DNA from: Bdellovibrio sp.
GTDB taxonomy: Bacteria; Bdellovibrionota; Bdellovibrionia; Bdellovibrionales; Bdellovibrionaceae
Assembly (NCBI GenBank): GCA_043741885.1
Contig: JAYTZS010000172.1
Location: 1-31,260, forward strand
Reading direction: 5' to 3'
DNA length: 31,260 nucleotides
In this document: positions 1 to 31,260 of the stretch, in pieces
Numbering within the stretch: the stretch's first letter is position 1
How the letters are laid out: each line of letters begins with the position of its first letter
The notes under the pieces: generated by a model
Database searches by the model: none
What the model was told of the DNA's origin: nothing
The model's input: only the letters and a program-made list of their open reading frames with translations
Program-made: the position numbers and the translations under genes

Positions 1-40
1 ACAAAAAAATAGTCTTTCATTAGAAATGAAAATGCTGTTT

Positions 41-412
41 TCAGAATTCAAATTGATTGGTTCGCAATAGGACCAATGTGCAAGCTTCTAGAACTTGAAT
101 TTTATATTTTTCAAGAGTTGTTTGCAGCTCTGGATTTTCACTTCCGGGGTTGAAAATCACTCGCTTTGGTTTCATCAGTAAAATCTCACTGCTTAACTTT
201 TTCGAGATCTGAGCCCCTACGTACATCGTCAACGTGTCGACAGGTTCAACAATCTGCGAAAGAGATGCAAAGCAATCGACTCCCTCTAAGACTTTCAAAT
301 GAGGAGAGATCGGCAATGGGCGATGGCCGTATTGTTGAAGCATCAAAAAGGCTTTGTACGAATACCTTTCTGGTTTTTCCGACGCCCCCAAAATTGCAAC
401 TGTTTGAGACAT
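41..412 (-). CDS. CoA-binding protein (YccU-like, CoA_binding_2)
   Basis: VAILGASEKPERYSY N-terminus, VDTLTMYV, RVIFNPGSEN and EACTLV are typical of the family. Start set at ATG 412 (MSQTVA) rather than the track's 448. Confidence 0.85.
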   Translation of the reverse strand: MSQTVAILGASEKPERYSYKAFLMLQQYGHRPLPISPHLKVLEGVDCFASLSQIVEPVDTLTMYVGAQISKKLSSEILLMKPKRVIFNPGSENPELQTTLEKYKIQVLEACTLVLLRTNQFEF

Positions 413-474
413 TTTAGCTTTCCTTTCCAGCAAGTTGCATCCTAGCAAAGACCAGGTTAAGAATGGAATGAGAT

Positions 475-1758
475 ATGCTAAAAAATTATTTTATAGGTAA
501 AGTCATACTGACTGTTATTTTCCTGACTTTTGTGGCCGTGATTTTATTTGCTAATTTGGATCCCCCTTCTAGTCACATCGACCATCGACTTCATGTGGAT
601 TACTCTGTGAAGGATGCCCAGTTTGCTCGAGCTTTGGAAAATCTTCTCAGCGCACCCGTGCTTTCGGGAAATAGTATCGAACCCTTGTACAACGGGGTCC
701 AGATTTTTCCTGCGATGCTGAAATCAATCTCTCAAGCCCAGAAAACAATCACTTTGGAAGCTTTTATCTATTGGTCTGATCAAATAGGCCAAAAGTTTAT
801 CGAGGCTTTGGTGGAAAGAGCCAAAGCTCAGGTGCAGGTTCATGTTCTGGTCGACTGGCTCGGCAGCCGAGAAATGAGCGATCATGATATTCAGAAAATG
901 AAAGCAGCTGGAATTGAAATTGAAGTTTATCATGCTTTGTCCTGGTCAAATCTCACTCGGATGAACAATCGGACGCATCGAAGAATTTTAGTGATTGACG
1001 GTGCCCTAGGCTACACCGGTGGGGTTGGAATCAATGATGATTGGGATGGAAACGCGGACTCCCCAAACCGTTGGAGAGATTCTCAATTTCGACTGAAGGG
1101 ACCTATTGTCAGTTCCTTGCAAGGCATTTTTATGGACAACTGGCTAAAAATTTCGCCAGAAGTTCACCATGATCAAACTTATTTTCCAGCACAAAAGTCT
1201 GAAGGTGATATTCAGGCACAAATTTTTAAAAGTTCCCCCCAAGCTGGGAGTGAGACCGTCGAACTGATGTATTTGTTGGCCATCGCCGCGGCAAGAAAAA
1301 GCATTCGCTTAGAAAGCGCTTATTTTGTGCCCGATCGGACAACGATGGATGAACTTAAAAAAGCCCGGCAGCGTGGCGTCCAGATTCAAGTGATTGTTCC
1401 TGGACCTTTTGTTGACACTGAGCTAGCGAAAAATGCCTCCGAAGCATTATGGGGCGAGTTGCTCGGCCTGGGTGTCGAAATTTTCCGCTATTACCCGTCT
1501 CGTTTTCACTGCAAAGTCATGATCGTCGATGATTTTTTCGTGAGCCTTGGCTCGACGAATTTTGACGACAGATCCTTTCACTTGAATGATGAAGCCAACG
1601 TCAATGTGCTGAACACTGCTTTTGCGCAGTCACAGCAAGAAGCCTTCGATAAAGACAAGGCCAACTCTCTACCGGTCACTCTTCAAGAGTGGGAGAAGCG
1701 TACTTGGTATCAAAAATTGAAAGAAAAGATCTCTTTTCCTCTGAAAACTCAAATCTAG
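475..1758 (+). CDS. cls: Cardiolipin synthase / phospholipase D family protein
   Basis: N-terminal TM helix, NG..IFPAML, ITLEAFIY, two PLD motifs (NRTHRRILVIDG and FHCKVMIVDD), GSTNFDDRSFHLNDE. The first motif has R in place of K. Confidence 0.85.
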   Translation: MLKNYFIGKVILTVIFLTFVAVILFANLDPPSSHIDHRLHVDYSVKDAQFARALENLLSAPVLSGNSIEPLYNGVQIFPAMLKSISQAQKTITLEAFIYWSDQIGQKFIEALVERAKAQVQVHVLVDWLGSREMSDHDIQKMKAAGIEIEVYHALSWSNLTRMNNRTHRRILVIDGALGYTGGVGINDDWDGNADSPNRWRDSQFRLKGPIVSSLQGIFMDNWLKISPEVHHDQTYFPAQKSEGDIQAQIFKSSPQAGSETVELMYLLAIAAARKSIRLESAYFVPDRTTMDELKKARQRGVQIQVIVPGPFVDTELAKNASEALWGELLGLGVEIFRYYPSRFHCKVMIVDDFFVSLGSTNFDDRSFHLNDEANVNVLNTAFAQSQQEAFDKDKANSLPVTLQEWEKRTWYQKLKEKISFPLKTQI

Positions 1759-1772
1759 GTATGAAATTCGCA
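1757..1772 (+). promoter_or_regulatory. Putative sigma54 (-24/-12) promoter
   Basis: AGGTATGAAATTCGCA = GG-N10-GCA, about 48 nt upstream of ATG 1820, which has an AGGAGG RBS. Confidence 0.45.
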
Positions 1773-1819
1773 GCTGCTTTTTAAGTTAAACTGGATTTAG
1801 CTCTAACTAGGAGGAACTT

Positions 1820-2254
1820 ATGGCAGCTGACAATGGTGGAAATGTTTCGATTCCTGGCTTTACTCAAGCGTCTGCAGGAGAAGCTTACGAGAATTCAGAT
1901 GATGAAGCTCAGATTTTAGCAGATCAAGATCAAACGACTCCAGATGACAATTTGACTCGAGATGAGAACATGGGAGCTCCGAGTAATTCTTTAGAAGCTA
2001 TGGAGGATGAACCGGGGGATTTTATGCGTGGAGAAGTCGATGTGAAAGAACAAATGGATCGAGCTGCCGATGCTATGGACTCCTCTATCCGCGGATTGCA
2101 AACTCAAGGGGACGAAGATAGCCCAAGAACAGAATTGGGTTCGGCATTTCGAAATACTCCCGGTGGTCTAGAGGAAGTTGAATTTAAAACTGACGAAGAA
2201 TTAAAGATACGCGCCCGCAAGGGACATGCGCCGAATTCAACCAAGCATCGCTAA
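1820..2254 (+). CDS. Hypothetical acidic, probably disordered protein
   Basis: 144 aa ORF with a strong RBS (AGGAGG), followed by a terminator. D/E-rich, hydrophilic, no family recognised. Confidence 0.75.
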   Translation: MAADNGGNVSIPGFTQASAGEAYENSDDEAQILADQDQTTPDDNLTRDENMGAPSNSLEAMEDEPGDFMRGEVDVKEQMDRAADAMDSSIRGLQTQGDEDSPRTELGSAFRNTPGGLEEVEFKTDEELKIRARKGHAPNSTKHR

Positions 2255-2272
2255 GTGTTGGCATTTAGAAAT

Positions 2273-2305
2273 AAAAAAGCGGCGATTTTTGTCGCCGCTT
2301 TTTTT
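2273..2305. terminator. Bidirectional intrinsic terminator
   Basis: AAAAAAGCGGCGA-TTTTTG-TCGCCGCTTTTTTT: perfect stem with A/T tracts on both sides, between convergent genes. Confidence 0.9.
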
Positions 2306-2360
2306 GCTTACGGACTTAACTTAAGAGAAAAGCCTAAGGCAAGTTGTATTCACGCTTAGC

Positions 2361-2978
2361 TTAATAGGCGCTTGCAGATTTCACATAAGAGTTGTTAGAA
2401 CCAATTCCCCATTGAACAACCAGACCAAGATAATTGCTTGTCTGATTGCTTTGACCTACTTGAGTGTCAAATTTCAAACCCGCTCGGATCAGCTGATCAT
2501 TCATCACTCGGAATTCTTTCATTCCGACCAAACCAATCATGGTTAGGAATTTATTTGAAGTTCCAAAGTCCCCACCATTTCCTATAAGAATATCAGCGAC
2601 AGGTCCTAAAGTGTAGCGGTTGCCAAGATCGTACCGACCGTCCACACTCAAAAGTCCAACGATGGGTTGAGAGTCAGTTCCTCTGAGGTACTCTTTTTGA
2701 AAACCAATTCCAGCATCAGCTATCCAGTTCGAGTCGCCGAACATATAAGTGCCAATCAATTGGGCGTTCACTCCGTCGCCATCAGCTTCCGAATTTCCGC
2801 TTTGATCCAAGTGACCAAAGCCCAATCCCACAGAAGGAATAAACCCTTCATCGGAATGAGTCGTCGCATAGTGTGCACGAGCTGTGGACCTGCTATCCAG
2901 TGAAGAATTGTTGCCGGCTGCAAATGCAGAGCTTGCAAGCATCAGAACTGCAAATGTTGAAATAAATCCTTTGATCAT
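2361..2978 (-). CDS. Outer-membrane beta-barrel protein with signal peptide
   Basis: Sec signal ending SAFA, alternating Gly/aromatic beta-strands (VGLGFGHL, LIGTYMF, IADAGIGF, VDGRYDL, LVVQWGI), RBS AAGGAG. Confidence 0.75.
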   Translation of the reverse strand: MIKGFISTFAVLMLASSAFAAGNNSSLDSRSTARAHYATTHSDEGFIPSVGLGFGHLDQSGNSEADGDGVNAQLIGTYMFGDSNWIADAGIGFQKEYLRGTDSQPIVGLLSVDGRYDLGNRYTLGPVADILIGNGGDFGTSNKFLTMIGLVGMKEFRVMNDQLIRAGLKFDTQVGQSNQTSNYLGLVVQWGIGSNNSYVKSASAY

Positions 2979-3031
2979 GGTGGTCTCCTTTGGCTAGTTA
3001 CTTCGAATCTAGCATTGTTGAATTTCAGTTT

Positions 3032-3047
3032 TGCAACCCAAGTGCCA
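3032..3047 (-). promoter_or_regulatory. Putative sigma54 (-24/-12) promoter for the beta-barrel gene
   Basis: Minus strand TGGCACTTGGGTTGCA matches the TGGCAC-N5-TTGCA consensus, about 54 nt upstream of ATG 2978. Confidence 0.7.
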
Positions 3048-3191
3048 TGAATTCGAAGCTTTGAGACAAACAGGATTCATCTAAAATTAATTCTTTGGGA
3101 GGAGTTCCCCGCCAATTGGGGAGTTTTTTCTTTTTATGCAATTCAACAACATTCGTAGAAAAAAAAACGGATTTGGGTTACAAGTTTTGGC

Positions 3192-5162
3192 ATGTTGCAC
3201 ATTCAGGGCCTCTCCAAACAATATGGCTCCAAAGTTTTATTTGAAAATGCCGATGCTCACCTCAGTCACCGCTCTCGGGTTGCTTTGATTGGCCCGAACG
3301 GGGCTGGCAAAAGTACTTTAATTAAAATTCTCATGGGTTTTGAAAGTGCGGACTTGGGACAAGTTTCTCGCGCCAAGCATCTGGCAATTGGTTATTTACC
3401 ACAAGAATTACCAAAAATGTCAGGACGAACCATTCTTGAAGAAGTGTTGCGAATGGATGGTCGACGAGAAGAACTCTTGCAAGCCAAGCAAGAACTGGAA
3501 ATTGCCTTTAGCGACAGCACCAGTGACGCCGCTCATGATCAGCAAAATCTAGAACGTTATGGTCGCCTGGTCGAGGAACTTGAAAATCTAGACGAGTATC
3601 GAATCGAATCCCGGGCGAAAGGAATTCTGGGCGGAATGGGATTCAAAAATTCGGATTTCGAAAGACGTCTCAGTGAATTTAGTGGAGGCTGGCTGATGCG
3701 AGTCGCCTTGTCGCGAATTTTACTGATGGATCCCGATCTGCTTTTATTAGATGAGCCGACCAACCACTTGGATCTTGAATCTCTGCTTTGGCTTGAAGAG
3801 TTTTTGCGCAGGAATCACGGAGCCATGCTGATCATCAGTCATGACACCGCTTTTCTCAATCGCACAGTGACGGAAGTTTTAGAAGTCGATCAACGGAGGC
3901 TTTGGAGCTACAAAGGAAATTTGGATGCATTCCAAATGCAGAAAGCCGAACGGTTGGCCGTCATGCGATCTCAGCAAGCAGGTCAACTGGCAAAAATTGC
4001 TGAAATCGAAGATTTTGTTTCTCGCTTTGGGGCAAAGGCAACCAAAGCTCGTCAGGCCCAAAGCAAACTCAAGCAGTTGGATAAAATTGAGCTGATTGAA
4101 CTGCCAGAAGATCGTGCCACCGTGAGATTCGAGTTTCCACCGGCTCCGCACAGTGGAAAAGAAATTGTCTCAGTCATTGATGCTTCGGTTCAGTTTGGAG
4201 AGAAAGTTTTGTTCCGAGATTTGAATTGGACTTTGCGCAAAGGAACTCGAACGGCAATTGTCGGGGTCAACGGAGCCGGTAAAACCACTCTGCTCAAAGT
4301 TATCTCAGGTCACTTAAAGCCTACCCGAGGTCTCGTCAAATTGGGCTTTGAAGTGAAAGTTGGTTATTACTCTCAGATGCAAGCCGAAACTTTGAATATG
4401 AAAAACACAATTTCTCAGGAACTTGAATCGGCAGCGCCCGACATGCCGATTTCAAAAGTTCGTGGGATTGCCGGAGCATTTCTTTTTTCCGGCGATGCAG
4501 TTCACAAACGCTGCGAAGTGCTATCAGGAGGCGAAAAAGCAAGGGTCGCTCTTGCTAAACTTTTGCTCGCTCCCTCAAATTTTCTGATTCTAGATGAGCC
4601 AACAAACCATTTGGATGCCGAATCCAGAGCCGTTTTGCTGTCAGCTCTGCAAAGCTATTCGGGAACTTTGGTTCTGGTGTCCCATGACCGAGAATTTGTT
4701 GCACCTTTGGTGGATACTCTTTTAGAGATTGAACCTGCGCCCGATGGATCTATCGTCATTCATTCGACTTTAACTTATGAAGAGTATCTGGAGAGAAAAT
4801 TAAAAGAAGCTTCAAATTCGATTTCACTTTCAGGAACTGACGAGAAAACCACCAAAAAAGAAAATTTTCAGGGAGCTTCGAATTCCACATCAGGCATTTC
4901 AAGCTCCAACCAAAAAAAAGGGCCTTCAAATAACCAGAAGAAAGCTTGGAGCAAAGAAAAGAATGATTTGGAAAAGCTCATTGAGACTTTGGAAAAAGAC
5001 CAAACTGAAATGCGCTTGGAGCTTGCCAACCCTGAAACCTATGAAGACAAGACTCGATTTTATGGTCTGATTGAAAAACAAAAAACAATCGATTCTAGCT
5101 TAGAAAAAAGTTATTCTCGCTGGGAAGAAATCAGTCTGGCTCTCCAAGAGACTCCAGACTGA
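3192..5162 (+). CDS. ABC-F family ribosome-associated ATPase (YheS/YdiF-like) with C-terminal coiled coil
   Basis: Two NBDs, no TM domain. GPNGAGKS / FSGGW / LLDEPTNHLD and GVNGAGKT / LSGGE / ILDEPTNHLD, with an inter-domain linker and a C-terminal coiled-coil tail. Confidence 0.95.
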   Translation: MLHIQGLSKQYGSKVLFENADAHLSHRSRVALIGPNGAGKSTLIKILMGFESADLGQVSRAKHLAIGYLPQELPKMSGRTILEEVLRMDGRREELLQAKQELEIAFSDSTSDAAHDQQNLERYGRLVEELENLDEYRIESRAKGILGGMGFKNSDFERRLSEFSGGWLMRVALSRILLMDPDLLLLDEPTNHLDLESLLWLEEFLRRNHGAMLIISHDTAFLNRTVTEVLEVDQRRLWSYKGNLDAFQMQKAERLAVMRSQQAGQLAKIAEIEDFVSRFGAKATKARQAQSKLKQLDKIELIELPEDRATVRFEFPPAPHSGKEIVSVIDASVQFGEKVLFRDLNWTLRKGTRTAIVGVNGAGKTTLLKVISGHLKPTRGLVKLGFEVKVGYYSQMQAETLNMKNTISQELESAAPDMPISKVRGIAGAFLFSGDAVHKRCEVLSGGEKARVALAKLLLAPSNFLILDEPTNHLDAESRAVLLSALQSYSGTLVLVSHDREFVAPLVDTLLEIEPAPDGSIVIHSTLTYEEYLERKLKEASNSISLSGTDEKTTKKENFQGASNSTSGISSSNQKKGPSNNQKKAWSKEKNDLEKLIETLEKDQTEMRLELANPETYEDKTRFYGLIEKQKTIDSSLEKSYSRWEEISLALQETPD

Positions 5163-5212
5163 TTCCAATTCATTGAAACAAAATCTATGGGCGAAAAAAA
5201 TCTAAGGAAAAA

Positions 5213-6256
5213 TCAAGTCAGAGAGGCAATATCGATGACGAATCGATAGCGCACATCTCCTGCGACCATTCTCTCATAAGCTTCGTTGATTTTTTGCACC
5301 GGGATCAGTTCGATGTCGGAACCCAAATTGTGTTGGCCACAAAAATTCAACATTTCTTGTGTCTCTTGAATTCCACCAATCAGAGAACCCGCCAAGCTTC
5401 GACGATTTCCAATCAAACTAAAGGCATGAACTGTGGAGGCTTTCGTCGGCACTCCGAGAAGCACCATGACTCCATCTCGCTTGAGAAGACTTAGATATTG
5501 ATTCATATCTAATTCGATTGAGACCGTATTGATAATCAAATCAAAACTGCTTTTCAATTTATCAAAAGTATTTGGCTCTGAGGTCGAAAAAAAATAATCT
5601 GCGCCTAACCTTTTTCCATCATCTTTTTTCTTCATGGAGTGACTGAGAACAGAGACTTCTGCTCCCATCGCATGAGCAATCTTCACTCCCATATGTCCAA
5701 GACCACCCAAACCAACGATTGCCACTTTCTTTCCGGGCCCTGCTTTCCAGTGGTTCAGAGGCGAGTAGGTTGTAATACCAGCGCACAAAAGTGGTGCTGC
5801 TTTATCCAAAGGGATGTTGTCTGGAATTTTTAAAATGTACTTTTCGTCTACGACGATCGCCGTTGAATATCCACCGTAGGTTGGCGTGCCGTCTCTTTCT
5901 GTGCTGTTGTAAGTCCCGATCATTCCATTCTCACAATACTGTTCAAGACCGTCTTTGCACGAGCTGCATTCGCGGCATGAGTCGACAAAACAACCGACCC
6001 CTACTTTGTCACCAATTTTGAATTTAGTGACCTTGTCTCCGACAGATTTGACCAGTCCAACAATCTCGTGGCCAGGCACCATCGGGCATTTGGATCCTCC
6101 CCATTCATCTCGGACTTGATGGACATCTGAGTGACAAACTCCGCAAAATTTAATATCTATTTGAACGTCTTGCGGTTTCGGCTCTCGGCGTGAAATTTGA
6201 AATGCTGCTAAAGGGGCGTGAGCTTTTGATGCTGCATAAGCTTTTGTTTGAATCAT
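5213..6256 (-). CDS. Zn-dependent NAD(P)H alcohol dehydrogenase (YahK/AdhA, cinnamyl-ADH family)
   Basis: GVCHSD, GHEIVG, structural Zn CRECSSC...[27 protein letters not shown]. Start at ATG 6256 with a GGAGGT RBS. Confidence 0.95.
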
Positions 6257-6303
6257 GAAAACCTCCAAGCGTACCTTACACTGGACTTCATGATAACACG
6301 CAT

Positions 6304-6441
6304 ATGTTAAAGGAGAAATGTGATCTCGAACAGATAGACTCAGCTGGTGAACCTATTGTCTCACACGGACCCTTTGTGATGAACAATCGGCAAGAAATTA
6401 CTCAAGCAATTCAAGACTACCAAGCTGGTAAATTCAAGTGA
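6304..6441 (+). pseudogene. Pirin C-terminal remnant (45 aa ORF)
   Basis: Manual translation [56 protein letters not shown]...EI.QAI.DYQ.GKF is the conserved pirin C-terminus. The N-terminal metal-binding cupin is absent. Confidence 0.7.
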
Positions 6442-6453
6442 GGGCTTAAAACT

Positions 6454-6487
6454 AAAAAAACTGCAGAAGGATAAACCCTCTGCAGTT
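6454..6487 (-). terminator. Intrinsic terminator downstream of the GlsB/YeaQ gene
   Basis: Minus strand AACTGCAGAGGG-TTTAT-CCTTCTGCAGTT followed by a T run; one G-U pair that works only on this strand. Confidence 0.75.
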
Positions 6488-6545
6488 CCGTATTTCGTTT
6501 TCGTTTCCTTGAAAGAAACAAATCTTAATAATAATTCAGTTCAAA

Positions 6546-6797
6546 TTAAGTCAAAGCTGTTCGGTGAGTTGCCATCCGGTAGATACCCAGAAGTACCATA
6601 GCTCCAACGATCGCTGCGATAAATCCTGCAGGTTCATTTTCGCCATACCAACCAGCGCTCTTACCGATAAAGTGAGCAACCGCAGCTCCAGCAACACCCA
6701 AAAGCATTGTGATAATAATTCCACCTGGATCTTTTCCTGGCATTAGGAATTTAGCTATCGCTCCAACGATCAAACCGATAATAAGTGCACCAATCAT
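6546..6797 (-). CDS. GlsB/YeaQ/YmgE family (transglycosylase-associated) membrane protein
   Basis: IIGLIVGAIAKFLMPGKDPGGIIITMLLGVAGA...GFIAAIVGAMVLL. Start at ATG 6797 with a GGAGGA RBS. Confidence 0.9.
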   Translation of the reverse strand: MIGALIIGLIVGAIAKFLMPGKDPGGIIITMLLGVAGAAVAHFIGKSAGWYGENEPAGFIAAIVGAMVLLGIYRMATHRTALT

Positions 6798-6852
6798 AAA
6801 ATCCTCCATGCTCGTTTCGAGCGGTTGAGTGTCTGCTTTGACGGTGTATTTA

Positions 6853-6868
6853 TGCTAATATCGGGCCA
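6853..6868 (-). promoter_or_regulatory. Putative sigma54 (-24/-12) promoter
   Basis: Minus strand TGGCCCGATATTAGCA = GG-N10-GCA, about 56 nt upstream of ATG 6797. Confidence 0.55.
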
Positions 6869-6869
6869 A

Positions 6870-8825
6870 TTATTCTTTTTCAGGAACGAATAGCAACCAA
6901 GGTCGAGTAATGACTAAGATAAAGCCCCATTTTAATAGGCTGCCTAAGATAGATAGACGCACCTTTGAGGACAGGGATGCCAACAGAAGCGCCAAGCTAA
7001 AGGCGACGGATATATTCAAAAGACCAATTACTAAGATGCCAGACGCCGCGTTGAAAATGTCCCAAGCTTCCACACCATGACTCCACAGAAGGGGCAAAGA
7101 TGTGGCAAAAGACCCGGTTGATAACGTCACGTGTCGAGCCTCTAAAGGAAGGCCTAGAAACTTCATCACAGGCGATGCAAATCCTAGCAGCAAACCAAGC
7201 GAAATATTAGCCGCCAGCGCATTTCCTTTGGTCCGGAAGGTTTCAGAAACGGCTGTCGTGCGTTTGCGCCCAAACCATTTGAGAAATTTTTGGTTGTGTA
7301 AAATGCGTTCTGGCACACGATGCAAAAGCACCCAATTTTCGAACCAGCCAGCGATGAGGCTGGAAAAAAATAAAAGAAACCCAGTGAAAACTGCAAACAA
7401 CGGAGAGGGCCCTAAAATATCTGTCGAGTGCAAAACTGAAAAAGCATGTTCTTGGTCCATAGCTGGATGATCACTGATCAAAGCAATCCACGAAACTAGC
7501 AAACAAATTGGAAACACTGAACTGAGATTTCCCATCACGGCCACAAACTGAGTGCGCAAAAGGGCCACAACGGCTTTTCGAGATTCTCCCACGGAACGCT
7601 TGAGAGATTGAGCCAAAAAAGGTGCTGTCGCCGAAGGCTGCTTGGTTGCCAAAGTAAAGCCTGCAAACTGAAGTGCAACAAAACTGCTTGAGTAATTCAA
7701 GCTGTCAAAAAGCCCTCGGATCAACCCTTCCAACTTCAGATGCGCTATAAAAAATTTGATGAACACAGTGATCGAAGTGAGAGTTCCGCCTCCCAGTGCA
7801 GAATGAAACATCTGTCGAAACTGCTGCCAATTGAAAGTCACATAGTGTTCGCCAACATCAGAATTCCGCTGAACAATTCTTTGGGTTAGCAGGCTTAGGT
7901 TTTCAATGAAAAAGGATTTTAAGCTTCTCTGATGATGGATATCTAAAATCAGTTGAGATACGAAAAGCCGGATCTGCAGAGCCTTTTCCTGACTGGGATC
8001 GAGCAAATGCAAAAGGCTTGTCATGCGGTCAATTCGGCGTCTCTGAGTTTCTAATAGATAGACGAAATCAACTTTGACTCCACGAGATTCGATCTTTTCA
8101 TATACTTTCAGACGGTCAGCTTCACACTGATTCAGCACCTTATAAACTTGCGGAGAAATAGCAGGCTTCTCTGGGGAAGCTTCCTCGACAGGATTTTGCA
8201 GTTGGAAGATTTGTTGCTGCAAAACGGACTCAGGCCAATCTGTTGGATGGTTCATTCGGTCCAAAATCGAATTGTGAATTGACATCGCCCCAGCTAACAA
8301 TTGCGAACTGAGCACATAAAGAGATGACAAGAGGTCACGGCGGAGACTGGCCGCCAATTTCTGATCAGAGGTGAAGAGCTTTAAAAAATCACTCAGGACA
8401 GCTTCTTCAATTCCATCGACAAGAACGCTTTCCTCTTCGGTTGGAAACATTTCGAACAATAAAGTCGCCAAATTTTCAGTTAACGGGCTTTGTGGCAAAA
8501 AACTCTCTTGAAGTCGCTCTGAGAAATCTTGCAAAAAACTGGCGTGAGTGGACATTCCCACTCCCGTGAACAAGTGAATCGATGACATCTTCATCAAAAG
8601 CGACGACACAGTTTGGCGAAAATTATCAGCCCATTTCGGATTGCGATTGAAGATGTGCAAAAGATATTTGATACGAGCGGCATAGATCCGATCCCGAGGA
8701 ATGGGGTGACTTTCCACATTTTTAGGCAGTCGAAGCCACTCTGAGACTTGGAGCAGCCATTGAACTTGCTCAGAGTAATCTTCTTCTGCCGTACTTCGGT
8801 TGAGCAAGGTGTCTAGATGAATCAT
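6870..8825 (-). CDS. Gcr-like membrane protein (family annotated 'site-specific recombinase', SpecificRecomb)
   Basis: GEHYVT, ALGGG, SLNY...FTLATKQPSATA, RTQFVAVMGN, GLPLEARHVTLSTG are characteristic. The C-terminal half is multi-TM. Confidence 0.8.
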   Translation of the reverse strand: MIHLDTLLNRSTAEEDYSEQVQWLLQVSEWLRLPKNVESHPIPRDRIYAARIKYLLHIFNRNPKWADNFRQTVSSLLMKMSSIHLFTGVGMSTHASFLQDFSERLQESFLPQSPLTENLATLLFEMFPTEEESVLVDGIEEAVLSDFLKLFTSDQKLAASLRRDLLSSLYVLSSQLLAGAMSIHNSILDRMNHPTDWPESVLQQQIFQLQNPVEEASPEKPAISPQVYKVLNQCEADRLKVYEKIESRGVKVDFVYLLETQRRRIDRMTSLLHLLDPSQEKALQIRLFVSQLILDIHHQRSLKSFFIENLSLLTQRIVQRNSDVGEHYVTFNWQQFRQMFHSALGGGTLTSITVFIKFFIAHLKLEGLIRGLFDSLNYSSSFVALQFAGFTLATKQPSATAPFLAQSLKRSVGESRKAVVALLRTQFVAVMGNLSSVFPICLLVSWIALISDHPAMDQEHAFSVLHSTDILGPSPLFAVFTGFLLFFSSLIAGWFENWVLLHRVPERILHNQKFLKWFGRKRTTAVSETFRTKGNALAANISLGLLLGFASPVMKFLGLPLEARHVTLSTGSFATSLPLLWSHGVEAWDIFNAASGILVIGLLNISVAFSLALLLASLSSKVRLSILGSLLKWGFILVITRPWLLFVPEKE

Positions 8826-8918
8826 CAGCCGACGTAAACATTAACCATGAAAAGCGTCAACTGATTGATTGCAGCATCACCGGTACCTTTTTTTGAAAAC
8901 AAATGTCAGGATAGGCAC

Positions 8919-10334
8919 ATGTCGACTCATTCGAATGCACCAGAAATTTTAAAAGCAGTTCTGATCGGAATTCAACTTCCACAAACATCTATTCAAGATA
9001 TGCAAAGCTCGCTTCAAGAGCTGACTCGCTTGGTGACGACGTTGGGATACCAAGTGATCGGGCAGGTCACACAACGCCGGGACTCGGAAAAAAATGCGAC
9101 TTTGCTTGGTGACGGAAAATTACAAGAGCTTGCTTTGTGGACAGGAGGCACGGGAAAAGTGGCCCCCCTAGTTGAACACAAAAAAAGCAAAGCTGCCCTG
9201 AAATGGGAAGCAGAAGCCAATAACCTGTCCTCAGAGCTAACAGAAGAATCTGGTTCTGAATCTGGTATTGATTCAGATAGAATTCCTAAAGAAAAAGCCA
9301 AAATAGTGATCGTCGACTGCGATCTGACTCCTTCACAATTGCGAAATTTAGAAAGCGCCACTGGAGTGCAAGTCCTCGACCGCACAGGCATTATCATCGA
9401 AATATTCAGTCGTCATGCTAAAACCAAGGCAGCTCGGTTGCAGGTTGAGATTGCTCGTTTAACTTATGTTGCCCCTCGCTTGCGAGAAACTGGGGGAGGA
9501 ACTGACCGTGGTGGCGGTGGAGTTGGCGGCAAAGGTTCTGGCGAAACCAGTCTTGAGCTGGATCGACGAAAAATTCGTGACCGAATCAAAGAATTAAAAT
9601 CTGAACTTGCGGCGATTGGCAATGAGCACCAGGTGCGCCGAGCTCGACGAGAACAGGAAATTTCAGTCGCACTTGTTGGCTACACCAATGCCGGAAAATC
9701 CTCTTTGATGCGTGCGATGACAGGCAGTGAAGTACTGATTGCAGATAAACTATTTGCAACTTTAGACACAACAATCCGCCCGCTTTATCCTGAGACTCGG
9801 CCCAAAGTTCTCCTGTCAGATACAGTGGGATTTATTAAAAAATTACCACATGATCTGGTTGCTTCTTTTAAATCTACTTTGGATGAGGCTTTGCATGCCT
9901 CCTTACTGTTGTTTGTTGTTGATTGTTCGGATCCTTCCTTTCGTTCTCAACTGGAAGTGACTCGAACGGTGCTTGCCGAGGTGGGTGCCACGGAAGTCCC
10001 GAGCCTGTTGATCCTGAATAAGCGAGACAGACTTTCGGATGTGGAACTGGAAGATTTGAGAAAAGAATTTCCAGAGGCTGTTTTTCTCTCAACTAGGGAC
10101 AAGGAAGATCTAAAAAAACTGCGCGATCAGATCATGGCATTTTTTGAAGAAGATATGACAGACCAAGATATTTTCATTCCCTTCACAGCTCAAGGTGTGA
10201 TTGGAGACATTCGAGCTCGAATGCGGGTTTTGAGCGAAAGCTATGATGAAAACGGTGTGACGTTCAAAGTTCGTGCAACCGAAGACTGTATGGCTCCTAT
10301 TCTTAAAAAGTTGGAACAGCAACGACATGGATAA
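8919..10334 (+). CDS. hflX: Ribosome-splitting GTPase HflX with an N-domain insertion
   Basis: LTPSQLRNLE, VLDRTGIIIEIF.RHA, LQVEIARLTY, GETSLELDRR, G1 VGYTNAGKSS, DKLFATLDTT, G3 DTVGFI, G4 NKRD. Start set at ATG 8919. Confidence 0.95.
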   Translation: MSTHSNAPEILKAVLIGIQLPQTSIQDMQSSLQELTRLVTTLGYQVIGQVTQRRDSEKNATLLGDGKLQELALWTGGTGKVAPLVEHKKSKAALKWEAEANNLSSELTEESGSESGIDSDRIPKEKAKIVIVDCDLTPSQLRNLESATGVQVLDRTGIIIEIFSRHAKTKAARLQVEIARLTYVAPRLRETGGGTDRGGGGVGGKGSGETSLELDRRKIRDRIKELKSELAAIGNEHQVRRARREQEISVALVGYTNAGKSSLMRAMTGSEVLIADKLFATLDTTIRPLYPETRPKVLLSDTVGFIKKLPHDLVASFKSTLDEALHASLLLFVVDCSDPSFRSQLEVTRTVLAEVGATEVPSLLILNKRDRLSDVELEDLRKEFPEAVFLSTRDKEDLKKLRDQIMAFFEEDMTDQDIFIPFTAQGVIGDIRARMRVLSESYDENGVTFKVRATEDCMAPILKKLEQQRHG

Positions 10335-10809
10335 AAAAAAGCTGATCGACCAAATCTGCTCACAGCTGGAAGCTGATCTGATCGCTCAGAAATCAGCTGC
10401 CAAAGCTACCTATGAGGCCGCCACAGGAGAAGAGAGCAAGCCTGAGAACGAATATGACACTCGGGCCTTGGAAGCTTCGTATCTTGCGGGAGCGCAAGCA
10501 AAAAGAGTCGGCGAAATTGAAGCTCAATTGACCATTTATAAATATTTAGAAATTAAAAATTTTGATGCCAAAACTCCGGTGGCTTCAACTGCTATCATTG
10601 AACTGAAAGACGAGAACGAAAAAACCAGTCGAATTTTATTGCTGCCCAAAGGCGGCGGGATTTCACTTAATTGGCAAGGTCAACCCTTGCAGGTGATCAC
10701 TTTGGAAAGCCCACTGGGTGAAGCCGTTGTGGGATTAAAAGTGGGCGATAGTTTTCTCGTCGAAATTGGCCGGCACTCAAAAGAATATGAAATCATTTCA
10801 GCTCATTGA
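10327..10809 (+). CDS. GreA/GreB-family elongation factor-like protein
   Basis: N-terminal coiled coil with ENEYDTRALEASYLA; C-terminal GreA/B fold (VITLESPLGEAVVGLKVGD). ATG 10327 overlaps the hflX stop by 8 nt. Confidence 0.8.
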   Translation: MDKKKLIDQICSQLEADLIAQKSAAKATYEAATGEESKPENEYDTRALEASYLAGAQAKRVGEIEAQLTIYKYLEIKNFDAKTPVASTAIIELKDENEKTSRILLLPKGGGISLNWQGQPLQVITLESPLGEAVVGLKVGDSFLVEIGRHSKEYEIISAH

Positions 10810-11539
10810 GTTTTGTTTTGCGTCTGACAAAACGACGAACGGATCGATGAACAAATGTCAGCTGTTTTTCCACCATGTAATCAAATACGGCTAAAAGCCC
10901 ATCATGCTGTCTCTGACCAACCACAAATCCAACTTCAGAACCCAATAATTCGACCGTCTGGTGAATGGCTTCAATCGTCGAAAAACATCCCGGGGCCGGC
11001 TGCTTACGAACCCTAAAATTCGAAGGCTTCGTGGGCGAAAAACAAATTTTTGAAAGCTTTTGCAAATTTGTACTTTGATTGAGCATTTTTTTTGCTGTTG
11101 CCCAAGTGCCATCGATTACAAAAATAACAGGATTTTTGTCAGCTGGGAAAATTTCTAATGGGGTATCCCCGTCGGGGCAATTCCGGCTATGACTGTGACT
11201 GTGACTGAGATTCAAAGAGTGCTTTCCCGGATACAAAATTAGGCAGTGATTTTGGGGATTCCGAATGATTCGCTGAACTTGTTCATCTTGAGAGTAATCT
11301 TGACCTCGGATCAGCTCTGAATTCTCCAAACAAAGATGAGACATCCTGCCGGTGGCGATTCTTCGACGAGCCTCAATAGGATGAATTAGAATAACAAATT
11401 TGATTTGCGGATCGAACTTTTTGATTTGCTGGCAGTAGCAACCAAATTCTGGTTGTAAACAAGTCAGACAGAGATTTCGGAAGACTGGTTGAGCCAATTC
11501 TTGTTTGCGCCTTTGCTTTCTGTACAGTTCGATATTCAA
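10793..11539 (-). CDS. DTW-domain tRNA-uridine aminocarboxypropyltransferase (TapT/YfiP-like)
   Basis: CLTC...CYC Zn motif, ILIHPIE, TGRMSH, VIDGTW, FRVRKQP, FSTIEA. TTG start at 11539 with an AGGAG RBS. Confidence 0.85.
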   Translation of the reverse strand: MNIELYRKQRRKQELAQPVFRNLCLTCLQPEFGCYCQQIKKFDPQIKFVILIHPIEARRRIATGRMSHLCLENSELIRGQDYSQDEQVQRIIRNPQNHCLILYPGKHSLNLSHSHSHSRNCPDGDTPLEIFPADKNPVIFVIDGTWATAKKMLNQSTNLQKLSKICFSPTKPSNFRVRKQPAPGCFSTIEAIHQTVELLGSEVGFVVGQRQHDGLLAVFDYMVEKQLTFVHRSVRRFVRRKTKLNELK

Positions 11540-11597
11540 AGTAGCTCCTGGAGAAAAAAACCTGAACAAAACATGAAAAAAATATCGATCCGAGCGT

Positions 11598-12272
11598 TTA
11601 AGGCATTTGTTTTATAAATTGATCCGCTGATTCAATCGATTTATTCATTTCTTGAATGAGGCCTTCAATTTCCCTTTGGATATTCAAGCTCTCCCCTTTG
11701 AGAGAAGCAACAGCCTGAGCGTTTAGATTGTGTTTGAGAAATAAAACTTGGTCTTTGAATTTATGCAGAACTGGGTCCATTTTTGATTCCGCTTTTTTCA
11801 AATTCGAGTGCATCTGCCGATAGCGCTCTTCAGTTTGCCTTAAACTGTCACGGCTTTTTACCCGCAGCGACTCGGTCTCAATCTGTTCGATCTCTTTATC
11901 CCACTCTTCGAATAGATCTTTGGCCACAGTTTCTACTCTTTGCACGCTGTTGTGAACTGTATCGGCCTTTGCCGAAGCTCTGTCATAAGACGACTTTAAA
12001 GAGTCATATTTCTTTTCAAGTTCACCGCCGTTGAATCCCGACACTTCTTTGAGACGCTCGAGAGCAGTTTTAAATTCTTTACCGGCCTCTTTTTCATCAT
12101 CTCGAGCTGTATCCACCCGTTTCTTTAGAAGATCGCGCTTTTGCACGCCGATCATTTCATAGGCCGAATACCCTGCGTTGCGGCCCGCCTTTTCAATTGC
12201 GTTTTGGCAAGAGAGAAGAAGCGGGATTAAAATCAGAAAAAGTATTTTGGTATGATGATTTATTAAATCCAT
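11598..12272 (-). CDS. DUF2959 family lipoprotein
   Basis: Lipobox LLSC; YEMIGVQKRDLL, DLFEEWDKE, DQVLFLKHNLNAQAVASL, all-helical. Confidence 0.85.
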   Translation of the reverse strand: MDLINHHTKILFLILIPLLLSCQNAIEKAGRNAGYSAYEMIGVQKRDLLKKRVDTARDDEKEAGKEFKTALERLKEVSGFNGGELEKKYDSLKSSYDRASAKADTVHNSVQRVETVAKDLFEEWDKEIEQIETESLRVKSRDSLRQTEERYRQMHSNLKKAESKMDPVLHKFKDQVLFLKHNLNAQAVASLKGESLNIQREIEGLIQEMNKSIESADQFIKQMP

Positions 12273-12510
12273 AGAAGAAATATTTCATTCTAAGTCCAAG
12301 AAGTAAATGAGAGAAGTAAATAAGCTGGTGATCTGTAACAGTTATAACGCATACCCAGCTGTTGCCTAAAAAAATGAAAAGAGGAGTTAAGCAGCCGGTG
12401 ATGATTCGGCAGGTGTTTGGTTGCATCTAGTACATCGATGAATCCATATCCCTAGTATGGCGACAGAATTCGCCAAATGACAACACTGACTGTTGAAATA
12501 TCCCACCGTT

Positions 12511-12924
12511 CTAGTTTTGTGCAGTGACAGCTTTATTTCTCTGAGCCGGTTTGAGCACTCCTATCGAAACATGAAAGGAAGGCCCTTGAGCTTTTGTCAT
12601 GTGCCACCATCCAGACGGAATATAAGGTCGGGCTCCTGGTTTTAAGAAACAACGCATTTCAGTTTGAGTGTTTCCCTTTTCAAACTCTAGATTTTTCGGC
12701 AGCACAGCTGGCAGTGGGTATGCCTTCACAGTGTTTGGTCGAAGATAAAATTCTTTTTCACCCAGACTTTGAATGACAAATATTTCTTCAAGATCGTAAT
12801 GCCATTCGATTAAATTTTTAAAGTGGAGAGCCTTTAGAGGCTGAGCAAATGTCTTTTGCTGGAAAGCTTCTTTGTGAAACTCTCCAACCGTCAAAGGAAT
12901 TAGCAGTTCCTCTTAAATAGCCAT
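12511..12924 (-). pseudogene. Degraded JmjC/cupin (Cupin_4-like) dioxygenase
   Basis: ATG 12924 gives MAI*EELLIPLTVGEF (TAA at codon 4, 12913-12915), in frame with WHYDLEEIFVIQSLGEKEF and YIPSGWWH...SFHVSIGV. The N-terminal segment joins directly to HYD, so the central part is missing. Confidence 0.7.
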
Positions 12925-12949
12925 TTTGTCTGTTAAACGATTTTCACTT

Positions 12950-13334
12950 CTATTGGCAAGCCGACTTAACGCTTGATGCTTTGTTGCTTCCAATTGAAGT
13001 GCTCATTTCCAGTTGAACGCCGGAACCTTGTGGGTTGTTCGTCAGCGTGATCATGACTGTTTTTTGTGGTGTTTCCATGGATCGAAACGTGTAAACTTTC
13101 ACACCCTCTTTGAATTGTGTCATTGGAGCAAAGAAAAAATCAGAATTCGTTTGCACGCCTAAAAGCCCGGTAGACGTTTCATACTAACGAAAATCAGTTG
13201 ATTGGCAATAAGCCATGGGAGTCATCTTAAAGCCTAATGGGCCGCCATGGTCGGCTTGGTCGGGATAAATGTCAGCCAAAGCGCTCGCTCCTGAAAGAAG
13301 GCTAACAAATAAGCATGCCGATCCTTACAATCAT
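12950..13334 (-). pseudogene. Degraded secreted hypothetical protein
   Basis: Removing one base near 13325 gives signal peptide MIVRSACLFVSLLSGASALA-DIYPDQ. An in-frame TAG at 13184-13186 precedes the 68 aa track ORF. Confidence 0.5.
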
Positions 13335-13406
13335 GACTATGAGTTCGACATGTTCTTCGCGGCTCATGTTGAATATTCAGTAAAGATCAGGTAAACCTTT
13401 CCCCCT

Positions 13407-15005
13407 ATGATCAGCACTACAAATGTGAGCCTGCGCTTCGGTGGAAAAAAATTGTTCGAGGACGTCAATGTTAAATTCACTCCGGGAAATTGCTATGGAT
13501 TGATTGGTGCAAATGGCGCTGGCAAAACAACTTTTCTTAAAATCCTTTCCAAAGAAATCGAGCCGAATACGGGCGAAGTCGTCATTCCATCCGATATGCG
13601 CCTTTCGGTTTTGAAACAAAATCAATTCGCATTTGATCAGCATGAGGTTCTGAAAACAGTTCTCATGGGGAATGATAAGCTTTTTAAAATCATGCAGGAA
13701 AAAGATGCCCTCTACGCAAAGCCTGATTTTTCTGAAGCTGATGGGGTTCGAGCCTCCGATTTGGAAACTGAGTTCGCTGAACTGAATGGCTGGGAAGCCG
13801 AATCCGAGGCCGGAGTGATGTTGGCTGGGCTTGGAATTCCGAGCTCAGCTCATACGAAATTGATGAAAGAGTTGGATCCAGGCGAAAAGGTGAAAGTGCT
13901 TTTGGCCCAAGCTCTCTTTGGACAGCCCGGAGTCCTCTTGCTTGATGAGCCAACAAACAATTTAGATATTTATGCAATCAATTGGCTCGAAGAATTTCTA
14001 GCGAACTTTCCGAACACAGTTATAGTGGTCTCCCACGACCGATATTTTCTCAACAGAGTTTGCACTCATACAGCCGACATCGATTTCTCTAAAGTTAGCG
14101 TTTATTCTGGAAATTATGATTTTTGGCGGCAGGCGACCGAGCTCAATCAGAGATTGAGATCAGACCAGAATAAGAAGAATGCAGACAAAGCTGAGGAGCT
14201 AAAAAGTTTCATTCGTCGCTTCAGCGCAAATGCTTCAAAATCCAGTCAAGCCTCGTCTCGGCAAAAGCAGCTTGAAAAATTGGACCTCAGTGACATGCCA
14301 GTTTCGACTCGTCGACAACCCTTTGTCGGTTTTGATCCGAAACGGGAAGCTGGAAGTGATGTTTTAACAGTCGACAAAGTCAGCAAATCTCTCAATGGTG
14401 AAGTGATCTTAAAAGATATAAGCTTCACTATGAAAAAAACCGATAAGATCGTTTTGCTCGGCCGAAATGACATGGCGAAAACGATGTTGCTTGATATTTT
14501 AGCTGGTGAACAGAAACCAGATTCAGGATCTTGCTCCTGGGGAGCCACGACAACGCGAAGTTACTTTCCCACAGACAATTCAAAATATTTTTCTGAGGGT
14601 CCAGAAAATTTGGTCGATTGGCTCCGGCAGTATTCCGAGGACAAAGATGAATCCTTTATTCGCGGATTTTTGGGAAAGGTTTTATTTAGCCGAGATGAAG
14701 CATTAAAAAGTCCACGCGTTCTCTCCGGGGGAGAAAAAGTGCGCTGTATGCTCGCTAAAATGATGCTTTCAGGAGCCAATGTTTTACTGATCGATGGCCC
14801 AACCAATCACTTGGATTTAGAAAGTATCACAGCCGTAAATGAGGGTATCAAGCGATTCAAAGGTGCTGTGATTTTCACTTCCCATGACCATGAATTTGTC
14901 CAAACTGTCGCCAACCGGATCATCGAAATTGATGTTACATTGAAGGACGATCGAGAGATGGATTACGAACAGTATATCGAGCTAAAAAAGCCGACTTTGC
15001 AGTGA
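13407..15005 (+). CDS. ABC-F family ATPase, YbiT/YkpA-like
   Basis: VSLRFGGKKLFEDVNVKFTPGNCYGLIGANGAGKTTFLK, ELNGWEAESEA, KVLLAQALFG.P.VLLLDEPTN, RFSANASKS.QA.SR, LSGGEKVRCML. No TM domain. Confidence 0.95.
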   Translation: MISTTNVSLRFGGKKLFEDVNVKFTPGNCYGLIGANGAGKTTFLKILSKEIEPNTGEVVIPSDMRLSVLKQNQFAFDQHEVLKTVLMGNDKLFKIMQEKDALYAKPDFSEADGVRASDLETEFAELNGWEAESEAGVMLAGLGIPSSAHTKLMKELDPGEKVKVLLAQALFGQPGVLLLDEPTNNLDIYAINWLEEFLANFPNTVIVVSHDRYFLNRVCTHTADIDFSKVSVYSGNYDFWRQATELNQRLRSDQNKKNADKAEELKSFIRRFSANASKSSQASSRQKQLEKLDLSDMPVSTRRQPFVGFDPKREAGSDVLTVDKVSKSLNGEVILKDISFTMKKTDKIVLLGRNDMAKTMLLDILAGEQKPDSGSCSWGATTTRSYFPTDNSKYFSEGPENLVDWLRQYSEDKDESFIRGFLGKVLFSRDEALKSPRVLSGGEKVRCMLAKMMLSGANVLLIDGPTNHLDLESITAVNEGIKRFKGAVIFTSHDHEFVQTVANRIIEIDVTLKDDREMDYEQYIELKKPTLQ

Positions 15006-15095
15006 GTTTTTGTTGTAAAAACACATGGACTTCAGTGAATTCCTGGACCTGACAATTCCTTTGTCGTGACCATGTTCAGGCAAAGGAAGATCACC

Positions 15096-15525
15096 ATGGC
15101 AAATTAGACTAAATTGAAAATTAATCCTTTAAGCCGCCAACCGAAACAACAACGACTTGTGATGGCGGGGCGGGAGTTGGCAAAAGCTTTTTTGTTCGAA
15201 GCATATTGCGGACAATTTGCCCGACCACACAGAATTCAGTGACGAGGAATTAAAAGCTCGATCGACGATCGACGATTTTATTACAAAAGCCACTGAAAAT
15301 GGTTTTAAGCAATCTGATTTGGTAACTGCAGCGCGAGTCTACCATGGGCAGTCCAACATCCATCGGCTGACTCAGGAGCAAATCGATGACTAAGATCAAT
15401 GGATCAGCGCCAAGATTGCCAAAAAAGATTTAAACCCTGCAAGTGCCTCCACCGTTATTGCGCCACGCGAGCCTCCGGCAGTGGCGAAATCACAGAAATC
15501 GACCGCAGTTTCAGTAAAAGCCTGA
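15096..15525 (+). pseudogene. Degraded P-loop NTPase remnant
   Basis: RBS AAAGGA plus ATG 15096: MAN*TKLKINPLSRQPKQQRLVM, then a frameshift into GGAGVGKSFFVRSI (Walker A, 15164-15187), then a second shift into ADNLPDHTEFSDEELKAR...LTQEQIDD*DQWISAKI...VKA*. Confidence 0.45.
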
Positions 15526-15594
15526 TTCTTTAGCGGGCCCATGCTAACTTCTGTGTTTGATTTCGGCCTGTGTTTAATTTCGAAGGATTTTTCG

Positions 15595-16467
15595 ATGCTC
15601 GAAAATAGTTTTGTCCATTTGCCAGGGATCGGTCCGGAGACTGAAAAAAAATTGTGGTCTCAGGGACTTCACACTTGGGATGATTTGCAGTGCAATCTTG
15701 AAATTCTTTTTTCTGCCAAAAAAGCAAATTCATTAGCCGCCGCTTTGGATGAATCCCGATCAGCTCATGAAGAATCTGAATATGAATATTTTCAGAGTCG
15801 ATTTAAAGGCAGTGAGATGTGGCGTCTATTCCCGGCTCTTTTGAAACAAGGCCTGAAAAATGATATCGCTTACCTTGATATTGAGACCACTGGCTTAGGA
15901 TTTCCTCCAGCTTCTTACTCGACAACAATTGCTGTTTTATTTCAGGGTCAATTGCATTTAGAGCATGAATTGGATCGCAAGTTTGCTTTGCTCAAAAATA
16001 TAAATAGCAGTGCGAAAATGATTGTGACTTTTAATGGCGGGCCGTTTGACCTGCCTTTTCTTAGAAGAGAGTTTGGTCTTTCATTTGCTCAAGCTCACCT
16101 CGATCTTCGGTTTTGGTTTGCTAAACTGGATCGCCGAGGTGGGCTTAAAAAAGTCCAGCAGTCTTTTCCGATGATTCACCAGAGAAAATCCATGGATATT
16201 GATGGCTTTGATGCTGTTCGCTTATGGGCCTTGCATCGAAAAGGCATTCCAAAAGCCTTGGAAACTTTGCTTACATACAATGCAGAAGACACGATTGTCC
16301 TGGAGCAGTTGGTGTATACAGGTCTAAATTTAGAGTCCGAACAGAGAGCACATTTGAAATTGCCGAATTATCAGTTGCCTCAAGTTCCCCTGATTCCAAC
16401 GGAGGTTTGCCCCGAAGTGTATCGACTACTTCGAGGCCACCGTTTTGAATTTTCAGAATCCTATTAA
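15595..16467 (+). CDS. YprB/MrfB-like RNase H-fold (DEDD) exonuclease with N-terminal HhH
   Basis: HLPGIGPETEKKLW (HhH), IAYLDIETTGL, VTFNG..FDLPFL, HLDL, GGLKKV, LLTYNAEDT. ATG 15595 with an AAGGA RBS. Confidence 0.85.
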   Translation: MLENSFVHLPGIGPETEKKLWSQGLHTWDDLQCNLEILFSAKKANSLAAALDESRSAHEESEYEYFQSRFKGSEMWRLFPALLKQGLKNDIAYLDIETTGLGFPPASYSTTIAVLFQGQLHLEHELDRKFALLKNINSSAKMIVTFNGGPFDLPFLRREFGLSFAQAHLDLRFWFAKLDRRGGLKKVQQSFPMIHQRKSMDIDGFDAVRLWALHRKGIPKALETLLTYNAEDTIVLEQLVYTGLNLESEQRAHLKLPNYQLPQVPLIPTEVCPEVYRLLRGHRFEFSESY

Positions 16468-16491
16468 ATTATGATCCTATAAAATTGCTGC

Positions 16492-17127
16492 TCACTGATT
16501 TTTGTATGCAGTCGTTTCCAAAACTGTCGGACGAGACTCTGGTGTGCGTCCTGTGTGCTGGGTGTTCACTTCACCAATAAAAAGATCTGTTCCAGACACT
16601 TTAAAAATTTGATAATAGGGATTGTTGGCATCGGGAATATCAGCAATGCAGTTTTTTCCGGTGACATCTTTATCGACACTCAACTTCCAATCTTTAAAGC
16701 CACAAAAAGTCGCAATGTTTGCAGCAGCCACGGCTTTGTCCGTATTCAGCCTTGCTAGAACTTGTTGAAGAGTCATATCAATGGCATTGACCTGTCCAGG
16801 TTTGTCATTGTTTACCACATACTGAAACTGAGCACGACTTTGAAGATCAGCGGCACCTGTGCAGTCAGCATTAGAAGGATAGACGTCGGTTTGAATTTGC
16901 ACGTGCTGATCATCGACCAAAAAAGTATTTTTTGACGATTGCGCAGATCCTCCGGAAGCACAAGGCTTTGCCCAGTTGCCTATTATTTCGGGCGCTGAAG
17001 CTGCCCGATTGATTGGGTTGTTAGGCCCGGGAGGAGCGGCACCATTATCACTATTCTGAGCGCATGCCGAAAATACAAATGGTAAAAAAATTAATTGTGC
17101 GGTTTTCCAAGTTGAAGTGAATTTCAT
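16492..17127 (-). CDS. Hypothetical lipoprotein
   Basis: Lipobox FSAC, Pro/Asn-rich tether, beta-rich body with four further Cys, GGAGG RBS. Confidence 0.8.
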   Translation of the reverse strand: MKFTSTWKTAQLIFLPFVFSACAQNSDNGAAPPGPNNPINRAASAPEIIGNWAKPCASGGSAQSSKNTFLVDDQHVQIQTDVYPSNADCTGAADLQSRAQFQYVVNNDKPGQVNAIDMTLQQVLARLNTDKAVAAANIATFCGFKDWKLSVDKDVTGKNCIADIPDANNPYYQIFKVSGTDLFIGEVNTQHTGRTPESRPTVLETTAYKNQ

Positions 17128-17222
17128 TCTTCCTCCGAAGTTGAGTTTGTTTTAGGAGATATTCCAAAATCCAGTGAGCTTCCACTCAAGCCCAGGACCA
17201 GTTCGATTTTGATGACAACAAT

Positions 17223-17238
17223 TGCAGAGACCATACCA
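17223..17238 (-). promoter_or_regulatory. Putative sigma54 (-24/-12) promoter
   Basis: Minus strand TGGTATGGTCTCTGCA = GG-N10-GCA, upstream of the lipoprotein gene starting at 17127. Confidence 0.5.
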
Positions 17239-17344
17239 AATTTTAGGAAAGCTCAAACTTGAACATCACTCGAACATCAGTTGTCTCAGAATATTCAATA
17301 GTCAAAATCTCTGCCAAATACCACAAGAAATTGGCGGTCGTTTT

Positions 17345-17360
17345 AGGCGCGATGTTTGCT
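17345..17360 (+). promoter_or_regulatory. Putative sigma54 (-24/-12) promoter
   Basis: AGGCGCGATGTTTGCT = GG-N10-GCT, 26 nt upstream of ATG 17386. Confidence 0.6.
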
Positions 17361-17385
17361 TAGTTTCATAACAAGGATTCTTATT

Positions 17386-18231
17386 ATGAAAACTTTTATA
17401 TTTCCAATCTTAGCTCTCTGCTTTTTTCTGATCACCCAGGCGTCCTGCCAAGTTCATCGGGACTCAAATGAGCCTATGGATGCGGGTTTTTTAAAGATTG
17501 ATCGTGGTGATTACAATGGAGCGATCGAGTATTTAACAGATTTGAGCTCGAGGGACTTTCGCCCAGAAGTGAAAGTAGCTCTATCGTCTGCCTATGCGGG
17601 ACGAGCGGGGCTAAAAATTGAGGGATTTTGGGACTTCGCTCAAAAAATGAAAAATGAGCCTGTGACGACAGAGACACTGATTCAACAGCCATTTTACCTG
17701 CACAACAAAGCCAATGTAGCCAATGTGGAGCCGTTTCTCTCAGAACAAAATCGACAAGACTTGGAAACTGTTTTTCAAATGATGTCAGCGCTTGATATTT
17801 ACCGAGCACGGGTTCTGACAATCCCCTACATCCCAAAAAGTCAAAGAGGTGATTTGCAAACAGCCATAGAAATTCTCAATCAAATTCCGACGTCTGGTGG
17901 ACGAGTGTACAGAGCTGTTCTGACTGGGGCCTTTTTGCGATCCGAACTGGACGATGGTTTTGATGTTTGGGGTTCTATTCAAGCTCGCATCAACGATGCT
18001 TATCGAAATCCCATCGAGGCGATTTCTATCTTCTGCACACCCCTCACTGGAAATTTTGCGACTTGGTTGGGCAAGGAATTTTATTATGTTCAGACAGCTT
18101 CAGAGGATTTAGGATTTGCTTTTCCATCCGACACTCAAAGTTTTTCGGCTTTCTCAACGCCTGTCAGCGCCCTTCAAGAAAAAATACCACAGTTGCAAAG
18201 CACCTTGGTGCCAGGACCTTGCAATGAATAA
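17386..18231 (+). CDS. Hypothetical lipoprotein with an N-terminal TPR-like helix pair
   Basis: Signal MKTFIFPILALCFFLITQASC (lipobox-like), IDRGDYNGAIEYL...VALSSAYAGRAG, all-helical. AAGGA RBS before ATG 17386. Confidence 0.75.
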   Translation: MKTFIFPILALCFFLITQASCQVHRDSNEPMDAGFLKIDRGDYNGAIEYLTDLSSRDFRPEVKVALSSAYAGRAGLKIEGFWDFAQKMKNEPVTTETLIQQPFYLHNKANVANVEPFLSEQNRQDLETVFQMMSALDIYRARVLTIPYIPKSQRGDLQTAIEILNQIPTSGGRVYRAVLTGAFLRSELDDGFDVWGSIQARINDAYRNPIEAISIFCTPLTGNFATWLGKEFYYVQTASEDLGFAFPSDTQSFSAFSTPVSALQEKIPQLQSTLVPGPCNE

Positions 18232-19300
18232 AATTTCTATTTCAAGCTCGCTTTTTTTTCTAATCTTTCTAATCTTAGCGACTTCCATGTCCCTTCCTGG
18301 AGTCAGTTTGGCAGTTGAAGTGCCAAGGCAATTGACTTCGGGACGATCTGACTTCAAAGCGAGAGCTCTTGGCGACAATTGTTATTCGATGGATCTCGAG
18401 GGAGACACTCCATGCAATCCTGCTTTCCTGGCTGGTGATGCTAAAGACTACTGGTTTGGGCATTTTTTCATGGGCAACAATGTTAATTATTATAAAGATG
18501 CTAAAGAGGTTTTGGACACACGGGCAAACACAGAAACATTTGAGCGGTTGTTCAGTCAAACTCGAAGCTCGGAATTAAATGCAGATCTCGAGTTTGGCTA
18601 TAGAAAAAATTACTTTGCCGCCAGCTTTTCACCGTCAAAAATTGGCTATTACAGTTTGATTCGTGACCGAGTTTTACCGTATATCAGTTTGTACGCTTCA
18701 CAAGAACAGATCTTACGGTTGCAGTCAGCCTGGAAAATACAAGATAGTTTTTATTTAGGCCTCCAAGGCCGCGCCGTTTCGCGAAAATTTATTTTGTCCG
18801 ATTTCTTTTTGACTGACGTTTTGGCTGAAGGCGGATCCGACAGAGTACTCAATGCGCGCTATCAAAATGTTTTTTATCTCGAACCCGGACTTTTGTGGTC
18901 AGCTCCAGAAATTTTTCTTCATCCACAAGCGTCGTTTGTTATCACTCAGGCTGGACTCTACGATAAAAGATATGATGATTTGCCGTCACAGCCTGAAGCC
19001 GAGATGGGGGCCTCGGTCAGACCTGATATCGGCTTCGGAACTTTGGAAGTTGGCGGCCACGTCAGTTTGCATCCCCAGACAAAGCGCTGGACAGACCTGG
19101 TCAGTGCAGCTGCGACTTTGACTGTCGGAAACTTTCAGTGGGTTGGCTCTGTCAGCGAAAATCAAGCTGACGCCGGATTGATGCTTCAGTTTTCTAAGCT
19201 TCAAGGTGGTATCCTTTACGACTACCGTATATTTGAAAACCTTCTCGGTGAAAAAGATCAACGCCATACATGGTATTTCCAATTTGGTGGACAGATTTAA
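18224..19300 (+). CDS. Outer-membrane beta-barrel, TraF_2/PorV/FadL-like N-terminal motif
   Basis: Signal peptide ending SLA, KARALG...NPAFLA motif, many amphipathic strands, C-terminal WYFQFGGQI. ATG 18224 overlaps the upstream stop by 8 nt. Confidence 0.75.
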   Translation: MNKISISSSLFFLIFLILATSMSLPGVSLAVEVPRQLTSGRSDFKARALGDNCYSMDLEGDTPCNPAFLAGDAKDYWFGHFFMGNNVNYYKDAKEVLDTRANTETFERLFSQTRSSELNADLEFGYRKNYFAASFSPSKIGYYSLIRDRVLPYISLYASQEQILRLQSAWKIQDSFYLGLQGRAVSRKFILSDFFLTDVLAEGGSDRVLNARYQNVFYLEPGLLWSAPEIFLHPQASFVITQAGLYDKRYDDLPSQPEAEMGASVRPDIGFGTLEVGGHVSLHPQTKRWTDLVSAAATLTVGNFQWVGSVSENQADAGLMLQFSKLQGGILYDYRIFENLLGEKDQRHTWYFQFGGQI

Positions 19301-19329
19301 TCTTTTTTCAGAATTTCATTTTGAGACAA

Positions 19330-19558
19330 GTTCCCCGTAATTTCTAGGGGTATTTGAAGCAAGAGATGGCATCCTGCCAGATGAAGGCTGTGCGCCTCCT
19401 TACCTCGCCATTCGGTCGACGGCCCAGGGTCGATCCGATTTTAACTCAGGATTTAGATTTAAAACTTTCTTTGTCTTTAATTCTCCCGGTCACGATTACC
19501 GGGAGAAGCAGGAGCTCGAGGACAGAGTCCTCGATAGACAGGATGTCTTCTTCCACGA
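19330..19558 (+). repeat. Composite palindromic repeat, copy 1 (module A 19330-19446, module B 19468-19558)
   Basis: Both modules recur in inverted orientation at 28945-29230; multiple internal hairpins. Confidence 0.9.
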
Positions 19559-19630
19559 CTGACAAAAAACTCAACTAAAAGGGGCCGACGGATACCGACT
19601 TCGTGATTGAATGCGAAAGAATGCTTAAAG

Positions 19631-19665
19631 TAAAGAAAGAGCACGATCTACGCGCTCTTTCTTTA
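19631..19665 (-). terminator. Intrinsic terminator downstream of the YaiI/YqxD gene
   Basis: TAAAGAAAGAGC...GCTCTTTCTTTA inverted repeat. On the minus strand, GAGCGCG-TAGAT-CGTGCTC followed by TTTCTTT, 9 nt after the stop. Confidence 0.65.
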
Positions 19666-19673
19666 TCTTGATT

Positions 19674-20150
19674 CTAGATTGAACTTTTTTTCATGCTCAT
19701 TTGAGTCCGCCGAATGGATTGGAGGATCTGGTCTAGTTTCGTTAGAAATTGCGATCGATCGGTTTTCTGCATAGGAGCTGGACCGCCTTTCGCTTCTCCA
19801 GTCTGTCGCAGGTGGGCCATCAATTCTCGGGTGCCCACAGCTTCTCCAATATTCTCTTCAGTCCATTCTTTTCCTTTGGGACTGAGCACTCGCGCTTTCT
19901 TTTTCAGAGCTCGCTCAGCTAATAAAATATCGGTGGTCACAACGACATCATCTAAACCGCATTGCTCAATAATCCAGTCGTCAGCGGAATCAAAATCTCC
20001 AGAAACCACCTGCATTCGTATTCGCTCACTGGATGGAATCTGTATAAATTTATTAGCAACTACGATCACTGAAATTTGATATCGCTCGGCAACTTTGTAA
20101 ATTTCTTCTTTTACTGGGCAACCATCGGCGTCCACATAAATTTCTAACAA
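19674..20150 (-). CDS. YaiI/YqxD family protein (DUF188, PIN-like)
   Basis: [52 protein letters not shown] start at 20150 with a GGTGG RBS. Confidence 0.9.
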
Positions 20151-20235
20151 GTCAACCACCTTAAATCTGACTGGATTTTTGCAGGCCAATCTCTTTCTTG
20201 TACAAGGCGAGCTTATTGAATGCTAGAATTTCTCT

Positions 20236-21153
20236 ATGAGAATTGAAAGTTTAAACGATTTACTAGGGCAGTTTCCTGATATTGATGGCTTCTGGAATTT
20301 TGATGATTTGGTTAAAACTGAAACAACCATTTCGGCGCTTTTACCGAGCCCCTCTGAAACTTGGAGTTCCAAGGATGTCGAAGTTTTAACTCAATTGGGC
20401 CGGGTGCAAAGTCTACAAGGTCATCATGCTTCGGCTCGAGTCACTTTGGCAGAAGCTCAGAAAAAAATCGCCGACTTAGACAGTGCGGCTCGATTGCGAC
20501 CGGAGATTCGATATTTGTTAGAGCAAGGGCGATTGCTCTGTGCGCAAATGACACCATCTAAGGCGCAAAATTATTTCTCTCAAGCTTGGAATTTGTCTGC
20601 TTCAGCGAAAGAAGTTTTCTTTGCTATTGATGCAGCCTTGATGCTTTCGATCAGTCAGCCACCAAAATATCAAAATGAGTGGCTTCAAAAAGCCCTGTCG
20701 TTGGCCGAAGAAACGGTTACAGAGCAAGGTCATCTTTGGTTGGCGCAACTGTACACGATGGACGGATGGCATAAATTTGATTTCCGTTCCTTTGACAAAG
20801 CTCTAGAAAGTTTTGAAAAAGCCCTGGCTCGTCCCCGAGTTCCTGGCGACGATACAAAAAATTTCGTCATCCGTTGGTGCATTGCGCGAACCTTGCGCGC
20901 CCTGGGCCGAATTCAAGAATCCTATGATCTTCAGTATGCCCTTCACACAGAGTTGCTCGAAGTGGGCGGCTCGAATGGCCATGTTTATTTGGAACTTGCC
21001 GAGTGTCAGCAAACCCTCAACCGTTTAGCCGAAGCTAAAACAAATTTCGAATTCGCTTATAAAGAGCTCTCAGCCAATGGTTGGTATACGGATAACAAAG
21101 CATCAGAGCTTGGCCGAATTCAGTATCTTTCCAAGAAGTCGGTTCAATACTAA
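20236..21153 (+). CDS. Tetratricopeptide-repeat protein
   Basis: Repeated TPR-like helices (TQLGRVQSLQG..A...LAEA, LEQGRL, WCIARTLRALGR, YLELAEC...L....A..NFE.AY). Confidence 0.75.
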   Translation: MRIESLNDLLGQFPDIDGFWNFDDLVKTETTISALLPSPSETWSSKDVEVLTQLGRVQSLQGHHASARVTLAEAQKKIADLDSAARLRPEIRYLLEQGRLLCAQMTPSKAQNYFSQAWNLSASAKEVFFAIDAALMLSISQPPKYQNEWLQKALSLAEETVTEQGHLWLAQLYTMDGWHKFDFRSFDKALESFEKALARPRVPGDDTKNFVIRWCIARTLRALGRIQESYDLQYALHTELLEVGGSNGHVYLELAECQQTLNRLAEAKTNFEFAYKELSANGWYTDNKASELGRIQYLSKKSVQY

Positions 21154-21294
21154 TCGGTACTAATCCGATACTGACGAGAGTTTCATTCAGTTGAATGTGG
21201 TATTTCCGAACGATTCTCTGTTGAACCTGCGAGGCAAAAAACCATAATCCTTCCGTGAAATGCAAAGAAGTGCCCCTATGCCCTCTTTTTTATG

Positions 21295-21310
21295 CGGCAA
21301 GCTTTATGCA
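21295..21310 (+). promoter_or_regulatory. Putative sigma54 (-24/-12) promoter
   Basis: CGGCAAGCTTTATGCA = GG-N10-GCA, 28 nt upstream of ATG 21338. Confidence 0.55.
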
Positions 21311-21337
21311 TAATTCATAATGCAGGAGGTACTGGTT

Positions 21338-21592
21338 ATGAATTCACAATTAGAAGCGGCCGCTGCATCTTTTGTAGCACCGAAATTGTTGAGCAAATTT
21401 AGATTTCGCTATTTGGTCTTCGGAGCAGCTGCATATTATGGTTTGAAATACCTGAGCAGCCGTGGTGTTTTCCCTAAACAAACAGGTGCTGCAGTTGATT
21501 TGATCGACAGAGGCATCGATATGGCGAAAAATCAAGTTGGCATTGGTAGCAGCATGTCTGATGTCGCATCCACTTCAATGAGCCGACATTAG
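21338..21592 (+). CDS. Small hypothetical protein (84 aa)
   Basis: AGGAGG RBS before ATG 21338; one short hydrophobic stretch (YLVFGAAAYYGL); followed by a terminator. Confidence 0.75.
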   Translation: MNSQLEAAAASFVAPKLLSKFRFRYLVFGAAAYYGLKYLSSRGVFPKQTGAAVDLIDRGIDMAKNQVGIGSSMSDVASTSMSRH

Positions 21593-21666
21593 AAATCTCT
21601 AGTCTTTGAAAGTGATGCGCTAAATAGCCGCTTGTTCAAAGTCTTGAAATTTTTTAAATAAAGAAG

Positions 21667-21696
21667 AGAGCTGGGCCCTACCTGGCTCTTTTTTTT
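21667..21696 (+). terminator. Intrinsic terminator
   Basis: AGAGCTGGG-CCCTA-CCTGGCTCT followed by a T run; two G-U pairs that work on the + strand only. Confidence 0.65.
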
Positions 21697-21773
21697 CCTT
21701 TATGATCGACGCATGTTTTGTTTGAGTTTCTTCCTTCGGCTCCCGCATAATTAATCCAAAGCGAGAGTAAAAT

Positions 21774-22553
21774 ATGACTGAGAAAAAGAGATGGGTGATC
21801 AAAGCCGGAAGCAAGATGGTTTGCGATGGCGGTCCCCTTTTGATGCGAGGCTGGATGCAGCAAGTAGCTGAGCTCAAACGAAAGCACCATATTGAGGTGA
21901 TTTGGGTGACCTCAGGTGCTATCGCGTGGGCTGTGGAAAGGACTAGATTTAAACAGCCTAAACGCACGCTCCCCCAAAAACAGGCCCTCAGCGCAATTGG
22001 TCAACCGCTGATTATGGACCAATACAATCTCGCACTTCAGGCAACTGATTTGTTAGGAGCTCAAGTTCTGCTCACTTCAGATGATATGAAAGATCGAAGT
22101 CGACGACGCAATTTGCAGAACACATTAAACGAACTGCTGCGTTGGAAAGTGATCCCGCTGCTCAATGAAAATGATGCTGTGGCAACTGAACAAATTCAGT
22201 TTGGAGACAATGATTCACTGGCTTCCCAGGTCGCGGTGATGATGAAGGCGGAACGATTGATTTTAATGACCGATGTTGATGGCCTGTTCGATCAAGATCC
22301 AAAAAAATTTTCTGGCGCAAATCTTATTCAGTATCGTCGTCGAATTGGTGCGGCTGAAATGAAGTTGGCGAATCGCCAAGAAAAATCAAAAGAAGGCACT
22401 GGTGGAATGTACTCAAAACTTTTGGCTGCAGATTTTGCATGTCGTTCTGGAATTGTCACCCATCTAGTTCGAGGAGATTGGCCTAAAAACTTGCTTGAGC
22501 TTGCACGCGGTCGAGCCGTTGGAACTCAGATTGGCGGATCCTTTGGCAAGTGA
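21774..22553 (+). CDS. proB: Glutamate 5-kinase lacking the C-terminal PUA domain
   Basis: VIKAGS, VTSGAI, AIGQP, NENDAV, FGDNDSLA, LMTDVDGL, GTGGMYSKL; 259 aa. Confidence 0.95.
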   Translation: MTEKKRWVIKAGSKMVCDGGPLLMRGWMQQVAELKRKHHIEVIWVTSGAIAWAVERTRFKQPKRTLPQKQALSAIGQPLIMDQYNLALQATDLLGAQVLLTSDDMKDRSRRRNLQNTLNELLRWKVIPLLNENDAVATEQIQFGDNDSLASQVAVMMKAERLILMTDVDGLFDQDPKKFSGANLIQYRRRIGAAEMKLANRQEKSKEGTGGMYSKLLAADFACRSGIVTHLVRGDWPKNLLELARGRAVGTQIGGSFGK

Positions 22554-23814
22554 TGCAAAGTTAGACCCGCAAATAGAAGCTGCCCTCTTAGAACTCCGGC
22601 GCAAAGGCAAGGATCTGAGGAAACTTTCGACAGAGAGAAAAAATAAAATTCTTGGTGATTTGGCAGCTAGCTTAAAAGAACGAGCTGACTTAATCTTGAA
22701 CGCCAATCAAAAAGACTTGCAAAATCTTTCTGCGGATTCGACGCCAGCTTTTCAAGATCGCCTTACCCTCAGTCAATCGAGGTTGGGATCAATGGCCGAA
22801 AGTTTGATCCAAGTCTCGCAACTTCCGGACCCAGTTGGAGAAGTGATTGAGTCAAAAACCTTGAACAATGGCCTCAAGCTGCAAAAAGTACGAGCTCCCT
22901 TGGGAACTTTGCTTCTCATCTTTGAGTCTCGACCCAACGTCATTCTCGAAGCTTTTTCATTGGCCTTCAAGTCTGGAAACTCGATCATTCTTCGTGGTGG
23001 CTCTGATTCCCGCTGGACCAGCGAAGCTCTCTATCAACTGATGTCCGAAGTTCTCTCACAAAATAATTTCGCAAGTTCTAGCTTCTACCCAGTTCAGGAC
23101 TACGACCGAAAGGTTGTCGAAAGTCTTCTTCGGCGAAAAGACCTGATTGATGTGGTCATCCCTCGTGGAGGCGATAAGTTGATTGAATTTGTTCAACGAA
23201 CAGCGCTCATGCCTTTGATTAAAAATGATCGCGGTTTATGCCACACCTATGTCGACGAAGATGCAGATCTGGAAATGGCAGTTCGAATTGTTGCCAATGG
23301 TAAAATCTCTCGTCCGGGAGTTTGCAACTCACTGGAGACAGTTTTGGTGCATAAAAGCTGTGCCGAGTCGTTTCTAAAAATGCTCGACCTGGCCACCGGC
23401 TCATCGAAACTTCAGTGGCGAGTCGATTTGCCAAGTCAGAAATTTCTACCGAACAAGGCCGAAGTTCGTCTGGCTTCGACAACTGACTGGGACACCGAAC
23501 ACTTAGATCTTATCCTCAACTGCAAGCTGGTTGAAAGTTTGGATCAGGCGATGGAGCACATTCAATTGCACGGGTCTCAACACTCGGAAGCGATTGTCAC
23601 TTCTTCTGAAAGCAAAGCACGTCGTTTTCAAGACGAAGTCGATGCGGCTGCAGTTTACTGGAATGCTTCGACTCGATTTACTGACGGCTTTGAATTTGGG
23701 CTTGGCGGAGAATTGGGCATTAGCACTCAGAAATTACATGTTCGCGGGCCGGTGGGCTTAAGAGAATTGACAACGCCTAGGTGGCTTATAGATGGAACCG
23801 GGCAAATTCGCTAA
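22543..23814 (+). CDS. proA: Gamma-glutamyl phosphate reductase
   Basis: FESRPNV, LRGGS, IPRGG, CNSLETVLVH, HSEAIVT, NASTRFTDG.EFGLG.E.GISTQKLH.RGPVGL. Start uncertain; TTG 22543 overlaps the proB end. Confidence 0.95.
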   Translation: MASDAKLDPQIEAALLELRRKGKDLRKLSTERKNKILGDLAASLKERADLILNANQKDLQNLSADSTPAFQDRLTLSQSRLGSMAESLIQVSQLPDPVGEVIESKTLNNGLKLQKVRAPLGTLLLIFESRPNVILEAFSLAFKSGNSIILRGGSDSRWTSEALYQLMSEVLSQNNFASSSFYPVQDYDRKVVESLLRRKDLIDVVIPRGGDKLIEFVQRTALMPLIKNDRGLCHTYVDEDADLEMAVRIVANGKISRPGVCNSLETVLVHKSCAESFLKMLDLATGSSKLQWRVDLPSQKFLPNKAEVRLASTTDWDTEHLDLILNCKLVESLDQAMEHIQLHGSQHSEAIVTSSESKARRFQDEVDAAAVYWNASTRFTDGFEFGLGGELGISTQKLHVRGPVGLRELTTPRWLIDGTGQIR

Positions 23815-23864
23815 ATAGTTGCAGAATAATTAGAGTCATTTCGGTGGCTCTCAAGGAGATCGGA

Positions 23865-24509
23865 ATGGACATTCAGCCTAGAAGATCACCGGCTATTCCA
23901 ATAATTATAGCTCTCAATGTGATCGTGTTTATTTTTTGGCATCTTTCCCAAAATCCATTGGTGATGTTGCAAAATTTCACAGTCAGCTGGGAGGGGCTGA
24001 GTGAAGGTCGTTTTTGGACTTTGCTCACATCCGTTTTTTCACATAATCTTTTGTGGCATCTGTTTCTAAATATGTTTGTTTTGAGAAGTTTCGGCTCTTT
24101 GATGGAAAAAGTTTTAGGGACTCGGACTTTTATTGCTTTTTATTTAGCGGCAGGATTATTTAGTTCTCTTTGTCATGCTGTCGTCTCGAACTGGATTTTG
24201 CAGTCTCCAGAGATCCCAGCTTTGGGAGCTTCCGGCGCAATCAGTGGAGTGATCTTGGTGTTTGCCCTGATTTTTCCCAAAGAACGGATCTGGATTTTCG
24301 GAATCTTGCCGCTTCCTGCACTGTGGGGCGCGCTTGCTTTCATTGGTTTGGACGTCTGGGGATTGGTCGCGCAAGCCGAAGGCGGTGGACTTCCAATCGG
24401 ACATGGCGCCCATATTGGTGGAGCGCTCACTGGGATTGCTTTTTATTTTCTGTCCGTGCGACCTAGACTGCAAAGATCTTTAACTAGAACTACAGCCCCA
24501 GCTTCTTGA
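23865..24509 (+). CDS. Rhomboid family intramembrane serine protease
   Basis: WTLLTSVFSH...HLFLNM, catalytic GASG and AHIGG, about six TMs. ATG 23865 with an AAGGAG RBS. Confidence 0.9.
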   Translation: MDIQPRRSPAIPIIIALNVIVFIFWHLSQNPLVMLQNFTVSWEGLSEGRFWTLLTSVFSHNLLWHLFLNMFVLRSFGSLMEKVLGTRTFIAFYLAAGLFSSLCHAVVSNWILQSPEIPALGASGAISGVILVFALIFPKERIWIFGILPLPALWGALAFIGLDVWGLVAQAEGGGLPIGHGAHIGGALTGIAFYFLSVRPRLQRSLTRTTAPAS

Positions 24510-26616
24510 AAAAAGCGTCGGAGTTTGGTTCTCGTCCTAAAAATTGCCGTAAAAGCTCAATCGCATCCTGCATATTCCCCTGCTCCAAAATGACTTTCCG
24601 GTATTTGGCGCCTTCAGCCGCGTTGGTGAGATCGTCCGCAGGAAACTGCGAAAACATATCTTGAGCGTACACTCCGGACCACAGGTATCCATAATAGCCG
24701 GCATCGTAGCCGCCCATCAAATGCCCAAAGCCCGCAGCAAACTGATTTCCAGCTAAGGGCTCCTGCCCAACGATTTGGCGGTAAAGCTCATTATAGATTT
24801 CAGTCACATTTACTTTTGAATTTTCAGTGTGAATCTTCAAATCGAACAACGAATACAAAAGCTGTTTGGTGTAGTCAGCTCCCTGTTGAAAATTACGGAC
24901 CGCAATCATCTTAGTCAAAAGATCATCGGACAGCTTTTGTTCGGGATGCAAATAATGTCCCGAAACCCGGCTCAAAATTTTTGGATTCCAAACCCAATTT
25001 TCAAGCATTTGTGATGGTGCCTCAACAAAATCTTGTGCCACACTTGCGCCGGACAGACTGGCGTATGGGGCCTTGGTCAAAGTTTGGTGCATGATATGGC
25101 CGAACTCATGAAAGAAGGTTTCTACTTCATCATGAGTTAATAACGAAGGTTTTGTGCCTGATGGTGGAGTGAAGTTTGCGACAATGGATGAAGCAGGCAG
25201 ACTGTAAATTCCTTTGCCTAAAAGACGGCCCGATATCAGAGAAAAGGCCGCTGCGTGACCATACTTTCCTGGACGGGGCACCAAATCAGTGTAGAAATGA
25301 CCGATCAAACGGCAATCACTGGCATCGTGAATTTCGTAAAGTTTCACTCCGTCAGCCCAAACTTTCGCAGTTTTCACTTCGATAAATTTGACTCCAAGCA
25401 ATTGCGAGTAAACATCAAATATACCTGCGACCACAGTGCTCGCTGGGAAATACTCGCGAATCTTTTCGTTATCCAGACTGTAATCTCGTTTTTGCAGTTG
25501 GTTTCGCAGGTATGTCGAATCCCATGGATTCACCGAAGTCGATCCCGGCTCAAATTGTTTTTTGAAATCTAGCAACTGAGCTTGGTCTTGTCGGTTGCGG
25601 ACAATCAACTTGTTTTTCAAGTTCATTAGAAATTTCAAAGCAGTGTCACTGTTTTTGGCCATTTGTGGAGCAATTCGATAATCAGCCCAGTTTTTAAATC
25701 CTATAATGGTAGCAATTTGACTTCGCAAGAAAACAGCTTCTTCGAGCAACTGAGTGTTCGCTGCGCCGCCGCGGTTCAAGTAAGCAATCATCATTTGGTG
25801 ACGAGTCTCTGAAACAGAAACATTCTCCATCAGATCGCCGTAATCTGTACTTTTCGTTGTCACAACAAATTTTCCGTCTGCCGTTTTTTCTAAGCGAGCC
25901 AGAAAATCAGGTTGAGCTCCGCGAAGCTGCTCTAAACTGAAAGTCACTGAAGTGTTGTCTAAATTCAAATTGGTCGAATACTGATTTTCTTTCGTTGATA
26001 GCTGAGATTTTAGGTCCTTAACCTGGGCCAAGGCAGAGTCAGATAACTTCAAACCATTTTGTTCAAAAACTCGCAAAGTTTGTGAAAGCAAACGGCTTTG
26101 CGCTGGAGCGGAGGTTTTTTGACTCGACAAAATATTGTACAAAGGTCGGCGAGTAAAAATATCAACGCTGTACTGCCCAATTTTCTGTTCGCAATCGGAG
26201 GCCTCTGCGCTGACAGCCGTGTCTGTTGAGACATATCCCATAAAAGTCAATGGAGTGGATTCATCTGAAAAATCGGCCAAAATGGTTTCGAACTCAAGCA
26301 AAGTGCTTTTAATATTTTGTTTTTCCGACGGTAGCGCAATCAAAGCGGCCAATCTCTCCTCAGTGTGTGAAATTGCTTTTTCACAAAGAGCGGTTACTTC
26401 ACCAACTCGGTAAGCTGGTCGAATTGGCTCCAGCCCTCCTTGCAACGAGCAAGAGATGGAAGCCTTTGTGCTACCACTCAAAACTGGAGTCGAATTCGGC
26501 TTGAAAATTTGCGAAGATATTTTTGAAGCCTCTTTTGAACTCTGGGTGCAGCTGACCACAAAAGTCGCAAGAAATACCAAGCCAGAAGCGAAAAAAGCCA
26601 TTTTTTGCGCAGACAT
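24490..26616 (-). CDS. M3A family metallopeptidase (thimet oligopeptidase-like) with lipoprotein signal
   Basis: FFHEFGHIMH zinc motif, DFVEAPSQMLENW, FGHLMGGYDAGYYGYLWS, RPGKYGHAA; N-terminal lipobox FVVSC. Confidence 0.9.
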   Translation of the reverse strand: MSAQKMAFFASGLVFLATFVVSCTQSSKEASKISSQIFKPNSTPVLSGSTKASISCSLQGGLEPIRPAYRVGEVTALCEKAISHTEERLAALIALPSEKQNIKSTLLEFETILADFSDESTPLTFMGYVSTDTAVSAEASDCEQKIGQYSVDIFTRRPLYNILSSQKTSAPAQSRLLSQTLRVFEQNGLKLSDSALAQVKDLKSQLSTKENQYSTNLNLDNTSVTFSLEQLRGAQPDFLARLEKTADGKFVVTTKSTDYGDLMENVSVSETRHQMMIAYLNRGGAANTQLLEEAVFLRSQIATIIGFKNWADYRIAPQMAKNSDTALKFLMNLKNKLIVRNRQDQAQLLDFKKQFEPGSTSVNPWDSTYLRNQLQKRDYSLDNEKIREYFPASTVVAGIFDVYSQLLGVKFIEVKTAKVWADGVKLYEIHDASDCRLIGHFYTDLVPRPGKYGHAAAFSLISGRLLGKGIYSLPASSIVANFTPPSGTKPSLLTHDEVETFFHEFGHIMHQTLTKAPYASLSGASVAQDFVEAPSQMLENWVWNPKILSRVSGHYLHPEQKLSDDLLTKMIAVRNFQQGADYTKQLLYSLFDLKIHTENSKVNVTEIYNELYRQIVGQEPLAGNQFAAGFGHLMGGYDAGYYGYLWSGVYAQDMFSQFPADDLTNAAEGAKYRKVILEQGNMQDAIELLRQFLGREPNSDAFFKKLGL

Positions 26617-26795
26617 TTGCACTGAGACCTCGCGATCGATTAGAAATTTTGACACCACCATCAAGGATGGAAAGCTCTGAGACTTCCACTAGAGCAAAGC
26701 ATGTGCCGTTACATGCTTTGTTATTCGAAGGAGTTTGATTGTCAATTCAAAGGACAGTTCCTAAACTATATAGAGAAATATTTTGAGGACTCTTT

Positions 26796-27656
26796 ATGGA
26801 AATCAGCCCAGCCGACCAAATTTTTATCGATCAAGCTTCGGATTTTTTTCAGAATCCAGGGCCCCTCGTGCAAAGCCTCAACTGGATCGGCAAGCCAGTA
26901 GAAAAGCTAGCTGAACGTTTGCCTGAAAAGGTACGGAATTTGATTACATCTGCCACTCAAAAAGCAATTGGAAAGGCTTTGGTAGCGGCCGTCCAAAGCT
27001 TCCCACAAAGCCATTCGCTCGAAGCGGCATTCCTACCAAGTGACGGCGAGCAGATCGAAAAATCTTCTCTTCTGTCTTCGTGGGCCCACAAAGCCTCAAC
27101 CACTTTCACTGGCGCAGTTAGCGGTTTTTTTGGAATTGCCGCACTTCCTGTCGAGCTTCCAATCACAACTGTTTTGATCCTTCGAGGAATTCTCGATCAG
27201 GCTCGGCTTTATGGCGAAGATGTGCAGGATTTAGAAACTCGAATGGAGTGCCTCATGGTTTTTGCTCTTGGGACAAACAACTCTAAAGAAGACTCGATGG
27301 AGTCGAGCTATTTCACAGCTAGGGCGGCGCATGCCCAGGCTGTTCGCCAAGCGGCCCAGTACATCACCAAGCTGTCCAGCAAAGAATTGGTTGAGGCTCT
27401 AGAAAGAGGATCTGCTCCGGCCGTGCTTCGCTTGATCGCGCAGATTGCTCAGGCCTTTGAAATTCGAGTGACACAGAAAATGGTCGCTGACGTTGTGCCG
27501 ATTTTAGGTGCCGTCACTGGAGGCGCCGTGAACTTTGCCTTCACTGATTTTTATTGCCGGGCCGCTCGATTTCACTTTGGCGTCCGAGCCTTAGAGAAAA
27601 AATACGGAATTGATTCGATTCAAGATCTAATGAAACAAAAAATGCAGCTGCATTGA
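26796..27656 (+). CDS. EcsC family protein
   Basis: GAVSGFFG..ALPVELP.TT, ECLMVFALG, SYF..R, VPILGAVTGGAVN..F, FHFGVRALEKKYG. Confidence 0.85.
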   Translation: MEISPADQIFIDQASDFFQNPGPLVQSLNWIGKPVEKLAERLPEKVRNLITSATQKAIGKALVAAVQSFPQSHSLEAAFLPSDGEQIEKSSLLSSWAHKASTTFTGAVSGFFGIAALPVELPITTVLILRGILDQARLYGEDVQDLETRMECLMVFALGTNNSKEDSMESSYFTARAAHAQAVRQAAQYITKLSSKELVEALERGSAPAVLRLIAQIAQAFEIRVTQKMVADVVPILGAVTGGAVNFAFTDFYCRAARFHFGVRALEKKYGIDSIQDLMKQKMQLH

Positions 27657-27688
27657 GATATCTAACCTTAACCTACACCTTAACCGGA

Positions 27689-28207
27689 TCAATTCGGGTC
27701 GTTTGAGAAGGCTCTGTCCTTGATAATCCGGTCTGGAAGCACATGAGCGGGAATCGCCGTCCCACTCCAGCTGAGATTTTGGTAGGAACCCATTCTCACT
27801 TTGACTGAGCTCACTTGGACATCAATGATTGAATTAAAATTTTCTTTAGCTGCTAAGAAAGCCAATCGCAAAATTGTTTCATCTCGGTCGGAACAGGCTT
27901 CAACTTTGACCGGATCGACAAATCGTTTGATCAGCCGAGTCTCTTTGCTTTGTTTTTTGTAGTAAACATCAATTTGTTTTGCTTTTAACATGGTCTGTTT
28001 GTAGGCGGCAAGCTCAGGCTCTACCTTTTCATTAAAGCATGGGGGGCAATAGGTCGAATGAGTCAATTCATTTGGAACTTCGGGAAGGAAGGAAAAAGTT
28101 TCTTCCTCGACAAATTGAGCACAGTATTTACAAACGGCGCTATGACAAAAACCGCATTGTAAAGTCGGCTTTGGTTTAAAACATGAGATACAGACTGACT
28201 TTTCCAT
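27689..28207 (-). CDS. Hypothetical protein: 8-Cys zinc finger fused to a YbjQ/UPF0145-like domain
   Basis: CISC-x8-CGFC-x4-CKYC-x24-CPPC; C-terminal RDETILRLAFLAAKENFNSIIDV...SGTAI. Confidence 0.75.
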   Translation of the reverse strand: MEKSVCISCFKPKPTLQCGFCHSAVCKYCAQFVEEETFSFLPEVPNELTHSTYCPPCFNEKVEPELAAYKQTMLKAKQIDVYYKKQSKETRLIKRFVDPVKVEACSDRDETILRLAFLAAKENFNSIIDVQVSSVKVRMGSYQNLSWSGTAIPAHVLPDRIIKDRAFSNDPN

Positions 28208-28363
28208 AAGATTGGGATAACATATCTTCGGCCCAGAGAGGACTTCGAATCTTGGTTCTTTGCAATTCTTTCAGTTCCTGGACTCCCCGACCAACCGCCT
28301 GAAAACCCTCTGTTTTGGCGGCAATTTTCTGTCAAACTTCAGAGCCCGTGCTAACCTAACAGG

Positions 28364-28915
28364 GTGACAAAGCAGACACTTCCCTTTCTCAGTCTCTTTC
28401 TTTTTACTTTGTGCCTTTCTGCCTCCGTTCAGGCTAGCTATTTTCTTGGCTTCAGCGGCTCTCATTTGAATCTCGAGTACAAGAGCGTTCGCACAGGGAC
28501 TTTCGAAGCAGAGACAAAAGGTTATATTGAGCTTGCCGGCTTTGGTGGAGGCTACAGCACGATGGCTCCCGGCGCCGGCGGTTATGAGTTAGGACTTGGA
28601 TTTTTAGGCACCAATGCAATCAATGTTGAGCCGAAAACAGATTGGCATACCACCTGGTTCTACCGGCTGTCAGGAAAAGTAAACTACACTTTTTCATTTG
28701 GTCTGTTTTTCACAACTGGGGCTGATGTGCTTGTTTCTTTCTACCAAGATGGAGAAAGTCACTATCTGGGAGTCGGCGCTTTGCTGGGAATTGGTTACCG
28801 AATTGACGAACATTCGTCAGTTTCTTTGAGCAACGTCAACAGTTCAATTCTGTTTGCCGGTGACAACTATCGAGCTTTGCGTGGGCAGACATTGGACTTG
28901 ATCTACTCTTTTTAG
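28364..28915 (+). CDS. Small outer-membrane beta-barrel protein
   Basis: Signal peptide ending VQA, about eight amphipathic strands, C-terminal beta-signal LDLIYSF. Confidence 0.7.
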   Translation: MTKQTLPFLSLFLFTLCLSASVQASYFLGFSGSHLNLEYKSVRTGTFEAETKGYIELAGFGGGYSTMAPGAGGYELGLGFLGTNAINVEPKTDWHTTWFYRLSGKVNYTFSFGLFFTTGADVLVSFYQDGESHYLGVGALLGIGYRIDEHSSVSLSNVNSSILFAGDNYRALRGQTLDLIYSF

Positions 28916-28944
28916 AACTTAGATTTTTAATTGGTATTGATTGT

Positions 28945-29230
28945 TCGTGGAAGAAGACATCCTGTCTATCGAGGACTCTGTCCTCGAGCTCCTGCTTCTC
29001 CCGGTCATCGTGACCGGGAGACTTAAAGACAAAGAGAATTTGTGATGCGTTGTTTGAGATGCTAAGAAAATTTGAGATAGAACGAAAAGTTGAGAACGTA
29101 AGAAAAGCTTGAATTTAAGATCGGATCGACCCTGGATGGTCGACCGAATGCTGAGATATGGAGACGCACAGCCTCCATCTGGCAGGATGCCACCTCTTGC
29201 CTCAGATACCTCTAGAAATTACGGGAGAAC
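28945..29230 (-). repeat. Composite palindromic repeat, copy 2 (module A 29230-29115, module B 29035-28945)
   Basis: Reverse complement matches 19330-19558: module B 89/91 identical, module A about 14 substitutions plus 1 indel in about 116 nt (hand count). The spacer is longer than in copy 1. Confidence 0.9.
29053..29106. repeat. Three degenerate 18-bp tandem repeats inside the copy 2 spacer
   Basis: TTTGAGATGCTAAGAAAA / TTTGAGATAGAACGAAAA / GTTGAGAACGTAAGAAAA. Confidence 0.55.
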
Positions 29231-29233
29231 CAT

Positions 29234-29476
29234 TCAGCTACCTGAATTTTTGAGTGGGGTAAAAAGTGATTCCAATCCGTTGAGCTTGATCTCATAAAGC
29301 TGAGTTAATAAACGTCCCAACTCCCCTTCTGGAAAACCCTGAGTGTAAAACCAAACAACATAGGGTTCAGGCAAATCAATCAGAACCCAGCCTTTGAATT
29401 TTCCAAATGGCATCTGCATATTGGCAATCTTCACGAGATCAGACAAATTGGGGATGGGCTGATTTGGCAAGCTCAA
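29234..29476 (-). CDS. DUF3820 family protein
   Basis: MPFGKFKG..LIDLPEPYVVWF..QGFPEGELG.LL..LYEIKLNGLE.L. The TTG start overlaps the upstream TGA (TTGA). Confidence 0.9.
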   Translation of the reverse strand: MSLPNQPIPNLSDLVKIANMQMPFGKFKGWVLIDLPEPYVVWFYTQGFPEGELGRLLTQLYEIKLNGLESLFTPLKNSGS

Positions 29477-30459
29477 ATTGTGAGCCCTATTGTGAATGTC
29501 AGGGCAGGAACTCCTTCATAGCCTTTTGCATTCAGAAAATCCAAATGTGGAGTGATGCGATAATCAAGCATTTTGCGATACAGCAGGTGACTCCATGACA
29601 TACTCAAACTGTAACTGTCCAAGCGATAGGACGGTTGGTTCACCGAGCCGAAAATCAGATTGTAAGACAGAGATGAGCGGTCTGTAACCCCCTGTCCGAA
29701 TGAAAATCCATTGGTAACCGAAAACAGATGCGTTTTATCGTCGTACTCTCCTTCATTGATCAAAGTGAGTGAAAAAATATGTGACAATTGAAAATGCACA
29801 TTCATTGAAGGGAAAAAGCCGGTCCCTCTATCAGGATTGGCAAAAAATTCAAGCTTAGGCGTTATGTCTGAGTTTTGATAATTCGCAGAACTTTCGAAAC
29901 TGAGTGAGTGTGATACTTTGAGAGGGTTTTGCAGCCCAATCCGAGGCTGAAAGGCAGTGCGAACATTTCCCAATTTTCGAAACAACCCGAGAGTCGCACC
30001 ATAATTTCTTTCTCGGGGAACCGTTCGAAGATCACCACGCTGGATGCCTTTTCTGTCTTCGTTTTCGTCATAATTGCTAAATTTCAATTGCCAATATTCT
30101 TCTAAATTAGGCAACCGCAAATTGACATTGATGCTGCCGGAATTGGAAACACCCTCTCTCTCAACCACAAAGGTTGAACTTTCAATTCGTACATTGGTTT
30201 CATTTTGCCGAGTCGTCAGTTTCTTGCCCGTCAAAAACAGATCAACTTTTTCAGCCAGCGTATCTAACCACTCCGAAACTGCAATGTTACCTACAATAAA
30301 TTTCTGTTCCCAACTTTTATTGGATTTTTCAGCTTCTTTGGCTTGTTCTGCATCTTGCAATGTAGCTGCGGCCTCTTCCTGAGCCCACGCCCGTAAGCTC
30401 AGCGAAACTGAAAAAAAAGTCAGGGCAAAAAGCACCAGGGCTCGAACCAATTTTACCAA
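29473..30459 (-). CDS. Hypothetical exported protein, probable outer-membrane beta-barrel
   Basis: Signal peptide ending AWA, N-terminal helix, then many amphipathic strands ending LTFTIGLTI. Confidence 0.7.
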   Translation of the reverse strand: MVKLVRALVLFALTFFSVSLSLRAWAQEEAAATLQDAEQAKEAEKSNKSWEQKFIVGNIAVSEWLDTLAEKVDLFLTGKKLTTRQNETNVRIESSTFVVEREGVSNSGSINVNLRLPNLEEYWQLKFSNYDENEDRKGIQRGDLRTVPRERNYGATLGLFRKLGNVRTAFQPRIGLQNPLKVSHSLSFESSANYQNSDITPKLEFFANPDRGTGFFPSMNVHFQLSHIFSLTLINEGEYDDKTHLFSVTNGFSFGQGVTDRSSLSYNLIFGSVNQPSYRLDSYSLSMSWSHLLYRKMLDYRITPHLDFLNAKGYEGVPALTFTIGLTI

Positions 30460-30547
30460 ACGAACTCCAAATTAAATCCATCTGTTTCGGTATGGATTTC
30501 TATTGAACTTCCCCCAGTATCGACTCTAATCTTTCTGAATGCAAAAC

Positions 30548-31204
30548 ATGAAACAATTTCTCCTGATCAATTTTTTTATCACTTTCATTTTTTTTGCTCA
30601 GCACAGTTTTGCTTATGATCCAAAAGAAGGGAATATCTCAGCTATGCTGGGACCTCTAGTTTACCAAACTGCTTTTCATGGCGGACCCGACGACAGGACT
30701 TCACCATTGCTTGGAGGACTTGCCCTGATTGTCATGGGAGATGTCAGTGATCACGGAAACTTAGAAATTTCGATGTTTCATCTGAATAAAATTTATTACC
30801 GAGAGTTCCAGGGCGACTTTTTAGCCGAAGAAACAGAATTGATTCATATCTCGATGGGATATCGATATTGGATCAATCCGTATTTCTCAACTGCCCTTGC
30901 CTTTTCTTCCGGTTATGCGATCGGTGATCCCAGAGTACTTTCCAGTCGGATTGTAACTGGGCACGAAATGGATACTTCGGCTAGAGATCTGACTGAATAT
31001 GGATTTGATTTCTCGGTACAGGGCCAGTTGTGGAGCAATGGCGTGATGGCTATCCTATTGGATGCCCGCTACACTTTATCAGTGACGAACAAAGAAGGCG
31101 AACATGGAGACCATTATGGAATGCTGCTGGGCTTTCGCTACTTTGTCCAGGAAAAGCAATCTCATGAAAGACCTCTGACTTCACCAAAAACGGGAACTCC
31201 TTAA
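30548..31204 (+). CDS. Hypothetical outer-membrane beta-barrel protein
   Basis: Signal peptide ending SFA; strands HISMGYRYW, YGFDFSVQ, LLDARYTL, YGMLLGFRYF. The start could be 30539. Confidence 0.7.
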   Translation: MKQFLLINFFITFIFFAQHSFAYDPKEGNISAMLGPLVYQTAFHGGPDDRTSPLLGGLALIVMGDVSDHGNLEISMFHLNKIYYREFQGDFLAEETELIHISMGYRYWINPYFSTALAFSSGYAIGDPRVLSSRIVTGHEMDTSARDLTEYGFDFSVQGQLWSNGVMAILLDARYTLSVTNKEGEHGDHYGMLLGFRYFVQEKQSHERPLTSPKTGTP

Positions 31205-31260
31205 GTTTAGTTTATATGCCTGGCATTTTGCCTAAAGAAAACCGTCAGATAAACTAAAGA

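Follow-up and report, generated by a model that had tools for sequence, protein, structure and literature searches.

IS608, a member of the IS200/IS605 group, encodes the transposase TnpA, which recognizes subterminal hairpins in a single DNA strand and leaves no duplication. The BOX elements (boxA-boxB(n)-boxC) known from Streptococcus pneumoniae are intergenic, fold strongly and lack a transposase of their own. In Proteobacteria, repeats of the REP, REPIN and BIME type have been described together with RAYT (TnpA-REP) proteins (Nunvar 2010, PMC2817692; Bertels and Rainey 2011, PMC3116915). A further arrangement is the TIRtron with its TIRYT gene (Di Nocera et al. 2013, PMC3733652), which forms subclass 2.1 in Quentin et al. 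(2018, PMC6006769).

Here we analyze a multi-hairpin element found twice in a 31,260-nt stretch of DNA, hereafter the window, which belongs to a 2.9-Mb Pseudobdellovibrionaceae metagenome-assembled genome (81% complete). An initial annotation, made from the letters of the window, had described the element as a two-copy composite of two modules, either REP/REPIN/BIME-like or a non-coding RNA, with no transposase in view.

The element is an inverted doublet of one three-hairpin unit

A repeat search in the window recovered two pairs of inverted arms, one of 111 nt and 87% identity (19334-19444 and 29115-29225) and one of 97 nt and 96% identity (19462-19558 and 28945-29041). Self-BLAST of the whole genome returned the two doublet copies listed in Table 1, ~9.4 kb apart, as the sole repeat islands of the window, and both analyses confirm the two-copy inverted element. 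The hairpins named in the initial annotation are present. The open reading frames likewise bear out its placement of both copies just past a same-strand stop codon and between convergent genes.

Table 1. Positions of the doublet copies, their parts and the flanking genes in the window.
Feature	Position	Strand	Evidence or remark
Copy 1 of doublet, short form without 18-nt spacer repeats	19330..19589	+	Self-BLAST island limits; alignment of 7 full copies
Copy 1 left unit (module A), diverged three-hairpin unit, opposite strand	19349..19446	-	R2 full length, 17.1 bits, E 2.6e-4
Copy 1 right unit (module B)	19474..19566	+	R2 97.5 bits, E 9e-34; cross-genome covariation
Copy 1 module B, hairpin 1	19482..19506		
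Copy 1 module B, hairpin 2	19516..19534		
Copy 1 module B, hairpin 3	19536..19548		Followed by CCACGA tail
Copy 2 of doublet, long form	28921..29230	-	Repeat island limits; alignment
Copy 2 left unit (module A), strand opposite its module B	29113..29210	+	R2 full length, 22.4 bits, E 2.8e-6
Copy 2 spacer, 18-nt tandem units x2.7	29063..29112	-	Tandem Repeats Finder, period 18, score 56
Copy 2 right unit (module B), perfect hairpin 1	28937..29029	-	R2 106.6 bits, E 4e-37
ORF upstream of copy 1, same strand, 394 aa, no Pfam match	18116..19300	+	Stop 30 nt before element
DUF188 (YaiI/YqxD) gene, convergent, downstream of copy 1	19674..20189	-	Pfam PF02639, E 2.9e-46
QSregVF_b ORF upstream of copy 2, same strand	29234..29476	-	Pfam PF12843, E 6.8e-30; stop 3 nt before element
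ORF downstream of copy 2, convergent, 183 aa, no Pfam match	28364..28915	+	

We trained a covariance model, R2, on 53 module-B-like units from other genomes, with module A excluded from the training set. In each of the two window copies, R2 recovers module A over its full length, on the strand opposite to module B. The element is thus one 93-nt unit with three hairpins, present twice in head-to-head inverted orientation. The two segments of the initial annotation are real, but they are not different modules: module A is a diverged, opposite-strand module B unit.

In each unit, hairpin 1 (11 bp) is joined by an AGCnGGAG linker to hairpin 2 (8 bp), which is followed by hairpin 3 (5 bp) and a CCACGA tail. 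Conservation is seen in the hairpin 1 loop (CA-CGA-TG), the linker, CAGGATG in hairpin 3 and the tail. Ahead of hairpin 1 the R2 consensus reads uUaGg, with no GTAG; a consistent GTAG/GTGG tag, as brought up by the initial annotation, is absent, and GTGG lies at differing distances in modules A and B. Between the two halves of the doublet lies a tandem spacer of 18 nt in 0-3 copies, and the array of copy 2, absent from copy 1, is also found on another contig (C80). The order A-spacer-B is identical in all seven full copies aligned. Adjacent units are all paired (-,+), that is, head-to-head (14 of 14 pairs in G006 and G003 together, plus 12 or more pairs in other genomes), and there is no (+,-) pair.

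Within the same copies, conservation is 3-4 times higher in module B than in module A (Fisher p = 0.001), an excess that could also signal a host-level function. Forms consisting of hairpin 1 only occur in relatives, not in this genome. A small peptide encoded in module B was considered and rejected, as reasoned from the copy alignment: reading frames are not kept between copies.

Copies and sites in the source genome

BLAST located the element on at least eight contigs besides that of the window. The similarity of the window copies is therefore far beyond chance, and the reservation of the initial annotation that only these two copies might exist does not hold. We count ~12 loci in the genome, namely seven full copies, one interrupted copy, two with module B only and two A-type relics, all of them intergenic or at gene ends. 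Six of eight copies sit 1-60 nt past a same-strand stop codon. A doublet of ~260-310 nt occupies at least eight unrelated loci with unrelated flanks, the whole doublet being copied as one piece.

The interrupted copy, on contig C367, is split by a nested Y1 cassette that has its own TIRs and 9-bp duplication. A and B could be taken for the ends of a longer parent element, a reading that we rejected: the C367 split is due to this cassette, and the relics on C68 and C50 lie beside ordinary genes. A search of the seven copies for target-site duplications at consistent offsets gave none as long as 7 bp and no sharply defined doublet ends, and the left junctions of the copies have no tetranucleotide in common. 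No empty-site allele appeared among the assembled contigs of three sediment metagenomes, where contigs break at the repeat. In the relative G002, the stop codon of the counterpart of the ORF upstream of copy 1 overlaps the stop of the DUF188 gene, leaving zero intergenic DNA at the copy 1 site. The G002 site is empty, and copy 1 looks like an insertion.

Units occur across the Pseudobdellovibrionaceae

Outside this genome, BLAST against 40 relatives and exact-core scans of genome and metagenome collections were all negative, as if the element were species-specific. We rejected this reading: the negative searches are misleading because the unit has diverged in sequence and kept its structure. 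Searches by BLAST and exact words had hidden the family, and only the structure-aware model revealed it, in 35 of 120 other family genomes and 18 of 41 genera. A description of the three-hairpin unit was found neither in Rfam nor in the literature searched. The initial annotation was thus right to call the family undescribed, but it is not confined to this organism. Copy numbers reach ~60 in G006 and range from 33 to 60 in G003 and G006, both of the same genus as the source; the family includes complete genomes with 3-60 copies, among them genomes of genera g3 and g10 with 3-10 units.

Stem sequences differ between species, and copies within one genome are alike, a pattern that marks amplification within genomes. 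Gain and loss of units occur at an orthologous site within one genus (g3), the rpsG-fusA spacer. This spacer measures ~25 nt in most species, contains one unit in G122 and G124 and a doublet in G148, and has no unit in G136. Between G122 and G124, the orthologous units show compensatory differences at two base pairs. Units are found on either strand relative to their neighbor genes, being antisense in the str operon and in infC-rpmI.

Stem covariation and mismatches in a probable DNA hairpin repeat

We compared the stems of units across genomes, where 91.8% of stem cells are paired, versus 68% in shuffles and ~41% when slid. Compensatory change is seen in 21 of 24 pairs (by helix, 11/11 in helix 1, 7/8 in helix 2 and 3/4 in helix 3), and the loops are constant while the stems covary. 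Among the seven copies of this genome there is no covariation, the copies being too similar. Compared with shuffles, the sequence folds more stably (z -2.5 to -3.8). A functional RNA would likewise be expected to combine constant loops with strong covariation.

Rfam 15 gave no gathering-score match in the window, and at E <= 10 the element had only chance-level matches (E 1-8), so that the confident family match that would have spoken against the initial annotation did not turn up. Nothing convincing was found inside the element in a search for promoters and intrinsic terminators. Mismatches in paired positions comprise 22 G·U and 23 A·C. We favor a DNA hairpin repeat over an RNA gene because G·U and A·C are equally frequent and all adjacent pairs are head-to-head. 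Of the two options in the initial annotation, the REPIN/BIME-like one fits this dispersed extragenic multi-hairpin family, while the non-coding RNA is disfavored by the same equal counts and by the opposite-strand units.

Y1/HUH genes and other mobile elements

The window itself indeed contains no transposase gene, but the genome carries >30 intact TIRYT-type Y1/HUH genes with invariant HUH and Tyr, one of them inserted inside the C367 doublet. The closest solved relative of the resident Y1 protein is IS608 TnpA (E 1.3e-6). The Y1 cassettes, whose protein has 170 aa, end in (CCC/GGA)TCTTTCT-N7-GTGGGT and make 8-9 bp duplications; the TCTTTCT-N7-GTGGGT motif is absent from the doublet. Module A shares a ~40-nt core with a module X at the left ends of some Y1 elements (E 0.005-0.01). 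Module X as a decayed unit was rejected, the similarity being one of sequence only and R2 not recognizing it.

The initial annotation had suggested looking for a Y1/HUH gene bracketed by units in REP-RAYT fashion, and this genome has none. Y1 genes flanked by units are likewise missing from G006 and G003, where the nearest unit is >5 kb away, and no RAYT-like gene (those on C69 and C107 plus homologs, including those of five other genomes) is bracketed by units. Units bracket Y1 genes only among the TIRYT-type paralogs of G072, where four of five lie 70-400 nt from units that are B-like or consist of hairpin 1 only, and two (L127 and L128) have a unit on both sides. All nine genomes with at least 10 units carry this Y1 family. 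Across the 120 genomes there is no significant association of units with TIRYT-type Y1 presence (26/35 vs 54/85), and the complete genomes G127 and G133 have seven units each and no TIRYT-type Y1 gene.

The genome is rich in other MITE-like elements, which have TIRs and 9-bp duplications, and its few DDE genes are single-copy with unrelated ends. No reverse transcriptase, IS110 or TnpB was found in the 81% complete assembly. We rejected the right end or omega-RNA of a TnpB/IS605 element behind a ~400-aa ORF, as the upstream ORFs are unrelated and not TnpB and no TnpB was found in this assembly, and an IS110 bridge RNA, as no IS110 domain was found in it.

Discussion

Our analysis suggests that the feature is probably a non-coding, extragenic, REPIN-like doublet of an old, family-wide DNA repeat, putatively spread in trans as folded DNA. 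We observe directly how the doublet is built and dispersed, how widely the unit is distributed, that its stems are maintained by compensatory change, and that it is gained and lost at an orthologous site. Beyond these observations, the element may act as folded single-stranded or cruciform DNA, with the constant loops possibly being read by a protein, and it may be a non-autonomous element that is mobilized in trans. The likeliest candidate enzyme may be one of the abundant HUH/Y1 proteins, of TIRYT or RAYT type.

It is unlikely that the unit is a structured non-coding RNA whose hairpins are kept for an RNA function, be it an sRNA present in many copies or an element acting in cis from a 3'-UTR or leader. 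Such an RNA would account for the strong compensatory covariation with constant loops and linker, for retention of the unit with compensatory change at rpsG-fusA, for the stop-proximal position of six of eight copies, for the tighter constraint on module B and for folding that beats shuffled sequence. However, G·U is not commoner than A·C, unlike in RNA families, units lie on either strand of their neighbors and even antisense in the str operon and infC-rpmI, and doublet partners are always on opposite strands. There is also no promoter, intrinsic terminator or Rfam match of note, and 10-60 copies with presence and absence at orthologous sites fit a repeat better than a gene. The orthologous retention with compensatory change would equally be expected if the units were immobile, vertically inherited protein-binding DNA sites (BIME-like, for example for nucleoid or topology factors), with copies in this genome arising by recombination or gene conversion. 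Gene conversion could explain the near-invariant module B among copies, no cognate transposase is linked to the units in most genomes, and G127 and G133 have units without a TIRYT-type Y1. We nevertheless consider this improbable, given one ~260-310 nt doublet at at least eight unrelated loci, the gain and loss within one genus, the empty site in G002, and stems that differ between species and are alike within a genome, as amplification within genomes would predict.

An ordinary MITE, that is, a deletion derivative of a DDE-type IS moved via its TIRs with target-site duplication, is very improbable. The halves of the element do share a 9-bp invariant long-range pairing that resembles a subterminal inverted repeat, and other MITE-like elements are common in this genome. 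This inverted repeat, however, is merely hairpin 3 of the two opposed units. Terminal TIRs and duplications of at least 7 bp are both absent from the doublet, which also differs from the other family in lacking its TCTTTCT-N7-GTGGGT ends and has no parent element. The few DDE genes are single-copy with unrelated ends. A local duplication or chance palindrome cluster confined to the window, for which nothing speaks beyond the 9.4-kb spacing of the two copies, deserves hardly any credence and is refuted by the copies on at least eight other contigs and the units in 35 other genomes.

Returning to the REPIN-like doublet, a wider proposal is possible, if on balance doubtful. The 93-nt unit and its doublets may represent an unrecognized, ancient REPIN-type replicator of Bdellovibrionota, whose loops would be read in trans by a Y1/HUH protein and which brackets no gene, while co-resident TIRYT cassettes and their gene-less derivatives would move with TIRs and 9-bp duplications. 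To our knowledge, this mode of movement has not been described for HUH/Y1 enzymes, and the resident Y1 elements are noteworthy in their own right. REP/REPIN biology rests almost wholly on Proteobacteria and their short, GTAG-tagged units; in contrast, we find a much larger composite unit, whose structure is kept in Bdellovibrio-like predators from 18 or more genera. With its strict head-to-head rule and no bracketed transposase, it offers a clean comparative system for asking on what selection acts in such repeats and by which enzyme they are mobilized.

Compared with known systems, the element matches no curated covariance model of Rfam 15, its structured region does not adjoin a nuclease or recombinase gene as would a TnpB/IscB omega-RNA or an IS110 bridge RNA, and at consistent offsets around the seven copies no direct repeat is as long as 7 bp, unlike in a MITE with TIRs and a fixed target-site duplication. 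As with the TnpA of IS608, no duplication seems to be made in the case of the doublet. A PATE has the ends of a resident IS200/IS605 and inserts 3' of a fixed tetra- or pentanucleotide; the doublet has no parent IS with its ends and no conserved tetranucleotide at the left junction, and its two sets of hairpins are in inverted orientation instead of sharing a strand. The doublet resembles BOX in having two pairable end modules and, between them, short tandem units in varying number; it has no sequence relation to BOX, and its end modules are inverted copies of one unit that is also found singly. TIRtrons are resembled by the Y1 genes of these genomes, which are bracketed by inverted repeats and not by REPs, by their dispersed gene-less repeat copies and by the hairpin units that adjoin Y1 paralogs in G072. 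The doublet, however, is not the terminal inverted repeat of a Y1 cassette; it is unrelated to the ends of the >30 resident Y1 elements and lacks their 8-9 bp duplications.

The REP/REPIN system differs in its unit, one palindrome of 20-40 nt as opposed to 93 nt with three hairpins, in the GTAG (or CGTC) tag at the palindrome foot, which is missing here, and in its hundreds of copies, compared with tens (~12 loci in this genome, 33-60 copies in G003 and G006). In addition, no single-copy RAYT is bracketed by units here, the spacer contains 18-nt tandem repeats, and the phylum is Bdellovibrionota. In common with REP/REPIN, we find dispersed extragenic palindromic repeats at gene ends, copies that are alike within a genome and of a type that differs between species, co-occurring HUH/Y1 genes, and an inverted doublet as the replicated entity, with all adjacent pairs across genomes, at least 26, head-to-head.

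Results

A repeat search of the window recovered two inverted arm pairs, 19334-19444/29115-29225 (111 nt, 87%) and 19462-19558/28945-29041 (97 nt, 96%), and a self-comparison of the whole Bdellovibrio sp. assembly (G000) returned 19330-19589 (copy 1) and 28921-29230 (copy 2) as the sole repeated stretches in the window. The repeat reported in the initial annotation is thus real, but its division into two different modules is refuted. A covariance model of the 93-nt, three-hairpin module B unit (R2), whose training set did not contain module A, nevertheless aligns with the whole of module A when it is read on the other strand. The element therefore consists of two copies of a single unit in a head-to-head inverted doublet, and the long-range stem that appears on folding is hairpin 3 of one unit paired with hairpin 3 of the other. 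Adjacent units are likewise ordered (-) then (+) in all 14 pairs of the related genomes G006 and G003 and in at least 12 more in G047, G072, G079, and G007; the reverse order is absent among the adjacent pairs listed. Outside the repeat, the stretch separating copy 1 from the DUF188 stop codon holds a perfect 11-bp hairpin (AAAGAAAGAGC ... GCTCTTTCTTT) that looks like a bidirectional terminator.

Coordinates of the doublet copies, their neighbors, and related loci
Feature	Position	Strand	Remark
Module A, copy 1	19349-19446	-	R2 full-length, all three hairpins aligned, E 2.6e-4
Module A, copy 2	29113-29210	+	R2 full-length, all three hairpins aligned, E 2.8e-6
ORF	18116-19300	+	stop 30 nt before start of copy 1
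DUF188 gene	19674-20189	-	convergent, faces copy 1
11-bp hairpin	19632-19664		outside repeat
ORF	28364-28915	+	convergent, faces copy 2
QSregVF_b ORF	29234-29476	-	stop 3 nt before start of copy 2
Truncated copy	C55:2603-2694		5'-truncated, starts exactly in CGA loop of hairpin 1
Doublet with nested Y1 cassette	C367:3670-6603 (L013)		~1.7 kb in total
Y1 cassette	C367:4329-5776		1,448 bp
Gene-less derivatives (examples)	C321:5459-5935, C406:741-1153, C422:3930-4076
Module X sites	C185:4367-4524, C359, C183:295-442, C306		about 13 more
RAYT-like Y1 genes	C69:3-596 (L125), C107:1378-2022 (L124)		NHFHL ... YKYxYRNP
rpsG-fusA, G122	C2:2286980-2287075 (L084)		one unit
rpsG-fusA, G124	C1:2551153-2551245 (L090)		one unit
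rpsG-fusA, G148	C23:3600-3960 (L156)		head-to-head doublet
rpsG-fusA, G136	C3:440180-440400 (L155)		unit gone, 12 nt filler

The G000 assembly (2.9 Mb in 461 contigs, 81% complete, 45% G+C), assigned to Pseudobdellovibrionaceae/Bdellovibrionales by its named relatives, contains seven full doublets by BLAST and nhmmer (two in the window contig C172, and one each on C90, C454, C429, C213, and C80), an interrupted one on C367, two B-only copies on C55 (broken in the hairpin 1 loop) and C129 (at a contig edge), and A-type relics on C50 and C68, the former being one single A-type unit (R2, E 1e-9). The order module A, spacer, module B is constant in all full copies, with an 18-nt tandem unit repeated 0 to 2.8 times within the spacer, and six of eight copies start 1-60 nt past a same-strand ORF stop or overlap it. 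Module B is the better conserved half, with 7 of 71 core columns variable versus 28 of 90 for module A in the same copies (Fisher p = 0.001). Hairpin 1 has been hit twice, by the truncation on C55 and by the entry of a Y1 cassette on C367, and DNA may break or join preferentially in its loop region.

It is close to certain that the feature pairs, as a doublet, two units of a structured repeat that occurs across the family. Neither BLAST against 40 relatives nor exact-core scans of public genome and metagenome collections matched the element, but with a first covariance model built on module B, 23 of the 120 other family genomes searched gave significant matches in multiple copies. Forty of these matches were retrieved and 53 units aligned; in the alignment, standard pairs fill 91.8% of the cells, compared with 68% after column shuffling and ~41% with partners slid. 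Compensatory changes affect all 11 pairs of helix 1, 7 of the 8 in helix 2, and 3 of the 4 in helix 3, whereas the loop (CA-CGA-TG), the linker (AGCnGGAG), the CAGGATG of hairpin 3, and the tail (CCACGA) are constant throughout. Among the near-identical G000 copies, covariation is absent and changes mostly disrupt pairs. R2 finds the unit in 35 of the 120 genomes and 18 of 41 genera; counts in the same genus reach 33 in G003, 60 in G006, and at least 24 in G007.

Comparison with the same-genus genome G002 indicates that copy 1 is an insertion. Gene order around it is conserved there, the convergent genes overlapping at their stop codons with zero intergenic DNA, compared with 373 bp in G000; the 11-bp hairpin is missing as well. 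In contigs from three sediment metagenomes covering this locus, no empty-site allele was seen; the contigs break at the repeat, and their loose ends match other doublet copies and one copy outside the assembly. One of these contigs (loose end at window position 29201; runs X1 and X2) joins the inner module A to sequence matching no assembly contig, and therefore at least one further doublet copy, missing from the assembly, exists in the sample. Gain and loss can also be followed between rpsG and fusA of genus g3, where most species have a spacer of 21-46 nt (~25 nt) and no unit. Two compensatory pairs in helix 2 distinguish the G122 unit at this locus from that of G124, and the flanks of G136, which has lost its unit, remain 91-95% identical to those of G124. 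In G122, a ~125-nt segment containing the unit lies between the two copies of an 8-bp direct repeat (AAGCGCAC), a single case; no target duplication of 7 bp or more was found at the seven doublets of G000.

The initial annotation saw no transposase in view, which is correct for the window but not for the genome, where more than 30 Y1 genes (73-95% identity) are present. One lies in the cassette splitting the C367 doublet inside hairpin 1 of module B; its 170-aa product scores 28.9 bits with Pfam Y1_Tnp (cut-off 23). This doublet is antisense between infC and rpmI, in a thrS-infC-rpmI-rplT cluster that is normally tightly spaced. The HUH histidines and a Tyr...Asn motif are invariant among the G000 proteins, and the closest solved relative is IS608 TnpA (E 1.3e-6). 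The cassettes (~1.35-1.7 kb, more than 30 copies) encode this TIRYT-type protein alone, and both they and gene-less derivatives of 147-480 bp end in inverted (CCC/GGA)TCTTTCT-N7-GTGGGT. Direct repeats of 8-9 bp and varied sequence flank them, four perfect and four at 8/9 among 30 candidate pairs, and several more pairs match after a one-base shift. Target duplications are not expected of IS200/IS605-type Y1 enzymes. The cassettes agree with the TIRtron/TIRYT kind described in the literature (PMC3733652, PMC6006769); the TIRYT paper makes no mention of target duplications. Since the doublet has neither cassette-type ends nor a duplication, C367 represents a nested insertion; a REP-RAYT arrangement is ruled out there, and a TIRYT end repeat is rejected for the doublet on the same grounds.

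Discussion

Does the unit act as RNA or as DNA? Covariation with constant loops would also be expected of a functional structured RNA, but we consider this explanation unlikely. RNA under structural selection accommodates G·U much more readily than A·C, but in the helices of the 53 aligned units the two mismatches occur in practically equal numbers (22 G·U, 23 A·C, beside 1001 Watson-Crick pairs); complementarity is therefore probably maintained at the DNA level. Doublet partners always lie on opposite strands, units are antisense within the rpsG-fusA and infC-rpmI clusters, and the element gave no sign of a promoter or terminator, all of which point to DNA as well. A known RNA family is rejected: Rfam gave no gathering-score match in the window and chance-level matches alone (E 1-8) on the element.

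Evidence linking the DNA unit to Y1 enzymes is suggestive only. In G072, hairpin-1-only or B-like units lie 70-400 nt from four of the five TIRYT paralogs, two of which (L127, L128) have a unit on each side of the gene, and the TIRYT-type family is present in all nine genomes with at least 10 units. Module X, an optional left-end segment of many Y1 cassettes (~90-150 nt, mosaic with other modules), has a ~40-nt core in common with module A (TTCGGT...CCAGGGT.GATCCG); five doublets are hit by the X profile, all at the same positions (best E 0.005), and on C50 the A and X profiles both match (~1e-7). However, R2 does not recognize module X, the Y1 genes of G006 and G003 are all more than 5 kb from the nearest unit, the complete genomes G127 and G133 carry seven units each and no TIRYT-type Y1, and Y1 occurs in 26 of 35 unit-positive versus 54 of 85 unit-negative genomes, no significant association among genomes that are related and thus not independent. 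G000 also has two classic RAYT-like Y1 genes, with two to three homologs in each of five relatives; recognizable units flank neither these two nor the genes at nine loci in five other genomes. No reverse transcriptase, IS110, or TnpB was found in the 81%-complete assembly. Its DDE genes are few and single-copy, with ends unrelated to the doublet, and a DDE-type MITE is rejected as the identity of the element. We infer that the doublet would be folded DNA read by a Y1/HUH enzyme acting in trans, and regard this overall explanation as reasonably probable.

In organization, the element resembles a REPIN: a palindromic unit forms an extragenic inverted doublet, the doublet is copied whole, and copies are uniform within a genome while their stems turn over between genomes. 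Membership in the classical REP/RAYT systems is rejected, as the unit is 93 nt long with three hairpins and no GTAG tag, occurs in tens of copies, and brackets no Y1 gene in G000. The literature searched contained no account of repeats of this kind in Bdellovibrio-like bacteria. By analogy, the two pairing end modules and the variable number of short tandem units between them may also be likened to pneumococcal BOX elements.
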